64,000 nucleotides of DNA from Candidatus Eiseniibacteriota bacterium. GTDB lineage: Bacteria; Eisenbacteria; RBG-16-71-46. The translations under genes were made by a program, and so were the position numbers. Location: assembly GCA_963717935.1 (NCBI GenBank), contig CAVQXP010000001.1, forward strand, positions 64,001-128,000, in the 5' to 3' direction. A model generated the notes under the pieces. It saw only the letters and a program-made list of their open reading frames with translations. It searched no databases and was not told where the DNA came from. Each line of letters starts with the position of its first letter. The first letter of the stretch is position 1. Shown one piece after another: positions 1 through 64,000 of the stretch.

Positions 1-54
1 GAACTGCGGGTGCCGCAGCCGCTGGCCGACCTGGTAGGCCTGGGCCTTCGTCAA
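1..54 (-). CDS. 5' fragment of a hypothetical protein with a Tudor-like N-terminus (runs off window)
   Basis: TTG start overlaps the upstream stop, with GGAG just before it; reads MTKAQAYQVGQRLRHPQF, resembling the GxRVxHPxFG motif of PcrA-C/CarD-like Tudor domains. Confidence 0.45.
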   Translation of the reverse strand, partial: MTKAQAYQVGQRLRHPQF

Positions 55-1463
55 CTCCACAATGCGGCCTCCTCCCCCGGCGCAGGGACGGTCACCTCGG
101 CCCCCACCTTCTCGCGCAGCAGGCCGGCCAGGGTCTCCGCGGGCCCGACGTCACCGTGCACCAGGAAGATGCGCCGCGGCGCGGGATCGAGCTGGCCGAC
201 CCAGTCCAAGATCTCGGCCTGGTCCGCGTGCGCGCTGAAACCATCCAGCGCCGCCACCTCGCAGAGCCGGCGGGCGGGCTCGCCGAAGATGTTCACGAGC
301 TCGGCGCCGTCCCGCAGGCGGCGGCCCAGCGTGCCCTCGGCCTGGTAGCCCACGAACAGCACGGTGTTCTTCGGGTTGCCGATCCCGTAGCGCAGGTGGT
401 GCAGGATGCGGCCGCCTTCGCACATCCCCGAGGCGGCGATGATGATGCACGGCTCGTCGCGCTCGTTGAGCGCCTTGGATTCCTCCGCGCTGCTCACGTA
501 GCGCAGGCGCGCGAAGCCGAAGGGCGCGCCGCCGTGGTTCACGAAGGCGTCGTGCGTCTCGGCGTCGAAGCACTCGGGGTGCTGCCGATAGACGCCCGTG
601 GCGACCCGCGCCAGCGGGCTGTCCACGAAGATCGGCACGTCCGGCACCGCGCGGCGCTCGAGCAGGTCGTGCAGGGTCGCCACCAGCTCCTGCGTCCGCC
701 CCACCGCGAACGAGGGCACGATGAGCCGGCCGCCGCGCCCGAGCGTGCGCGTCACCGTCTCCTGCAACGCCCGCACGGTCTCATCCTCGGGCGGGTGCCG
801 CCGGTCGCCGTAGGTGCTCTCCAGCACCAGCACGTCCACACCCCGCGGGACCTCCGGATCGCGCAGGATGGGCCGCGCGCAACGTCCCAGATCCCCGCTC
901 ATCCCCAGCCGCAGGGTGCGCCCCCCGTTGCGGAACTCGAAGACCGTGAGCGCCGAGCCGAGGATGTGGCCGGCGTCCAGATACTCGACCTCGATCCCCT
1001 CGGCCAGCGTCCACGGCTCGCGGTAGCCGTGCGTCTCGAAGCGCTCGAGCGTGGGCACCACGTCGGCGGGCCGGTAGAGCGGCTTGCGGGGCGGCTGGTA
1101 CTTCGCCCGCAGGCGGCGGTTCACGTGCTCGAGGTCGCGCTCCATCAGGAACGCGCTGTCCGCCAGCAGCGGGCGCACGAGGTCCGCGGTGGCCGGCGTG
1201 AGGTGGATCGCGCCGCGGAAGCCCTGGCGGACGAGCGTCGGCAGGTTCCCGGTGTGGTCCAGGTGGGCGTGCGAGACCACCACCGCCTCGAGTTCCTCGG
1301 GCGCGAAGCCGAACGCGCGATTCACGCGGTCCGCCTCTTCCCGGTGGCCCTGGTAGATGCCGCAATCGAAGAGCCAGGAGCGCGGGCCGAAGCGCAGCAG
1401 GTGGCGCGACCCGGTCACCGTGCGGGCCGCGCCCTGGAAGGCGATGGCGAGCGGCAGCGTCAT
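51..1463 (-). CDS. MBL-fold metallo-hydrolase, beta-CASP family ribonuclease
   Basis: GAARTVTGS, DCG, SHAHLDH, AGHILGS, ESTYG, SGM and FSAHAD motifs. Confidence 0.93.
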   Translation of the reverse strand: MTLPLAIAFQGAARTVTGSRHLLRFGPRSWLFDCGIYQGHREEADRVNRAFGFAPEELEAVVVSHAHLDHTGNLPTLVRQGFRGAIHLTPATADLVRPLLADSAFLMERDLEHVNRRLRAKYQPPRKPLYRPADVVPTLERFETHGYREPWTLAEGIEVEYLDAGHILGSALTVFEFRNGGRTLRLGMSGDLGRCARPILRDPEVPRGVDVLVLESTYGDRRHPPEDETVRALQETVTRTLGRGGRLIVPSFAVGRTQELVATLHDLLERRAVPDVPIFVDSPLARVATGVYRQHPECFDAETHDAFVNHGGAPFGFARLRYVSSAEESKALNERDEPCIIIAASGMCEGGRILHHLRYGIGNPKNTVLFVGYQAEGTLGRRLRDGAELVNIFGEPARRLCEVAALDGFSAHADQAEILDWVGQLDPAPRRIFLVHGDVGPAETLAGLLREKVGAEVTVPAPGEEAALWS

Positions 1464-2128
1464 CACAGGCTCGCGTACATGATCAAGCCGGCGGAGAACT
1501 GGATGTCGTGGTTCACCTTCCCGTCCAGGAAGATCGCGTGGTAGCGCGCCGCGAAATCGAAGGCCACGCTCTGCCAGAAGAAGCGCTCCACGCCCGCCCC
1601 GGCGCTGAGGTAGGCGCCATCGCCGAACGGGTACTCGTTCTCGCCGTCGTTCAGGGCGAAGATCGGGTGCGCGAGACCCGCGCCGACGCTCACCAGCTTC
1701 GTCGTCTTCGTGCGCGTGCCGAACAGCTGGTAGAAGTCCGCGCCGTAGAGGAACAGGTTGAGCCGCTTGTAGGCATACGGATCGTTCGCGTCGAGCGGTG
1801 GTTCGTTCGGGTACATGAGGTCCGGCACCTTGTCCAGCGTGCGCACGTCGAGGCCGTGGCCCTCGAAGGTGAGCCCGAAGCCGCGCTCGTAGCGCATCCG
1901 GTAGCGCACGCGCATCGCCAGCCCCGGGCCACTGCCGAACACGTCGCCCACGTTCCCGCTGTCGAGCAAGGTGCCGTAGAGACCGCTGAGGCCCACGCCC
2001 ACCTGCCCGGGACGCGGGAGCACGACCACCGTCCCGGCGCGCGCCGGGACGACCGCGAGGGCGCCGAGCGTCACGCCGAGGACGAGCACCACCACCGCCA
2101 CGAACCAGCCGCCACAGGTCCTGCCCAT
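1463..2128 (-). CDS. secreted outer-membrane beta-barrel-like hypothetical protein
   Basis: AAGGAG SD before ATG, signal peptide, alternating hydrophobic beta-strand pattern; stop overlaps the next start. Confidence 0.7.
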   Translation of the reverse strand: MGRTCGGWFVAVVVLVLGVTLGALAVVPARAGTVVVLPRPGQVGVGLSGLYGTLLDSGNVGDVFGSGPGLAMRVRYRMRYERGFGLTFEGHGLDVRTLDKVPDLMYPNEPPLDANDPYAYKRLNLFLYGADFYQLFGTRTKTTKLVSVGAGLAHPIFALNDGENEYPFGDGAYLSAGAGVERFFWQSVAFDFAARYHAIFLDGKVNHDIQFSAGLIMYASL

Positions 2129-2156
2129 TCGAGACTCCTTCCTGAATCGATTTCCC

Positions 2157-3119
2157 TCAGCCGCGAGGGTGGAAGGTGCGATGCACCTCCCGGAGATAGG
2201 CCCGGTCCAGATGAGTGTAGATCGCGGTCGTCGCCACCGAAGCGTGGCCCAGCAACTCCTGCACCACCCGCAGGTCCGCGCCGCCGTGCAGCAGGTGCGT
2301 CGCGAAGGAGTGCCGCAGGGCGTGCGGGTGCACACGTCCGGCGATCCCCGCCGCGCGCGCGTGGCCCCGCAGGATCTTCCAGAACCCCATGCGCGAGAGC
2401 CCCCGGCCGCGCGCGTTGGCGAAGACGAAGTCGTGACGCTCGCGCCGCACGAGGAGCGGGCGGGCACGATCGAGGTACGCGCGCAGCGCGCGCTCCGCCG
2501 CCCGACCGAAGGGCACCGAGCGCTGCTTGTCCCGCTTGCCGATCACGGTGACGAGGCGGTTCGCGAGGTCGAGGTCCGCGCGCTTCAGCCCGCAGAGCTC
2601 CGAGACCCGCAGCCCGCTGCCGTAGGCCAGCTCGAGCATGGCGCGGTCGCGCAATCGGAGAGGCTCCTCCCCCTCGGGCTGCGCGAGCAGCGTCCCCACC
2701 TCCTCGACGGACAGCGCGCGCGGCAGGCGGCGTTCGCGCCGCGGCGCCGGCATCTCGTCCAGTGGACCGATCGCGTCCCCCGCGCCGCGCGCGAGCCAGG
2801 CGTGGAAGCCGCGCAGCGCCGAGCGCCGGCGGGCCACGGTCGCCCCCGAGAGACCGCGCTTCAGCAACAGCGCGAAGTAGCCGTCCACGAACGTGGAAGT
2901 CACTTCGGACCAGGCCCCGAGCCGGTGGCGCAGCGCGAAGCCGCGGTAGTCGGCGAGGTCGCGGGCGTAGGCGTTCACCGTGTTGTCGCTGAGCCTGCGG
3001 CCGGCGCGCAACTCGTCCAGGAAGCCCTCGAGCGGCCCGTCCAGCGCCGGCAGCACCGCGGGCCGCGGGAGCTTCCCGGTCTTCCGGGTGGCCGTGGCGC
3101 TCGCGCTCTTCGGGCTCAT
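2157..3119 (-). CDS. xerD: tyrosine recombinase XerD
   Basis: RDRAMLELAYGSGLRVSEL, HALRHSFATHLL, VQELLGH and TTAIYTH motifs; SRMGFWK is XerD-typical; ATGA overlap with uvrC. Confidence 0.88.
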   Translation of the reverse strand: MSPKSASATATRKTGKLPRPAVLPALDGPLEGFLDELRAGRRLSDNTVNAYARDLADYRGFALRHRLGAWSEVTSTFVDGYFALLLKRGLSGATVARRRSALRGFHAWLARGAGDAIGPLDEMPAPRRERRLPRALSVEEVGTLLAQPEGEEPLRLRDRAMLELAYGSGLRVSELCGLKRADLDLANRLVTVIGKRDKQRSVPFGRAAERALRAYLDRARPLLVRRERHDFVFANARGRGLSRMGFWKILRGHARAAGIAGRVHPHALRHSFATHLLHGGADLRVVQELLGHASVATTAIYTHLDRAYLREVHRTFHPRG

Positions 3120-5002
3120 GCCGGCCCCCGCACGGACCCGTCCGCCGCCCCGGAAGCCGTCACGCCTCCGGGAATCGCGGGCCCGGCCGCCGCACCACCG
3201 CGCAACCGGGCAGCCACGCGCGCGGCGAGCGCCGGCGGCACGTTCGCGCGCCGCGCGATCTCCTCCGGGGCCGCCTCGGTCAGCGCCGCGACCGAACCGA
3301 ACGCCTTGAGCAGGGCCGCGCGCCGGGCCGGTCCCACGCCCGGCACCTGATCGAGGGCGCTCGTGAGGCGGGCGCGCCCGCGCAGCTTGCGATGATACGT
3401 GAGGCCGAAGCGGTGGGCCTCGTCGCGCAGCCGCTGGAGCGCGCGCAGCGCGCGACTGCGGCGCGGCAGCGTGAGTGGGCCGCCCGACTCGCGCACCACC
3501 GTCTCCTCGCGCTTGGCCAGCCCGATCAACTGCACGGGCCGGGTCGCCACGCGGTCGAGCGCGGCGCGCGCCGCCCCGACCTGGCCCACACCACCGTCCA
3601 CCACCACCAGGTCGGGCCGTGGCTCCTCCCCCGACTCGACCCGCGTCCAGTAACGCACGACGGCCTCGCCGATCATGGCGAAGTCGTCCGGCCCCGGCCG
3701 CCGCACGCGCATGCGCCGGTAGAGCCCGGTGCGCGCCCGGCCGTTCTCCGAGGCCACGACCGCGGCCACCGCACCCTCGGCCCCCAGGTTCGAGATGTCG
3801 AAGCACACCATCCGCCAGGGCGGCTCGGCGAGCGCCAGCGCCTTCTGCAGCTCCAGCATCCCGGGCGAGAAGCGGGAGCGCCGGCCGGCCGAGCGCGCGG
3901 CGAGGTCCTCGAGCGCGTGCGCCGCGTTCCGCTCGGCCGAGAGCAGCAGGGCGCGCGCGCGCCCGCGGCGCGGCACCCGGAACTCCACGCGGCGACCGGC
4001 GCGCGCGGAAAGCGCCTCGAGCGTCACCTCGGCGTCGGCCGGCAGGGCGGCCACGACGAGCCGTTCCGGCAGGGGCGCGCCCGCGAGGTAGTGCTGCGCC
4101 AGGAACTGCTGCAGCAGCGCCTCGTCACCCAGCGTATCCGCCCGGTCGAGCAGGCGCGTCTCCTTCGCCACGACACGGCCGGCGCGCAACAGCAGCGCCG
4201 CCACCGCCGCGTGCCGGCCGTGGCGCGCCAGGCCCAGCACGTCCGTGTCGCGGCCCCCCGGGCTCACGATCCGCTGCGGCACCCGCGCCTTCTCGAGCAT
4301 CGCGATCTGGTCACGCAGTCGCGCGGCCTCCTCGTAACGGCGGCCGCCGGAGGCCTGCCCCATGCGCTCGCGCAGGGTGTGCAGCAGTTCGACGTCGCGC
4401 CCCGTGAGGAAGAGCAGCAGCCCATCCACGATGGCGCGGTACGACTCCGGGGTCATCCCCGCGCGTGTCGCGCACGGTCCCGCGCAGCGCCGGATGTGAT
4501 AGTAGAGGCAGGGCCGGTTCGCGCGGCGGTAGTCCTCGAAGTTGCGGCAGGTCCGCACCGGGAAGATGCGCCGGACCTCGCGCAGCGTGCGGCGCAGGTG
4601 CTTCACGTCGGTGTAGGGCCCGAGATGGCGCGCCCCGTCGCTGCGCACCTGGCGGGTGACCGACAGGCGCGGGTACTCCTCCTGCACGCTCAAGCGGACG
4701 TACGGGAAGGACTTGTCGTCCTTCAGGAGCACGTTGTAGTGCGGCCGGTGCTGCCGCACCAGCGTCGCCTCGAGCAGCAGGGCCTCGGCCTCGGTGTCGG
4801 TGAGGATGCTGTCGAGATCCACGGCTCCGGCCATCAGTTCGCGAAGGCGGGGGTGCGAGTTCTCCCCGTTGAGGTAGGACCGGACCCGGGCGGACAGGCT
4901 CTTGGCCTTGCCGACGTACAGCACCTCGCCGCGGGGGTCCTTGAAGAGGTAAACCCCCGGCAGGGCCGGCAGATTGAGGACTTTCTCGCCCAGAGCGCTC
5001 AA
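3116..5002 (-). CDS. uvrC: excinuclease ABC subunit C
   Basis: GIY-YIG (GVYLFKD..YVGKAK), Cys cluster, FDISN, DGGxGQ, RDEAHRF and HhH motifs; TTG start after GGAGG. Confidence 0.95.
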   Translation of the reverse strand: MSALGEKVLNLPALPGVYLFKDPRGEVLYVGKAKSLSARVRSYLNGENSHPRLRELMAGAVDLDSILTDTEAEALLLEATLVRQHRPHYNVLLKDDKSFPYVRLSVQEEYPRLSVTRQVRSDGARHLGPYTDVKHLRRTLREVRRIFPVRTCRNFEDYRRANRPCLYYHIRRCAGPCATRAGMTPESYRAIVDGLLLFLTGRDVELLHTLRERMGQASGGRRYEEAARLRDQIAMLEKARVPQRIVSPGGRDTDVLGLARHGRHAAVAALLLRAGRVVAKETRLLDRADTLGDEALLQQFLAQHYLAGAPLPERLVVAALPADAEVTLEALSARAGRRVEFRVPRRGRARALLLSAERNAAHALEDLAARSAGRRSRFSPGMLELQKALALAEPPWRMVCFDISNLGAEGAVAAVVASENGRARTGLYRRMRVRRPGPDDFAMIGEAVVRYWTRVESGEEPRPDLVVVDGGVGQVGAARAALDRVATRPVQLIGLAKREETVVRESGGPLTLPRRSRALRALQRLRDEAHRFGLTYHRKLRGRARLTSALDQVPGVGPARRAALLKAFGSVAALTEAAPEEIARRANVPPALAARVAARLRGGAAAGPAIPGGVTASGAADGSVRGPA

Positions 5003-5113
5003 GAGGGCCTCCGAAGGGACAAGGAGGGTCGCTCGAAGGAAACACGGTACACCTGCCCGCGTCGCCCTCAAAGCGGCTTCTTCACCCCCGGCGCCCCCGC
5101 CGGCCCGATCCGC

Positions 5114-5143
5114 TTGACACCCCCGGAGCGCGGGCCGTAACGT
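5114..5143 (+). promoter_or_regulatory. sigma70-like promoter of rpsT
   Basis: TTGACA-N18-TAACGT. Confidence 0.6.
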
Positions 5144-5186
5144 ACGTGCCTCATTTCCGTTGCAAGCCGTCCCCAAGGAGGAACGA

Positions 5187-5444
5187 ATGCCGCATCACAA
5201 GTCCGCGGCCAAGCGTGTCAAGACGAACGAGAAGGCCCGCCTGAGCAACGTGGCGGTCAAGAGCCGCTTGCGGTCCGCCGTCAAGGCCGTGCGCTCCGCC
5301 AAGAAGAGGGCCGAGGCCGAGACCGCGCTGAAGGCGGCCATCTCGATCCTCGACCGCACCGCCGCCAAGGGCGTCATCAAGAAGGAGACTGCCAGTCGGC
5401 AGAAGTCACGCCTGACCCTGTTCGCGGCCAAGCTGCCGGCCTGA
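5187..5444 (+). CDS. rpsT: 30S ribosomal protein S20
   Basis: MPHHKSAAKRVKTNEKARLSN...KGVIKKETASRQKSRL; AAGGAGG SD. Confidence 0.97.
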   Translation: MPHHKSAAKRVKTNEKARLSNVAVKSRLRSAVKAVRSAKKRAEAETALKAAISILDRTAAKGVIKKETASRQKSRLTLFAAKLPA

Positions 5445-5454
5445 CGCCGATGCC

Positions 5455-5883
5455 ATGAAGCGCATCGTGGCCGCATCGTTGGCGGCCAGCTTCCTCTTGG
5501 AGCTTTTCCTTCCGGCCGCCTGTGCCGCCCGCCAGGCGGCCGGTCCGTTCGAGCCCGTGCCCCTCGAGCCGCCCCCGCACGCGCCGCACCGCCTTGCCTA
5601 CGGCTCGCTGCTGGCAGGCGCCGGACTGGTCGGCCTCTCCTTCGCGCTGACCGGCCGCGCCAACCGCAGCTACGACCGCTATCTCGCCGCCACCACGCCT
5701 GCCGAGATCGGTCACCTCTATGACGAGACCGTCCGCCTCGACCGGATCTCGGCGGCGGCCCTGCTCACCGGCGAGGCATTGATCGCGACCGGTGTCTGGT
5801 TGCGCTTCCTGCACCGGCCCGCCTCGCAGCGGGTCGCGCTCACCGTGGACTCCCACCGATGCGCCGTCTCGCTGCGCTTCTGA
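5455..5883 (+). CDS. hypothetical membrane/secreted protein
   Basis: signal peptide plus two hydrophobic segments; operon-like position after rpsT. Confidence 0.7.
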   Translation: MKRIVAASLAASFLLELFLPAACAARQAAGPFEPVPLEPPPHAPHRLAYGSLLAGAGLVGLSFALTGRANRSYDRYLAATTPAEIGHLYDETVRLDRISAAALLTGEALIATGVWLRFLHRPASQRVALTVDSHRCAVSLRF

Positions 5884-7163
5884 CCCTCGCGCTGCCGCTC
5901 CTCGCGGGCTGCAGCACGCGGGCACACCTCAATCCCTTCGACCCGGCGAACCCCGCGACCGGCGGCCGGCCCGCGAGCTTCCAGGCGCTGGCCGGCGACC
6001 AGTCCGTGCACCTGCGCTGGCAGACCTTCTCCGTCCCGGGGTTGCTCGGCTACCAAGTCTTCCGCCGCGCCCCCGGGGACACGGCCTTCCGCCCGCTCAC
6101 GGTCGTGCTCCCGCCCACGACCTCGAGCCACACGGACTTCGCGCTGTTGAACGGGGCCGAGCACCACTACCGCCTCTACTTCGTGCTCGAGGACGGCCTG
6201 GCCGGCCAGCCCGCCGAAGACGTGGCCACGCCGGGCCCCCTGCGGCCCTGGGTCGCCGACCCCCTGAGCGGCACGCTCGCGCGCCTCAGCGCGGACGGCA
6301 GGCACGTGTCCGAGTCCTTCCCGCCGGCGGGCGGGGCCACCCCGGTCTCGGTGGACGTGAACCCCGCCGATGGACGGGTGTGGGCCGTCGGTCCCGGCGG
6401 CGACGTGCTCGTCTACGAACCCGGCCCGGGGCGCTCCACCGTCATCGGCCAGGGTCTCGGCACGCTCGCGTGCGTCGTCGTTGACCGCCCGGACAGTTCC
6501 GCGTGGGTGGCCGACGCGACCAACGGCCGCGTCCTGCATCTGCTGCCCTCGGGGCAGAGCGCGGACCCGCCGGTGCTGAGCGGGCTCGCGTACCCCGGCA
6601 GCCTCGCGCTCGACCGCTCGAACCGCTCCCTCTGGGTGGTCGAGCAGGACGGCGACCGCGTGCGCCGCTACACCGCCGACGGCGCGCTCGCCGCCACCGC
6701 CGTCGTGTCGAAGCCCTCGCGCGTCGCCGTGGATCCCGTGACGCACGAGGCCTGGGTCACTTCGCTGCTCCTCGGGCGCATCGTGCGGCTCTCGCCCGGC
6801 GGCGCGGCTCTCGACACCATCACGGCCTGTGCGGGGCCCATCGGCATCGCGGTGGACGCCACCCACCGCCGCATCTGGGTCGCCGATGCCGCGGCCGACC
6901 GCGTCGTGGCGCTCTCGCCCGACGGCACGCTCGAGTTCCTGATCGCGGGACAGGCCGAGGCACGCGAGATCGCCATCGACGAGGCCACGGGCGAAGCGTG
7001 GGTGACGCTGGCCGCTGCCGGCGCGGTGGCGCGCCTCTCCCCCACCGGCGTCGAGATCCTGCGCGTGGGCGGGCTCGGCGGCCCGTGGGGCATCGCGCTC
7101 GACGACGTGAACGCACGCGTCCTGCCGCTCGCGCCGGACGCGGCGGCCGCCGCGCTCCGCTGA
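5859..7163 (+). CDS. lipoprotein with FN3 domain and NHL-like beta-propeller
   Basis: lipobox LAGC, NPFDP motif, FN3-like W..Y.VFR..Y, repeated 'VAVD....WVAD....V' blades. Confidence 0.8.
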   Translation: MRRLAALLTLALPLLAGCSTRAHLNPFDPANPATGGRPASFQALAGDQSVHLRWQTFSVPGLLGYQVFRRAPGDTAFRPLTVVLPPTTSSHTDFALLNGAEHHYRLYFVLEDGLAGQPAEDVATPGPLRPWVADPLSGTLARLSADGRHVSESFPPAGGATPVSVDVNPADGRVWAVGPGGDVLVYEPGPGRSTVIGQGLGTLACVVVDRPDSSAWVADATNGRVLHLLPSGQSADPPVLSGLAYPGSLALDRSNRSLWVVEQDGDRVRRYTADGALAATAVVSKPSRVAVDPVTHEAWVTSLLLGRIVRLSPGGAALDTITACAGPIGIAVDATHRRIWVADAAADRVVALSPDGTLEFLIAGQAEAREIAIDEATGEAWVTLAAAGAVARLSPTGVEILRVGGLGGPWGIALDDVNARVLPLAPDAAAAALR

Positions 7164-10022
7164 TCAGAAGTTGTAGCCGAGCGTGAACTGGGTGCGCGGG
7201 TGCCGCGAGAAGCGGCGGAAGTCCTCCGTCTGCCAGACGTAGTTCCAGCGCAGCACCGGGTAGGGGCCACCGCCGATGTAGAAGCCCACGCCGGCGCTGC
7301 CCAGGTGGCCCTGGCCCCCCGGCCCCAGGTCGAAGCCGCCCAGGTAGTACGCCGGCACGCTCACGAGCGGCAGACCGCCCCCGCCCCAGGCCCAGCCCGC
7401 GTCCGCGAAGGCGGTGCCGTTCACCGGGGGCAACGTCCACGGCACGGGGAAGACGAAGCGCAACCCGCGCAGCAGCGGAAAGCGCAGCTCCTGCTGGGCG
7501 GCCACGGTGCGCAGTCCGGAGAGCGTGTGATAGTCGTAGCCACGCAGGGTCGTGCGCCCACCCAGGTAGAAGCGCTGCGCATCCCGCCCGAGGCTCGCCT
7601 GGCCCTGCACGCGGGTGGCCGAGACGAACTGCGGGATGGGCATCCAGTAGCGACGCAACTCGCCCAGCAGCGTGCCGTAGTCACCCGCGCCGGAGCCCAG
7701 GTCGCGCGTGTAGCCCGCACCGAGCATCAGCCGCAGGCCGGTGCTGGGCCCGATCCAGCTGTAGGCCGCGTTGTCGTGCACGAACGAGACGAAGTTCGAG
7801 ACCAGGTCCGCGTCCACGGTCTGTCCGTCGCGCAGCAGGTGCCCGAGCGCGCGGCGCACCAGGATCGAGCCCTCGATCCGGTTGAACTTGTCGAAGGGGT
7901 AGCGCGCCAGCAGCGAGACCCCGGCCCGGCGCTCCAGCCGGACGGCGTTCAGATCGGCGTCGTAGACGCTCACCAGGCGGTGGATCCCCGCCCCGTAGTT
8001 GAGCCGGCGCGCCTGGTTGATGTACGTGACGCCGGCCTCGATCCCGTCCCAGAAGTTCCCGAAGAGCTGGGACGCCTCGTTCGAGAGGAAGATGTAGTAC
8101 TGCTCGTCGCCCAGCAGGTCGCTGAGCGCGATCTGGCCGGACCCGCCGGCGCCGAGCACCGGGTCCACCCCCACCATGTTCTGCACCAGGTCGATGCCCA
8201 CGCGGCGCTGGTAGCGCCGCGCCGCGGAGGTGTCGTGGGCCGCAGGCGCGGGCGGGAGCGGGAGCGGCGGCTCGACGCGCTCCACCGCGAGCGTGTCGGG
8301 GTCGAAGCGCACGGCGTAGCTCTGGAACTCGATGGCGCTCTGGCCGGTGAAGAGCAGTCCGCGACCCCCCGGGAGCCAGTCGGGGTCGGATGCGGGACCG
8401 AGCAGGCGCGTGACGCGCCGCACCTCGTCCGACGGCGCCGCCGGGCGAAGGTAGAGGTCGCTGGTGCCCCCCCGGGTCGACCGGAACGCGATCCAGCGGC
8501 CGTCCGGGGCGTAGCGTGGCTGGCGGTCGTCGCCCCGGGGGGGGTCGCCCAGGCGCTCCAGTTCCCCGGTCTCGAGCGAGAGCCGCCACAGCGCATGCCG
8601 CCCCCGCGCCATGTCCCGGTCGGAGGCGAACACGACCCAGCGGCCGTCGGGCGAGATGTCGGGCTCGAGATCGTCCCAGTCGTCGTGGGTCAGCCGCTCG
8701 AGCGCGATCTTCCGGCCGGACCAGCGCGCCCGGTAGAGGTCCGAATTCCCGCCGTAATCCTGGGCCGAGAAGACCACGGCCGTGTCGCCGGGCGCCAGGT
8801 CCGGGTCGGTGATCGCCACCAGCCGCGGGAAGTCGAGGCGGCGCGTGACCCGTCCGCGGGCGGCGTCCACGACGTAGATCGCGTCGCGGCCGCCCCGCTT
8901 CGAGGACAGCGCGATGAGCCCCGAGGGCGTGGCGCTGGGGCGGTTCTGGAACAGGTGGAAGGACTCGAACTGGGGCGAGAGCCCGCCGCGCAGCAGGCGG
9001 CGCTCGTGGCGCCGGCCCGCCGCGCCGGGCCGGCTCAGCATCAGGTCGATGCCATTCTCGCTGGCCGCGAAGTAGCAGAAGCTCAGGTTGCTGTCGGCGG
9101 GGTCGGGGTTCGGCACCACGCACGGGCCCAGGTTGTAGTGCCCGCGCAACGTGAGCTTCTGCGCCACTTGCTTCACGGGCAGCGCCGTGGTGATGGCCGG
9201 GTAGAAGCGGCGCTTGAGCGAGTCGAACCAGGCCTCGTCCGTGCGCTCGACCGGCTCGCCGAAGGTGATGCGGTAGACCGTCTCGAAGTCCTCACCGCGC
9301 CACCAGTCCTCGAGCAGGTCGAAGACCCGGTCCGGACCGAAGCGCTCGGCCAGGTAGAGCAGGAACGACTGCCCCTCCTTGTACATGAGCACCGAGCCGG
9401 TGATGGCCTCGCTCTTCGTCAGGGGCAGGGCCTCGCCGCTGGTCACGGCGTCGCGCAGCAGTCCCTCGGCGTCGGCGTCCCAGCGGGTCCCGCAGTACTC
9501 CGCCAACCCCTCGATGAACCAGAGCGGTGGCAGCGAGTTCAGGCCCCGGCGGTGCGCCTTCATCACGCGCGAGAGCTTCTCCAGCATGTACCAGTGCGCG
9601 AGCTCGTGGCGCGTCACCCAGCGAAGCCGCGCCCAGGAGCCGTTGTGCGGGACCAGCACCCGCCCCTTGATCAGCTCCGTCAGGCCCCCGGTCGCCTCGG
9701 TGAGCAGCTCGGGCGTGGCATTGGTCTGCTGAAAGAGGTGGTGTGTCGAGTAGATCAGCAGCGGGACCTGGGCGCGCGGCTCGAGCCGGAAGCGCCCGTC
9801 GTACTCGACGCAGATGCTCTCGGCCAGGGCCGCCACGCGGCGCGCGAGACTCTCCTCTTCCGCGTAGAAATGCAGCCGGACGTGCGGCGTCTCGAGCACG
9901 GCCCAGTCGAGGGTCCCGTACTGGACCTTGTTCTTGCCGAACATCTGGGCCCGTGCGGCCGGGGCGGGAAGACAGAGAAGCACGGCCAGGACCGGCGCGA
10001 GCGCCGGAAGCCGAAAGCGCAT
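7164..10022 (-). CDS. Omp85-family protein with N-terminal gluzincin-like domain and TolB/PD40 propeller
   Basis: signal peptide, FGKNKVQY, HELAH..EGLAE, SPDGRWVVFAS repeats, LGGRTTLRGY loop, C-terminal Phe. Confidence 0.85.
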   Translation of the reverse strand: MRFRLPALAPVLAVLLCLPAPAARAQMFGKNKVQYGTLDWAVLETPHVRLHFYAEEESLARRVAALAESICVEYDGRFRLEPRAQVPLLIYSTHHLFQQTNATPELLTEATGGLTELIKGRVLVPHNGSWARLRWVTRHELAHWYMLEKLSRVMKAHRRGLNSLPPLWFIEGLAEYCGTRWDADAEGLLRDAVTSGEALPLTKSEAITGSVLMYKEGQSFLLYLAERFGPDRVFDLLEDWWRGEDFETVYRITFGEPVERTDEAWFDSLKRRFYPAITTALPVKQVAQKLTLRGHYNLGPCVVPNPDPADSNLSFCYFAASENGIDLMLSRPGAAGRRHERRLLRGGLSPQFESFHLFQNRPSATPSGLIALSSKRGGRDAIYVVDAARGRVTRRLDFPRLVAITDPDLAPGDTAVVFSAQDYGGNSDLYRARWSGRKIALERLTHDDWDDLEPDISPDGRWVVFASDRDMARGRHALWRLSLETGELERLGDPPRGDDRQPRYAPDGRWIAFRSTRGGTSDLYLRPAAPSDEVRRVTRLLGPASDPDWLPGGRGLLFTGQSAIEFQSYAVRFDPDTLAVERVEPPLPLPPAPAAHDTSAARRYQRRVGIDLVQNMVGVDPVLGAGGSGQIALSDLLGDEQYYIFLSNEASQLFGNFWDGIEAGVTYINQARRLNYGAGIHRLVSVYDADLNAVRLERRAGVSLLARYPFDKFNRIEGSILVRRALGHLLRDGQTVDADLVSNFVSFVHDNAAYSWIGPSTGLRLMLGAGYTRDLGSGAGDYGTLLGELRRYWMPIPQFVSATRVQGQASLGRDAQRFYLGGRTTLRGYDYHTLSGLRTVAAQQELRFPLLRGLRFVFPVPWTLPPVNGTAFADAGWAWGGGGLPLVSVPAYYLGGFDLGPGGQGHLGSAGVGFYIGGGPYPVLRWNYVWQTEDFRRFSRHPRTQFTLGYNF

Positions 10023-10048
10023 TCGAAGGACTCCGGACGACGAACGGA

Positions 10049-10828
10049 CTACTGCGGGCGGCTCCCGGCGGCCAGCACGTCCTCGAGAGCATAGAGGCCC
10101 GGCCCGGCGCCCGCCACGAAGCGCGCCGCGGCCAGCGCCCCGTGCGCGAAGGCCAGACGGTCCTGCGCGACGTGCCGCAATTCGAGCCACTCCCCCTCGC
10201 CGGCGAGCAGGACCGTGTGGTCGCCGACCCAGCTCCCGCCGCGCACGGAGTGCACGCCGATCTCCCCCGCCGGACGGGGGCCCGTGCGTCCCTGCCCGCG
10301 ACCGAAGCGCGGCGCACCGCCTTCCCCACCCGGGCGGACGGCCGCGTCCGCGGCCAGCGCGAGCGCCGTGCCCGAGGGGCTGTCCACCTTCAGGCGATGG
10401 TGCCGCTCGACGATCTCGACATCCCAGCCGGGCGGCAGCGCCGCCAGCGCGGCCCGCAGCGCCCGGCGCAGCACGGCCACGCCGAGACTGAAGTTGGACC
10501 CGCGTACCACGGCCACGCGGCGCGCGGCGGAGCGCACCGCCTCGTCCTGCGCGGGGTCGAGCCCGGTCGTGCCCGAGACCAGGCCCGCCCCGCGCTCCGC
10601 GCACAGCGTGGCCAGCGCCGCGCAGACCGCCGGGTCGCTGAACTCGACCGCCACGTCCCCTGCCCCGAGCACCCCGGCTGCGTCCGCGGCCCAGCCCGCC
10701 ACGCCCGCCGGCTGGCTCGCCGCGCGGTCCACGCGCGCCTTGATGACGAACCCGGAGGTGCCCGCCACGGCCTGCTCGACCGCGCGTCCCATGCGCCCGG
10801 CGGCTCCGACCAGCACGAGCGGGATCAT
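10049..10828 (-). CDS. dapB: 4-hydroxy-tetrahydrodipicolinate reductase
   Basis: GAAGRMG, GTTG, NFSLG, EXHHRLKVDSPSGTA motifs. Confidence 0.95.
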   Translation of the reverse strand: MIPLVLVGAAGRMGRAVEQAVAGTSGFVIKARVDRAASQPAGVAGWAADAAGVLGAGDVAVEFSDPAVCAALATLCAERGAGLVSGTTGLDPAQDEAVRSAARRVAVVRGSNFSLGVAVLRRALRAALAALPPGWDVEIVERHHRLKVDSPSGTALALAADAAVRPGGEGGAPRFGRGQGRTGPRPAGEIGVHSVRGGSWVGDHTVLLAGEGEWLELRHVAQDRLAFAHGALAAARFVAGAGPGLYALEDVLAAGSRPQ

Positions 10829-11733
10829 GGCTGCCGCACCTTCGCCGGGGCGGGGGGAGTCGCCGCAAGCCGGACGGCGGCGGATTCCGCGGCCCCCAGG
10901 ATCGCCGTCCCGCTGGCGGGTTCGACCGGGACGAGCGGCAGCCGCAGCTCGTTCTCGATCAACCCCATGGCCGCGAGCAGGAACTTCACCGGCCCGGGGT
11001 TCGACTCGATGAAGAGCGCCTTGAAGAGCGGCAGCAACCTGCGATGGATCGCCCCGGCCTCCTGCATCCGCCCGGCACGGGCGTGATCGCAGAGCGCGCG
11101 CATCTCGCGCGGCGCCACGTTCCCGACCACCGACACCACGCCCACGGCCCCGACCGCGATCATCGGCAGGGTGAGCGAGTCGTCGCCGCACAGCAGCGTC
11201 AGGCTCGTGCGCGCGCGCACGGCGCTGGCCTGATCGAGCGAGCCCGAAGCCTCCTTGACGGCCACCACGTTGGGCAGGCCCTGCACCCGCTCGAGCGTCT
11301 CGGGCAGGGTGTTCGTCCCGGTCCGGCCGGGCACGTTGTAGAGGATGAGCGGCAGCCGCGTGCTCTTCGCCACCGCCGTGAAGTGCGCCACCTGGCCCCT
11401 GGGCGTGGGCTTGTTGTAGTAGGGGGTCACGATCATCGCCCCGTCGAGCCCGCTCTCCTCGGCGATCCGGGTGAGCGCGATGGTATCGGCGGTCGAGTTC
11501 GTGCCCGTGCCCGCCACGACCGGGATCCGCCCGCGCACGCGCTCCTTCGCGAAGCGCCACAGCGCGCGACGCTCCTCCACCGCACAGGTCGCCGCCTCCC
11601 CGGTCGAGCCCGAGAGCACAAGGCATTCCGTGCCACCTTCGATCAGGAACTCCACCAGCCGCGCGGTCGCCTCGTGGTCGAGGGCCCCGTCCTTGAACGG
11701 CGTCACCATCGCCACCGTGAGTCCTTCGAACAT
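10825..11733 (-). CDS. dapA: 4-hydroxy-tetrahydrodipicolinate synthase
   Basis: GSTGE, PYYNKP, YNVPGRT, VKEASG, SNPGPVK motifs. Confidence 0.96.
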   Translation of the reverse strand: MFEGLTVAMVTPFKDGALDHEATARLVEFLIEGGTECLVLSGSTGEAATCAVEERRALWRFAKERVRGRIPVVAGTGTNSTADTIALTRIAEESGLDGAMIVTPYYNKPTPRGQVAHFTAVAKSTRLPLILYNVPGRTGTNTLPETLERVQGLPNVVAVKEASGSLDQASAVRARTSLTLLCGDDSLTLPMIAVGAVGVVSVVGNVAPREMRALCDHARAGRMQEAGAIHRRLLPLFKALFIESNPGPVKFLLAAMGLIENELRLPLVPVEPASGTAILGAAESAAVRLAATPPAPAKVRQP

Positions 11734-11773
11734 GATGACCTCCGAAGCCTGCCCTGCCGGCCCGCGGCCAGCG

Positions 11774-12605
11774 CTACGGCTGCTCCCAGACGCCCGTGAA
11801 AGACACCTCGGCCGGGCCGGTGAGCCTCACGTCGTGACCGTCCACGACGGACTCGAACGATACCACCAGCGCGTCGCCTCCCGCGGTCAGGACCTCGACC
11901 GGGGAGCGCGCGCCCTCGCCCGCGACCCACAGGGCCGAAGCGATGGCCCCGCTCCCGCAGGCCAGCGTCTCGGCCTCGACCCCCCGCTCGTACGTGCGCA
12001 TGGCCACGCGCGCGCGGCCCGGCCCGCCCGCGGCGGAGACCCGGGCGACGAAGTCCACGTTGACGCCGGCCGGCGCGAAGCGCGCATGCCGCCGCAGCGC
12101 CGCGCCCCACTCCACGACCGGCACGGGACCGACCTGCGGCGACCTCGATGACGAAGTGCGGGACGCCGACGCGGAAGCCCCGGCCCGTGAACGCGCGCCC
12201 GGCCGCCTCGAGCGTCTCGGGGGCACCGGCGGCAGCCACCCGGCCGAAGTGCAGCTCGATCGCGCCACCCGGCGCGAGGCGGGCCTCCTGCACGCCCGCC
12301 TCGCTGCGGAAGCGCACGGAGCCGGCACGGCCCAGCCCGCGCTCGAGCGCGAAGCGCGCCAGGCAGCGCGCGCCGTTGCCGCAGAACTCGGCCCGGCCGC
12401 CGTCCGCGTTGTGGTAGCGCATGGCGAAATCCAGCTCCGGGTCGCGCTCGAGCAGGAGCACGCCGTCCGCGCCCACGCCGCGCCGGCGGTCGCAGAGCCG
12501 CCGCAGGAGCACGTCGGGCGGCTCGGGCAGGAACGGCTCGCGGTGGTCCACGACCACGAAGTCGTTGGCCGCGCCGTGCATCTTCACGAACGGGATCCCG
12601 GTCAC
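11774..12605 (-). CDS. dapF: diaminopimelate epimerase, split by a +1 frameshift near 12135-12142
   Basis: N-half KMHGAANDF/FCGNGARC/PHFV in one frame; C-half NVDFV/RTYERGVEAETLACGSGA in another. Confidence 0.88.
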
Positions 12606-13831
12606 AGGCCCTCGATCCAGCGCTTGAGCACCAGGCGCATGTCGTTGATCTCCTGCGCGGGCGTCAACTCGCAGTACATCACCTCGCTCGCGGGCTCGAC
12701 GTCCATCCGCCAGGCGCGGTTGCCGTCCGCGTCCCGCCAGGCGCGCACCCGCCACTTCCCGGGCTCCAGCTTGAGATCGAACGTCCCCTTGTCGTCCGGC
12801 TCCGCGAACACCCGGCGAGTGGAGTCCTCCTCGGAGACCGCGATCACGCGGAACACGCCGAGCGTATCCCCGGTGGGGTCCGTGACGATGCCGCGCACGC
12901 GCCCCGGGGCGCGCGGGTCCACGACGCGCACCATCAGATCCCGCGCGACCGCGTGCGCGGCCGTCAGCTCGAGGATCGTATCCGCCGGCGCGAGCACGTC
13001 CTTGTCGGGCTCGAACGAGCGGTTGCGGTTCAGGTCGGCGAAGGCCCACAGGCGGTAGCTTCCCGGTACCGGCAATCCGGGGATGCAGAAGCGCCCCTGC
13101 GCGTCGGCGAGGCCCAGGGCGTCGAAGTCGCGCGCCGTCGAATCGGGCGCCCGGCCGTCGCGATAGCACCACAGGTACGTGCCCGAGACATCGAAGCCCC
13201 GCGCCTCGATCACCCCCTCCAGCACGCCGGGCGGGAAGCTGTCTGCCGTGCTGAAGACGACGGTGAAACCCGCGGTCATCGCGTTCCCGTGGCGGTCGCG
13301 CGCCGACGGCCCCACGAAGAGCGTGTAGGTCTGGCTCGCGCGCAGCGGTTCCTCCAGCAGCAAGGTGAGCTCGCGGCCGTTCCAGCGGCGCTGGCGGATG
13401 TCCACGCGCGGAGCGAGCGAGACGGCCTCGCCCGTGGACCGCGGCTCCATGCCCTCGCTGAACGTCAGGGAGAGCCGCGCGTCCAGCGGCACGCGCGCCT
13501 TCCCCGAATCCGGCGCGGAGGACACCACCTGCGGCGGCACGAGGTCCGCCGGCCCCCCCGAAGGCGGCCCCTTGCGAGCGCAGCCAGTAAGGACGAGCAG
13601 CAGCGGCAGGACGCCAGCCGCCAAGGCGAGCAGCGGTCGTCCCGCCTCCGGCCTGCCGCGGCCGATGGCCGGAGGGCGACGTCCGCGCCGCCGCACAGCC
13701 AGGGATGGCGGAGCGGCGACAAGCGCGGAGGAGCGAGCGGTGCGCCAGGGACTGGCGCACCCGAGCGCTCGCCCGTGGGCCATCGGCCGCGGCAGGCCCC
13801 CCGCCAACAGCACGGTCTCGTCGCCGCTCAT
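12602..13831 (-). CDS. lipoprotein with SbsA/Big_5 Ig-like domain (start uncertain)
   Basis: LTGC-ARKGPPSGGP.D..PP, FSE.M, FST motifs; the ATG overlaps the xerC stop, but the true start may be nearer the lipobox. Confidence 0.75.
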   Translation of the reverse strand: MSGDETVLLAGGLPRPMAHGRALGCASPWRTARSSALVAAPPSLAVRRRGRRPPAIGRGRPEAGRPLLALAAGVLPLLLVLTGCARKGPPSGGPADLVPPQVVSSAPDSGKARVPLDARLSLTFSEGMEPRSTGEAVSLAPRVDIRQRRWNGRELTLLLEEPLRASQTYTLFVGPSARDRHGNAMTAGFTVVFSTADSFPPGVLEGVIEARGFDVSGTYLWCYRDGRAPDSTARDFDALGLADAQGRFCIPGLPVPGSYRLWAFADLNRNRSFEPDKDVLAPADTILELTAAHAVARDLMVRVVDPRAPGRVRGIVTDPTGDTLGVFRVIAVSEEDSTRRVFAEPDDKGTFDLKLEPGKWRVRAWRDADGNRAWRMDVEPASEVMYCELTPAQEINDMRLVLKRWIEGL

Positions 13832-14715
13832 CGCGCCCTCGGATGCGCCTGCTCGTAGGCCTGCAGGAGCCGGCTCCTCGAGACGTGCGTGTAGACCTGC
13901 GTCGTGGCCAGCGAGCGGTGCCCCAGCATCTCCTGGATCGCCCGCAGGTCGGCGCCCTGGTCCAGCATGTGACTGGCGAACGAGTGGCGCAGCGCGTGCG
14001 GCGTCACGCCAAGCCCACGCGCCACGTCCACCAGCCGGCGGCGCACCACGCGCTGCACCGTGCGGCCCGAGAGCCGCGCGCCCGAGGGACCCACGAAGAC
14101 CGGCTCGTCGCCGCGCACGGCCCGCGGGCGGGCGGCGAGGTAGCCCTCGAGGGCGCGCAGCGCCCCGGCCCCGACCGGCACGATGCGCTCGCGCCGGCCC
14201 TTGCCCCGCACGCGCACCAGCCCCGCTCCGCGGTCCACGTCGCCCCGGTTGAGCCCCACCAGTTCCGAGAGCCGCAGCCCCGAGGAATACGCCAGCTCCA
14301 GCAGGGCGCGGTCGCGCGGGGCCGTCCGGTCGTCCGCCGCGGCCAGCCGGTCGAGCGCCAGCTTCAGATCCGCCGCCGGGAGCGTGCGCGGCAGCCGCTT
14401 CGGCAGGCGCGGGAACGGGATCGCCCGCGCCGGATCCAGCGCGATCAGACCTCGTCGCACGCAGAAGCGCGAGAAGCTGCGCCAGGCGGCCAGCGCGCGC
14501 GCCGCGCTCGCCGCCGAGTGGTGCGTCAGGTAGAGCCCGTGCAGGGCGCGCTCGAGCAACTCGCGCGTCCACAGCCCGGGCGACACCGGGCGGCCAGCGC
14601 CCGCGGCAAGGTCCAGCACGCCCACGATGTCGCGCCGGTACGCCGCCATCGTGTGGCGGGAGGCGCGGCGCTGTGCGCCCAGCTCGCTCAGGAACGCTTC
14701 GAGCGCGTCACGCAC
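13828..14715 (-). CDS. xerC: tyrosine recombinase XerC
   Basis: RDRALLELAYSSGLRLSEL, GKG..ER, HALRHSFASH, IQEMLGH, TTQVYTH, HPRA; downstream of topA. Confidence 0.9.
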   Translation of the reverse strand: MRDALEAFLSELGAQRRASRHTMAAYRRDIVGVLDLAAGAGRPVSPGLWTRELLERALHGLYLTHHSAASAARALAAWRSFSRFCVRRGLIALDPARAIPFPRLPKRLPRTLPAADLKLALDRLAAADDRTAPRDRALLELAYSSGLRLSELVGLNRGDVDRGAGLVRVRGKGRRERIVPVGAGALRALEGYLAARPRAVRGDEPVFVGPSGARLSGRTVQRVVRRRLVDVARGLGVTPHALRHSFASHMLDQGADLRAIQEMLGHRSLATTQVYTHVSRSRLLQAYEQAHPRAR

Positions 14716-17263
14716 CGACGGGCTCCGGCGCGGACCGATAACCGCAGCCGGGCTTCGCACACCGCAGCGTGCGCCCCTGACGGTTGAGCTTCTCCAGCAG
14801 GAACGGCGTGCCGCAGCTCGGGCAGGGCACGGGAACCGGCCGGTCCCACACCGCATGGTCGCACTTCGGGTAGCGCGAACACCCGTAGAACACCTTGCCG
14901 CGCCGGCTGCGCTTCTCGGCCAGCTCGCCCTCGCCGCACTGGGGACAGGGGATCCCGAGCGTCGGCTTCTTCGTGAAGTCGCACTCCGGCCGGCGCAAGC
15001 AGGAGATGTAGCGGCCGAACGGCCCGGAGCGGGCCACCAGCCCGGCGCCGCACTTCGGACACGCGCCCTCCACCGGCACCGGCGGCTCGGGCGGCTCCAG
15101 CGGCTCCGTGTACTTGCACTTCGGGTAGCCCGAGCAGGCGCGGTACGCGCCGCGCCGGTTGAAGCGCATCCGCAGCGGTTTGCCGCATTCCGGGCAGGTC
15201 TTGTCGGTGAGTTCGCCGCCAGTCGAAGGCGCCTTGCCCGACTTCTCCAGGTCGAGCACGAACGGCTCCCAGAAGTCGCGCACCACCTTGTGCCACTCCT
15301 GGCGGCCCTCCTCGACCTCGTCGAGCTCGTCTTCCATCCTCGAGGTGAAATCCACGTTGAAGATGTCCGGGAAGCTCCCGACCAGGGCCCGGTTCACCGC
15401 CAGCCCCAGGTCGCTGGGCACGAGCCGGCCCTTGTCGCGCGCGACGTACTCCCGCGAGGTGATGGTGCCGACGATGGTGGCATAGGTGCTGGGACGGCCG
15501 ATGCCCTGCTCCTCGAGCGTCTTGACCAGCGAGGCTTCGCTGTAGCGCGGCGGCGGCTGCGTGAAGTGCTGCTCGGGCCGCACGGGTGCGGCGTCCGCGC
15601 GGATGGCCTCGCGCGCGACGGCGACCGGGAGCCCGGCCGTGAGCTCGGGCAGGCTCGAGCCGTTCTCCTCGTCCTCCTCGTCGAGCCCGTAGAGCTTCTG
15701 GAAGCCCGCGAACTTGAGCACGCGTCCGGTGGCCCGCAGCCCCAGCCGGCCCGAGACGACCTCGGCCGTCGTGGCCAGGTACTCGGCCGACGAAGCCTGC
15801 GAGGCCACCGCCCGCTTCCAGATCAGGTCGTAGAGCTTGTACTGCTCCTCGCTCAACTCCCCCCGCAGTGAGTCGGGGGTGCGCTCGACCGCGGTCGGGC
15901 GGATCGCCTCGTGCGCGTCCTGGGCGCTCTTCTTGCCGCGGAACTGCCGCGGGCTCTCCGGCACGTAATCCGGCCCCAGGGCGCGCTTCAGCCACTCGCG
16001 CATCTCGGAGATGGCCTCGCCCGCGAGACGCGGCGAGTCGGTGCGCATGTAGGTGATGAGGCCCACGCCCGCCACGCCCTCGTAGAGTTGCTGCGCGATC
16101 TTCATGGTGCGCTGGGCGGTGAAGCCGAGCCGGTTGAAGGCGGCCTGCTGCAGCGTGCTGGTGATGAAGGGCGCCCGCGGGTGCACCTGGCGCGGCTGGG
16201 TCTCGACCGCGGCCACCCTCGCCGGCGCGCCGGCCAGTTCCGCCGCCAGCGCCTGCATCCGCTCGCCCGCGCCGGGCCCGCGCAGCTGCTGCTGCTCGAG
16301 TTCCTCCTCCCCCACGCGCACCAGGCGCGCGGTGAAGCGGGCTGGGGCGCCGCCGGCCTCGGGTTCCGCCGTCTGGAAGTCGGCCTCGAGCGTCCAGTAC
16401 TCCTCCGGCTGGAAGGCGCGGATCTCCTCCTCGCGCTCGCAGACGAGCCGCAGCGCCACGCTCTGGACGCGCCCGGCACTCAGGCCGAAATAGAAGCGCT
16501 TCCACAGGAACGGGCTCACCTTGTAGCCCACCAGGCGGTCGAGCACGCGCCGCGCCTGCTGCGCATTCACCAGGTTCAAGTCGATCGCGCGCGACTCCTT
16601 CAGGGCCTGCTTCACGGCGCGCTCGGTGATCTCGTTGAACGTGAGCCGCTCGACCGGGCTTTCCACGGACTTGAGCGCGCCGGCGAGGTGCCAGGCGATG
16701 GCCTCGCCCTCGCGGTCCGGGTCGGGTGCCAGATAGATGCGTCCGGCGACCTTCGCCGCGGCGCGGATCCTGGCGAGCACCTTCGCCTTGGCCGGCAGTG
16801 GCACGTAGGTGGGCTCGAAGTCATTCTCGACGTCCACGCCGAGGTCGCGCTTGGGCAGGTCCATGATGTGGCCATTCGACGCCAGCACCGTGAACCCGCG
16901 GCCCAGGAACTTGGTGAGCGTGCGGCTCTTGGTCGGGGACTCGACGATGACCAGCGCCTTGCCGGCGGCCGGCGCCTTCGCCACGGCCACCTTCGCGGTC
17001 GCCCCGGCGGTGGCCTTCGTCCGCGGCTTCCTGGCGGCCGGCGTGGCGGGCGTCTTCGCCCGCGGCTTCCTGGCGGCCGGCGCGGCGGGCGTCTTCGCCC
17101 GCGGCTTCCTGGCGGCCGGCGCGGCATCGCGCGTCTTCGCCAGAGCGCGGGGGCTCGCGCCTGCGGCGCGTGGCCGCTTCGCGGGCGCCGCGGCGCTGCC
17201 CGCCGTACCGCCGGCTTCCGAAACCGTCTTCTTCTTATTAGTGCGCGACGTCGAGGTCACCAT
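14708..17263 (-). CDS. topA: DNA topoisomerase I with N-terminal basic repeats and four C-terminal Zn ribbons
   Basis: IVESPTK, DPDREGE, SAGRVQS, LITYMRTDS, AHEAIRPT, GIGRPSTYA motifs. Confidence 0.96.
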   Translation of the reverse strand: MVTSTSRTNKKKTVSEAGGTAGSAAAPAKRPRAAGASPRALAKTRDAAPAARKPRAKTPAAPAARKPRAKTPATPAARKPRTKATAGATAKVAVAKAPAAGKALVIVESPTKSRTLTKFLGRGFTVLASNGHIMDLPKRDLGVDVENDFEPTYVPLPAKAKVLARIRAAAKVAGRIYLAPDPDREGEAIAWHLAGALKSVESPVERLTFNEITERAVKQALKESRAIDLNLVNAQQARRVLDRLVGYKVSPFLWKRFYFGLSAGRVQSVALRLVCEREEEIRAFQPEEYWTLEADFQTAEPEAGGAPARFTARLVRVGEEELEQQQLRGPGAGERMQALAAELAGAPARVAAVETQPRQVHPRAPFITSTLQQAAFNRLGFTAQRTMKIAQQLYEGVAGVGLITYMRTDSPRLAGEAISEMREWLKRALGPDYVPESPRQFRGKKSAQDAHEAIRPTAVERTPDSLRGELSEEQYKLYDLIWKRAVASQASSAEYLATTAEVVSGRLGLRATGRVLKFAGFQKLYGLDEEDEENGSSLPELTAGLPVAVAREAIRADAAPVRPEQHFTQPPPRYSEASLVKTLEEQGIGRPSTYATIVGTITSREYVARDKGRLVPSDLGLAVNRALVGSFPDIFNVDFTSRMEDELDEVEEGRQEWHKVVRDFWEPFVLDLEKSGKAPSTGGELTDKTCPECGKPLRMRFNRRGAYRACSGYPKCKYTEPLEPPEPPVPVEGACPKCGAGLVARSGPFGRYISCLRRPECDFTKKPTLGIPCPQCGEGELAEKRSRRGKVFYGCSRYPKCDHAVWDRPVPVPCPSCGTPFLLEKLNRQGRTLRCAKPGCGYRSAPEPVGA
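17021..17140. repeat. 3 x 39-bp in-frame tandem repeat (13-aa PAARKPRAKTPAx) in topA 5' end
   Basis: ccgcggcttcctggcggccggcg(t/c)ggcgggcgtcttcgc units at 17021, 17060 and 17099 (last degenerate). Confidence 0.9.
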
Positions 17264-17740
17264 ACGGGATCTCACCGGAGGCCTCCGGGTCCAGTTGCAG
17301 CACGACGCTCGCGGCCGCCTCGCGAGCCATCGCCAGGCTCACCGGGTGCATGCCGCTGCCCGCGAGCAGGTCCACCACGCGTTCGAATTGCCCCGCGTCC
17401 AGCGTGCCCCTGCGCCGAAGGTCCAGCAGGTAGCCCCAGGCATCCGGGCCGAGCGACTCGCGCTCCTCGGCGCTCAGCACGCGCTGGACGTGCGTCACCG
17501 GCGCGGCCGCGCCCGCCGCCGACAGCAGGTCCGGCACGGCCGGCACGCCGTTCCACGAGACGTACTCGAGCGAGCGCAGCACCCAGGCCGTGGCGAGCAG
17601 ATCGTCGGCGGTGAGGTCGGGGTCCTGCAGCGCCGCGCCCAGCGCGTCGAGCGCCAGCGCGTCGCCCTCGACGTAGCGCTCCAGACGCTCGGCCAGCAGG
17701 GCCAGCACCTGGCGCACGCGATCCGTCGGGCGCTCGTCGT

Positions 17741-17744
<4 letters not shown>
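17238..17744 (-). CDS. smg: DUF494/Smg family protein
   Basis: [22 protein letters not shown]....Q.ERV pattern; typical position upstream of topA. Confidence 0.75.
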
Positions 17745-20767
<3,023 letters not shown>

Positions 20768-20890
20768 GGATGGCAGAATAGTAGTTCTGTCAAGCGAACG
20801 CGAATCGCCGGGCCAGGGCGCGCCCGCCGTACGACGGCTGCGGCCCGGTGCCAGGGGCACCGGGCCGCGCGGACTTCGAGCACCGCAGAA

Positions 20891-21094
20891 CTAGATCAGC
20901 CTCGTGACGTGAGCGGCCTCGGCACCCCGTTCGCTGGTCCGGACCTCAAACTCCACCTGCTCACCGACCTGGAGTGTCCGAAACCCGTGGCCCTCGATGG
21001 AGGAGTGATGAACGAACACTTCCGCTTCTCCTTCCGCCGCGATGAAACCATACCCCTTGTGGTCGCTGAACCATTTGACGGTACCACGCGCCAT
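20891..21094 (-). CDS. cold-shock domain protein
   Basis: GTVKWF...KGYGFI...VFVHHS RNP motifs; GAGGAG SD. Confidence 0.95.
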   Translation of the reverse strand: MARGTVKWFSDHKGYGFIAAEGEAEVFVHHSSIEGHGFRTLQVGEQVEFEVRTSERGAEAAHVTRLI

Positions 21095-21147
21095 GGGTGG
21101 TGCTCCTCTCTCTGGGAGAGTCCTGCCCCGGCTCGAAGTCGAAGGAC

Positions 21148-21197
21148 ACATTGGCCCCGCGCGCGGGGCCAGTCAAGGGTCATTGTGCGTCGCAATG
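21148..21197 (-). promoter_or_regulatory. csp promoter with palindromic spacer and adjacent operator-like dyad
   Basis: TTGACT-N17-CAATGT; perfect 20-bp palindrome 21152-21171; imperfect dyad CATTGTGCGTCGCAATG 21181-21197. Confidence 0.5.
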
Positions 21198-21256
21198 GCG
21201 CGCCCGTCCGGAGCCGGACGTGGCACGCCACGCAGGAACAGCGAGCGCACGCCGCG

Positions 21257-22198
21257 TCAGGCGTCTTCGCACGCCCGGTCGGCGCTGGCCGATCGGCGCC
21301 CGCGCGATGTCCAGCGTTCGTGAAGCTCGAGCGCCTCGGAGTGCGCGGGGTCGCGCTGCAGCACCAGTGCCACCTGCTCGCCCGCCTGCGCCAGCGCGCC
21401 CACGCAATCGAGCGCGCGCGCGAACTGCAGGCGCGCCGCGTGGAACTCGGGGTTCAGCTCGAGAGCGCGCGCCAGGGCCGAGAGCGCGTCGTCGAAATGC
21501 CCGAGTCGCAACTCGGCCGAGCCCAGCAGGTAGTGCAGGTCCGGCCAGCCCTCCCGCCCCGGCAGGGCCGCCTGCAGCAACCCGACCGCCTGCGCGGCGT
21601 CGCCCGCTTCGAGCAGCGCGCGGGCGCGCTCGAGGGCGCCACCTTCCGCCGGTTCGTCCAGCGCGAGCGCGCCCGCGAAGAGCGGGCCCGCCTCCTCCCA
21701 GTCGGCTCGCTCGAGACTCTCCAGGCCCTGCTGGAACGCCAGGGGCCGCCTGACCTCGGTCTCGCGCGCCAGCGCGCGCAGGGACTCGAGGGCCTCGCCG
21801 ATGAACCCCTCGGCCGCGTCGAGCAACGCTCGCTCGAGCCGGGCCGCCGTGTAGCGCGGATTGAGCGCCAGCGCCCGCTCGAGCTCGCGGCGCGCCTCGG
21901 GCCGGCGCTGGAGCTGGAGCAGCAGCCGCGCCCGCCGGTAGTGGAGGTCCGGGTACTCGGGCCGAAAGCGCAGCGCCCCCTCGAGCGCCGCGGCCGCCTG
22001 CGCGGGGTCGCCCGCGGCCTCGGCCAGGCGTGCGACGTGGGCCAGGGCGTCGGCCGCCGCCACCTGGCGCACCAGCGGCAGCGTCCCCTCGCGCGCCAGG
22101 CGTTCGACCTGCTCGATGGCCTGCGCATGGCGGCCCGCGCGCGCGGCGCGGACCGCGTCGGTGAACTCGGACTCCGGGGCCGGGATGGGACGCGTCAC
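21257..22198 (-). CDS. tetratricopeptide repeat protein
   Basis: repeated YPDLHY/ALALNP.Y..A TPR motifs. Confidence 0.85.
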   Translation of the reverse strand: MTRPIPAPESEFTDAVRAARAGRHAQAIEQVERLAREGTLPLVRQVAAADALAHVARLAEAAGDPAQAAAALEGALRFRPEYPDLHYRRARLLLQLQRRPEARRELERALALNPRYTAARLERALLDAAEGFIGEALESLRALARETEVRRPLAFQQGLESLERADWEEAGPLFAGALALDEPAEGGALERARALLEAGDAAQAVGLLQAALPGREGWPDLHYLLGSAELRLGHFDDALSALARALELNPEFHAARLQFARALDCVGALAQAGEQVALVLQRDPAHSEALELHERWTSRGRRSASADRACEDA

Positions 22199-22848
22199 AG
22201 GGGACTCCAGAGCAGGCGCATGGCGTAGCCCGCCATGAGGGTCATGGCGAGGTTGTCGTCCAGAGGTATCGGCAGGAGCTCGGCCAGACTTGCGACCAGT
22301 GCTCCAGCCAGCAGCACGCTCCACGGGAGGTATCCGGTGGCCGCCAGGAACGCCGCCCACACGAGGCACGCCGCAAGCCCGCCCAGCGCACCTTCGAGCG
22401 TCTTGCGGAAGACACGCCTCCGGCCCCAGGCCTTGCCGACGATGGCAGCGAAGGCGTCGCCCAGCACCGTGAACCCCAGCGCCGCGGCGGCCACCGGGCG
22501 CGGAAAGATGTCCACCGCCAGCAACGCCGCGATCAGCAGGTAGGTCGAACCCAGCAGGCCCAGGTCCTCGTGCTCGCGCAGCATGCCGCCGAGGAAGTCG
22601 CGGAACAGCCGCTTCACGCGCTGCTCCTGCAGCCGGAGCACATCGAGCGCCAGCGCCCCGAACGCCAGCACCAGGAGCAGCAGCGTCCACTGGGCGCGCC
22701 CGCGCGGCCACGGCAGGACCTCGAAGAGCAGGTCGAGCGGCAGGACGAGGAAGCACAGGTGGATGGCCTTGCGCCGCAGCTCGGAGAGGAACGACGGCGA
22801 GCGCAGCGCGGCGAGCGGATCGGTCAGAGGCGTGGGGCCCGGTGGCAT
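22195..22848 (-). CDS. phytol/dolichol kinase (CTP-dependent) family membrane protein
   Basis: ELRRKAIH, LREHE, GD.FAAIVG, KTLEG, DDNL motifs. Confidence 0.85.
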   Translation of the reverse strand: MPPGPTPLTDPLAALRSPSFLSELRRKAIHLCFLVLPLDLLFEVLPWPRGRAQWTLLLLVLAFGALALDVLRLQEQRVKRLFRDFLGGMLREHEDLGLLGSTYLLIAALLAVDIFPRPVAAAALGFTVLGDAFAAIVGKAWGRRRVFRKTLEGALGGLAACLVWAAFLAATGYLPWSVLLAGALVASLAELLPIPLDDNLAMTLMAGYAMRLLWSPL

Positions 22849-22957
22849 CACGGGATCGAAACTAGCAGAAGCACGGGGCAAGGTGGCGCGAGAAACCGCG
22901 GCAGCACACGGACCACGGTCAGGGTCCCGGCGGCCGACGACGCCCCCGCGTCCTTCC

Positions 22958-25051
22958 TCACCGGGCGTCGGCCGCGGGTCCGAGCTCCCGATAGCCCTGG
23001 CGCAAGCCGAGGATCCGCTTGGCGTAGTCCTGGGCAAGGGAGTTCGAGGCCAGCTCGCACAGCAGCGCTTCCCCCCCGCGGGCCCGCAGCTCGCGCCAAC
23101 GCGACGAGAGGCTCCCGGGCCCGGCGTTGTAGGCCGAGAGCGCCGCCGCCACGCTGCCGTCGAAGCGCTGCAGCATGCGGGTCAGGTAGCGGGCGCCGTA
23201 GCGCACGTTCGTCTCCGGTTCGAACAGCGCGGCCTCACCCGGCCGCGCCTCGCGAGCCCAGCGCGCGACGTCCCGCGCCGTCGCGAGCTTGAGCTGCATC
23301 AGGCCGAGCGCGTCGCTGCGCGAGCGGGCCAGCGGATCGAAGCGGCTCTCCTGGTACGCGACGGCGAACAGCAGCGCAGGCTCGAGCGAAGCGACCACCG
23401 TGTCGAGCGGGGAGACGAAGAGCGACTCGAAGGCGGGCGGGAAGAGCCACGGGACCCGCGGCCAGGCCGCCGCATCCCACAGGTCCGGATCGTTCACGCG
23501 AACCGCGCGGTCCGCCAGGGCGATGCCGAGCCCCGGCCGCCCCAGCGCGTACGCGAGACCGGCGCCGGTGAGCGCCTCCGCCACCGCGTCGCAGCCGGGC
23601 ACATCCGGACCGGGCCGCACACCACGCGCGCCCACGCGCGCAAGCAGGAGGACGGCCTCGTCCTGCGCGCCGATCGCCACGAGTTCCTCCGCCGCGCGGA
23701 TCGTCGAGCACGAGTCGGCGGCCGGCGCCCCGGCAGACCGGAGCCCGCCGGGCCAGCCCCGGACTCCGAGCGTGTCACGCGCCGCCGCCCGGTAGAACGA
23801 GTAGCCGGGCAACCCCGCGACCAGGCGGAGCAGGGAATCCCCCGCCGCCCGTTCTCCCTGCGCGCGCCGCGCGACGCCATGCCAGAAGCGCGCGCCGTCC
23901 GCGGAGTCGGACGCCCAGCACGCTGCCGCCGAATCCGCCCGGCCCAGGGCGAGGTGCAGCAGGCCGGCGCGAAACGCGGCATCCCCGGCCCGCCGCCCTG
24001 CGTCACGCGTGGTCTGCGCGTACCAGGCGAGCGCTTCGTCCCAGCGGCCGGCGTCCTCCGCCGTGCGGCCCGCCTCCCAGGCCGCGGACTCGCCGAGTGC
24101 CCCGCCCCCGCCCGCGGCGACCCGCGCATACAGCGCGAGGGCCGAGTCCGGCCGTCCCGCCGCGGTCTCGAGCCGGGCGCTCTCGAGCGTCCAGGACAGG
24201 TCGAGGTCGGGCGCGCGGGCTCCCGGACGCAGCTCCCGGACGGCGGCACGCGCCTCCGCGAAGCGCCGCGACCGGCGCAGCCCTTCGCACAGCCTGAGCC
24301 CGGCTTGCCAGCGTTCCTTCCCGGCGCCCGGGTCCGCGCACACCCGCCTCAAGCGCGCGGCCGCCGCGTCGTTCCGGCCGGCCAGCATCTCGACCTCCGC
24401 GCCCGCGCGCTCGTCCCCGATCGTGAGCCGTTCGCCGCGCCCCTGCAGCAGCTCCTCCAGCCGCGCGAGCGCGCGGCCCGCGGCGGACAGCGACGGGTAG
24501 ACGCTCAACGTCTGGCGCGCGAACGCGACCGCCTGCGCGGTGTCGCCCGCCGCCGCGCGCGTGCGCACCCGCAGGGCGAGCCACGCGGCGCGCTCGGCGT
24601 CCGGCCAGCCCGCCCGGTCCGCGCCCTCGAGCAGCGAGTCCGCCGCCCCGGCCGCCCCGCGCGCCAGGGCGAGATCCGCGCGCCCGCGCAGCGCCGGCCA
24701 GGTCCACGGCGTCCACTCCGCGCCGGCCAGCGCCCAGCAGGAATCGGCGCGCACCGTGTCCCCCACCGCCAGGTGGAGCGCGGCGAGTCGATGGCAGGCG
24801 ACCGCGCGCAGATGCGGCTGAGCGGCCGCCGCCTGCCAGAGCGCAAGGCTGTCGGCACGCGTCACGGGCGGCAGCGTCAGCCCGCGGGCCCATGCCGGGG
24901 ACGGGTCGGACCCCGCCACCCACCGCACCACCCCGGTCGAATCCAGCGTCGGAACTCCGAGGCGCATCCGATCGCGTGCCTGCGCGGACGCCGGCAGCAG
25001 GGCGACCGCGACCGCCAGCGCCAGCAGCCACCGCACCCCGCGCCCGCTCAC
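22958..25051 (-). CDS. soluble lytic transglycosylase (Slt-like, TPR superhelix + SLT domain)
   Basis: QESRFDP.A.S...A.GLMQL, N...GARYL, AYNAGPG motifs; signal peptide. Confidence 0.9.
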   Translation of the reverse strand: MSGRGVRWLLALAVAVALLPASAQARDRMRLGVPTLDSTGVVRWVAGSDPSPAWARGLTLPPVTRADSLALWQAAAAQPHLRAVACHRLAALHLAVGDTVRADSCWALAGAEWTPWTWPALRGRADLALARGAAGAADSLLEGADRAGWPDAERAAWLALRVRTRAAAGDTAQAVAFARQTLSVYPSLSAAGRALARLEELLQGRGERLTIGDERAGAEVEMLAGRNDAAAARLRRVCADPGAGKERWQAGLRLCEGLRRSRRFAEARAAVRELRPGARAPDLDLSWTLESARLETAAGRPDSALALYARVAAGGGGALGESAAWEAGRTAEDAGRWDEALAWYAQTTRDAGRRAGDAAFRAGLLHLALGRADSAAACWASDSADGARFWHGVARRAQGERAAGDSLLRLVAGLPGYSFYRAAARDTLGVRGWPGGLRSAGAPAADSCSTIRAAEELVAIGAQDEAVLLLARVGARGVRPGPDVPGCDAVAEALTGAGLAYALGRPGLGIALADRAVRVNDPDLWDAAAWPRVPWLFPPAFESLFVSPLDTVVASLEPALLFAVAYQESRFDPLARSRSDALGLMQLKLATARDVARWAREARPGEAALFEPETNVRYGARYLTRMLQRFDGSVAAALSAYNAGPGSLSSRWRELRARGGEALLCELASNSLAQDYAKRILGLRQGYRELGPAADAR

Positions 25052-25055
25052 GCCC

Positions 25056-26598
25056 TCACTCCCACTCGATCGTCGCCGGGGGCTTGCTGGTGCAGTCGTA
25101 GACCACTCGGTTGATGCCGCGCACCTCGTTGACGATGCGCGACGAGACGCGCGCCAGCAGGCTCGCGGGCAGGCGCGTCCAGTCGGCGGTCATGCCGTCC
25201 TGGCTGTTCACCGCGCGCAGCGCGATGACCTTCTCGTAGGAGCGCTCGTCGCCCTTCACCCCCACGGTCGAGACCGGCAGCAGGACGGCCAGCGCCTGCC
25301 ACGTCCGCCCGTACCACTTCGCGCGGCGCAACTCCTCGATGAAGATCGCGTCCGCGCGACGCAGCAGCTCGAGGTCGTGCTCGGTGATCGGGCCGAGGAT
25401 GCGCACCGCGAGCCCCGGCCCCGGGAACGGGTGCCGGTCCACCAGGTGGTCCGGCAGCCCCAGCGCCCGGCCCAGCTCGCGCACCTCGTCCTTGAAGAGC
25501 CAGGCGCAGCGGCTCGATGAGCTTGAGCTTCATCCGGTCCGGCAGGCCACCGACGTTGTGGTGGCTCTTGATGACCTGCGAGCCGAAGCCCGCCGAGGCG
25601 CTCTCGATCACGTCCGGGTAGAGCGTGCCCTGCGCGAGCCACTCGACCGGGCCGATCTTCCGGGCCTCGTCCTCGAAGACCCCGATGAACTCCTCGCCGA
25701 TGATCTTGCGCTTGCGCTCCGGATCGCTGACCCCGGCGAGCCGGTCGAGGAAGCGCCGCCGGGCGTCCACGATCTCGAGCCTCAAGCCGCGCTTCACCCC
25801 CAGCTCGCGCGCCACCTCCTCCGCCTCGCCCTCGCGCAGCAGGCCGTGGTTCACCATCACGCAGGTCAGGCGCTTGCCGACCGCGCGGTGACAGAGCGTG
25901 GCGACCACGCTCGAGTCCACGCCGCCCGAGAGCCCGCAGAGGATGTGGCCCTCCGGCCCCACCTGCGCGCGGATCGCGGCGACCGCGCTCTTCAGGAACG
26001 ACTTCATGCTCCAGCCGCCCTCCAGGCGCGCCACCTTGAAAAGGAAGTTCGCGAGCACCTGCCTGCCGTAGGGCGAGTGCACGACCTCCGGGTGGAACTG
26101 GATCAGGTGGAACGGGCGCTTCTCGTGCTCCGCCGCGGCGAAGGCGCAGTTCGCGGTGTGCGCCACGCGGCGCCAGCCCGCGGGGAGCGCGGCCACCTCG
26201 TCACCGTGGCTCATCCACGCGCGGAAGCGCTTCGGCACCTTCTCGAACAGGAGCGAGCGCCCGTCCCGCACGAAGGTCGCCATGCCGTACTCGGCGCGCG
26301 ACGCGCGCTCGAGCTCCCCGCCCATCAGCTGCATCGTGGCCTGGAAGCCGTAGCAGATGCCGAGCAGCGGTTTCTTCAGTTCGTAGATGCCGGGGTCGGG
26401 CATCGGCGCCGCGACCTTGTAACCGCTCGCCGGCGAGCCCGAGAGGATGAGCGCGCTCGGCCGGCGCGCGGCGATCGCCGCCGCGGGCGTGGTGCCCGGC
26501 ACGATCTCCGAGAACACCCCCAGCTCGCGCACCCGCCGAGCGATCAGCTGCGTGTACTGCGAGCCGAAGTCGAGGATGACGACGAGTTCACGGGACAT
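25056..26598 (-). CDS. guaA: GMP synthase (glutamine-hydrolysing), split by a +1 frameshift near 25500
   Basis: [44 protein letters not shown], then in a new frame [24 protein letters not shown]. Confidence 0.93.
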
Positions 26599-26613
26599 GG
26601 TCCGTCTCCTGGC

Positions 26614-28155
26614 TCAGTGCCTGAACACCCTTCGGTCCGTGAACACCATCGCCAGGCCCCGCTCGTCGCAGGCGGCGACGACCTCGGGGTCGCGCACCGA
26701 GCCACCGGGCTGGACGAAGGCGGTGATGCCGGCCCCGGCTGCGTGCTCGATGTTGTCGGCGAAGGGGAAGAACCCGTCGCTCGCGAGCACGGTGCCCTGC
26801 AGCTCGTGCCCGGCGCGGCGCGCCTTCATCAGCGCCACGTCCACCGCGTCCACGCGGCTGGTCTGCCCGGAGCCGAGCCCGACCAGCGTGCCGCCACGCG
26901 CGAGGGCGATGGCGTTGGAGCGCGCGGCAGCCACCACCTCCCAGGCGAAGCGCAGGCCCGCCATCTCCTCCGGCGTGGGCGGCCGTCTCGTCACCACGCG
27001 CCACTCCGGCGGCGCGCCCTCCGGCTCCCGCGACAGCAGCGCCCAGGGTCCCAGGAACCGGACGGCCCAGGAGTCAGGCGACGCAAGCGATTGTGCCTCA
27101 AGCGATACGACCCGCAGGTTCTTCCTGGACTTGAAGGCCTCCGACGCCTCGCGCGTGAACCCGGGCGCCGCCACGCACTCCGCGAACTGCTTCGCCACGA
27201 GGCCCGCCGTCCCGCCGTCCAGCGGACGGTTGAAGGCGACAATCCCGCCGAAGGCCGACTGCTCGTCGGTGTGGAACGCCTCCTCGTAGGCCGCGGCGAG
27301 CGCCGGCGCCACGGCTGCGCCGCAGGGCTGGCCGTGCTTGACGATGACACAGGCGGGCGGCTCGAAGCGGCCCACCAGCGCGACGGCCGCCTCGAGGTCG
27401 AGGAGGTTGTTGTAGGAGAGTTCCTTCCCCTCCTTCCACGCGTCCAGCGCCGCCTTCCCGCCGAGCCGCGCGTAGAGCGCCGCAGGCTGGTGGGGGTTCT
27501 CCCCGTAGCGCAGGTGGCGCGCGCGCTCGAGCGCCAGCACGTGGACGGGCGGCGGCTCGGCCCCGCCCGCGACGTCCGCGCGCCCCGCCAGGTCGCCGGC
27601 GATCGCCGCGTCGTAGCGTGCGGTCCGCGCGAAGGTGCGCAGCGCCCAGGTGCGCCGTCGCTCCAGCGTCACCGTGTCCGACTCGAGTGCCGCGAGCGCC
27701 TCGGCGTACTGGCCGGGATCGTGCAGCACGATGACGTCGGCGAAGTTCTTGGCCGCGGCGCGCAGCAGGGCGACGCCGCCGATGTCGATCTCCTCGACCG
27801 CGCCGGCTTCGTCCAGCGCGCCCGCGCGCTCCTCGAACGGATAGAGCGTCACCGCCACCAGGTCGAGCGGCGTGAGTCCGCGCGCGGCGAGCGCCGCCAG
27901 GTCGGCGGGCTCGCCACGCCGCGCCAGGATGGGTGCGTGCACGTGCGGGTGCAGGGTCTTCACGCGCCCACCCAGCAACTCCCCGAAGCCGGTCCACTCC
28001 TCGACCGGCGTCACGGCCACGCCGGCCGCGGCGAGGTGCCTCGCGGTGCCGCCCGAGGCGACGATCTTCGTCCCACGCTCGGCGAGGGCCCGCGCGAAGT
28101 CGGCGGCCCCGCGCTTCTCCGAGAGCGAGAACAGCGCGGCCCGGGGCCAGCTCAC
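26614..28155 (-). CDS. purH: bifunctional AICAR transformylase/IMP cyclohydrolase
   Basis: SGGTA, GRVKTLHP, IDIGG, RAAAKN, YGENPHQ, SDGFFPF, QPGGS motifs. Confidence 0.96.
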   Translation of the reverse strand: MSWPRAALFSLSEKRGAADFARALAERGTKIVASGGTARHLAAAGVAVTPVEEWTGFGELLGGRVKTLHPHVHAPILARRGEPADLAALAARGLTPLDLVAVTLYPFEERAGALDEAGAVEEIDIGGVALLRAAAKNFADVIVLHDPGQYAEALAALESDTVTLERRRTWALRTFARTARYDAAIAGDLAGRADVAGGAEPPPVHVLALERARHLRYGENPHQPAALYARLGGKAALDAWKEGKELSYNNLLDLEAAVALVGRFEPPACVIVKHGQPCGAAVAPALAAAYEEAFHTDEQSAFGGIVAFNRPLDGGTAGLVAKQFAECVAAPGFTREASEAFKSRKNLRVVSLEAQSLASPDSWAVRFLGPWALLSREPEGAPPEWRVVTRRPPTPEEMAGLRFAWEVVAAARSNAIALARGGTLVGLGSGQTSRVDAVDVALMKARRAGHELQGTVLASDGFFPFADNIEHAAGAGITAFVQPGGSVRDPEVVAACDERGLAMVFTDRRVFRH

Positions 28156-29087
28156 GCGACCTCCCCGCCGAGGCGACGCACGGCCTCGAGGTAGCGCTCC
28201 TGGGTCCTGGTCACGACCTCCCCGGGCAGCGGCGGCGCGGGCGGCTCGTGGTCCCAGCCGGACTCGTCGAGCCAGTCGCGCACGAACTGCTTGTCGAAGG
28301 AGAGCAGCCGGCCCGCCTCGTAGGCGGCCCGGCCCCAGTAGCGCGACGAGTCGGGGGTGAGCGCCTCGTCGATCAGCGTGAGCGCACCGTCCACGAACCC
28401 GAACTCGAACTTGGTGTCCGCCAGCACCAGGCCCCGCTCCCACGCCCGCGCGCGCGCCTCCTCGTAGATCGCCAGGCTCCGCTCCCGCAGCGCCGCGGCG
28501 GTCTCCCCACCCACCGACCCGACCAAGCACTCGAACGAGATGTTCTCGTCGTGTCCGGTCTCGGACTTGGTGGCGGGAGTGAAGATCGCGGGCTCGATCC
28601 GCGAGCCCTCCTCCAGCCCGGCCGGCAGGGTGATGCCGCAGACCGCGCCGCTCCGCCGGTACTCCTTGAGCCCCGAGCCGGTGAGGTAGCCGCGCACCAC
28701 GCACTCGATGTCCACGCGGGCCGCCCGCCGCACCAGGTGGGCGCGCCCGCGCAGCAGCGCGGCATGCGCGTCGAAGGGCGCGGGGAACGCCGCCGGCTCG
28801 TCGCTCACGAGATGGTGCGGCGCGGCGCTCGCGAGGGTGCGCATCCACCAGGCCGAGAGCAGCGAGAGGATGGCGCCCTTGCCGGGAATGGGCGTGGGGA
28901 GCACCGAGTCGTAGGCCGAGAGCCGGTCGCTGGCGACGATGACCAGGTGCTCCGGCCCGGCCTCGTAGATCGAGCGCACCTTGCCGCGCTTCCAGGGCGC
29001 GAGGCCGGGGAGGGCGACCTCATCGACGGCGTGGGCCGCCTCGAGCAACTCCTTCGGGACCGCGAGACGCGTGCGGGTCACGTCCAT
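28152..29087 (-). CDS. purC: SAICAR synthetase
   Basis: GKVR, SDRLSAYD, ECVVRGYL.GSG, DTKFEFG, DE.LTPDSSR, DKQFVRDW motifs. Confidence 0.96.
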   Translation of the reverse strand: MDVTRTRLAVPKELLEAAHAVDEVALPGLAPWKRGKVRSIYEAGPEHLVIVASDRLSAYDSVLPTPIPGKGAILSLLSAWWMRTLASAAPHHLVSDEPAAFPAPFDAHAALLRGRAHLVRRAARVDIECVVRGYLTGSGLKEYRRSGAVCGITLPAGLEEGSRIEPAIFTPATKSETGHDENISFECLVGSVGGETAAALRERSLAIYEEARARAWERGLVLADTKFEFGFVDGALTLIDEALTPDSSRYWGRAAYEAGRLLSFDKQFVRDWLDESGWDHEPPAPPLPGEVVTRTQERYLEAVRRLGGEVA

Positions 29088-29138
29088 GCGCTTCTCCTTC
29101 CCCGCCGCCTCACGGGACGGCGCGGTGTGCCGCGTGAA

Positions 29139-29897
29139 TCAGCGCGCGCCGCGGGGCAGAGCAGCTCCGAGCGCGAAGTTCGCGGCCACCCAGGCGGGCA
29201 GCCGCGCGATGGTGTCGATGGCAGGCTCGCCGTCCACGGCGTAATCGCCATGCGGATCCAGCAGGACGAAGTGGAGCCCCGCCCCGCGCGCGCCCGCGCC
29301 GTCCACCCGGCGCAGGTCCCCGACATAGAGCGTGCGTTCGGCGGGCAGGCCGAGGCGCTCGAGCGCCACGTGGAAGATGCCCGGTTCCGGCTTGGCGATG
29401 CCGACGTGATGCGAGTCCACCACGAACTCGAGCCCGCGGAGCATGTCGCAGGCCGCCAGGAGCTCTTCGGCGCGGCCATCCGAGTTGGAGACGCAGGCCA
29501 GCCTCGGGCCGAGCAGGGCCAGCGCGTCGAGACAGCCCCGAGCGCCCTCGACCGGCCGCGCCCACAGACCGACACCCGCCTGGCGCTCGTAGAAACGCTC
29601 GAGGGCGGGGCCGACGAGCGAGCGCGGCACGCCCGCGGCCTCGAGGATGACGCGGAAGTACAGGCGCGTGTCGCCACGCTCGCCCAGGCGCGGCTCGCCG
29701 GCCACGGCCGGGGGCGGCGGCTGGTCGAAGGCCTGGTCGAAGGCCTTGCGGGCCGCGACCTCCGAACGGCGCAGCGCCTCGGCGCTCACCTCGTGGCCCA
29801 GTCCACGCACGGTCTCGCTCATCCATTCGAAGTCGAGGCGCACGAGCGTGCCACCGGCGTCGAAGAGGACGGCCTCCAGCAGCGGACGCTCAGCCAC
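29139..29897 (-). CDS. HAD-superfamily hydrolase
   Basis: FDAGGTL, VSN.D, KP.P.IF, YVGD...D..GA motifs. Confidence 0.9.
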   Translation of the reverse strand: MAERPLLEAVLFDAGGTLVRLDFEWMSETVRGLGHEVSAEALRRSEVAARKAFDQAFDQPPPPAVAGEPRLGERGDTRLYFRVILEAAGVPRSLVGPALERFYERQAGVGLWARPVEGARGCLDALALLGPRLACVSNSDGRAEELLAACDMLRGLEFVVDSHHVGIAKPEPGIFHVALERLGLPAERTLYVGDLRRVDGAGARGAGLHFVLLDPHGDYAVDGEPAIDTIARLPAWVAANFALGAALPRGAR

Positions 29898-30534
29898 GCG
29901 CGACCTCCGTCGGGCAGCCCCCGAAGACGAGCCGCCGGCCCTCGCGCCGCCACGGCTCACCGAGGAAGCGCCGCACGGCCCCCGGGTAGAGCCGGTGCTC
30001 GGCCTCGTGGATCCGGCGCTCCAGCGTCTCGAGCGTATCGTCCTCGCGGATCTCCACCGCCTCCTGCGCCACGATGGGGCCCGCGTCGACGCCGGCATCC
30101 ACGAGGTGCACGGTGCAGCCCGTGACCTTGACGCCGTGCTCGAACGCCCTGCGCATGGCGTCGAGCCCCGGGAACGCGGGCAGCAGCGAGGGATGGAGGT
30201 TGAGGATACGGTCCGGAAAGGCACCGAGCAGGGGCTCGTGCAGCCGGCGCATGAAGCCCGCGAGCAGCAGCGTGTCCACCTCGTGCGCGCGCAGGAGGTC
30301 GAGCCAGGGCGTCTCGTCCTCGAGCCGCGTGCGAAAGCGCCCGGCGGGCGGACAGGCGCGCGGGACACCCAGGCGCCCGGCGCGGACGAGGACCTGCGCG
30401 TCCGGGACGTCGCAGAGGAGCAGGACGACCTGCCCCCCCAATTCGCCCCGCTTCGAGGCGAGCGTGAGCGCCTCGAAGTTGCTTCCGTCCCCCGAGGCGA
30501 GGACGGCGAGCCGGTACGGCCGGGTGGCGGGCAC
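29890..30534 (-). CDS. purN: phosphoribosylglycinamide formyltransferase
   Basis: LASGDGSNF, LAGFMR, NLHPSLLP, TGCTVH.VD.GVDAGPI motifs. Confidence 0.95.
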   Translation of the reverse strand: MPATRPYRLAVLASGDGSNFEALTLASKRGELGGQVVLLLCDVPDAQVLVRAGRLGVPRACPPAGRFRTRLEDETPWLDLLRAHEVDTLLLAGFMRRLHEPLLGAFPDRILNLHPSLLPAFPGLDAMRRAFEHGVKVTGCTVHLVDAGVDAGPIVAQEAVEIREDDTLETLERRIHEAEHRLYPGAVRRFLGEPWRREGRRLVFGGCPTEVARG

Positions 30535-30539
30535 GCCGC

Positions 30540-30569
30540 AATCTACCAACCGCGCGCGCGGCCGGGCAA
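30540..30569 (-). promoter_or_regulatory. promoter of pur/gua operon, probably leaderless purN
   Basis: TTGCCC-N18-TAGATT with TGn extension, 5 nt before GTG, no SD. Confidence 0.55.
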
Positions 30570-30578
30570 ATGCGCGTC

Positions 30579-32954
30579 TCACCGCCGCCGCGGCAGCCCG
30601 GACGGCGCACGCAGCTCGGATGCCTCGGCGCGCGCGCCGGGCCGCGCGCATCTCCAGTCCAGCTCCCCGATGCCGTCCTCCGACCACTCGAGCCACAGCG
30701 CGCCCGCCGCGTCGGTGCGCAGCACCCGCGCGCCGGCGACCCGCAACCGCTCGAGCAGCGCCGGCGCGGGATGCCCGAAACGGTTCCTCGCCCCCACCGA
30801 GAGCAGCGCGTGCCGCGGCCGCGCCCGCCCCAGGAACCGCACGCCGGTCGAGGATCCCGCACCGTGGTGCGCGACCTTGAGGAGCCCGAGCCCGGGCGGA
30901 ACCCCGATCGAGTCCTCGACCGTGCTGTCCACGTCCGCCATGAAGAGCAGGCGCCCACGTCCGCCGCCGGCCTCGATCACCAGCCCGGCGTTGTTGTCGG
31001 AGCCCGCTCGCGGCTGCCGCGGCGGCCACAGCACGCGCACCGGCGGCGCGGCGCACAGCACGGCGCCGCGCGTCAGGCGCCGCAGCGGCCGGCGGGCCGG
31101 GAGGCTCCCTTGCTCGTGGCGCGGCGACACGCCCACGCGCTCCACGCCCAGACCGCGGAGCACCGCTCCCGCCCCTCCCGCGTGATCGCTGTCGTCGTGC
31201 GTGAGCAGCAGCCACTCGAGCCGCCTGACACCCGCCCAGCGGAAGAAGGGCAGCACGACGCCTTCGCCCGCGTCGTAGCCGGGCGTGCGCGGCCCGGCGT
31301 CCAGCAGCCACCACGAACGGCCGAAGGCGAGCGCGAGCGCATCGCCCTGTCCCACGTCGAGCGCCACGAGCCACGCGCGACCCGGCGGCGGCGCGAGCGG
31401 CTGCACGGTGAGCACGCACAGCAGCGCCGTGCCGAGCAGCGTGACTCCCAGCACTTTCGCCGCTTCGCGCACCGGCGAGTCGGGCCGTTGCCGGCCTTCG
31501 AGCGTGCGCGACCGCGGCAGCGCGAGGGCGAGCAGCGCGACTCCGAGGGCCGCGCACCACGGGACCCCGCGCTCCGCCCCCGCCGCAGCCAGGGCCCCCG
31601 GGGCGCGCGCGGCCGTCATCGTGGTCCAGCGCAGCGCAGCGGCGAGCACCTCTCCGGCCGAGAACCACGGGTGGCCCGCGCCCGGCACGGCGAGGTCCGC
31701 CAGCGCCCCCAGCCAGGCTGCCGCAAGCAGCAGGCCCGCGACCGGCACCGCGACCAGGTTCGAGAACGTGCCCACCCACGAGACCGCGTGGAAGCGCGCG
31801 AGCAACAGGGGCAGCGCACCGGCCTGGGCGCCCAGCGTCGGGATGAACGGGGCGCACCACGCGCGCCGGCGCCCCGCGCGCTCGGCCAGCCACGGAGCGA
31901 GAGTCACGAGCCCGAGCGTGGCAGCGAACGAGAGTTGGAAGCCGAGATCCGCGGCCCAGCCCGGCGCGCAGGCCAGCAGCCCGAGCGCGCTCAGCGCCAG
32001 CGCCTGCAACGGATCGAGGGCGCGCCCGCGCAGCGACGCCACCGCCATCAGACACTCGTGCGCCGCCGCGCGCATCAGCGAGGGGAGCGGCCCGGCCAGC
32101 CCGGCGTAGAAGACCGCGCACAGCGCCGCGGCCACCGCGCGCGCCCTCACGCCCCCCCCGACCGAGGCCACCACCGCGCGCGCGATCGAGGCGAGCCAGA
32201 CGACGTGCAACCCGGAGAGCGCCAGCAGGTGGATGAGTCCCGAGGCGCGCAGGTCGGCGTAGAGCCCGGTCGAGAGCGCGGAGCGGTCGCCCGTGACGAG
32301 CGGCACGACCAACTCGCGCGCCCCGGGCGAGAGCCCGGCGTCGAGCCGGCGCTCGATGCCTCGCCGCCACCGCGCCACGGTCGCGCGCGGCCACGCACCC
32401 GGCAGGGACGCGGGGCCGGCCCGCGCCAGGAAGGCGCGGCCCGACCCCGCGAGCGACGCAGCGTCGGCGACGGCGAGACCATCGAAGCCACCCGGGTCGC
32501 GCGGCGGCCGGGGCGGCTCGACTCGCACCACCGCGTCCACGACATCACCCCACTCCACTTCCGACCCCGCCGGCAGGCGCACGCGCAGCCGCGTGCCCGC
32601 CACCAGCGCCGGCCGCGCGCAACGCACCGTGACGACCGCCACGGGCTCGCCCGCCTCGCGCGGCGGCGGCTCGGCGACGCGCGCGACGACGTGGTAGAAC
32701 GAGCCGCCCCGCTCGAGCGCCAGCCGCTCGCGGTCGAGCACCGCGCGGTGCCCGGCGCCCCGCGCACCGGCCGCCAGGCCCAGGGCGAGCAGCGCCATCG
32801 TGGCGCCCACGCGCGGCGGCGCGCCCCACGCCACGAACGCGAACAGGAGTCCGCAGACCAGCGCGGCGAGCGCCAGGGGCACGCCGAGGCCCGCCCCCAG
32901 CAACACTCCCACCCAGACCACGATGCCGGCCAGCACCGCTCCCCGACCGCCCAT
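30579..32954 (-). CDS. comEC: DNA internalization competence protein ComEC/Rec2
   Basis: GLIHLLALSGLHV, GFQLSF, LDVGQGDA, THxDxDH, KVAHHG, NRFGHP motifs. Confidence 0.93.
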   Translation of the reverse strand: MGGRGAVLAGIVVWVGVLLGAGLGVPLALAALVCGLLFAFVAWGAPPRVGATMALLALGLAAGARGAGHRAVLDRERLALERGGSFYHVVARVAEPPPREAGEPVAVVTVRCARPALVAGTRLRVRLPAGSEVEWGDVVDAVVRVEPPRPPRDPGGFDGLAVADAASLAGSGRAFLARAGPASLPGAWPRATVARWRRGIERRLDAGLSPGARELVVPLVTGDRSALSTGLYADLRASGLIHLLALSGLHVVWLASIARAVVASVGGGVRARAVAAALCAVFYAGLAGPLPSLMRAAAHECLMAVASLRGRALDPLQALALSALGLLACAPGWAADLGFQLSFAATLGLVTLAPWLAERAGRRRAWCAPFIPTLGAQAGALPLLLARFHAVSWVGTFSNLVAVPVAGLLLAAAWLGALADLAVPGAGHPWFSAGEVLAAALRWTTMTAARAPGALAAAGAERGVPWCAALGVALLALALPRSRTLEGRQRPDSPVREAAKVLGVTLLGTALLCVLTVQPLAPPPGRAWLVALDVGQGDALALAFGRSWWLLDAGPRTPGYDAGEGVVLPFFRWAGVRRLEWLLLTHDDSDHAGGAGAVLRGLGVERVGVSPRHEQGSLPARRPLRRLTRGAVLCAAPPVRVLWPPRQPRAGSDNNAGLVIEAGGGRGRLLFMADVDSTVEDSIGVPPGLGLLKVAHHGAGSSTGVRFLGRARPRHALLSVGARNRFGHPAPALLERLRVAGARVLRTDAAGALWLEWSEDGIGELDWRCARPGARAEASELRAPSGLPRRR

Positions 32955-33072
32955 GCCTCACGCCCACCGGAAGAGGCGTGCCACGCGCCGGCTGCCCCCG
33001 GCGAAGCGCGGAGGCCCGCGCCACGCGCGCGGCCGCTCGCCACCACCGCTGACTCCGCCCGACGGAATGCGC

Positions 33073-33103
33073 GGGGGCCCGTCCACGTCGTGGACGGGCC
33101 CCC
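33073..33103. terminator. GC-rich hairpin between PEGA gene and comEC
   Basis: GGGGGCCCGTCCACG-T-CGTGGACGGGCCCCC; no U-tract. Confidence 0.55.
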
Positions 33104-33136
33104 CTCGTCGTTGTCGCCCGCCGCGCGGGCTGCGGC

Positions 33137-35851
33137 CTACGGCCTCGACTCCGCCTGCGCGGACCGGATCTCCGTGAAGGATTCGTCGCCCATCGGGGTC
33201 GAGGCGCTCACGTACCAGGCCGTGCGCCCGCGCGCGTCGAACAGGACGGCGGGGAAGACAGCCACGCCGACCAGCCCGCCCGGTGCCTTCATCAGGGTCA
33301 TCGGGTAGCGCCGCCAGGCGCCTTCCGGCGTGCGCACGTGGAGCCACATCTCGCGCAGGTCGCCCTCGCGCGCTCCGTCGAGCGACGCCGAGAGCACCGT
33401 GGGCCGTTCGAGGGGAATGCGTTCCGGCAGCGTGGCCACGATCCGTGGGGCATCCGCGTTCAGCCCGAGCTCGATCGTGGCGTAGCGCAGGTTGCCGCCG
33501 GGCAGCTCGATGACCTGCACGGGGCCGTCCTCGTTGCGGTGGCGCACGCGGATGCTGTGCGGGCCGCGGGGCAACTCGAGCTTGAGCGGTGTGACCCCGG
33601 CCGCCTGGCCGTCGATCCAGACCTGCGCGCCCGTGAGCGGCTCGGAGCCCGTCTCGTCGGCGAGCGTGGCGCGCACCTCGAGCAACCCCGTCGCGGGCGA
33701 GGCGATGGGCTGCGCCACGAGCTCGACCGTGCGGTTCACGTGGACTTCGACCGTCTGCTCCCAGGGAGCCACGCCCGGCCCCGAGAACTGCAGGCGGTGG
33801 ATGCCCGGCTGGAGCTGCTCCACATCGAGCGGAGCGTAGCCACGCTGCACGCCGTCCACCGCGACCGAGATGGGCACTCCGCCCCCGGGCACGACGACCT
33901 TCAGGGAGCCCCACAATTCGACATCCAGCGCCACGCGCTGGCCGCGCCTGCCGTTCACGGTGTGGCTCGAGCCGCCGACTCCCGAGAACGAGAGGACGAT
34001 CTCGTGGGTGCCGGGCTTGAGCTCCAGCGTCGTCGGGGTGCGTCGCCCCTGGTCGACGCCGTCCACGGCGATCCATGCGCCCGAGGGACGGCTGGCGACG
34101 GTCACGTCGTAGCGGGCCGGACCGAGGCCGATCGCCGTGAACGCCGAGCTGACGTCCCTGACCCCGCGCGAGAAGTCCACCTGGCCCAGGAACCAACCGG
34201 AAGCAAAGAGCACCACGACGACCGCGAGGATGAACCACCGCCGCTGCCAGACAGGACGCCCGTCCGACATCACGGATTCCTCCGGCTCCGGCCACGCGGG
34301 GCGGCGCACGGCCGCGCGCTGGCGGACACCGAGCGGCTCGGGCGCGGTGGCCCCGGCAGCGACGTCCTCCGCCCGCGCTTCGGGCTGTGGCTCGGGCGCC
34401 GACAACGGCTCGCTTGCCACGGCCGGCTCCATGGCAGCGGGCTCGGGCGCCGGCACAGGCTCCATCTGCACGACGGCTTCTGCGACCGCGAACTCGGGCG
34501 TGGGCACAGGCTCGATCTGCGCAACGGCCTCTGCGAGCGCGAACTCGGGCGCCGGCACGGGCACAGGCTCGATCTGCGAGACGGCTTCTACGGCCGCGGG
34601 CTCCCACTCGAGCACAGGCTCGATCTGCACGACGGCCTCTGCGACCACGAACTCGGGCGCCGGCACGGGCGCAGGCTCGATCTGCAAGATGGCTTCTACG
34701 GCCGCGGGCTCCAACTCGAGCACAGGCTCGATCTGCACGACGGCTTCTGAGACCGCGGGCTCCGGCTCGAATGCGGTCAGAGGCCCGAGGTCGAACGGAT
34801 CGACCGACGATTCGCACTCGGCGGTGAGCATCTCCTCGGCGATCGGCTCGCCCACCTCCCTTTCGATCTCCGGCTCGGGCATCGCCTCAACGACCACGGG
34901 TGTCTCGGCCACCACCGGCTCGGGTTCGGGGAGCAACTCCGGCACTCCCGGCACGTCGTGCGCGATGGGCTCGGGCTGCGCGGATTCGGGCAGCGTATCC
35001 TCACGCGCGCGCAGACCCGTGAGCCGGTCCATCCAACTGCGGAAGTGCCAGCCGCTGCGTCGCCGGCCGGGTCGCGACTCGGGGTCGTTGCCACCGGACA
35101 CCGCTGGCTCGACGGGGGTCCCGGCGACCTCGCCGTCAGCGTTCGCGGCCGGCTGGGCCGGCTCTGGCTCGGCGATGGCTTCGGGCTCGGTGATGGCTTC
35201 GGGCTCGGTGATGGCTTCGGGCTCGGCGATGGCTTCGGGCTCGGCGATGGCTTCGGGCTCGGTGATGCCTTCAGGGGCTTCGGTCGGAAGGCCGGGCCAC
35301 CGCACTTCGATCTCGCCCTCAGCCGGCGCTGTCCCCCCGGAGCTCGCGGGCCAGATCACCAGCGCTTCCAGCTGCAGCCGCGCGTCCGTGACGAATGCCC
35401 GGGCCTGCCGCCCTTCCTGGTCACGGACCAGGACCCACTCGGGCTCGAAAGGACGCCCGTCCAGCACGATCTCGACCCGTCCGGAGCCCGTCCAGCCGAA
35501 GGCGACGCTGGCCCCCGTCGTCAGGCAGGCGACCGCACAGGGGTGCCGCTCTCCACCGCCCCCCCAGAGCTCCGCCTCGTAGAAGAGGAGCCCGGTGAGC
35601 GCCTGATGCAATGCGCGCGGGATGGGAATGGAAGACGCCGGGTCCCGCAGGACCGGGGAGTCGCTGCCGGTCGTCCTGGCCACGCCGATGAGCTCGGTCA
35701 GCCAGATCTCGACTTCGGAGGGGGTGAACCCCGACGCGGCGCCCAGGAAACCCAGCTCGAGCCCCGGTCCCCCGGCCCGGACGGCCAGAGCATCGCCACT
35801 CGAGCGGATCGAAACAGTCCACTGAGCGGTGGAGGTCACGACCTGTTCCAT
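33137..35851 (-). CDS. bitopic PEGA-domain protein with long acidic E/P/A repeat linker
   Basis: TM WFILAVVVVLFASGWFLG; three PEGA-like units (S.P.GA...DG..G.TP); acidic repeats. Confidence 0.85.
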   Translation of the reverse strand: MEQVVTSTAQWTVSIRSSGDALAVRAGGPGLELGFLGAASGFTPSEVEIWLTELIGVARTTGSDSPVLRDPASSIPIPRALHQALTGLLFYEAELWGGGGERHPCAVACLTTGASVAFGWTGSGRVEIVLDGRPFEPEWVLVRDQEGRQARAFVTDARLQLEALVIWPASSGGTAPAEGEIEVRWPGLPTEAPEGITEPEAIAEPEAIAEPEAITEPEAITEPEAIAEPEPAQPAANADGEVAGTPVEPAVSGGNDPESRPGRRRSGWHFRSWMDRLTGLRAREDTLPESAQPEPIAHDVPGVPELLPEPEPVVAETPVVVEAMPEPEIEREVGEPIAEEMLTAECESSVDPFDLGPLTAFEPEPAVSEAVVQIEPVLELEPAAVEAILQIEPAPVPAPEFVVAEAVVQIEPVLEWEPAAVEAVSQIEPVPVPAPEFALAEAVAQIEPVPTPEFAVAEAVVQMEPVPAPEPAAMEPAVASEPLSAPEPQPEARAEDVAAGATAPEPLGVRQRAAVRRPAWPEPEESVMSDGRPVWQRRWFILAVVVVLFASGWFLGQVDFSRGVRDVSSAFTAIGLGPARYDVTVASRPSGAWIAVDGVDQGRRTPTTLELKPGTHEIVLSFSGVGGSSHTVNGRRGQRVALDVELWGSLKVVVPGGGVPISVAVDGVQRGYAPLDVEQLQPGIHRLQFSGPGVAPWEQTVEVHVNRTVELVAQPIASPATGLLEVRATLADETGSEPLTGAQVWIDGQAAGVTPLKLELPRGPHSIRVRHRNEDGPVQVIELPGGNLRYATIELGLNADAPRIVATLPERIPLERPTVLSASLDGAREGDLREMWLHVRTPEGAWRRYPMTLMKAPGGLVGVAVFPAVLFDARGRTAWYVSASTPMGDESFTEIRSAQAESRP
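34455..34752. repeat. 6 in-frame repeats alternating 51/57 bp (17/19 aa; QIEP..EA core)
   Basis: caggctcgatctgc...cggc(t/c)tct core recurring about every 51-57 bp. Confidence 0.85.
35166..35273. repeat. 6 x 18-bp in-frame tandem repeat (EPEAI[A/T])
   Basis: ggctcgg(c/t)gatggcttcg units, last degenerate. Confidence 0.92.
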
Positions 35852-35905
35852 GGGCCTTCCTTCCCTGAAGACTCGCAGGCTGCCGCTAACGGCATTCGAC
35901 GGTGC

Positions 35906-35935
35906 AACGTACTCCGGGCAGGACGCAAGTGTCAA
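35906..35935 (-). promoter_or_regulatory. sigma70-like promoter of PEGA gene
   Basis: TTGACA-N18-TACGTT. Confidence 0.6.
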
Positions 35936-36043
35936 CGCGCAATGGACTTGTGGCCCGAGACTTGCTCAATCAGCCGTGGCCTGACAGGACTGCGGAACTC
36001 CGTGGTTCAGTCCAGCGTTAAGTGGCGGAGCACACGGACCGAT

Positions 36044-36072
36044 TTGCATCTAGTGTGCCGCCCGCCTACCTT
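36044..36072 (+). promoter_or_regulatory. sigma70-like promoter of mltD
   Basis: TTGCAT-N17-TACCTT, 7 nt before ATG 36080. Confidence 0.55.
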
Positions 36073-36079
36073 GCTCCGA

Positions 36080-38002
36080 ATGAGTGTTCTCAGGACGAGT
36101 CCTGCCGACGGGAGTGACCTGACCGTGTCGGTTCGCGCCTCCATCCTTAACATCTTGGCCCTGGCTCTCCTGCTGGGGCTGCCGGCCTCCGCGTCCGGGG
36201 TCGAGGGCGTCGGCCCGGCGCTGGCCTTCCCCGCCACCGATTCCCACCACGACCCGGCGACCGGCCTGCGTTCCGCTTACGAGACGGCCCTGCAGCAGCG
36301 CCAGACGGGCGACCCGGCCGCCGCGCTGCGCACCATCGAGTCGGCCCTTTCGGCGCTCCAGGCCGCCAGCGCGGCCGATCCCGGGACCGCCGCGCGAGCC
36401 GATCTCGTGGACCTCCAGGCCAGGCTCTCGGCCCTGTACGACGCCACCCGGCAGGACCTGCCGAACGTCCGGGCCGAGCCCGGGAACGAGGCCGATGAGA
36501 GCGTCCTCAATGCCGCGGCCATCGACGCGCTCGGCACCATCGAGCCCCAGGACCACGAGCTGGTGACCCGCTGGGTGGACTTCTTCATGGGCGCAGGGCG
36601 CTCGACCTTCGAGCGCTGGCTCAAGCGCTCGGGCCGCTACATGGACCTGTTCCGCTCGGTGCTGCAGCGCGAAGGCCTGCCGCCCGACCTCGTGAACCTC
36701 GTGTTCGTGGAGAGCGGTTTCAACCTGAACGCGCGCTCGGTCTCGGCGGCGGTCGGGCCCTGGCAGTTCCTGAGGAGCACCGGCAGGTTCTTCGGCCTGA
36801 CCGTGGATCAGTGGGTGGACGAGCGCAAGGATCCGGAGAAGGCCACGGTCGCCGCGGCCCGCTACCTGAAGCACCTCTACGGGATCTTCGGCGACTGGCC
36901 GCTCGCCCTGGCCTCCTACAACGCCGGCGAGGGCACCGTGCTGCGCGCCATCAAGGCGCAAGGCACCACGAACTACTGGGATCTCAAGCTCCCGCGCCAG
37001 ACCGAGGACTACGTGCCGCAGTTCATGGCCGCCCTCACGATCGCGCGCGACCCGGCTCGCTACGGCTTCGACTCGGTCGAGTTGGACGACCCCATGGCCT
37101 TCGACGAGGTCGCGCTCAAGGGCCCGGTGGATCTGCGCGCGGTGGCCCGCCTGGTCGACTGCTCCTACGACGAGCTCAAGGCGCTCAACCCGGCCGTGCT
37201 GCACACGGCGGCCCGGGGTTCCGGCGGCATCGTCACGCTGCGGGTGCCGCCCGGCAAGGGCGAGGCGCTCATGCAGCGCTTGCAGAGCGGCGAGCGGTTG
37301 CCGACGCTGAACCTCACCCTCAAGCACAAGGTGCGCAAGGGCGAGACCCTGCAAGCCATCGCGCGGCAGTACTCGGCGAACGCGCAGGACCTGGCCCGCG
37401 TCAACGGCATCGGCAAGAAGCGTCCCCTGCGACGCGGCATGCTGCTCACCGTGCCAGCCTCGATGCGCGCGCCGAAACCCGCGGCCATCGACTCGGCGAC
37501 CGACCCGCGCGCCTCGACCGCCTACGTGCCGCCGCGCAGTCATGGTCTCCCCGCCACCCTCGAGGGACACTCGACCACCGCCGGCCGCACGGCCGTCATC
37601 GTGCAGAAGGGCGAGACGCTGGCCTCGATCGCCGCGCGCCATGGCGTGAGCACACAGGACCTGATGCGCTGGAACCGGCTCAAGAGCACGCGGGTGACAC
37701 GCGGGATGCGGCTCAAGGTCCGCACGCCGGAGGCGATCGTGGCCGACAGCGCGCGCAACGACTCGATCCAGATCGCGGAACTCAAGGCGCCGAAGCCCCG
37801 CACCTCGAAGTCACGCGCCGCCGCCTCCAGCCCGCGCCGCGGCTCGCCCGCTCCGGCCGGGGTGGGCCACACCGTCCGCAGCGGCGAAACGCTCTCGGGC
37901 ATCGCGCGCCAGCACGGGATCTCGGTGGCCGCACTCAGGAAGGCGAACGGACTCACCACGTCCAGGATCCGCGCGGGCCAGAGGCTGAGACTCCCCGCCT
38001 AG
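36080..38002 (+). CDS. mltD: MltD-type lytic transglycosylase with three LysM domains (alternative start GTG 36125)
   Basis: VESGF...A.S...AVGPWQF, DER.DP, ASYNAGEG, ETxDYVP motifs; three V..GETL..IA LysM motifs. Confidence 0.9.
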   Translation: MSVLRTSPADGSDLTVSVRASILNILALALLLGLPASASGVEGVGPALAFPATDSHHDPATGLRSAYETALQQRQTGDPAAALRTIESALSALQAASAADPGTAARADLVDLQARLSALYDATRQDLPNVRAEPGNEADESVLNAAAIDALGTIEPQDHELVTRWVDFFMGAGRSTFERWLKRSGRYMDLFRSVLQREGLPPDLVNLVFVESGFNLNARSVSAAVGPWQFLRSTGRFFGLTVDQWVDERKDPEKATVAAARYLKHLYGIFGDWPLALASYNAGEGTVLRAIKAQGTTNYWDLKLPRQTEDYVPQFMAALTIARDPARYGFDSVELDDPMAFDEVALKGPVDLRAVARLVDCSYDELKALNPAVLHTAARGSGGIVTLRVPPGKGEALMQRLQSGERLPTLNLTLKHKVRKGETLQAIARQYSANAQDLARVNGIGKKRPLRRGMLLTVPASMRAPKPAAIDSATDPRASTAYVPPRSHGLPATLEGHSTTAGRTAVIVQKGETLASIAARHGVSTQDLMRWNRLKSTRVTRGMRLKVRTPEAIVADSARNDSIQIAELKAPKPRTSKSRAAASSPRRGSPAPAGVGHTVRSGETLSGIARQHGISVAALRKANGLTTSRIRAGQRLRLPA

Positions 38003-38018
38003 CCCTGACCCTTCACGA

Positions 38019-38083
38019 GCGGCGGGGCAGCGCGAACGCCGGACGGAGCCATTGCCCGTCCGGCGTTCGCGCTGCCCCGCCGC
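38019..38083. terminator. perfect 28-bp inverted repeat between convergent mltD and glgC
   Basis: GCGGCGGGGCAGCGCGAACGCCGGACGG, 9-nt loop, then its exact reverse complement. Confidence 0.75.
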
Positions 38084-38084
38084 C

Positions 38085-39356
38085 TCAGTGCATCGACTGC
38101 GGTCCGTCCACCACCCCACCAGCCGGCACGCCACCGTCGAAGTCCCGCTCGGTGACGAAGGCGCCGATCCTGGCGTTGCGTCCAACGTGGACGTCCTTCG
38201 GGATCCTCGCCCCCTTGCCCACCACCAGCAATCCGCTCGAGAGGTGGCCCGGGCAGGCGCGGTTGGGCGTGCCCGAGTCCCCGTAGCCCAGGAGCGCGCC
38301 GTCCCCCACGCGCACATCCTTGTCGAGGATGGCGTGGTCCAGCACCGCGTCGCGCCCCACCACCACGTCGTGCATCACGATGCTGTCGCGCACCACCGCA
38401 CCCGGCTCCACCGTCACGCCGGGGAACAGCATCGAATGCTCGACCCTCCCCGCGATCCGGCAGCCGTTGGCGACGAAGCTCCGCACCGCCATGCCACCCC
38501 GCTCGAAGCACACCGGTGGCCGGTCGGCGCTCTGTGTGTGGATCACCCAGTCGGGCTCGGCAAGGTCGAGCGGCGGGCACGGGCCCAGGAAGTCCAGGTT
38601 GCTCTGGTAGTACGAGTCGAGCGTGCCCACGTCCTGCCAGTAGTCGTCGAACCGGTGCGTGTGGACGTGCTCGCCGCGCGCCACGAGCCGCGGCAGGATG
38701 TCCTTGCCGAAATCGTGCCCCGAGCCCGGCGTCCCGGCGTCCTCCGCGAGCCAGCGCACCAGCGAATCGCGGTCGAACAGGTAGACGCCCATCGACGCGA
38801 GGCGCGAGTCCGCCCGTTCGGGCTTCTCCTGGAAACCGGTCACGCGCGCGGCGGCGTCGGTCTCGAGGATGCCGAAGGAGTTGACCGATTCGGCCGGCAC
38901 CTCGGTCACCGCCACCGTCACCGGCGCGCGGCTCGCCTTGTGGGAAGCGTAGAGCAGGTTGTAGTCCATCTTGTAGACGTGGTCACCGGAGAGCACGAGC
39001 ACCTGCTCGATGCGGCGCCGCTGGAGGTGGATCAGGTTCTGGTAGATGGCGTCGGCCGTGCCCTGGTACCAGTCGCTCTGGACCGAGCCCAGCGAGGGTT
39101 GCAGCAACTGCACGCCGCCGCGGTTGCGGTCCAGGTCCCAGGGCCGTCCGGTGCCGATGTGCTGGTTGAGCGACAGGGGCCGGTACTGCGTGAGCACCCC
39201 GATGTCGAAGATGCCCGAGTTCACGCAATTCGAGAGCGTGAAGTCGATGATCCGGTACTTGCCCCCGAAGGGCACCGCAGGCTTGGCGCGCCGCTCCGAG
39301 AGCAGGCACAGCCGGCTCCCCAGCCCCCCCGCCAAGATGAACGCGTAGCGCGACAT
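38085..39356 (-). CDS. glgC: glucose-1-phosphate adenylyltransferase
   Basis: [56 protein letters not shown] motifs. Confidence 0.94.
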
Positions 39357-39357
39357 C

Positions 39358-40614
39358 TCAGACCATGCCCTCGTACCACGCGCGGCTCGGCAGCGTGCTG
39401 CCGGCGGCGATCTCGCGGGGCAGCCCCTCGAAGCCGGCGTGGATCCCGACCACCACGCCCCGGCCCACGCGGGCGCCCTCGGGGATCTCCGCGTCCTTCC
39501 CGACCAGCGTGAGTCCGTCGAGCCACGCGTGCGCCGGATCGCGCGGCGGCTCGCCCCAGCCCACCACGGCGCCGGCGCCCACGGTCGCGTGCTTGTCGAG
39601 GATGGCGCGGTCCACCTTCGCCCCCGGCCCGATGCGCGTGTCCGGGTACACGATGGAGTCCGTGACCTCCGCCCCGCGCTCCACCACCGCGCCGGGGAAG
39701 AGCACCGAACGTCGCACGCGGCCGGACACCCGGCAGCCGTTGGCCACCAGGCTCTCTTCCACGTCGGCGTCCTCGCCGAGGCGCACGGGCGGGCGTTCCT
39801 CGTCGCGCGTGAGCACCGGCCAGCGCGCGTTGAGCAGCTCGAGCCGAGGCGCCGGCGCGACCAGCTCCAGGTTGGCACGGTAGTACGACGCCACCGTGCC
39901 TACGTCCTCCCAGTAGCCGGTGAACTCGTGAGCGTGGACCACCTCGCCCGCCTCCAGCAGCGGCTCGATCACGCCCGCCACCAGGTCCGCCGGCCGGTCC
40001 CGGAGCAACTCGCCCAGGGCCGCGGTCTCGAACAGATAGACCCCCATCGAGGCGTGCGTGGCCTCGCTACGCCGCGGCTTCTCTTCGAGCCGCGTGACGC
40101 GCCCCTCGCGGTCGAACTGCACCATGCCGAAGCGGCGTGACTCCTGCGGCAGCACGCGCGTGACCGCCAGCGTCACGGTCGCGCCGCGCCGCTCGTGCAC
40201 CATGAGCATGCGCCGGTAGTCCATCCGATAGATCTGGTCGCCCGAGAGCACCAGCACGCGCGCGGCACCCAGCGCCTCGATGCGGTCCCAGTTGCGGGCG
40301 ATGGCGTGGGCCGTGCCCTGGTACCACTCGGCGTCGCTGCGCGTCACGTAGGGCTGCAGCACCTCGACGCCGCCGTCCCGGTGGTCGAAGCCCCAGGGCC
40401 GGCCGACACCGATGTGGTCGTGGAGCGAGGCCGGAGCGTGCTGCGTGAGCACGCCGATCCGGGTGATCTCCGAGTGGGAGCAGTTGCTGAGGACGAAATC
40501 GATGACCCGGTACTTCCCGCCGAAGGGCACGGCACTGACCGCCCGCTCGGCGGTAAGGACGCTCAGCGCCTCACCGCCGCCCCCCGCCAGCACCAATCCC
40601 ACCATGCGCCGCAC
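39358..40614 (-). CDS. second ADP-glucose pyrophosphorylase subunit, GlgD-like (degenerate motifs)
   Basis: same fold, but GGGGEAL replaces GxGxRL and RAVSAV replaces RAKPAV. Confidence 0.85.
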   Translation of the reverse strand: MRRMVGLVLAGGGGEALSVLTAERAVSAVPFGGKYRVIDFVLSNCSHSEITRIGVLTQHAPASLHDHIGVGRPWGFDHRDGGVEVLQPYVTRSDAEWYQGTAHAIARNWDRIEALGAARVLVLSGDQIYRMDYRRMLMVHERRGATVTLAVTRVLPQESRRFGMVQFDREGRVTRLEEKPRRSEATHASMGVYLFETAALGELLRDRPADLVAGVIEPLLEAGEVVHAHEFTGYWEDVGTVASYYRANLELVAPAPRLELLNARWPVLTRDEERPPVRLGEDADVEESLVANGCRVSGRVRRSVLFPGAVVERGAEVTDSIVYPDTRIGPGAKVDRAILDKHATVGAGAVVGWGEPPRDPAHAWLDGLTLVGKDAEIPEGARVGRGVVVGIHAGFEGLPREIAAGSTLPSRAWYEGMV

Positions 40615-40656
40615 ACCGCTCTCCCGGGTTCGAGGGTGGAAGGAGGTTTCACGGCT

Positions 40657-40686
40657 AGACTAGGAACCCGCCGGGGGGCAAGTCAA
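40657..40686 (-). promoter_or_regulatory. sigma70-like promoter of glg pair
   Basis: TTGACT-N18-TAGTCT. Confidence 0.55.
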
Positions 40687-40738
40687 GCCGAGCCGGGACG
40701 GACGGGCGCCGATCGGGAGGCCGGGGAGGTCCCCCGCT

Positions 40739-41851
40739 CTACCAGGAGAACGACGCAGAGACCAGGTGCGTGAGATCCAGGTTCGTGTCGTCGGGGAACT
40801 GCTTGTCGTTCGCAGCGAAGAAGCGGTGCAACTGCGCGGCGTAGTCCACCCCCACCTGCTTGTAGCGCAGGCCGGCACCGAAAGCGAGGTCCTTGGCGTT
40901 CACGCCGGTGCGCAGGGCGAGCACGCTGTGGTACCAGTACTCGAGCCCCGTGCGCACGTCCCAGGTCTGCCCGCCCAGACTCAACTCCGCGTCGTAGGTG
41001 CGACGCTCGAAACCCCAGGCCAGGTCCACCGCCCAGGTGAGCGCGTGCCGGCTGGCGGGGTGGAACGTGAACGCAGCGCCCGTGTCGAGCGTCGGGGAGA
41101 TGAGTTCGCGCGTGCCGTTGCTCCAGGCGAGGTACGTGGTCGTCAGGTCGTGCATCACCGCACCCAGCGTCACCGCGTCGGACGGCATGTACATCACGCC
41201 GGCGTCGAGCCCCGCGCCGAACGACGTGACGTGCTCACCGGGCAGCGTGTCGGGGATGCTCTGGCGCACGAACTTGAGGCTCCCGCCGAAGGACCAGCGC
41301 TCGCCGCGCTGCCTTGCGTAGGAGAGCATGACCGCCAGGTCGCTGCTGCTGGCCATGTAGAGGTCTTCCGGCTTGAGCAGCAGCTTCTCGCCGCGTTCCC
41401 AGATGCCGTCGGCCTGTCCCGGATCGGGCGTGGTCGGATCGTTGTCGGGCCCGTAGTCGAGGAAGTCGATGCCCGGCCGCAACGCGCCGGGACGCGGCGT
41501 GATGGGGATGTCGTCCACCGCGAAGCGCACGATGCCCACGCCGAGGGCGGCGTTGCGCCCCTTCGGACCACCGAGCGGCCAGACCCCGCCCAGGTAGTCG
41601 TGATTGGCGAGGTTGCCGAACTTCTCCTGGTGCTGCGGGATCACTTCGCGATAGGGCAGGTAGACCAGCCCCGCGGGGTTCCAGTACGGCGCAGTCGCGT
41701 CGTCCGCCACGGCCGTGAACGCGCCACCCATGCCGAGTGCGCGGGCGCCGACCTGGATCTTGAGGAACTCGCCGGCGTATTTCGTGGCGCCGGCGGGCGC
41801 GGCCAGGACGAGGCTGCCGAGGAACACGGCAAGGACAGCGTGGATGCGCAT
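40739..41851 (-). CDS. PorV/PorQ-family outer-membrane beta-barrel
   Basis: signal peptide, FLKIQVGARALGMGGAF.AVADDATA.YWNPAGL, C-terminal aromatic residue. Confidence 0.85.
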   Translation of the reverse strand: MRIHAVLAVFLGSLVLAAPAGATKYAGEFLKIQVGARALGMGGAFTAVADDATAPYWNPAGLVYLPYREVIPQHQEKFGNLANHDYLGGVWPLGGPKGRNAALGVGIVRFAVDDIPITPRPGALRPGIDFLDYGPDNDPTTPDPGQADGIWERGEKLLLKPEDLYMASSSDLAVMLSYARQRGERWSFGGSLKFVRQSIPDTLPGEHVTSFGAGLDAGVMYMPSDAVTLGAVMHDLTTTYLAWSNGTRELISPTLDTGAAFTFHPASRHALTWAVDLAWGFERRTYDAELSLGGQTWDVRTGLEYWYHSVLALRTGVNAKDLAFGAGLRYKQVGVDYAAQLHRFFAANDKQFPDDTNLDLTHLVSASFSW

Positions 41852-41912
41852 CGAACGGACCTCTGGGATGGATGGAACCGAACCGCGCCTGCGAGCCTAC
41901 GGGCGCGTTCGT

Positions 41913-42356
41913 TCAGATGTCAACCACCCGGGGGATGGAGCGCCACTGGGGCAGGCTCGCGGTTCCCAGCCCGCGCGCGATGCGCCAGCCATGGTGCAGC
42001 CGCACCAGCTCGTGACCGGTCTGGAAGCACTGTTCCTCGGTCGCGCCAAGCGGACGGAACCGGACTTCGTAGCTCACGTACAGCCGCCCGGCCGTGACCG
42101 GCAGCGAACGGAAATCCACGAGCCGGACCACGCGGGTGGGCGGCATGAACCACAGCATCCCCGGGAACGGCTGCCCCTCGGTGCCCTCGAGCACGCATTC
42201 ACCTGCGGTCACCGCATCTCCGTCGCGCAACGCCGACCAATAGGTGGCCAGCGTCGCACTCGGCGTGCTGAACCGTGCGTCCACCAGACAGCGTTCGCCC
42301 TGGCCGAGCAGCGTGAAGGCCGCGAGCCCGACCAGGGCGAGGTAGCGAGCACGCAT
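41913..42356 (-). CDS. secreted hypothetical protein (NTF2-like pattern)
   Basis: signal-like N-terminus; TP.ATL..YW.AL..GD..TA and LVR...GWRI patterns. Confidence 0.65.
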   Translation of the reverse strand: MRARYLALVGLAAFTLLGQGERCLVDARFSTPSATLATYWSALRDGDAVTAGECVLEGTEGQPFPGMLWFMPPTRVVRLVDFRSLPVTAGRLYVSYEVRFRPLGATEEQCFQTGHELVRLHHGWRIARGLGTASLPQWRSIPRVVDI

Positions 42357-42429
42357 GCGTCTGCGTGGAACAGAAGTTCCCCCGTCCCCCCATGAACGGT
42401 CGGTAGGACGTACCCCGGGATGGGTGACC

Positions 42430-42635
42430 GCTGTTCCAGAATGTTCAGCCTCCTCCTCCACACCCGGGAGCACGGAGGCGGGAAGGCGGGGTGGCACGCG
42501 GTCGAGTTGCACGAAAGGCTCCTCCGGCCCTGGCGGGCCCGGGGTGGGGCAGGCGCTCCGTGCCAGAGTGCGCGGGCCGTCTTGGGCCGTGCTCTTCTAC
42601 AAGGAGGAGGAGCGCACGAAGCGTTCCCGGCAGGG
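42430..42635. ncRNA. candidate rod-shaped structured ncRNA (6S RNA-like); G-U pairs favour + strand
   Basis: nested helices 42450-59/42603-12, 42468-75/42587-94, 42476-81/42577-82, 42492-98/42559-65 and an apical hairpin 42522-44; purine-rich bubble. Confidence 0.45.
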
Positions 42636-42744
42636 AGCCAGGAGGAGGGTTCCGACGTGGCCCCTTGCGCGGGAGCGCACGCCAGGGCAAGCCCTTGGAC
42701 GGACTTGAGTTCAGCCGGCCCGGGAGCGCCGCCCGGACCCGGGA

Positions 42745-44427
42745 TCAGCGCGAGCCGGGACGCCCCGGGCGCCGCGCGGGACGCCCGCTTGCGCTCCCCC
42801 GCCCAAGACGCCGCGGCTTTTGACCCGGACCACGCGTCGTCGGACGGCCCGGACCACGCGTCGTAGGACGGCCTGGACCACGCCTCGCCGGACGGCCCGG
42901 ACCACGCGTCGCCGGACGGCCCGGACCACGCGGCGTCGGACGACCGGAATCGCGCGTCGTCGGACGACCTGGACCACGCGTCGTCGGACGACCCGGACCA
43001 CGCGTCGTCGGACGACCCGGACCACGCGTCGTCGGACGACCCGGACCACGCGTCGTCGGACGACCCGGACCACGCGTCGTAGGACGGCCTGGACCACGCG
43101 TCGCCGGACGACCTGGACCACGCGTCGCCGGACGGCCCGGACCACGCGTCGTCGGACGACCGGAATCGCGCGTCGCCGGACGGCCGGAATCGCGTGGCGT
43201 GAAGCGGGCCGCGCCACGCGGCGTGGGACGACCTGGCCCTCGCGAGGGCTGACCACCGGGCCCCCGCGACGCGGGTCGAGCACTTCCGGCAAGATCACGC
43301 CGGCCCGATGAACGTGAGACCGGGCGGGCCGGACCGCGTGGTTGAGCCCGGCCGGGACCGCGCGCAGCCGCGCGCCCGGAGCCCCGCGAGCCGAAGCGCT
43401 CGGGGCGAGGCTGCCGTTCCCGGCGAACCGGGCCGGGCCGCTCTTCGCGGCCCGCGGTCTGCCGCTCCCCGAGCGGACTCTTCGGTTCCGCGCGCATCGG
43501 GCGCTCGAGCCGCTCGCGCGACGGCACGCGACGCTCGCTGCGGCCCGGCTGCGGCGACGTCCTGCGGCCCGTCCGCTGCCCCTCCTCGCCCGGGCGCGGA
43601 ACCATGCCGCCCTCTGCCTCCATCTTCTCGAGCCGCCGCGCGAGCCGGTACGTGGCGTCGCTCCCGGAGCGCGGGCTGAGGTAGCCGGCCTGCCCGCGCT
43701 GCCGCGGGCGGGCGCAGGCCGCGCGCAGGCGGCGCACTTCCTCATCCGAGAGCTCGCGCCAGACGCCGCGCTGCACCGGGCCCAGCCGCAGCGGGCCGTA
43801 GGCCGAGCGGTGCAGCGCCCGCACCACGAGCCCGACCGCCTCGCACATCCGGCGGACCTGGCGGTAGCGGCCCTCGTGCAGCGCGACCTCGATCATCGCG
43901 TCGCCCGGCTCGTCGGCGAGCACGCGCACGCGCGCCGGGGCGCTGCGCACGCCGGGCTCGAACTCGACGCCTTCCTGCATGCGGCGGAGCGCCTCGGCCC
44001 CCGGCACGCGTTCGAGGCGCACGCGGTAGACCTTCATCACGCCATAGCGCGGGTGCATGAGTCTGTGCGCCAGCTCACCGTCATTCGTGAGGATGAGCAG
44101 CCCGCTGGTATCCGCGTCCAGACGCCCGACCGGGAACAGACGCGGCCCCGGCGGCAGGAATTCGCGGATCGTGCGCCGGCCCTCGGGATCGTCGAGCGTG
44201 GTGATCACGCCGACCGGCTTGTTGAGCACGTAGTGGCGCAGCGTGGCGGCACCCGCCAGCGGCTGGTTGCGGACCGTGATGCGATCGCGCTCCGGCTCGA
44301 TCTGCAGCCCGGGCTCGCGCACCACGCTGCCGTTCACGCGGACCGCACCCTCCTTGATGAGCTCGTCGCACTTGCGCCGGGCGCCCACGCCGCGCTGCGC
44401 GAGCAGCTTGTTGAGCCGGATGCTCAC
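42745..44427 (-). CDS. rluB: RluB-like pseudouridine synthase with long R/G/P-rich C-terminal tail
   Basis: S4 domain RLNKLLA..G..ARRK, NKP.G, VGRLD..TSGL, EGR.RQVRRM; follows scpAB. Confidence 0.88.
   Translation of the reverse strand: MSIRLNKLLAQRGVGARRKCDELIKEGAVRVNGSVVREPGLQIEPERDRITVRNQPLAGAATLRHYVLNKPVGVITTLDDPEGRRTIREFLPPGPRLFPVGRLDADTSGLLILTNDGELAHRLMHPRYGVMKVYRVRLERVPGAEALRRMQEGVEFEPGVRSAPARVRVLADEPGDAMIEVALHEGRYRQVRRMCEAVGLVVRALHRSAYGPLRLGPVQRGVWRELSDEEVRRLRAACARPRQRGQAGYLSPRSGSDATYRLARRLEKMEAEGGMVPRPGEEGQRTGRRTSPQPGRSERRVPSRERLERPMRAEPKSPLGERQTAGREERPGPVRRERQPRPERFGSRGSGRAAARGPGRAQPRGPARPVSRSSGRRDLAGSARPASRGPGGQPSRGPGRPTPRGAARFTPRDSGRPATRDSGRPTTRGPGRPATRGPGRPATRGPGRPTTRGPGRPTTRGPGRPTTRGPGRPTTRGPGRPTTRGPGRPTTRDSGRPTPRGPGRPATRGPGRPARRGPGRPTTRGPGRPTTRGPGQKPRRLGRGSASGRPARRPGRPGSR
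42824..43195. repeat. ~15 x 24-bp in-frame tandem repeat ([G/D][P/S]GRP[T/A]TR)
   Basis: ccggaccacgcgtcgtcggacgac units. Confidence 0.95.
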
Positions 44428-45236
44428 TCCCGGTCCGTGAAGAGGCCCGGGCTCACGCCGGGCTCCTCCTCCGCCTCCGCGTCGTCTTCCCCCGGCGCCG
44501 CGAGATCGCTCAGCGCCGGCTCGTCGGCCGCCGCGAAGTCGGTCGCGACCTGCGTGGCCGACTGCGCCACCTCCGCCGCCCCGACCGGCACGATCTCGTG
44601 GCGCGTGACCAGCTCGGGGTGCGCCGCCTCGCTCGCAGCCAGTTCCGAGGCCACCTGCGAGACCACCTCGAGCTCCATCATGTCGAGTTGCTCCGGTTCG
44701 CGTGCGGCGACCAGCGCCCGCAACTCCTCGGGCCGCGGTAGCTCGGAGAGGTCCTTGAGGCCGAAGTACTCCAGGAACTCCTGCGTCGTGCCGTAGAGCA
44801 AAGGCCGGCCGACCACCTTCGAGCGCCCGCGGATGGTGACCAGGTTGCGCTCGAGCAACGTGGAGAGCACGGCGCTCGAGTCCACCCCGCGGATGGCCTC
44901 GACCTCGGACTTCGTGACGGGCTGCTTGTAGGCGATGATCGCCATGGTCTCGAGCGCCGCGCGCGAGAGGCGCATCTTGCGCTTGCCGCGCAGCATCCGC
45001 CCCACCCACTCGGCGTGCTCGGGGGTCGTCACCAGCATCCAGCCACCGGCGATCTCCCGCAGCTCGACGCCCGCGCCGCGCGCGGCGTACTCCTCGCCGA
45101 CGCGGTGCAGCGCTTCGCTGACCTCTTCGGGAGCGGCTTCGAGCGCTTCGCAGAGCAGGGTGAGGGTCAGCGGCTGGTCCGACGAGAACAGCAGCGCCTC
45201 AATCGCGGGCTGGAGCTTCACGGGCGGCATGGGCAT
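44424..45236 (-). CDS. scpB: SMC-Scp complex subunit ScpB
   Basis: IEALLF, LSRAALETMAIIAYKQPVT, IRGV, GRPLLYGTT.EFL.YFGL motifs. Confidence 0.95.
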   Translation of the reverse strand: MPMPPVKLQPAIEALLFSSDQPLTLTLLCEALEAAPEEVSEALHRVGEEYAARGAGVELREIAGGWMLVTTPEHAEWVGRMLRGKRKMRLSRAALETMAIIAYKQPVTKSEVEAIRGVDSSAVLSTLLERNLVTIRGRSKVVGRPLLYGTTQEFLEYFGLKDLSELPRPEELRALVAAREPEQLDMMELEVVSQVASELAASEAAHPELVTRHEIVPVGAAEVAQSATQVATDFAAADEPALSDLAAPGEDDAEAEEEPGVSPGLFTDRE

Positions 45237-46122
45237 CACTTCCTTCCGGTGGCCGGTAGACGATCTGGATCTCGCCGAATCCCACGGTCTGAACGACCGA
45301 GATCCGGCCGAGTTTGATGAGCTCGAGCAGGGCCATGAAGATGACGATCATCTCGATCCGCACCCGGCAGTCCACGAGCAGCGACTCGAAGGTCAGCGTG
45401 CCGTGCTCGGCGGCCAGGCTCGCGATCAACTGCATCTTCTCCTCGACATCATAGACCTCGCCCTGGACCTCGTAGACCGCCGGCTCGGGCAACCGGGACA
45501 TGACCCGGTTGAGGGCGTCGATCAGATCGAAGAGCGTGGCCGGGGCGAGCGGCAGCGGCCCCATCTCGTCGTCGCCCGGGACCATGCCGCGCTCGTGCAG
45601 CAGCCGGCGCTCGGCCTCGCGCTCCTTGAGGGTCCCCGCCGCCTCCTTGAACTGACGATACTCGATCAGCCGCTGGACCAGTTCCTCGCGCGGGTCGCCC
45701 TCGTCCTCGTCCTCGTCCCCCACCCCGGGCAGCGGCAGCAGCATCTTGGCCTTGATGCGCATGAGCGTGGCGGCCATCACCAGGAAGTCCCCCGCCACCT
45801 CGAGGTCGAGGATGCGCATCAGTTCGAGGTAGCCCAGGTACTGCTGGGTGATGTGCGCGATCGGGATGTCGTAGATGTCGATCTCGTCGCGCTTGATGAG
45901 GTGGAGCAGCAGGTCGAGCGGCCCTTCGAAGCGGGCGAGCTTGATGCTGACCGTCTGCCGGCCGCGCGCAGCCGCAGGATCGGCGCCCGCCTGCGGGCCG
46001 TCGGGTCCCGGTCCGGGCACGACCTCCGGGGGCCGCAGCACCGGGGCCGCGGCCGTCACCGGGTCCGCCTCACCGGCCCGCGTTTCCGGCGCGTCCGGTC
46101 CCCTGCGCGCGCGACGGCTCAC
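45199..46122 (-). CDS. scpA: segregation/condensation protein ScpA (start uncertain)
   Basis: FEGPLDLLLHLI, FLVMAATL..IK...LLP, DPR.ELV.RL.EY, F.ALLEL motifs. Confidence 0.93.
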   Translation of the reverse strand: MSRRARRGPDAPETRAGEADPVTAAAPVLRPPEVVPGPGPDGPQAGADPAAARGRQTVSIKLARFEGPLDLLLHLIKRDEIDIYDIPIAHITQQYLGYLELMRILDLEVAGDFLVMAATLMRIKAKMLLPLPGVGDEDEDEGDPREELVQRLIEYRQFKEAAGTLKEREAERRLLHERGMVPGDDEMGPLPLAPATLFDLIDALNRVMSRLPEPAVYEVQGEVYDVEEKMQLIASLAAEHGTLTFESLLVDCRVRIEMIVIFMALLELIKLGRISVVQTVGFGEIQIVYRPPEGSDAHAAREAPARD

Positions 46123-47198
46123 CGGCCCTCCAGCCACGGGACCTTGAGCCGCATCGCCTCGCGCACCTCGGCGAGCGTGGCCGCGGCCACCTCCCGCGCC
46201 CGGCGGTTGCCCTCGGCGACGATGTCGCGCACCCGGTCGGGGTCGGCGGCGTAGCGCTCGCGGCGCTCGCGGATCGGGGCCAGGGCGTCGCCGAGGCGCT
46301 GCGCCAGGTCCTTCTTGTCCGGCACGCAGGGCAGCGTCCCCGCGCGGCAGCGCGTCCCGATGTCGGCCGCGCCCTCCGGGTTGAACTTGCGGTGGTACTC
46401 GTACACGACGCAACCCGGGTGCACCGGGCGGCCCTCGGCGTCGAGTTCCGCGAGGTCGGCCTCGGGGCGCCCCGGGTCCGTCGCCCGGATCTTCTTCGGG
46501 TCCGTGTAGGCCAGCCTGACCTTGCGCGTGATCTCCTCGGGCGTGTCGGTGAGCAGGATCGTGTTCCCGACCGACTTGGCCATGCGGTTGCCGTCGAGGC
46601 CGCGCAGGCGCGCGAAGGCGGTGAGCGCCGCCTCGGGCTCCACGAACACCGGCGGGCGGTCCTGGCAGTAGAGGAAGTTGAAGCGCCGCGCCAGCTCGCG
46701 CGTCAGCTCGACGTGCGGCACCTGGTCCTCTCCCACCGGGACGTGCGTGGGCTTGTACAGGAGGATGTCCGCCGCCTGCAGCACCGAGTAGCCGAGGTGC
46801 CCGTAGGAGATGGTCTGCTCGTCGAGGTGCAGGTCGCGGATCTGCTCCTTCAGGGTCGGGATGCGCTCGAGCCGGGCCTTGCTCACCAGCATCGAGAGCA
46901 GCAGGTGCAGCTCGGCGTGCTCCTTCACCTCCGACTGGATGAAGATGACGCTCTTCTCCGGGTCGAGCCCCGCCCCCAGCCAGTCGAGCACCATGTCGTA
47001 GATGTCGTCCTGCAGGCGCGAGGTGTCCTCGTAGCCGGTCGTGAGCATGTGCCAGTCGGCCACCATGTGGTAGTTGCGCCAGCCCTCGTCCTGCAGGCGC
47101 ACCCAGTTCTCGAGCGCCCCGACGTAGTTGCCCAGGTGCATGCGCCCGGTGGGACGCATGCCGGAGAGGATGCGGCCCGTCTTCGCCACGGGGCCCAT
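46119..47198 (-). CDS. trpS: tryptophan--tRNA ligase
   Basis: SGMRPTG.MHLGNY, LQAADIL, VPVGEDQ..H.E motifs; KMSKS appears as RMAKS. Confidence 0.96.
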   Translation of the reverse strand: MGPVAKTGRILSGMRPTGRMHLGNYVGALENWVRLQDEGWRNYHMVADWHMLTTGYEDTSRLQDDIYDMVLDWLGAGLDPEKSVIFIQSEVKEHAELHLLLSMLVSKARLERIPTLKEQIRDLHLDEQTISYGHLGYSVLQAADILLYKPTHVPVGEDQVPHVELTRELARRFNFLYCQDRPPVFVEPEAALTAFARLRGLDGNRMAKSVGNTILLTDTPEEITRKVRLAYTDPKKIRATDPGRPEADLAELDAEGRPVHPGCVVYEYHRKFNPEGAADIGTRCRAGTLPCVPDKKDLAQRLGDALAPIRERRERYAADPDRVRDIVAEGNRRAREVAAATLAEVREAMRLKVPWLEGR

Positions 47199-47872
47199 CA
47201 CACCACCCCCGCGGCCGGCAGCCCGAAGAGCCCGAGGCAGGCGCTCACCGCGAATCGCAGCGGCGCGTAGAACAGCAGGTTCGAGGTGTACCGTGACGAG
47301 AACAGGAACATGACGATCACGAGCCCCACGAAGCGGAAGCGGTTCAGCGCGAGGACGTGCCTGAGCCGGAGGAAGCGCATCAGCACCCACGAGCCGTCGA
47401 GCGGCGGGATCGGGATCAGGTTGAAGAGCCCGAGCGCGCAGTTCCACACCACACCCGCGAGCGCCATCTCACGCAGCGGGGCGAAGAACGCCGCCCACGA
47501 GCCAACCGCACCCGCATCGGGGGCGAGACGCGCGAGCGCCGCGAAGGCCAGCGCCATGAGCCCGTTCGAGGCCGGCCCCGCCAGCGCCACCTTGACCGCA
47601 TCGTTGCGCGGGTCGCGCAACCGGCCGTGGTCCACCGGCACCGGCTTGGCCCAGCCGAACAGGAACGGCGCACGGAACAGGAAGAGCAGCACCGGCAGGA
47701 CGATCGAGCCCATCAGATCCACGTGCGGCAGCGGGTTCAGCGTGAGCCGCCCATGCTCGCGCGCCGTCGCGTCGCCGCACCACAGGGCCACCAGCCCGTG
47801 GGCGGTCTCGTGCACGATGACGCTCAGCACGAAGACGGGCAGGATCAGGAAGATGGACGGGTCGAAGTGCAC
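47198..47872 (-). CDS. site-2 protease (M50) family protein
   Basis: HETAH, GRLTLNP, GWAKPVP, FNLIPIPPLDG motifs. Confidence 0.94.
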   Translation of the reverse strand: MHFDPSIFLILPVFVLSVIVHETAHGLVALWCGDATAREHGRLTLNPLPHVDLMGSIVLPVLLFLFRAPFLFGWAKPVPVDHGRLRDPRNDAVKVALAGPASNGLMALAFAALARLAPDAGAVGSWAAFFAPLREMALAGVVWNCALGLFNLIPIPPLDGSWVLMRFLRLRHVLALNRFRFVGLVIVMFLFSSRYTSNLLFYAPLRFAVSACLGLFGLPAAGVV

Positions 47873-48019
47873 GGGACGGGCTCCGGACCTGGGGATTCGA
47901 GAAGGCCGGGCCAGACTATCGGGATTGCCCCGTGGAATCAAGGCCGCCGAGGTTCAAGTAGTGCATGAAGTGCGGGGCCGGGGACCGCCATGGCCCTGCG
48001 CCCGGCCGCCCCTGCCGCC

Positions 48020-49804
48020 CTACTCGGACCTCACCTTGACCACGACCAGCGTCAGGTCGTCGTTCATGCCGTGCTCGCCCGCGTAGGCCGTGACCTCGTC
48101 CACCACGCCCTTGAGGATCTCGTGGGCCGAGCCATCCGCGACCCGCTTGAGGCACTGCTCCAGCCGGCGCGTGCCGTACTGCTCGCCCGTGGGCGACTCC
48201 GCCTCGGAGACCCCGTCCGTATAGAGCAGCAGCACGTCGCCCGGCTGCAGCGCCAGCGGGCGCTCCTCGTAGCGGGCGTCGGGCAGCACGCCCAGGGCCA
48301 CGCCCCCTTCGAGCAGGTACTGCACGCGGCCGTCCGCGCGCAGCAGCAGCGGCGGGTTGTGGCCCGCGTTGGAGAAGCTCAGCGAGCGGTTCTTCCAGTC
48401 CAGCACGCCGTAGAACAGCGTGACGAACCGGTCGCGTTCGGTGCTCTCGTAGAGCAGCGAGTTCACCTTGCGCATCACCGCCCGCATGGTGAACTCGTTG
48501 CGGATCTCGGCCAGCAGGCTCATGCGGAAGCCCGCCATGATCAGGGCCGCCGGGATGCCCTTGCCCGACACGTCGGCGATGGCGATGCCGAGCCGCGTGT
48601 CCGAGACGCGGATGAAGTCGAAGTAGTCGCCGCCCACCTCGTCGTGCGGCTGGGTGGCGCCCGCCAGGTCGAACCCCGGCACCTCCGGCGCGCGCTTGGG
48701 CAGGAACGAGGCCTGGATCTCGCGCGCGATCGCCAGCTCCTTCTCGAGCCGGCGGCGGTCGAGCAGTTCGCGCGTCAGGCGCGTGCGCTCGATGGACACC
48801 GCCGCCTGCGCGGCGAACACCGCGAGCATCTCGAGGTGCCCCCCGTGGTAGGCGTCCTCGCGGTCGGATTCGAGGTTGAACACGCCGATGGTGCGCCCCT
48901 CGAGCACCAGCGGCGCCGCCAACTCGGAGCGCGTCGAGGCGCGGGCGCTGACGTAGCGCCGGTCGCGGCGCACGTCGGGCACGATCACCGCCTCGCCGGT
49001 CTTCGCCACCCAGCCCACGATCCCCTCACCCACCGAGAGCCGGAAGGCCTCGTCCGAGCCCTCCGGGTAGCCCGCGTCGCGCACCAACTCGAGCCGCTGG
49101 CTCGAGCGGCTCACCAGGTAGATCGCCGCCGCGTCGTAGCGCACGACCTGGCGCAGCGAACGGAAGATGGCCTCGAGGACCTCGTCCAGGTCGAGCGGCG
49201 CCGAGAGCGTCCTGGAGATCTCGAGCAGGACCTCCTTCTCGAGCGAGCGCCGCTCCGTCTCCTCGTACAGCAGCGCGTTGTCGAGCGCGAAGGCCACGTG
49301 CTCGGCAGCCACGTCGAGGTGGTCGAAGTCCGCGTCGGTGAACGTGCCGTCCTGGCGGTCCAGGCACTCGATCGCGCCGAAGACCTCGCCGCGCCGGAAG
49401 AGCGGGATGACGAGCGCCGATTCGAAGGCCCCGACCACGCCCGCCAGGTCCGCGGGCGGCGGCTCCCCCGGCCCGAGCCGCAGCGAGCGCTCCTGGGCGA
49501 TCGCCCAGCCCGCCAGCCCCTCACCACGCGCCAGCCGCAGCTCCCCCGAGATCCCCCCGTGCTCCTCGTCGAAGACGCGGGCCACCAGCCGCTGGCCGGC
49601 GCGTCGCGCCACCCAGATCCGCACCAGCCGGCATTCCACCAGGCGGCGCACGTGGCGGCTCGCCGCGCGCAGCAGGTCGTTCAGGTTCGCATCGGACTGG
49701 AAGGAATCGCCGGCCGGCGTGCCGAGCACCGAGAGCGAGCGCAACGCCGCTTCGTGCTGGCTCTCGTCGGGCTCGACCGGGTCGCTGCGAGGGGCGTCGG
49801 ACAT
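48020..49804 (-). CDS. double-GAF SpoIIE/RsbU-type PP2C phosphatase
   Basis: two GAF domains; VGGDYFD, ADVSGKG, NAGH.P, YTDG..E, DDLT motifs. Confidence 0.92.
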   Translation of the reverse strand: MSDAPRSDPVEPDESQHEAALRSLSVLGTPAGDSFQSDANLNDLLRAASRHVRRLVECRLVRIWVARRAGQRLVARVFDEEHGGISGELRLARGEGLAGWAIAQERSLRLGPGEPPPADLAGVVGAFESALVIPLFRRGEVFGAIECLDRQDGTFTDADFDHLDVAAEHVAFALDNALLYEETERRSLEKEVLLEISRTLSAPLDLDEVLEAIFRSLRQVVRYDAAAIYLVSRSSQRLELVRDAGYPEGSDEAFRLSVGEGIVGWVAKTGEAVIVPDVRRDRRYVSARASTRSELAAPLVLEGRTIGVFNLESDREDAYHGGHLEMLAVFAAQAAVSIERTRLTRELLDRRRLEKELAIAREIQASFLPKRAPEVPGFDLAGATQPHDEVGGDYFDFIRVSDTRLGIAIADVSGKGIPAALIMAGFRMSLLAEIRNEFTMRAVMRKVNSLLYESTERDRFVTLFYGVLDWKNRSLSFSNAGHNPPLLLRADGRVQYLLEGGVALGVLPDARYEERPLALQPGDVLLLYTDGVSEAESPTGEQYGTRRLEQCLKRVADGSAHEILKGVVDEVTAYAGEHGMNDDLTLVVVKVRSE

Positions 49805-49813
49805 GGACGATGG

Positions 49814-49842
49814 ACGGTAGCACGCGCCTCCGTGGGTCACAA
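49814..49842 (-). promoter_or_regulatory. promoter of RsbU-like gene
   Basis: TTGTGA-N17-TACCGT, 9 nt before ATG. Confidence 0.5.
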
Positions 49843-49914
49843 CACCCGCCGGAGCGGCGGGCCGCGACGCCGGGACGCGCGCTGCGCCGGTCGCGCACGC
49901 CCACGGCGCTCCTC

Positions 49915-49944
49915 TTGAACCCGGCTCCGAGCCCGGGCTAGATT
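49915..49944 (+). promoter_or_regulatory. putative cstA promoter
   Basis: TTGAAC-N18-TAGATT. Confidence 0.45.
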
Positions 49945-50015
49945 CGCCGACGGCCCCCGCCGCTCGAGGGCTCGTCTCACCGCCGCCGGTCTCCCGACCT
50001 TTCGCAGGAGGTCTC

Positions 50016-51869
50016 GTGCCCGCGTTGTACCTCGTCGTCTGCGCCGCGCTCGTGCTGCTCCTCGGCTACCGCTTCTACGGCGCGTTCCTCGCCGCGCGGA
50101 TCGCCACGATCGACGACCTGCGCGCGACCCCCGCCCACACCCAGCGCGACGGACACGACTACGTGCCCATGCATCCGCTGGTGCTGTTCGGCCACCACTT
50201 CGCCGCCATCGCCGGCGCGGGCCCGCTCATCGGGCCGGTGCTCGCCGCGCAGTTCGGCTACCTGCCCGGCTTCCTCTGGCTGCTGCTCGGCTCCGTGCTG
50301 GCCGGCGGCGTGCACGACTTCGTCATCCTGGTCGCCTCGGTGCGCAGCGACGGCCGCTCGCTCGCCAACATCGCGCGCGAGCAGGTCAGCGCGGTCACGG
50401 CCACGGCCACCGCCTGCGCGATCATCTTCGTGATGACCATCGCGCTGGCCGCCATGGCGCTCGTGATCGTCAACTCCCTGAAGGAGAGCGCCTGGGGCGT
50501 GTTCTCGATCGCGTGCACCGTTCCGATCGCCATGGGCATGGGGATCTGGTCGTACAAGGTCCGCCCCGGCTCGATCCGTGGCTCCACCATCGTCGGCATC
50601 CTGCTGCTGCTCGTGGCGCTGGCGGGTGGCGCCTGGGTGCACGGCTCGCCCCTGGCGCGGCTCTTCATCCACGGCGACCGCGCCATCGGCGTGGCGCTCA
50701 TGGTCTACGGCTTCGTCGCGTCGGTGCTGCCCGTGTGGCTGCTGCTCGCCCCGCGCGACTATCTCTCGACCTTCATGAAGATCGGCGCCGTCGCGCTGCT
50801 CGCCGTCGGCGTCATCCTGGTCAACCCGCAACTGCGCATGCCGGCGCTCACCGAGTTCGCGCGCACCGGCGGGCCGGTCTTCCCCGGCCCCCTCTTCCCC
50901 TACGTCTTCATCACCATCGCCTGCGGCGCCATCTCGGGCTTCCACTCGCTCATCTCCTCGGGCACCACGCCGAAGATGATCGATCGCGAGCGCCACATGC
51001 TGCCCATCGGCTACGGCGCCATGCTGGTCGAGGGCTTCGTGGGCGTGATCGCCCTGATCGCGGCCTGCGCGCTCGTGCCCGCCGACTACTTCGCCATCAA
51101 CACGAGGCCCGAGGTGTTCGCGAAGCTCGGCATGGTGGTGCAGAACCTCGCCCAGCTCGAGGCCTCGGTCGGCGAGCACCTGGCCGGCCGGCCCGGCGGC
51201 GCGGTCTCGCTCGCCGTCGGCATGGCGCAGATCTTCTCGACCATCCCGTTCCTGCACGGCCTGATGGCGTTCTGGTACCACTTCGCCATCATGTTCGAGG
51301 CCCTGTTCGTGCTCACCATCATCGACGCCGGCACCCGCGTGATGCGCTACATGCTGCAAGACGTGGGCGGCCTGGTGGCGCCCCGGCTGCGGGGCTGGAA
51401 GGGCACGAGCGCCGCCGTCTTCTTCAGTCTGCTGGCCGTGGCGATGTGGGGCTACTTCGTCTGGACCGGCACGGTGAGCACGATCTGGCCCATGCTCGGG
51501 GTGACGAACCAGGTGCTCGCCGCCTTCGCGCTGGCGATCGGCACGTCGTGGCTCATCAACCGGGGCCGGGCGCGCTACATCTGGGTGACGCTGGTGCCGC
51601 TGGCGTTCATGTGCGTCAACAGCCTGGTGGCCGGCTGGCTCAACATCGGGGTCAACTACCTCCGGCCCCAGTTGCTCGCCGGCGCCCCCGGCTGGGCGGC
51701 CGCCTTCGCCGCCGCCCCGGTCACGGCCCGGGTGCAGTGCATCGTGACGCTGGCCGTCATGGCGCTGCTGGTCGTCGTGCTCGTGGACTCCGCCGTGCGC
51801 TGGACCCGGGCTCTGTCCCGCGGCGAGCGCGTCGACTCGCGCGCGGCCGTGGACCCGGCCGCGCGCTGA
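50016..51869 (+). CDS. cstA: carbon starvation protein A (CstA/BtsT-family transporter)
   Basis: DG.DYVP, FGHHF.AIAGAGPL.GP, LL.PRDY, ITIACGAISGFH, GY GAML motifs. Confidence 0.95.
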   Translation: MPALYLVVCAALVLLLGYRFYGAFLAARIATIDDLRATPAHTQRDGHDYVPMHPLVLFGHHFAAIAGAGPLIGPVLAAQFGYLPGFLWLLLGSVLAGGVHDFVILVASVRSDGRSLANIAREQVSAVTATATACAIIFVMTIALAAMALVIVNSLKESAWGVFSIACTVPIAMGMGIWSYKVRPGSIRGSTIVGILLLLVALAGGAWVHGSPLARLFIHGDRAIGVALMVYGFVASVLPVWLLLAPRDYLSTFMKIGAVALLAVGVILVNPQLRMPALTEFARTGGPVFPGPLFPYVFITIACGAISGFHSLISSGTTPKMIDRERHMLPIGYGAMLVEGFVGVIALIAACALVPADYFAINTRPEVFAKLGMVVQNLAQLEASVGEHLAGRPGGAVSLAVGMAQIFSTIPFLHGLMAFWYHFAIMFEALFVLTIIDAGTRVMRYMLQDVGGLVAPRLRGWKGTSAAVFFSLLAVAMWGYFVWTGTVSTIWPMLGVTNQVLAAFALAIGTSWLINRGRARYIWVTLVPLAFMCVNSLVAGWLNIGVNYLRPQLLAGAPGWAAAFAAAPVTARVQCIVTLAVMALLVVVLVDSAVRWTRALSRGERVDSRAAVDPAAR

Positions 51870-51915
51870 ACCCCGCGCGATCCTCAGCGGCGTCGAGAGA
51901 GAGCCCCGCCCGCGT

Positions 51916-53847
51916 TCACCTCAGCACCGTCACCCGCGTCACTCGCACGCTGGTGCCCTGCGTCAAGCGCACCAGATAGAGCCCGGGCGCAAGGCGACGG
52001 CCCTCGCCAAGGTCGAGCGAGTGGGGTCCCGCGCCCAAAGAGCCCAGCTCACGTTCTACGACCCGCCGCCCACTCACATCCACCAGTTCGACTCGCGCTG
52101 GCGCTGCGCTCGGCAGCGTGAAGCGCAGCAAGAGAACGCCATCCAAGGATGGGTTCGGCTGCACCCCGCACAGGGCAAGTTCGAGCGTTGGCAGGTCGAC
52201 CCACACCTCGCCGTAGAAGCCCTCGACGCCCGCGTCGACGATCCCGAGCCGGTAACCCACGCGGGTGGCCGTGGCGTCGACGCGGTCCGTGTACCGCAGG
52301 TAGCCCGTGCCATCCACCATGACCGCCCCGATCCGCGTCCACCCTCCACCCACCGAGGACCGATAGACGGTAGCCACGCCGCTCCCACTCCCGCCCGCGA
52401 GCCAGGTGAGCGTGATGAAGTCAGCGCCCACGTCGGCGCTGACCAACGAGAGCAGTACAGGGGTCGTGCCGTCGGCCCAGACCCGCTGCGCGTAGATGTC
52501 CAAGTTGCCGTTGCGGTTGTCGCACCAGGCCACGATGGCCCCGCCTGCGCCGTCCGAGGCGAGGGTGGGGACGTACTGAAGGCCGGTGGCGCTGCAGAGG
52601 GCCACGCCGTCGGCCGTCCACTGGACCACGCCACTGGCCGGGATCCGCTGGGCGTAGATGTCCAGGTCGCCACTGCGCTCGTCGTACCAGGTGACGATGG
52701 CCCCGCCCGCTCCGTCCGAGGTGAGCGTGGGGTACCACTGATCGTCACTGGCGGCGCAGAGGACCACGCCGTCGGCCGTCCACTGGACCGTGCCACTGGC
52801 CGAGATCCGCTGGGCGTAGATGTCCCCGTTGCCGCTGCGGTAGTCCTGCCAGGTGACGATGGCCCCGCCAGAATCGTCCGGGGCGATCGTGGGGTAGTAC
52901 TCGTAGGTGTTGACGGTGCACAGGGCCACGCCGTTGGCCGTCCACTGGGGCGTGCCATCGGCCGAGACCCGCTGGACGTAGATGTCCGCGTTGGTGCCGC
53001 TGCGGTAGTCCTGCCAGGTGACGATGGCCCCGCCGGAATCGTCCGGGGCCATGGTGGGCGAGTACTGCTGACTGCTTTCGGTGCAGAGGGCCACGCCATC
53101 GGCCGTCCACTGGGGCGTGCCATCGGCCAGGATCCGCCGGACGTAGATGTTGTTGTTGCCGGCGCGATCGTCCGTCCAGGTGACGATGGCTCCGCCCGCG
53201 CCGTCCGCGACGATCATGGGAGCTTGCTGATTGCCGGTGGCGGTGCAGAGGGCCACGCCGTCGGCCGTCCAATGGACCGCGCCGGCGGCCGAGATCCGCT
53301 GGACGTAGATGTCGGTGTTGACGTTGCGGTGGTCCCTCCAGGCGACGATGGCCCCGCCGGAATCGTCCGGGGCGATGGTGGCGCCTTGCTGAGTGCTGGG
53401 GTTGGCGCAGACAGCCACGCCGTTGACCGCCCACAGGGGAGTGCCATCGGCCAGGATGTGCTGGGCATAGATGTCGTAGTTGCCGTTGCGCCAGTCGAAC
53501 CACGCGACGATGGCTCCGCCCGCACCATCCGAGGTGATGGTGGGGCCTTGTTGATCGCTGGAGTTGATGCACAGGGGCACGCCGTCATTCGTCCACAGCG
53601 GAGTGCCGTCCGCCGAGATCCGTTGCGCATAGATGTCGGAGTTTCCGTTGCGGCCATCGGGCCAGGTGACGATGGCCCCACCCGCGCCGTCCGAGATGGT
53701 GATGGGGGTTGATTGACTGCCACCGGCAATGCAGAGCGGAACGTTCACGTTGGGATCGTCCGGCCACGCAGCGGCGGGGCACGGCCGCAGGAGGGCGAGC
53801 CCGAGCAACCCCGCGCAGACGAAAGGGAACGCTCTCAGGTCGTGCAT
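51916..53847 (-). CDS. secreted protein with 8 ~62-aa beta-propeller-like repeats and a T9SS type A-like C-terminal sorting domain
   Basis: signal peptide; 8x DG.GGAIV.W.D.R....DIY.QR; tail PNP...D.SGR.V...PGLYLVRL. Confidence 0.88.
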   Translation of the reverse strand: MHDLRAFPFVCAGLLGLALLRPCPAAAWPDDPNVNVPLCIAGGSQSTPITISDGAGGAIVTWPDGRNGNSDIYAQRISADGTPLWTNDGVPLCINSSDQQGPTITSDGAGGAIVAWFDWRNGNYDIYAQHILADGTPLWAVNGVAVCANPSTQQGATIAPDDSGGAIVAWRDHRNVNTDIYVQRISAAGAVHWTADGVALCTATGNQQAPMIVADGAGGAIVTWTDDRAGNNNIYVRRILADGTPQWTADGVALCTESSQQYSPTMAPDDSGGAIVTWQDYRSGTNADIYVQRVSADGTPQWTANGVALCTVNTYEYYPTIAPDDSGGAIVTWQDYRSGNGDIYAQRISASGTVQWTADGVVLCAASDDQWYPTLTSDGAGGAIVTWYDERSGDLDIYAQRIPASGVVQWTADGVALCSATGLQYVPTLASDGAGGAIVAWCDNRNGNLDIYAQRVWADGTTPVLLSLVSADVGADFITLTWLAGGSGSGVATVYRSSVGGGWTRIGAVMVDGTGYLRYTDRVDATATRVGYRLGIVDAGVEGFYGEVWVDLPTLELALCGVQPNPSLDGVLLLRFTLPSAAPARVELVDVSGRRVVERELGSLGAGPHSLDLGEGRRLAPGLYLVRLTQGTSVRVTRVTVLR

Positions 53848-53970
53848 GGTGGTCTCCGAGGAGGTCATTGGTAGAGCGAAAGCTCACAATAAGGCGCGGG
53901 GCCTAATCCGGGGTCCCAACCGGCACACCGACAGGCACACCGCGCTTCGTTGCGGCGCTTCAGGTAAGGA

Positions 53971-54046
53971 TGGTGGAGCTGAACGGGATCGAACCGTCGA
54001 CCTCTTGACTGCCAGTCAAGCGCTCTCCCAACTGAGCTACAGCCCC
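53971..54046 (-). tRNA. tRNA-Ala(GGC)
   Basis: GGGGCTGTAGCTCAG...CTTGA-CT-GGC-AG-TCAAG...GGTTCGATCC...CTCCACCA; 76 nt, encoded CCA. Confidence 0.98.
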
Positions 54047-54067
54047 ACACGGTACGGGCGGAGTGAG

Positions 54068-54096
54068 TTTCTACCTCAGCCTCACGCCCCCGTCAA
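54068..54096 (-). promoter_or_regulatory. tRNA-Ala promoter
   Basis: TTGACG-N17-TAGAAA. Confidence 0.65.
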
Positions 54097-54196
54097 ACGC
54101 GGTCCGCAAGCGCCCCGGCCCCTCCCGGGGCCCGCGGGCCGCCACGGCGGTCGCCCGCGCCCGGCACGCCACCGCCGGGCATCGCGGCCACCGGAC

Positions 54197-56293
54197 TCAA
54201 CGGGGCGGGCCGACCTCTTCGTGCAGCGCGCGCTGGACCGCCGCCCCTCCCGCACCGCGGGCGCGCAGCCACTCCAGCAGCTTGCGCGCCTGCGCCTGAT
54301 CGTCCGGGTGGCCGCCTCCCAGAGCGAGGAAGCGCTCGAGCGAGCGCCGGGACTCTCCGTAGCGCATGGCCTGCGACTGGACGTAGCCCAGCAGCCACCA
54401 GTGCCGCCCGACCCCGGGCGCGAGCAAGGTCGCGGCGTAGGCCTCGACCGCAGCGTCCGTCTCGAAGCGGGGGTCGTTCACCATCAACCCGCCGAGCACC
54501 GCGTGCGCCTCGGGATCGAGCCCGTGGCGTCGCACGCCCGCTGCCATGAGATTCAGGGCGGCCATCGTGTCGCCGGCCGCCACCAGACGCATCGTCTCTG
54601 CGATCTCGGGCGTGGGTCCCGCGTCGAGGGCCACCCCTGCCGCCCGCAGTTCCTCCCGCGCACCCGCGGTGTCCCCCAGCGCCCAGCGCAACCAGCCACG
54701 GCAGTACGGCGCGAAGAGTTCGGTCGGGGCCACCGTCTCCGGAAGCTCCAGCAGGTCGAGGGCGACACGAGGGCGGCCGGAGACCATCGCCGTCATCGCG
54801 ATCGTGCGCAGCCGCGCCCGGTCGAGCTTCAGCTCGACCAGGCTGTCGCGCTCGACGATGAAGGCGAACGCCGGCCCGCGGCGGTAGCGCTCCCCGCTGA
54901 ACTCCATGAGGAAATAGGAGCGCAGGCTGCTGTCGCGATAGGCCCAGCGCAACAGCGGACCGTCCGCCGCCTGGAAGCTGCAGAATGCCGGCAGCCCGCC
55001 GAAGAACACCGTGCTCCGCGGGGGCAGCGCGGGCCGCGCGGCGCGCAACTGTCCGAGGTAACGCTCGACGAACGAGGTCGCGCGTTCCACGTAGCGGCGG
55101 TTCACGTGGGACTGGGTGGTCCAGGCGCCCGGGGCCGTGATGAACTCGTCGAGCCGCCGTCCGTTCTCCGAGCCCCAGACCAGCAGCGCCAGCACCACGA
55201 GCGTCGTCTCGCGCGAGCGCCCCGCCAGCCACGCGCCCAGCGCGAGCCCGGCGCCGCACAGGGCGAACAGGTAGTAGTAGGCGCTCCAGGCCGGCGCCAC
55301 CGCGGTCACCGGCAGCGCCCCGAGCAGCGCCCAGACCAGACCGAGCAGGACCGGCGGGAACCCCGGCGCGGCGACCGCGCCCGCCGCGCCGCCCCGCCCC
55401 TTCCCCGCGAACGCGACTGCGGCGAGCGCGAGCGCCAGCGGCACGAGCGGCGGCAACAGCGTGAGCAACCGCGACTCGCCCCCGCGCCGCCACTCGAGCC
55501 CGAGGCCCACCTGCAGCAGGTGCGCGAACGCCGCGGCCGCACCCGCCGGACTCCAGGCGACCGCCTCGCGCGCCCCCGCGCTGCGCAGCATGACCACCAC
55601 CCACAGCACCACCCACGCTGCGACCGCGAGCCCGAGCGGCCACGCGCGCACGAGGCTCCGGCGCCACGGCTCGCCCTGGCGCCGCGCCGCCAGCGCCGCG
55701 ACCAGCGGCGTGAACAGCACCGTCTCCTTCGAGAGCAGGCCACCGAGCAGCGCCACTGCGGCGAGCCAGCGCCGGCCGGCGAGGAACAGCGCCAGCGCCC
55801 CGAGCGCGCCGGCCAGCGCCAGCAGGTCCTGGCTCCCCGAGGCCCACAGCAGCGGCACGTCCGCCGCGTAGTGGAGCGCCACGAAGGCGGCCGCCACCGC
55901 CGCCGCCACCGGGCCCGCCAGGCGCCGCGTCACCAGGAACAGCAGCACGACCACCCCGAGGAAGAGCGCGAGGCTCACGGCGTGGAAGACCACCGCCGAC
56001 TCGCCGCCCGCGCGCGCGAGCAGCCAGAAGTAGAGTTGCCGCCCCACCGGCCGGGCGAAGTTGCCGATCGGGTCCGGCCCGCTCAGCGCCGCCCACAGCG
56101 TGCGGTGCCGCACCTGGTCCAGGAAGAGGAAGTCGTCGGCGAAGAACGGCGCGCGCAGCGCCGCGCGCTGCAGCCAGACCGCCGCGAGCAGGACGAGCGC
56201 GAGCACCGCGGGCCCGGGCAGGACCGGCCAGGCGCAGCGCACGGGCGGCGCGGCGGTCACGACACGGACGGTGTCGGGGGATCTGGGCTTCAC
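54197..56293 (-). CDS. GT-C fold membrane glycosyltransferase-like protein with C-terminal TPR-like helices
   Basis: PFFADDF..L loop, RPV, LLSKET motifs; many TM segments. Confidence 0.75.
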   Translation of the reverse strand: MKPRSPDTVRVVTAAPPVRCAWPVLPGPAVLALVLLAAVWLQRAALRAPFFADDFLFLDQVRHRTLWAALSGPDPIGNFARPVGRQLYFWLLARAGGESAVVFHAVSLALFLGVVVLLFLVTRRLAGPVAAAVAAAFVALHYAADVPLLWASGSQDLLALAGALGALALFLAGRRWLAAVALLGGLLSKETVLFTPLVAALAARRQGEPWRRSLVRAWPLGLAVAAWVVLWVVVMLRSAGAREAVAWSPAGAAAAFAHLLQVGLGLEWRRGGESRLLTLLPPLVPLALALAAVAFAGKGRGGAAGAVAAPGFPPVLLGLVWALLGALPVTAVAPAWSAYYYLFALCGAGLALGAWLAGRSRETTLVVLALLVWGSENGRRLDEFITAPGAWTTQSHVNRRYVERATSFVERYLGQLRAARPALPPRSTVFFGGLPAFCSFQAADGPLLRWAYRDSSLRSYFLMEFSGERYRRGPAFAFIVERDSLVELKLDRARLRTIAMTAMVSGRPRVALDLLELPETVAPTELFAPYCRGWLRWALGDTAGAREELRAAGVALDAGPTPEIAETMRLVAAGDTMAALNLMAAGVRRHGLDPEAHAVLGGLMVNDPRFETDAAVEAYAATLLAPGVGRHWWLLGYVQSQAMRYGESRRSLERFLALGGGHPDDQAQARKLLEWLRARGAGGAAVQRALHEEVGPPR

Positions 56294-56309
56294 GGGGTTC
56301 CTCCCGGAG

Positions 56310-56383
56310 GTGCGGCGTGACGGCCCTGCGAGTCGCGGGACTGTAGCGCGGCGGGACGCGTGCCGGGAAGTGCGAAACGGCGG
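56310..56383. repeat. copy A of 74-bp intergenic direct repeat
   Basis: 62/74 ungapped identity to 57571-57644. Confidence 0.9.
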
Positions 56384-56392
56384 CCGCGTGCC

Positions 56393-57430
56393 TCAGGCCG
56401 CGACTACGACGCGGTTGCGCCCGTCCGCCTTCGCCCGGTAGAGCGCGCGGTCCGCGGCCTCGATGAGCCCCGGCGCGTCGGCGACCGGACCCAGCGCCGT
56501 CGTGGCCACCCCGAGGCTCAACGTCGCGCGCACCACCCCGGACGTGGTCTCGAAGCGCTCCCCCTCGACCTTCCCGCGCATGCGCTCTGCGATGGTCAGC
56601 GCGGCGGTGACGTCACAGCGCGGCAGGACGACCAGGAACTCCTCGCCGCCGAAGCGTCCGACGGCGTCATACGGCCGCACCGCCGCGCGCAGGCTCGCCA
56701 CCACGCCGAGCAGCACGCTGTCGCCGGCCGGGTGGCCGAAGGAGTCGTTCACGCTCTTGAAGTGATCCACGTCCGCCATGATGACCGAGAGCGGCGAGCC
56801 GTCGCGCGTGGACCGCGCCAGCTCGCGCTCCAGCACCTCGAGGATGGCGCCCCGGTTCCACGCGCGCGTGAGCGGGTCCAGCATGGCGCGGCGCCGCAAC
56901 TCGTCGCGCTCCGCGATGAGCGCCGCCTGGCCCTCGCTCAGGGCCTGCATCTCGAGCTCACCCTGCACCCAGCCCGCGAGGAAGCGCAGCGTCTCGAGGT
57001 CGGCCTCGTCGAGCCGCCGCGGGCGCGTGTCCATCACGCACAGCGTGCCCACCTTGCTGCCATCCGTCACCCAGAGCGGGTGCCCCGCGTAGAAGCGGAT
57101 GAACGGCTCTCCGGTCACGAGCGGGCTGTCCCGGAAGCGCTCGTCCTCGAGCGCGTCCGGCACCACGAACGTGTCGTCGCCCAGGATGGCGTAGGCACAG
57201 AACGAGATCGCGCGCGGGGTCTCGGTGGCCCGCACGCCGTGAGCGGCCTTGAACCACTGGATGCGCGAGTCCACCAGCGAAACCAGCGCCATCGGCGTGC
57301 GCAGGACGCGCGCCGCCAGCCGCGTGATGCGCTCGAAGCGCTCCTCGGCCGGCGTGAACAGGAGCCCCAGATCGTGCAGGGCGCGCACGCGCGCGGCCTC
57401 GTCGGGCGGCAGCGGGGCTTCGATCATCAT
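56393..57430 (-). CDS. GAF-domain diguanylate cyclase
   Basis: GAF (SFC..AI, IRFYAG.PL), DVDHFK.VND.FGH..GD, RPYD I-site, GGEEF. Confidence 0.95.
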   Translation of the reverse strand: MMIEAPLPPDEAARVRALHDLGLLFTPAEERFERITRLAARVLRTPMALVSLVDSRIQWFKAAHGVRATETPRAISFCAYAILGDDTFVVPDALEDERFRDSPLVTGEPFIRFYAGHPLWVTDGSKVGTLCVMDTRPRRLDEADLETLRFLAGWVQGELEMQALSEGQAALIAERDELRRRAMLDPLTRAWNRGAILEVLERELARSTRDGSPLSVIMADVDHFKSVNDSFGHPAGDSVLLGVVASLRAAVRPYDAVGRFGGEEFLVVLPRCDVTAALTIAERMRGKVEGERFETTSGVVRATLSLGVATTALGPVADAPGLIEAADRALYRAKADGRNRVVVAA

Positions 57431-57570
57431 TCGTCTTTCCTCCTGGCCTCCCTGCCCCGGGAGCACACGAGGTCCCCCGGGAACGGCCGCCCGGCGGCGG
57501 CGCCCGGACCGCCCTTTCGATGCGGGCAGCAGCCCCATGGCACGCCGGTTCACATCCCCGGGACATCGAC

Positions 57571-57644
57571 GTGCGGCACAACGGCCCTGCGAGCCGCGGG
57601 AATGTGGCGCGGCGGAGCGAGTACCGGGAAGCGCGAAGCGGCGG
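57571..57644. repeat. copy B of 74-bp intergenic direct repeat
   Basis: 62/74 ungapped identity to 56310-56383. Confidence 0.9.
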
Positions 57645-57700
57645 ACCGTCGGGCCCGCCGCTCGCGCCGTTCCTGCGGGGCGCCGGCCGGCGCCCCGGAC

Positions 57701-58261
57701 CTACCTCTGCAGCCGCACGACCACGCGCGACTGGGGGCTCTTGGCGCGGGCGAGCAGTCGTACGTAACGCACCGTGCGCCCGTCGCGGAAGTCGAGCAGC
57801 GAGTAGAGGCCCGGCCGGTGCGTGCGCGCGTTGAAGTCCACGACCTGGGCCTGGCCGTTGCCGAAGACCACCTCGGCCCAGTCCAACTGGGTGCGGCCGG
57901 TGAGTTCGAGATAGAGCTTGTCGCCGCGGTCGTTCACGTCCAGCGCGACCTCGGTCCAGCCCTCGTACTTCTGCAGGGTCTCGCCGTCCTCCCACACCAG
58001 CCGCGCGCGCGGCGGCAGGCTGACGAACAGCGGCAGCCAGATGACGGGCCGCACGTAGACCAGGCGCTCGGTCACGACCACCGGCCGCCGCCGCAGAACG
58101 ACCACGGGCAGCGCACGGCGGATCGGGAAGCCCGGGTGCACGACCACCCTCGTGCGCGCGCGACCTTTGCGCTCGGCGACCTTGACACGGGCCATCCCGG
58201 CTTCGGCGGTCAGAAGTACGGCGGACAGCGCGATGATGCTGACGACCAGGAACCGTCTCAT
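57701..58261 (-). CDS. secreted hypothetical protein (V/R-rich N-part, beta-sandwich C-part)
   Basis: GAGGAGG SD, signal peptide, coding-like codon use. Confidence 0.75.
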   Translation of the reverse strand: MRRFLVVSIIALSAVLLTAEAGMARVKVAERKGRARTRVVVHPGFPIRRALPVVVLRRRPVVVTERLVYVRPVIWLPLFVSLPPRARLVWEDGETLQKYEGWTEVALDVNDRGDKLYLELTGRTQLDWAEVVFGNGQAQVVDFNARTHRPGLYSLLDFRDGRTVRYVRLLARAKSPQSRVVVRLQR

Positions 58262-58308
58262 CTCTTCCTCCTCGTGCGACCAGGGGAGCGCGGTCGAGCA
58301 GGGTGAGC

Positions 58309-58324
58309 AGCAGGGTCCGTGCCA
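58309..58324 (-). promoter_or_regulatory. sigma54 (-24/-12) promoter candidate
   Basis: TGGCACG-GACC-CTGCT with exact GG-N10-GC spacing, ~48 nt before ATG. Confidence 0.6.
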
Positions 58325-58490
58325 CACCCTGCGAGGGCCCACTGCAAGGCCCCAGCGTGGCGCCGTGACGCCGCCGTGACAACGGTGAACCTAGCTGGTC
58401 GCACGACTGGATGGAAGATGCCCCTGCCGGTACGGCTGCGGCGCGGTTGGTGGGTCCGTACGGCCATGCTAAATTGCCGTCCCACCCCGT

Positions 58491-58579
58491 GCCGGAGTGG
58501 CGGAACTGGCAGACGCGCGGGACTCAAAATCCCGTGAGGCTCAAACCTCGTGTGGGTTCGACCCCCACCTCCGGCACCA
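58491..58579 (+). tRNA. tRNA-Leu(CAA)
   Basis: GCCGGAGTGGCGGAACTGG...CGGGA-CT-CAA-AA-TCCCG, long variable arm, GGTTCGAC, CCA end. Confidence 0.97.
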
Positions 58580-58750
58580 ACGACCGCAAGGGCTTGCGGG
58601 GTTCCCGCGCGCGAGTCCGATGGCGCGCGGAGCGCGGAATTGTGTCAGTTCTGTGCTCGTGTCACACCACGACCACCACGTCCCCCCTCCACGCGTCGAG
58701 GGCCGCGAGTCGAACGACCCACGGCCCTCGCGGCTGCTTCGAACGGACCG

Positions 58751-60085
58751 CTACTTGATGATGGTGACCTTGCGGACCGCCGCCTGCTCGCCCTGCTGCA
58801 GGCGAAGCAGGTACATGCCCGGACGCAGGGCGCCCCCCAGATCGAGGTGCACCGTGCGGATGCCCATCTCGCTGCCCGGCAGCGGGAACTCGCGGACACG
58901 ACGCCCGCTGGGATCGAGCAACTCGAGGGTCGCGCGCCCCGTCCCGGCCAGGCTCACGGTCGCGGCCACCCGGCTGCGCGCCGGATTGGGCTGGAGCGCC
59001 GTGATGCCGAACGTGCGGTTCGTCGGCGCCGGCCCGACGCCGATCACGTCACTGACGACGAACTCCTCCTCGTACAGGTTGTCGGACTCGTCGTACTCCG
59101 GGATGAGGTTGTCGGAGTCCACGATGTACGTGAGCAGGTGCGGACCGGGCGTCAGCGCCGGCGCCGGGAACATCACGGTCTCGAAGTCGAACCAGCCGAT
59201 GGCGGGAACCACGCCCCCCGCCAGGAAGCCCCCGTCCAGCCACACCGCCCAGGTGACATCGGTCACGTCGGTCGGTCCGGTGTTGACGATGTCCCACTGC
59301 ACGTCGAATGGCTGGCCGGACTGCGGCGGATCCTCCGGGAGCTTCTTGTTGGTCCCGGAGGTGACGTTCTTCCCGTTCTTGTTGGCTTCCGCCACGGATT
59401 CGGGGCAGACCGTGCCGTCCTTGTGGTTCTTCTTGTACTTGGCGACCGCATCCTTGAACTCCTGGGACGCCGTGCCGGCGGCCGTCGGAGCCGTGATGCT
59501 GCCGCAGCCCGCCTCCCCCTTCGTGCGCGTCCAGGTCCAGGTCACACAGTCGAGGATCTTGCCGTCCGCCTTGCAGACCGCACAGACCTCGAACGTGCTG
59601 ACGACCTTGGTCACGCCATCCGGGTAGCTGGAGTCCCTGATGTTCACGGCGTCCGACATCGTGGTCGGCTTGGCGGTGTGCCCGTCGGACGAGCCGGCGC
59701 TCTTCGTGTCCTTCCCGGCGTCCTCGCCGTTGTAGTACGGGTCCTTTTCGCACACCACGTGATCCACGTACGTGCCACCGGCGGTCATGTCGTCCCCGAG
59801 ATGGACGAAGGCGCCGGACTTGTAGCTCTTCGGGTTGATGGGCTTCCCGTCCTGGTCCGCGTCTCGGCACGTCTGGGTCAGGTAGATCGGGGAGCAATTC
59901 ACCTTGGACGTGTCCGGAGTGTAGGTGATCGAGATGGTGTCCCTCTGCGAGTTACTCGAGGCCTTCCTCACCGTGACGTCGAACTTCCCGTTGGTCCCGA
60001 CGATGGACGCGAGCACGGTCCCGGCGACGATCAGTCCGGCCAGGAGCCCGGCTGCGATGGCGTGGCGCCGCTGGAGCCGGCTCAT
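58751..60085 (-). CDS. secreted Cys-rich protein with CARDB-like domain and T9SS type A-like sorting domain
   Basis: signal peptide; 8-Cys N-domain; IVN.G..VD.DN.I.E.DE.DN CARDB motif; PNP...D.SGRRV...PG.YLLRL tail. Confidence 0.85.
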   Translation of the reverse strand: MSRLQRRHAIAAGLLAGLIVAGTVLASIVGTNGKFDVTVRKASSNSQRDTISITYTPDTSKVNCSPIYLTQTCRDADQDGKPINPKSYKSGAFVHLGDDMTAGGTYVDHVVCEKDPYYNGEDAGKDTKSAGSSDGHTAKPTTMSDAVNIRDSSYPDGVTKVVSTFEVCAVCKADGKILDCVTWTWTRTKGEAGCGSITAPTAAGTASQEFKDAVAKYKKNHKDGTVCPESVAEANKNGKNVTSGTNKKLPEDPPQSGQPFDVQWDIVNTGPTDVTDVTWAVWLDGGFLAGGVVPAIGWFDFETVMFPAPALTPGPHLLTYIVDSDNLIPEYDESDNLYEEEFVVSDVIGVGPAPTNRTFGITALQPNPARSRVAATVSLAGTGRATLELLDPSGRRVREFPLPGSEMGIRTVHLDLGGALRPGMYLLRLQQGEQAAVRKVTIIK

Positions 60086-60687
60086 CGCCTCACCCCCGCC
60101 ATCTGCCGGCGGTAGGAACTGACGGTGGCGGTGTCCGCCGGATTCGTGATCTGGTCTCGCAGCAACTGGAACAGCAGGTCGGTCTCGCCCCGCGTCGCCA
60201 GGTGCTCCCAGCAGAGCGTCAGGGGACCCGAGTCGCGCAGGATCATGAGCGACGCGTTCGGCTCGGAGACGAAGCTCGTGTCGGTGAGCATCGGGTACGC
60301 GGCGATCGCGTCCACGAAGGCCTTGAATTCGAGCGCGGGCACGACCAGCGTGTCGCCGGTGAAGCCATCGTTGCTGTAGTCGAGGTCGCGCTCATACGGC
60401 ACGAATCCAGCGGCGTCGAACACGCGCCCGTCACCGACTCCCGCCATCGAGGGGACCACCTTCTTCTGGTCGCCCAGATAGGTGAACTTGAGCTGATACG
60501 TGGCGTAGTCGGCCAGATTGGGCGACTGGATGGCGGCGAATGGCGCGAGCGGGAGCGTCGCCAGCACGTCGGCCGAGACCGCCGGTGGGTTGTGGCCGAC
60601 CGGCGCGGCTGACCCGAGCAGCAGGAGCGTGCCGAGGAGAAGCGCGCGGACGGGCAGGCGGGTCCAGTGGTAGGAACGCTGGGCCAT
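60082..60687 (-). CDS. secreted hypothetical protein, translationally coupled to the downstream gene
   Basis: AAGGAGG SD, signal peptide, ATGA overlap at 60082-60085. Confidence 0.8.
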   Translation of the reverse strand: MAQRSYHWTRLPVRALLLGTLLLLGSAAPVGHNPPAVSADVLATLPLAPFAAIQSPNLADYATYQLKFTYLGDQKKVVPSMAGVGDGRVFDAAGFVPYERDLDYSNDGFTGDTLVVPALEFKAFVDAIAAYPMLTDTSFVSEPNASLMILRDSGPLTLCWEHLATRGETDLLFQLLRDQITNPADTATVSSYRRQMAGVRR

Positions 60688-61441
60688 GGAGGATCCTCCT
60701 TGCACACGAAAGGCCCCCCGGCAGAGGACGAAGATCGTCCCCGGCGGCCGGCTCGGGGCGTGAGCCAAACAGCGATCGAGCGCGGAGCGGCCCGATTGCC
60801 GGTCTGGCAGGGCCGTCCCAAGCGTCTCGTCACCCCGTAGTCTAAGGAAGCACGGCGCCATCTTCTACAACAGTCGTGATCTGGTTCGGGGCCATTTCCG
60901 CGCCCCCCCACCTCGTCAGTCCCGGCCGTCCCGACAGACCGCAGATATTCCGGGATACCTTCCCCCAGGACCAGGCCGCACCCCGCCTCCGGCGGCTCCA
61001 GCCGCGACCCCGCTCGCGAGGGGCGCACGGCTCGACGTCGCTGCGCCCCGAGGCTTCACGACGGGCCCCGTCTTGGCGCAGTCCCGCTCGAGGGACGCCG
61101 CGGGTTCTTGCCCCCTTCCATCCGCCGCTTCGCTGCAAGCCGCCGGACCCCCTCGAGCAGGACCGACTCGCAGGCCCGGGCGCGCCGGAGGCGGATGCGT
61201 CCCGTCTCGTGCCCTGCGAGTTCCACCGTGGTCCTCCGCGTCACGGGCCCGTGTCCGAATTTGACGAATCACCACCACATCTCTGCCACACCGCACGCCT
61301 ATGCTGCGATTGAAGCGAGAGCGGCAGACGGCGCACCCTCCCCGAACCCGGGTGGTGTGTCGTGCGCCGCAGGGGTGTAGAGTCCGAGGGAGACATCCGA
61401 GCTTCGAACCCGCTCACTCAAGTCCTTTCAGGAGGCACGTC

Positions 61442-63763
61442 ATGCCATCGCTGCGAATGATCCAGTCGTTCATCCGACCGGGCGTCGCGAGTCCCCTCGC
61501 CGCGCTCGCGGTGGCCGCGGTGCTCGCGGTGGCCACTCCCGCTCGCGCCGACGATCTTGGCTGGCCACGCCAACTCGATTCCTCGAGCGGTTCGATCGTG
61601 ATCTACCAACCGCAGCCCGAGGATCTCGACGGCGACGTGCTCACCGGCCGCGCCGCGTTCTCGCTGCAGAAGAGCGGGGACGCGAACCCGGTCTTCGGCG
61701 TGCTGTGGTTCACCGAGTTGATCGAGATCGACCGGGACAGCAGCACGGTGAGGGCGCGCGACCTCGACGTCACCAAGGTGCGGCTGCCGGGCATCACGGC
61801 GGCCGAGGCGAGCCGCTACGAGGAGCTCGTCGAGACCGAGGCGGCGCAGTGGGACCTCTCGGGCTCGCTCGAGGAGTTGCAGGCGGGGCTGGCCGCCACC
61901 GAGAGGGACCGCGCCAGCGTCGCGGACCTGAGCAACACTCCTCCCCGCGTCATCTTCGCCTTCGAGCGCGCGATCCTGGTCGCGTACGACGGCGCGCCCG
62001 CGCTCGAGCCGATCGAGGGCTCCAGGCTCGAGCGCGTCGCGAACACGCCCTACGCGGTCGTCTTCGACCCGTCGGGCCGCGACTACTACCTGAACGGCGC
62101 GAACCTCTGGTACACGGCCACCGACCCGCTGGGTCCGTGGACCGACATCCGCAGCGTTCCGTCCGCGGTGCGCGCGATCGTGCCGCCCGACACGTCGTCC
62201 GGCGACCAGGTCCAGGGTCCGCCACCGCTCGTGCTCACCGCCACCGAGCCCACCGAGTTGATCTCGACGGACGGCCCGCCGCGATACGCACCGCTGGTCG
62301 GCGACGAGTTGCTCTACGTCACCAACACCGAGAGCGACGTGCTGCGCGAGGTGAGCTCGCAGGCGCTGTACGTGCTGCTCGCCGGCCGCTGGTACCGGGC
62401 CCCGTCGCCGGATGGGCCGTGGTCGTTCGTGCGCGGCGACCGCCTGCCCGCGAGCTTCAAGCGGATCCCGCCCGACTCGCCCAAGGGCGGCCTCCTGGCG
62501 AGCGTCGCGGGCACCGGCCAGGCCGAGGACGCCGTCGCCGATGCCGAGATCCCGCAGACCAGCGCGATCCGGCGCGGCGAGTGCGATTTCGAGGTGAGCT
62601 ACGACGGAAGCCCGCAGTTCGAGCCCATCGACGGCACCAGCCTGCGGTTCGCGGTCAACACGGGGACCCAGGTCATCCTCGCCGATGAACGCTACTACGC
62701 GTGCGATCAGGGCGTCTGGTACATCTCCGACAGCCCCGAGGGCCCCTGGTGCGTGAGCGAGACGCGGCCGCTCGGCGTGGACGACATCCCGCCCAGCTGC
62801 CCGGTGTACAACGTGCGCTACGTCTACATCTTCGACACGACTCCGGACGTGATCTACGTGGGCTACCTGCCGGGCTACGTCGGCTGCTACCCCTACTATG
62901 GCACGGTCGTCTACGGGACCGGTCACCACTACCGGCCGTGGCGCGGCAGGCACCACTACTACCCGCGATCCACCACGTGGGGCTTCTACGCCCGTTACAA
63001 CCCCTGGTTGAGCCGCTGGAGCTTCGGCTTCAGCTACAGCATGGGCTTCCTCAGGGTCGGCACGCGCTGGCACTCGTCGCCGCAGCCCGCGCAGCACCGC
63101 AGCCCGCCCCTGTGGTTCGGCCCCGGCGGCTACCGCCGCCCCCTGCTGGCCGAGGATCTGACGCCCCTGCGGGCCCGGCGTTCCGGCCCCTCGCGACGGG
63201 GCCTCGGGAATCGCGCGTCCGCGAATCTCTACAATCGCCCGGAGAACGTCGTGCGCGTGGACCGCGCTGCCCTCCGCACGCCCGTGCGCCAGATCGCGCG
63301 TCCCGTGGCGAAACCGACCCCGCTGCCGAACAACGTGTTCGCGGGCAAGGACGGCAGGGTCTACCAGCGGGACGAGCGCGGGAACTGGAAGGTGAACGAG
63401 GGCCGCAAGTGGAAACGGGCGCAGGTGTACGTCGCGCCACGCAGCACTCCGCCTGCAGCAGGCCGCGGGACGGTTGGCGGCTCGACCCCGGGTGCGGCCG
63501 GGCCCGCGGAACGCCCCGTGCAGCGGCCGACGCCCGTGAAGTGGCCGGTGGGGCGCCAGGTGCAGCCGCCCGCACCCCCCTCGGCACCGCCCCCCTCGGC
63601 GCCGACGATCAGTCCGACGCCGGGGAACCTCGAGCGCGAGTATCGCGCCCGCGAGCGTGCCGGTCAGGGAGCGTCCCCGGGTGCGGCCGCGCCGGCTGCG
63701 CGTCCCGAACCCGCCCGCCAGGAACGTTCGAAAGACAAGGCTCCGGCCGAGCGCAAACGCTAG
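61442..63763 (+). CDS. large secreted conserved hypothetical protein with G/Y/W-rich segment and P/R-rich tail
   Basis: GGAGG SD, signal peptide ending ARA-D, YQPQ, GRWYRA...GPW and VFAGKDGRVYQR segments. Confidence 0.85.
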   Translation: MPSLRMIQSFIRPGVASPLAALAVAAVLAVATPARADDLGWPRQLDSSSGSIVIYQPQPEDLDGDVLTGRAAFSLQKSGDANPVFGVLWFTELIEIDRDSSTVRARDLDVTKVRLPGITAAEASRYEELVETEAAQWDLSGSLEELQAGLAATERDRASVADLSNTPPRVIFAFERAILVAYDGAPALEPIEGSRLERVANTPYAVVFDPSGRDYYLNGANLWYTATDPLGPWTDIRSVPSAVRAIVPPDTSSGDQVQGPPPLVLTATEPTELISTDGPPRYAPLVGDELLYVTNTESDVLREVSSQALYVLLAGRWYRAPSPDGPWSFVRGDRLPASFKRIPPDSPKGGLLASVAGTGQAEDAVADAEIPQTSAIRRGECDFEVSYDGSPQFEPIDGTSLRFAVNTGTQVILADERYYACDQGVWYISDSPEGPWCVSETRPLGVDDIPPSCPVYNVRYVYIFDTTPDVIYVGYLPGYVGCYPYYGTVVYGTGHHYRPWRGRHHYYPRSTTWGFYARYNPWLSRWSFGFSYSMGFLRVGTRWHSSPQPAQHRSPPLWFGPGGYRRPLLAEDLTPLRARRSGPSRRGLGNRASANLYNRPENVVRVDRAALRTPVRQIARPVAKPTPLPNNVFAGKDGRVYQRDERGNWKVNEGRKWKRAQVYVAPRSTPPAAGRGTVGGSTPGAAGPAERPVQRPTPVKWPVGRQVQPPAPPSAPPPSAPTISPTPGNLEREYRARERAGQGASPGAAAPAARPEPARQERSKDKAPAERKR

Positions 63764-63928
63764 GCGCGAGGCGTCCTGCACGGTACCAACGACGCCGGAG
63801 CCCGTCTCCGGCCACGAGGAGTTGCCTGCGCTGCGTCGGCCACCACTTTCCGGCGCGCGGCTGGCCGATCAGCGCAGAGCCACGCGCCACCTTCGTCCAC
63901 GTCTCTCCTCCAGCACGGGGGCTCGCCC

Positions 63929-64000
63929 ATGATCTCGCCGTCACTTGCGCGTTTCCAGGCCATCCTGGCGATGAGTCTCCTGTTCTGCGGGACCGCCAGC
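63929..64000 (+). CDS. 5' fragment of a secreted protein (runs off window)
   Basis: MISPSLARFQAILAMSLLFCGTAS is signal-peptide-like; G-rich SD upstream. Confidence 0.5.
   Translation, partial: MISPSLARFQAILAMSLLFCGTAS

Follow-up and report, generated by a model that had tools for sequence, protein, structure and literature searches.

A direct repeat around a GAF-GGDEF gene, probably a terminator-promoter module doubled by recombination

Why is a diguanylate cyclase gene in the genome (G000) of a Candidatus Eiseniibacteriota bacterium bracketed by two copies of a direct repeat, each preceding one of two adjacent genes, and does this repeat move the gene, transcribe it or merely record its history? 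The question was raised by the initial annotation of a stretch of 64,000 nucleotides (the window), in which the features considered here are the following (G numbers denote genomes; L070 is a locus found in metagenomes):

53971 to 54046, minus strand: tRNA-Ala(GGC), the conserved right-hand border (ARAGORN)
54197 to 56293, minus strand: 698-aa membrane protein with an N-terminal GT-C-fold domain and C-terminal TPR (GC3 0.94; predicted fold)
56298 to 56305, minus strand: Shine-Dalgarno sequence GGGAGGAA of the gene for the 698-aa protein (read from the sequence)
56307 to 56383, minus strand: copy A, a promoter-like module (repeat search and sequence reading)
56393 to 57430, minus strand: GAF-GGDEF diguanylate cyclase, 345 aa (Pfam GGDEF 1.5e-39, GAF 2.9e-15)
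57431 to 57565, minus strand: conserved cyclase leader (aligns with G005, G004 and L070)
57568 to 57672, minus strand: copy B, extended module (repeat search; 102-nt alignment, 86%, to the A-site copy of L070)
57627 to 57697, minus strand: terminator-like hairpins after the p213 stop, t1 at 57676-57697 and t2 at 57627-57673 (RNA fold)
57701 to 58261, minus strand: p213, a secreted protein of 186 aa from the ATG at 58261, the ORF reaching 58342 (GC3 0.91)
58491 to 58579, plus strand: tRNA-Leu(CAA), the left-hand border of the variable segment (ARAGORN)

That the gene between the repeats encodes a diguanylate cyclase, as annotated, was confirmed by Pfam. The protein scores 135.7 bits with PF00990 (cut-off 23.8) and 162.8 bits with TIGR00254 (5.7e-48), and its GGEEF motif (peptide GRFGGEEF) places it among the GGDEF diguanylate cyclases. 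The upstream neighbor p213 matches no Pfam or NCBIfam family; homologues are present in 47 of the 81 genomes of the taxonomic family, within the genus also in G006 and G007, and were found in none of four same-genus relatives with the cyclase locus.

The repeat search aligned 56307-56383 (copy A) with 57568-57644 (copy B) over 77 nt without gaps, with 64/77 identities (83%) and a spacing of 1261 bp; the annotated alignment of 56310-56383 with 57571-57644 (62/74, gap-free, 1261 bp apart) was reproduced exactly. The flanks of the two copies are unlike (3/20 and 5/20 identities), and the longest run identical in A and B is the 13-nt CTCGCAGGGCCGT. Neither copy is coding, as judged from ORFs and GC3, and both contain on the minus (sense) strand the TTCCCG-N18-(TACAGT/CACATT) plus shared segment that had been described. 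Copy A, said to abut the Shine-Dalgarno sequence of the gene that it precedes, ends 1 nt before it (GGGAGGAA at 56305-56298, the GTG start following at 56293), and copy B, placed about 140 bp upstream of the cyclase, ends 137 nt from the ATG at 57430. Since B matches the A copy of the nearest relative, L070, over 102 nt (57672-57571, 86%), the true repeat unit must be longer than 77 nt.

Is the repeat a member of a dispersed or mobile family (REP, MITE or similar), one of the three readings proposed in the initial annotation? That two copies exist is consistent with it, and nothing further is. In a blastn search of the whole 3.0-Mb assembly with copy A, copy B was found with E = 6e-17 and the next match with E = 0.003, and a nhmmer profile made from four module copies retrieved A and B only (E = 3e-16 and 7.5e-16; next E = 1.3). 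A 19.9-kb stretch of G004 and the G005 contig, searched with the profile, hold one copy each, and an exact-pattern scan of 185,579 species genomes returned one stretch, the G005 contig. With two copies in its own genome, one each in three relatives and G005 as the sole match in the collection, a dispersed family has a probability close to nil. A MITE-like element was rejected because the boundaries of B, inspected by eye, show neither terminal inverted repeats nor a target-site duplication.

Copy A was compared with a promoter signature deduced from 605 upstream regions of the same genome by counting motifs in sense and antisense orientation. TAGAAT occurs 14:0, TTGACA 12:0 and TAnAnT 80:14 (sense:antisense), and a T peak at -24/-23 indicates a spacer of 17-18 nt. 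The signature, TTGACA-N17/18-TAGAnT, gives a data-derived first view of promoters in a candidate phylum that to our knowledge has no cultured members, and copy A would be a conserved example. It has a -35 box TTCCCG (56369-56364), an 18-nt spacer, a -10 box TACAGT (56345-56340) belonging to the TAnAnT class of the sigma-70-type promoters of this genome, and a 5'UTR of ~45 nt. It fits the motif TT[CG]nCn-N17/18-TAnAnT, of which there are 81 sites in the genome and, in the 605 upstream regions, 16 in sense and 2 in antisense orientation; for TACAnT upstream of genes the counts are 10 sense and 2 antisense. The -35 box (TTCCCG or TTCACG) agrees with TTGACA at 3-4 of 6 positions, and the 18-nt spacing fits the T peak. 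Owing to this poor -35 box (TTCCCG), 56000-58000 yielded no site in a generic sigma-70 scan. Single orthologous copies of A are present at the same site in three relatives (G005, G004 and L070), in which the -35 TTC(C/A)CG, N18 and the -10 TACA(C/T)T (TACACT in two, TACATT in one) are kept and the sequence of the spacer varies. We predict that copy A, with its 5'UTR, is a conserved promoter of the sigma-70 type and would be the working promoter of the gene for the 698-aa protein.

That the repeat is instead a cis-acting RNA (leader, riboswitch or sRNA) or a sigma-54 promoter common to both genes is highly improbable. An Rfam scan of 55500-58500 yielded nothing at the gathering score (best E = 0.12 and 7.6, outside the repeats), and the UTR part folds no better than shuffled sequences (z = +0.57). 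The genome does encode sigma-54 (PF04552, E = 1.7e-62), copy A reads CGGCAC-N5-CCGC, which fits GG-N10-GC, and YGGCAC-N5-NNGC is enriched upstream of genes (26 sense, 5 antisense). However, TGC is found in 11 of these 26 sense matches, and the subclass CGG[CT]AC-N5-CCGC is found 3 times in sense and 2 times in antisense orientation. The sigma-54 promoter was rejected because the -12 element is not TGC (CCGC in four copies, CGGC in G004) and because the G004 copy lacks the GG of the -24 element.

The core of copy B (57568-57644) has the -35 box TTCCCG (57630-57625) and N18, followed by a degenerate -10 box, CACATT (57606-57601), in which a B-specific change has turned the first T into C, so that the TAnAnT feature is lacking. 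Upstream of genes CAnAnT is found 47 times in sense and 64 times in antisense orientation, and CACAnT 14:14, without sense bias. Since its -10 box is decayed, B is probably weak or dead as a promoter; CACATT retains the A at -11 and the T at -7, and B could still fire. No copy was found at the equivalent position in G005, G004, G002 and L070, and B appears to be a lineage-specific second copy. Hairpin t2 lies ahead of the core of B, the first ~14 nt of which form its 3' arm, and the fold of 57620-57705 has -59.7 kcal/mol (z = -3.2; equalled by 1 of 200 shuffled sequences). A t2-like hairpin follows p213 in G006 as well, and t2 could therefore have belonged to p213 from the start and not to the cyclase. 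The 5' arm of t2 is missing from the A copies of G000 itself and of G005 and is present in that of L070, a distribution that does not agree with a simple tree and calls for either gene conversion or parallel deletions.

In a second reading of the initial annotation the repeat is a duplicated promoter, both copies of which would work, co-regulating the cyclase and the gene for the 698-aa protein and thereby coupling c-di-GMP synthesis to envelope glycosylation. In its favor, A and B are identical in the -35 box, in the length of the spacer (18 nt) and in the 13-nt block CTCGCAGGGCCGT just past the -10 box; B is oriented in sense upstream of the cyclase, behind two terminator hairpins that would insulate it; and alignment of the leader by eye revealed no clear sigma-70 promoter. 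Moreover, in a metagenome contig (X4, record 27; ~93% identical) p213, B, the leader and the cyclase are present and 24 other letters stand in place of 82 nt at the A site, a change that removes promoter A and would leave B or the leader to transcribe both genes. The sole indel listed within B of this contig is an insertion of 4 nt after 57595; being downstream of the -10 box, it leaves the promoter spacing unchanged. As promoter A is missing from X4, the two copies are individually dispensable in nature. For A the proposal stood, since A fits the promoter architecture of the genome and is conserved at the orthologous site; for B, whose -10 class shows 47:64 as opposed to 80:14 for TAnAnT, it did not. 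G005, G004, G002 and L070 run the cyclase without B, the private changes are as many in B as in A (6 each), which does not indicate a stronger constraint on B, and the alignment of five copies contains no conserved palindrome or operator-like element. Co-regulation by both copies is possible but weakened, and we regard it as doubtful. An active B would make the locus a natural example of one promoter shared by c-di-GMP synthesis and a glycosyltransferase.

The product of the gene behind copy A had been annotated as a GT-C protein, a label that sequence profiles do not return (no match in Pfam, NCBIfam or PDB sequences for the 698-aa protein, nor for 5 paralogues) and that the predicted fold supports. 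In the AF2 model, which is of moderate confidence (pLDDT 67.6), residues ~22-453 align in VIA-align with AglB (Z 17.7), STT3 (17.6), Pmt1/2 (16.9), Pmt4, ALG12, ArnT (15.4) and PglB (15.0), values to be read against the Z of ~13 that helical bundles can reach by chance. Among the 13 best rows 11 are GT-C enzymes and 2 a GPI-transamidase chain, with 282-315 residues aligned and rmsd 4.4-6.1 in the best rows. Residues 554-686 align with TPR chains (Z ~11-12). Foldseek against the PDB matched the TPR part only; the GT-C fold was seen only with the wide VIA-align search. An acidic motif in the first outer loop is a hallmark of GT-C enzymes; D53, D54 and D59, which are invariant in 10 sequences, may represent it. 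A GT-C membrane fold is thus supported at the level of a model, and the search flags a GT-C/TPR protein family that sequence profiles miss.

In L070, the cyclase of which is 93% identical to that of G000, the A module is followed by a gene for a 509-aa HerA_C protein (PF05872, E = 1e-181) and only then by the GT-C gene. An intact HerA-like gene was not found in G000; the first ~10 codons of its GT-C gene (about 56264-56293) are the remnant of one, the N-terminus VKPRSPDTVR aligning with MEPGFLDAVR of the HerA-like protein of L070 and with the remnants MEPRSLD(V/I)VR in G005 and G004. Of the HerA-like gene 20 codons remain in G005 and 27 in G004, and in G000 the remnant is fused to the GT-C protein. 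In G016, which belongs to another genus, the order is p213, cyclase, HerA-like gene, tRNA-Ala.

The tRNA-Ala also borders the locus in G004, G016 and G007. At the other end the tRNA-Leu is 100% identical to that of G004, 96% to that of G005 and 92% to that of G002, and the distance from it to the cyclase leader is 0.9 kb here as compared to 7, 1.7 and 0.25 kb in G004, G005 and G002, the intervening sequences being unrelated. In L070 and G005 another gene, X, stands upstream and is common to the two (84.5% over 982 nt). Copy B sits between this variable segment and the conserved leader, and its 3' edge is a break in homology: the match to G005 stops at 57565 and that to L070 at 57568. Within the genus the cyclase is present in 4 of 8 genomes (G000, G005, G004 and G002); in G006, G007, G003 and G001 there are partial matches confined to the GGDEF domain (36-41% identity), the completeness of G006, G007 and G003 being only 81-87%. 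G026, among 41 genomes compared, has one weak match to the GGDEF domain. When metagenomes were searched with the cyclase protein, L070 was the sole close relative (90% aa) among the 80 loci kept; the next three (53, 43 and 42% aa) have no significant copy of the module (best E = 0.12) and no GT-C neighbor. In G007 the p213 contig and the GT-C contig both end inside the locus. In G006, the GT-C protein of which shows 68% amino acid identity, p213 is followed directly by the GT-C gene without a cyclase between them. Compared across relatives, the locus is a mosaic of inserted and deleted segments that has often been rearranged.

Is the cyclase then an active cassette, excised or amplified by recombination between A and B, so that c-di-GMP output is switched within populations? 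A single gene lies between the direct repeats, which are spaced by 1261 bp, the cyclase is present in only 4 of 8 genomes of the genus, and in G006 p213 adjoins the GT-C gene. For RecA to recombine efficiently, about 25 identical nt or more are required. Between A and B the identical run is at most 13 nt at 83% overall identity, less than homologous recombination asks for, and the repeats would now be too diverged for efficient homologous excision. No recombinase was found by Pfam among 8 neighboring ORFs scanned. A joint from A to B skipping the 1261 bp is not among the 15 joints listed (out of 21) from Logan contigs of four runs, contigs from which rare variants are dropped. G006, which was considered as a product of A x B recombination and rejected as evidence for it, has no significant module match in the intergenic region (nhmmer E = 4), ~110 extra nt and no HerA-like gene; being distant as well, it is not a clean single-copy empty site, nor is it the relative with one repeat and no GGDEF gene for which the initial annotation had advised looking. 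The proposal of a gain/loss cassette is thus supported for the history of the locus, a patchwork with B at a recombination breakpoint, and not for current excision; an active cassette is very unlikely.

Of the 22 sequencing runs listed, 20 hold part of the stretch (shares 0.06-0.16), none of these being an RNA run, and no Logan contig of the four runs covers the whole of it. Two joints in these data are of note. A contig of X3 (record 23, depth 6) joins 57565 to 57676, which would equal the precise absence of the 110-nt B module; with only 23 letters on one side and an undefined intervening sequence it is too weak to count. In X2 a joint from 55799 to 57788, at depth 2.3 and with 29 other letters in between, is likely to be spurious.

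The explanation that we favor as the probable one is that the repeat is a recombination scar, by which a terminator-promoter module was duplicated on both sides of the GAF-GGDEF gene. The 77-nt repeat would be the core of a module of ~105 nt consisting of a terminator hairpin, a sigma-70-type promoter and a 5'UTR. Copy A would be ancestral: its counterparts in relatives stand downstream of the cyclase and head the HerA-like ATPase gene, with the GT-C/TPR gene next. Here the ATPase gene would have been deleted, A now driving a membrane protein with about ten leftover ATPase codons. Copy B would mark the joint at which the variable segment (tRNA-Leu, p213, terminator) meets the conserved cyclase leader. 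By one route, unequal crossover duplicated a 1261-bp unit of leader, cyclase and module in tandem, and the upstream cyclase copy was later lost. By the other, p213-terminator-module DNA of a close relative was recombined in, anchored on the identical tRNA-Leu and closed by an illegitimate joint at the leader. Either route would yield module, cyclase, module. The segment replacement can be read in either direction, p213 and B having been gained here or gene X by the relatives. Through B the cyclase may once have had the promoter of A, the -10 box of B having decayed since. The divergence is star-like, with 64/77 identities between A and B and 67/77 of each with A of L070, and with 6 A-specific, 6 B-specific and 3 L070-specific changes in the alignment, a dating that rests on 77-105 nt and five sequences.

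A turnover that still goes on, in which the cyclase is gained and lost by recombination anchored on tRNA-Leu and tRNA-Ala and the terminator-promoter module is carried along as a portable element, we consider unlikely. If it were true, the cyclase and the GT-C gene would be transcribed separately (this genome), as one operon (X4) or without the cyclase (G006), and the repeats would be a mechanistic handle for switching the c-di-GMP input to envelope glycosylation. The recombination scar is an ordinary mechanism, a duplicated regulatory region left behind, and its value is mainly descriptive. It shows how the locus of a c-di-GMP cyclase between two tRNA genes is remodelled across close relatives: a HerA-like gene was lost, a chimeric N-terminus of the GT-C protein was formed, and in one strain a promoter was deleted.

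Among known systems the repeat resembles a promoter duplication or capture in that two adjacent co-oriented genes are preceded by one and the same -35 box, by a spacer of equal length and by a common downstream block. It differs from such a case in that the -10 box of B is degraded and B lies 137 nt upstream of the start codon, in front of a conserved leader that is used in relatives lacking B. It resembles the remnant of a tandem duplication in its two direct copies around one unit, the length of which equals the spacing of 1261 bp, in the 3' edge of B abutting the 5' edge of the unit (the leader), and in the short, similar motifs TCCGGGAGG and TCCCGGGG, which mark the putative crossover sites behind A and at the beginning of the leader, respectively. 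Unlike such a remnant, only the module of 77-105 nt is doubled and not the cyclase, and the copies are already 17% diverged; since the cyclase is single-copy, this route must assume a second deletion. In homology-facilitated illegitimate recombination (PMC3240628) one homologous anchor is combined with one illegitimate junction. The locus is alike in this: the tRNA-Leu, identical to that of G004, would be the anchor, the opposite break is without homology, and the segment replaced here varies among relatives from 0.25 to 7 kb.

Copies A (56307-56383) and B (57568-57644) align over 77 nt without gaps, with 83% identity and a spacing of 1261 nt in the repeat search; the 62 of 74 identities claimed in the initial annotation for 56310-56383 and 57571-57644 were exact on recount. 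The flanks directly beside the copies are dissimilar (3/20 and 5/20 identities). With blastn against the whole assembly (3.0 Mb, 5 contigs) the second copy was found at E = 6e-17 and the next match at E = 0.003, and an nhmmer profile of four copies retrieved A and B alone (E = 3e-16 and 7.5e-16; next match E = 1.3). Because of this gap the repeat is not a composition artefact, despite the ~70% G+C of the genome. The suggestion of a dispersed repeat family was rejected: there are two copies here and one further stretch, that of the same-genus genome G005, in 185,579 species genomes. All genes of the locus lie on the minus strand except the opposite tRNA-Leu.

Features of the locus, in the order read in sense direction
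58491-58579, plus strand, tRNA-Leu(CAA), start of the order
57701-58261, minus strand, p213, secreted protein of no known family
between p213 and copy B, minus strand, two terminator-like hairpins, t1 and t2
57568-57644, minus strand, copy B
57431-57565, minus strand, leader of 135 nt
56393-57430, minus strand, GAF-GGDEF cyclase (Pfam 1.5e-39 and 2.9e-15)
56307-56383, minus strand, copy A, then the SD sequence
54197-56293, minus strand, 698-aa membrane protein
53971-54046, minus strand, tRNA-Ala(GGC), end of the order

Three close relatives, the metagenome contig L070 (cyclase 93% identical) and the same-genus genomes G005 and G004 (both 85%), each carry the element once, in the A position that separates the cyclase from the following gene. 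Kept across the A-site copies are a -35 box TTC(C/A)CG, an 18-nt spacing and a -10 box TACA(C/G/T)T, while the spacer sequence varies. As a yardstick for promoters we called ~2,200 ORFs by GC3 and used the 605 upstream regions in which the non-coding DNA was 90 nt or longer. The hexamers with the strongest strand bias (sense:antisense) were TAGAAT (14:0), TTGACA (12:0) and TAGACT (16:1). TAnAnT occurred 80 times in sense and 14 times in antisense, at 1.06 per kb upstream vs 0.19 per kb genome-wide, with a T peak at -24/-23 upstream of these sites, which gives a 17-18-nt spacer. The promoter signals inferred for this genome are a -35 TTGACA, a spacer of 17-18 nt and a -10 (TGC)TAGA(A/C)T. The class TT[CG]nCn-N17/18-TAnAnT, found 81 times in the genome, stands 16:2 in the upstream regions. 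Since TTCCCG-N18-TACAGT of copy A falls within this strand-biased class, A is best read as a predicted sigma-70-type promoter whose -35 box is weak; a 5'UTR of ~45 nt and the SD sequence come after it.

The genome also encodes sigma-54, and its canonical sites TGGCAC-N5-TTGC occur 3 times in sense and 0 times in antisense in the 605 upstream regions. A sigma-54 reading of the module was rejected, for position -12 has CCGC or CGGC, not TGC, and the G004 copy is devoid of the -24 GG. An Rfam search of the locus gave no match, and the predicted fold of the UTR is no more stable than that of shuffled sequences. The leader is kept in G005, G004 and L070 with the invariant blocks GA(T/C)GTGAAC(C/G)GG and GCATC..(A/G)AAGGG, and a similar TGAACCG block is present in G016, a genome of another genus; for 57431-57565 there was no Rfam match, a fold z-score of -1.27 and no clear sigma-70 promoter visible.

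In B a private T-to-C change at the first position of the -10 box gives CACATT. Neither CAnAnT (47:64) nor CACAnT (14:14) has a sense bias upstream of genes, so that by the genome's own standard the B -10 box looks degraded. As to the proposed co-regulation of cyclase and membrane protein by a duplicated promoter, A looks functional, and B looks degraded but may still be active.

One strain, seen in the metagenome run X4, differs from this genome at copy A. Its contig (record 27; 2616 nt, depth 45.5, ~93% identical) spans the membrane-protein gene, cyclase, leader, B and p213 up to tRNA-Leu. In place of 82 nt at the A site (56309-56390) it has 24 other letters, of which the first 15 are identical to the module start; hence the A promoter is missing from the -35 box through the UTR. 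We infer the probable loss of ~60 nt between two motifs that resemble each other, TCCCGG (-35 box) and TCCGGG (SD region). B is kept, and 4 nt are inserted downstream of its -10 box. In this strain the cyclase and the GT-C gene would be transcribed as a single unit.

The idea of a cassette that can be gained or lost holds as history only. The cyclase is found in 4/8 genomes of the genus, three of the four cyclase-less ones being 81-87% complete, and G006 has the order p213, t2-like hairpin, ~110 nt, membrane-protein gene without a cyclase between, but there the module is unrecognisable (E = 4). At present the longest identical run common to A and B is 13 bases, and an A-to-B joint was absent among the 15 joints listed (of 21) for four sediment-metagenome runs searched as Logan contigs. 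Among the sequencing runs found for the region, the share of sampled words reached at most 0.16, and there was no RNA run.

Behind the L070 module comes a gene for a 509-aa HerA_C/DUF853 ATPase (PF05872, E = 1e-181), and the gene orthologous to that of the 698-aa protein only after it. In G016 the order is p213, GAF-GGDEF (43% aa identity), HerA-like gene, tRNA-Ala(GGC); the order is therefore old, since G016 belongs to another genus of the family. A would originally have driven the putative HerA-like ATPase gene. G005 and G004 have lost it and keep, as upstream ORFs starting MEPRSLD, remnants of 20 codons (L014:3929-3991) and 27 codons (stretch L013), respectively; the G004 one overlaps the start codon that lies downstream. 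Here the remnant VKPRSPDTVR has become an in-frame part of the 698-aa protein, whose N-terminus is chimeric, with the first ~10 codons (56264-56293, minus strand) derived from the ATPase gene, which is intact in L070 (L070:2457-3986) and G016. Elsewhere in this assembly (93% complete) a HerA-like gene was not found.

For the 698-aa protein there were no Pfam, NCBIfam or PDB-sequence matches. An AF2 model from a 10-sequence alignment (pLDDT 67.6), in which D53, D54 and D59 are invariant, aligns at residues ~22-453 to GT-C enzymes (AglB, STT3, Pmt1/2, Pmt4, ALG12, ArnT, PglB; Z 15.0-17.7) and at residues 554-686 to TPR domains. The GT-C label of the initial annotation therefore rests on the predicted fold and lacks sequence-profile support. 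Several paralogues per genome of this profile-unrecognised GT-C-fold and TPR family occur in the genus, here G000:C4:1165352-1166635 and G000:C2:459745-461136, with another, 50% identical, in G004, G005 and G002; its atlas neighbours are mainly Candidatus Eiseniibacteriota hypothetical proteins. As to p213 (57701-58342, minus strand; ~186 aa, secreted), which has no Pfam or NCBIfam family, homologues are present in 47/81 genomes of the taxonomic family, at times as tandem pairs (L044, L053, L040), and the protein atlas gave DUF2541 as a lead with a score of only 0.85.

At L070:2306-2340 the cyclase gene ends in 12 nt, stop codon included, that recur 23 nt further on, a small tandem duplication right before hairpin t2. 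Another indel at the cyclase-module spot is seen in G004 (L013), where an ORF of ~110 codons on the other strand is inserted between cyclase stop and A copy. In G006 three direct repeats of approximately CGCGCCCGGG(G)(A/T)C lie in the intergenic locus L061:2870-2960, flanked on one side by the p213 terminator and on the other by GCTAGATT, which resembles a promoter and precedes the GT-C gene; the repeats may form a factor-binding array.

B is not present at the corresponding position in G005, G004, G002 and L070, and homology to G005 and L070 stops at 57565/57568, the 3' edge of B. From tRNA-Leu to the cyclase leader there are 0.9 kb here (p213) and 1.7, 7 and 0.25 kb in G005, G004 and G002, respectively, the variable segment being bounded in each by the nearly invariant tRNA-Leu; L070 and G005 share an upstream gene X different from p213 (84.5% over 982 nt). 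This tRNA-Leu(CAA) (58491-58579, plus strand) is a synteny breakpoint, 92-100% identical in G004, G005 and G002 with unrelated DNA on both sides. B aligns to the L070 A copy over 102 nt (57672-57571, 86%), the extra part being the strong hairpin t2, so that the unit is a ~105-nt terminator-promoter-UTR module. The two hairpins after p213 fold with -59.7 kcal/mol (z = -3.2) and that at the L070 A site with -55.5 kcal/mol (z = -5.6); copy A here has lost the 5' arm and does not fold (z = +1.0). In the 77-nt core identities are 64/77 (A-B), 67/77 (A-L070) and 67/77 (B-L070), with six, six and three private changes in A, B and the L070 copy, respectively; this star-like divergence indicates a duplication about as old as the split from L070.

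The event is a real, lineage-specific duplication of a terminator-promoter module, at a locus that is flanked by two tRNA genes and prone to recombination; it is ordinary in kind, and for an uncultured phylum it is documented in uncommon detail. Either of two routes would yield the order module, leader, cyclase, module. Short motifs that resemble each other stand right behind A and where the leader starts; unequal crossover between them could have doubled the 1261-bp unit in tandem, with later loss of the upstream leader-cyclase copy. Alternatively, p213, t1, t2 and module may have been acquired as DNA from a close relative; the linkage of B to p213, the homology break at the edge of B and the cyclase-less arrangement of G006 speak for such an import. 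The presence of t2 in the A copy of L070 and its absence from those of this genome and G005 require gene conversion or parallel deletions. The import route, with a homologous anchor on tRNA-Leu and an illegitimate junction at the leader, would correspond to homology-facilitated illegitimate recombination, a known process (PMC3240628).
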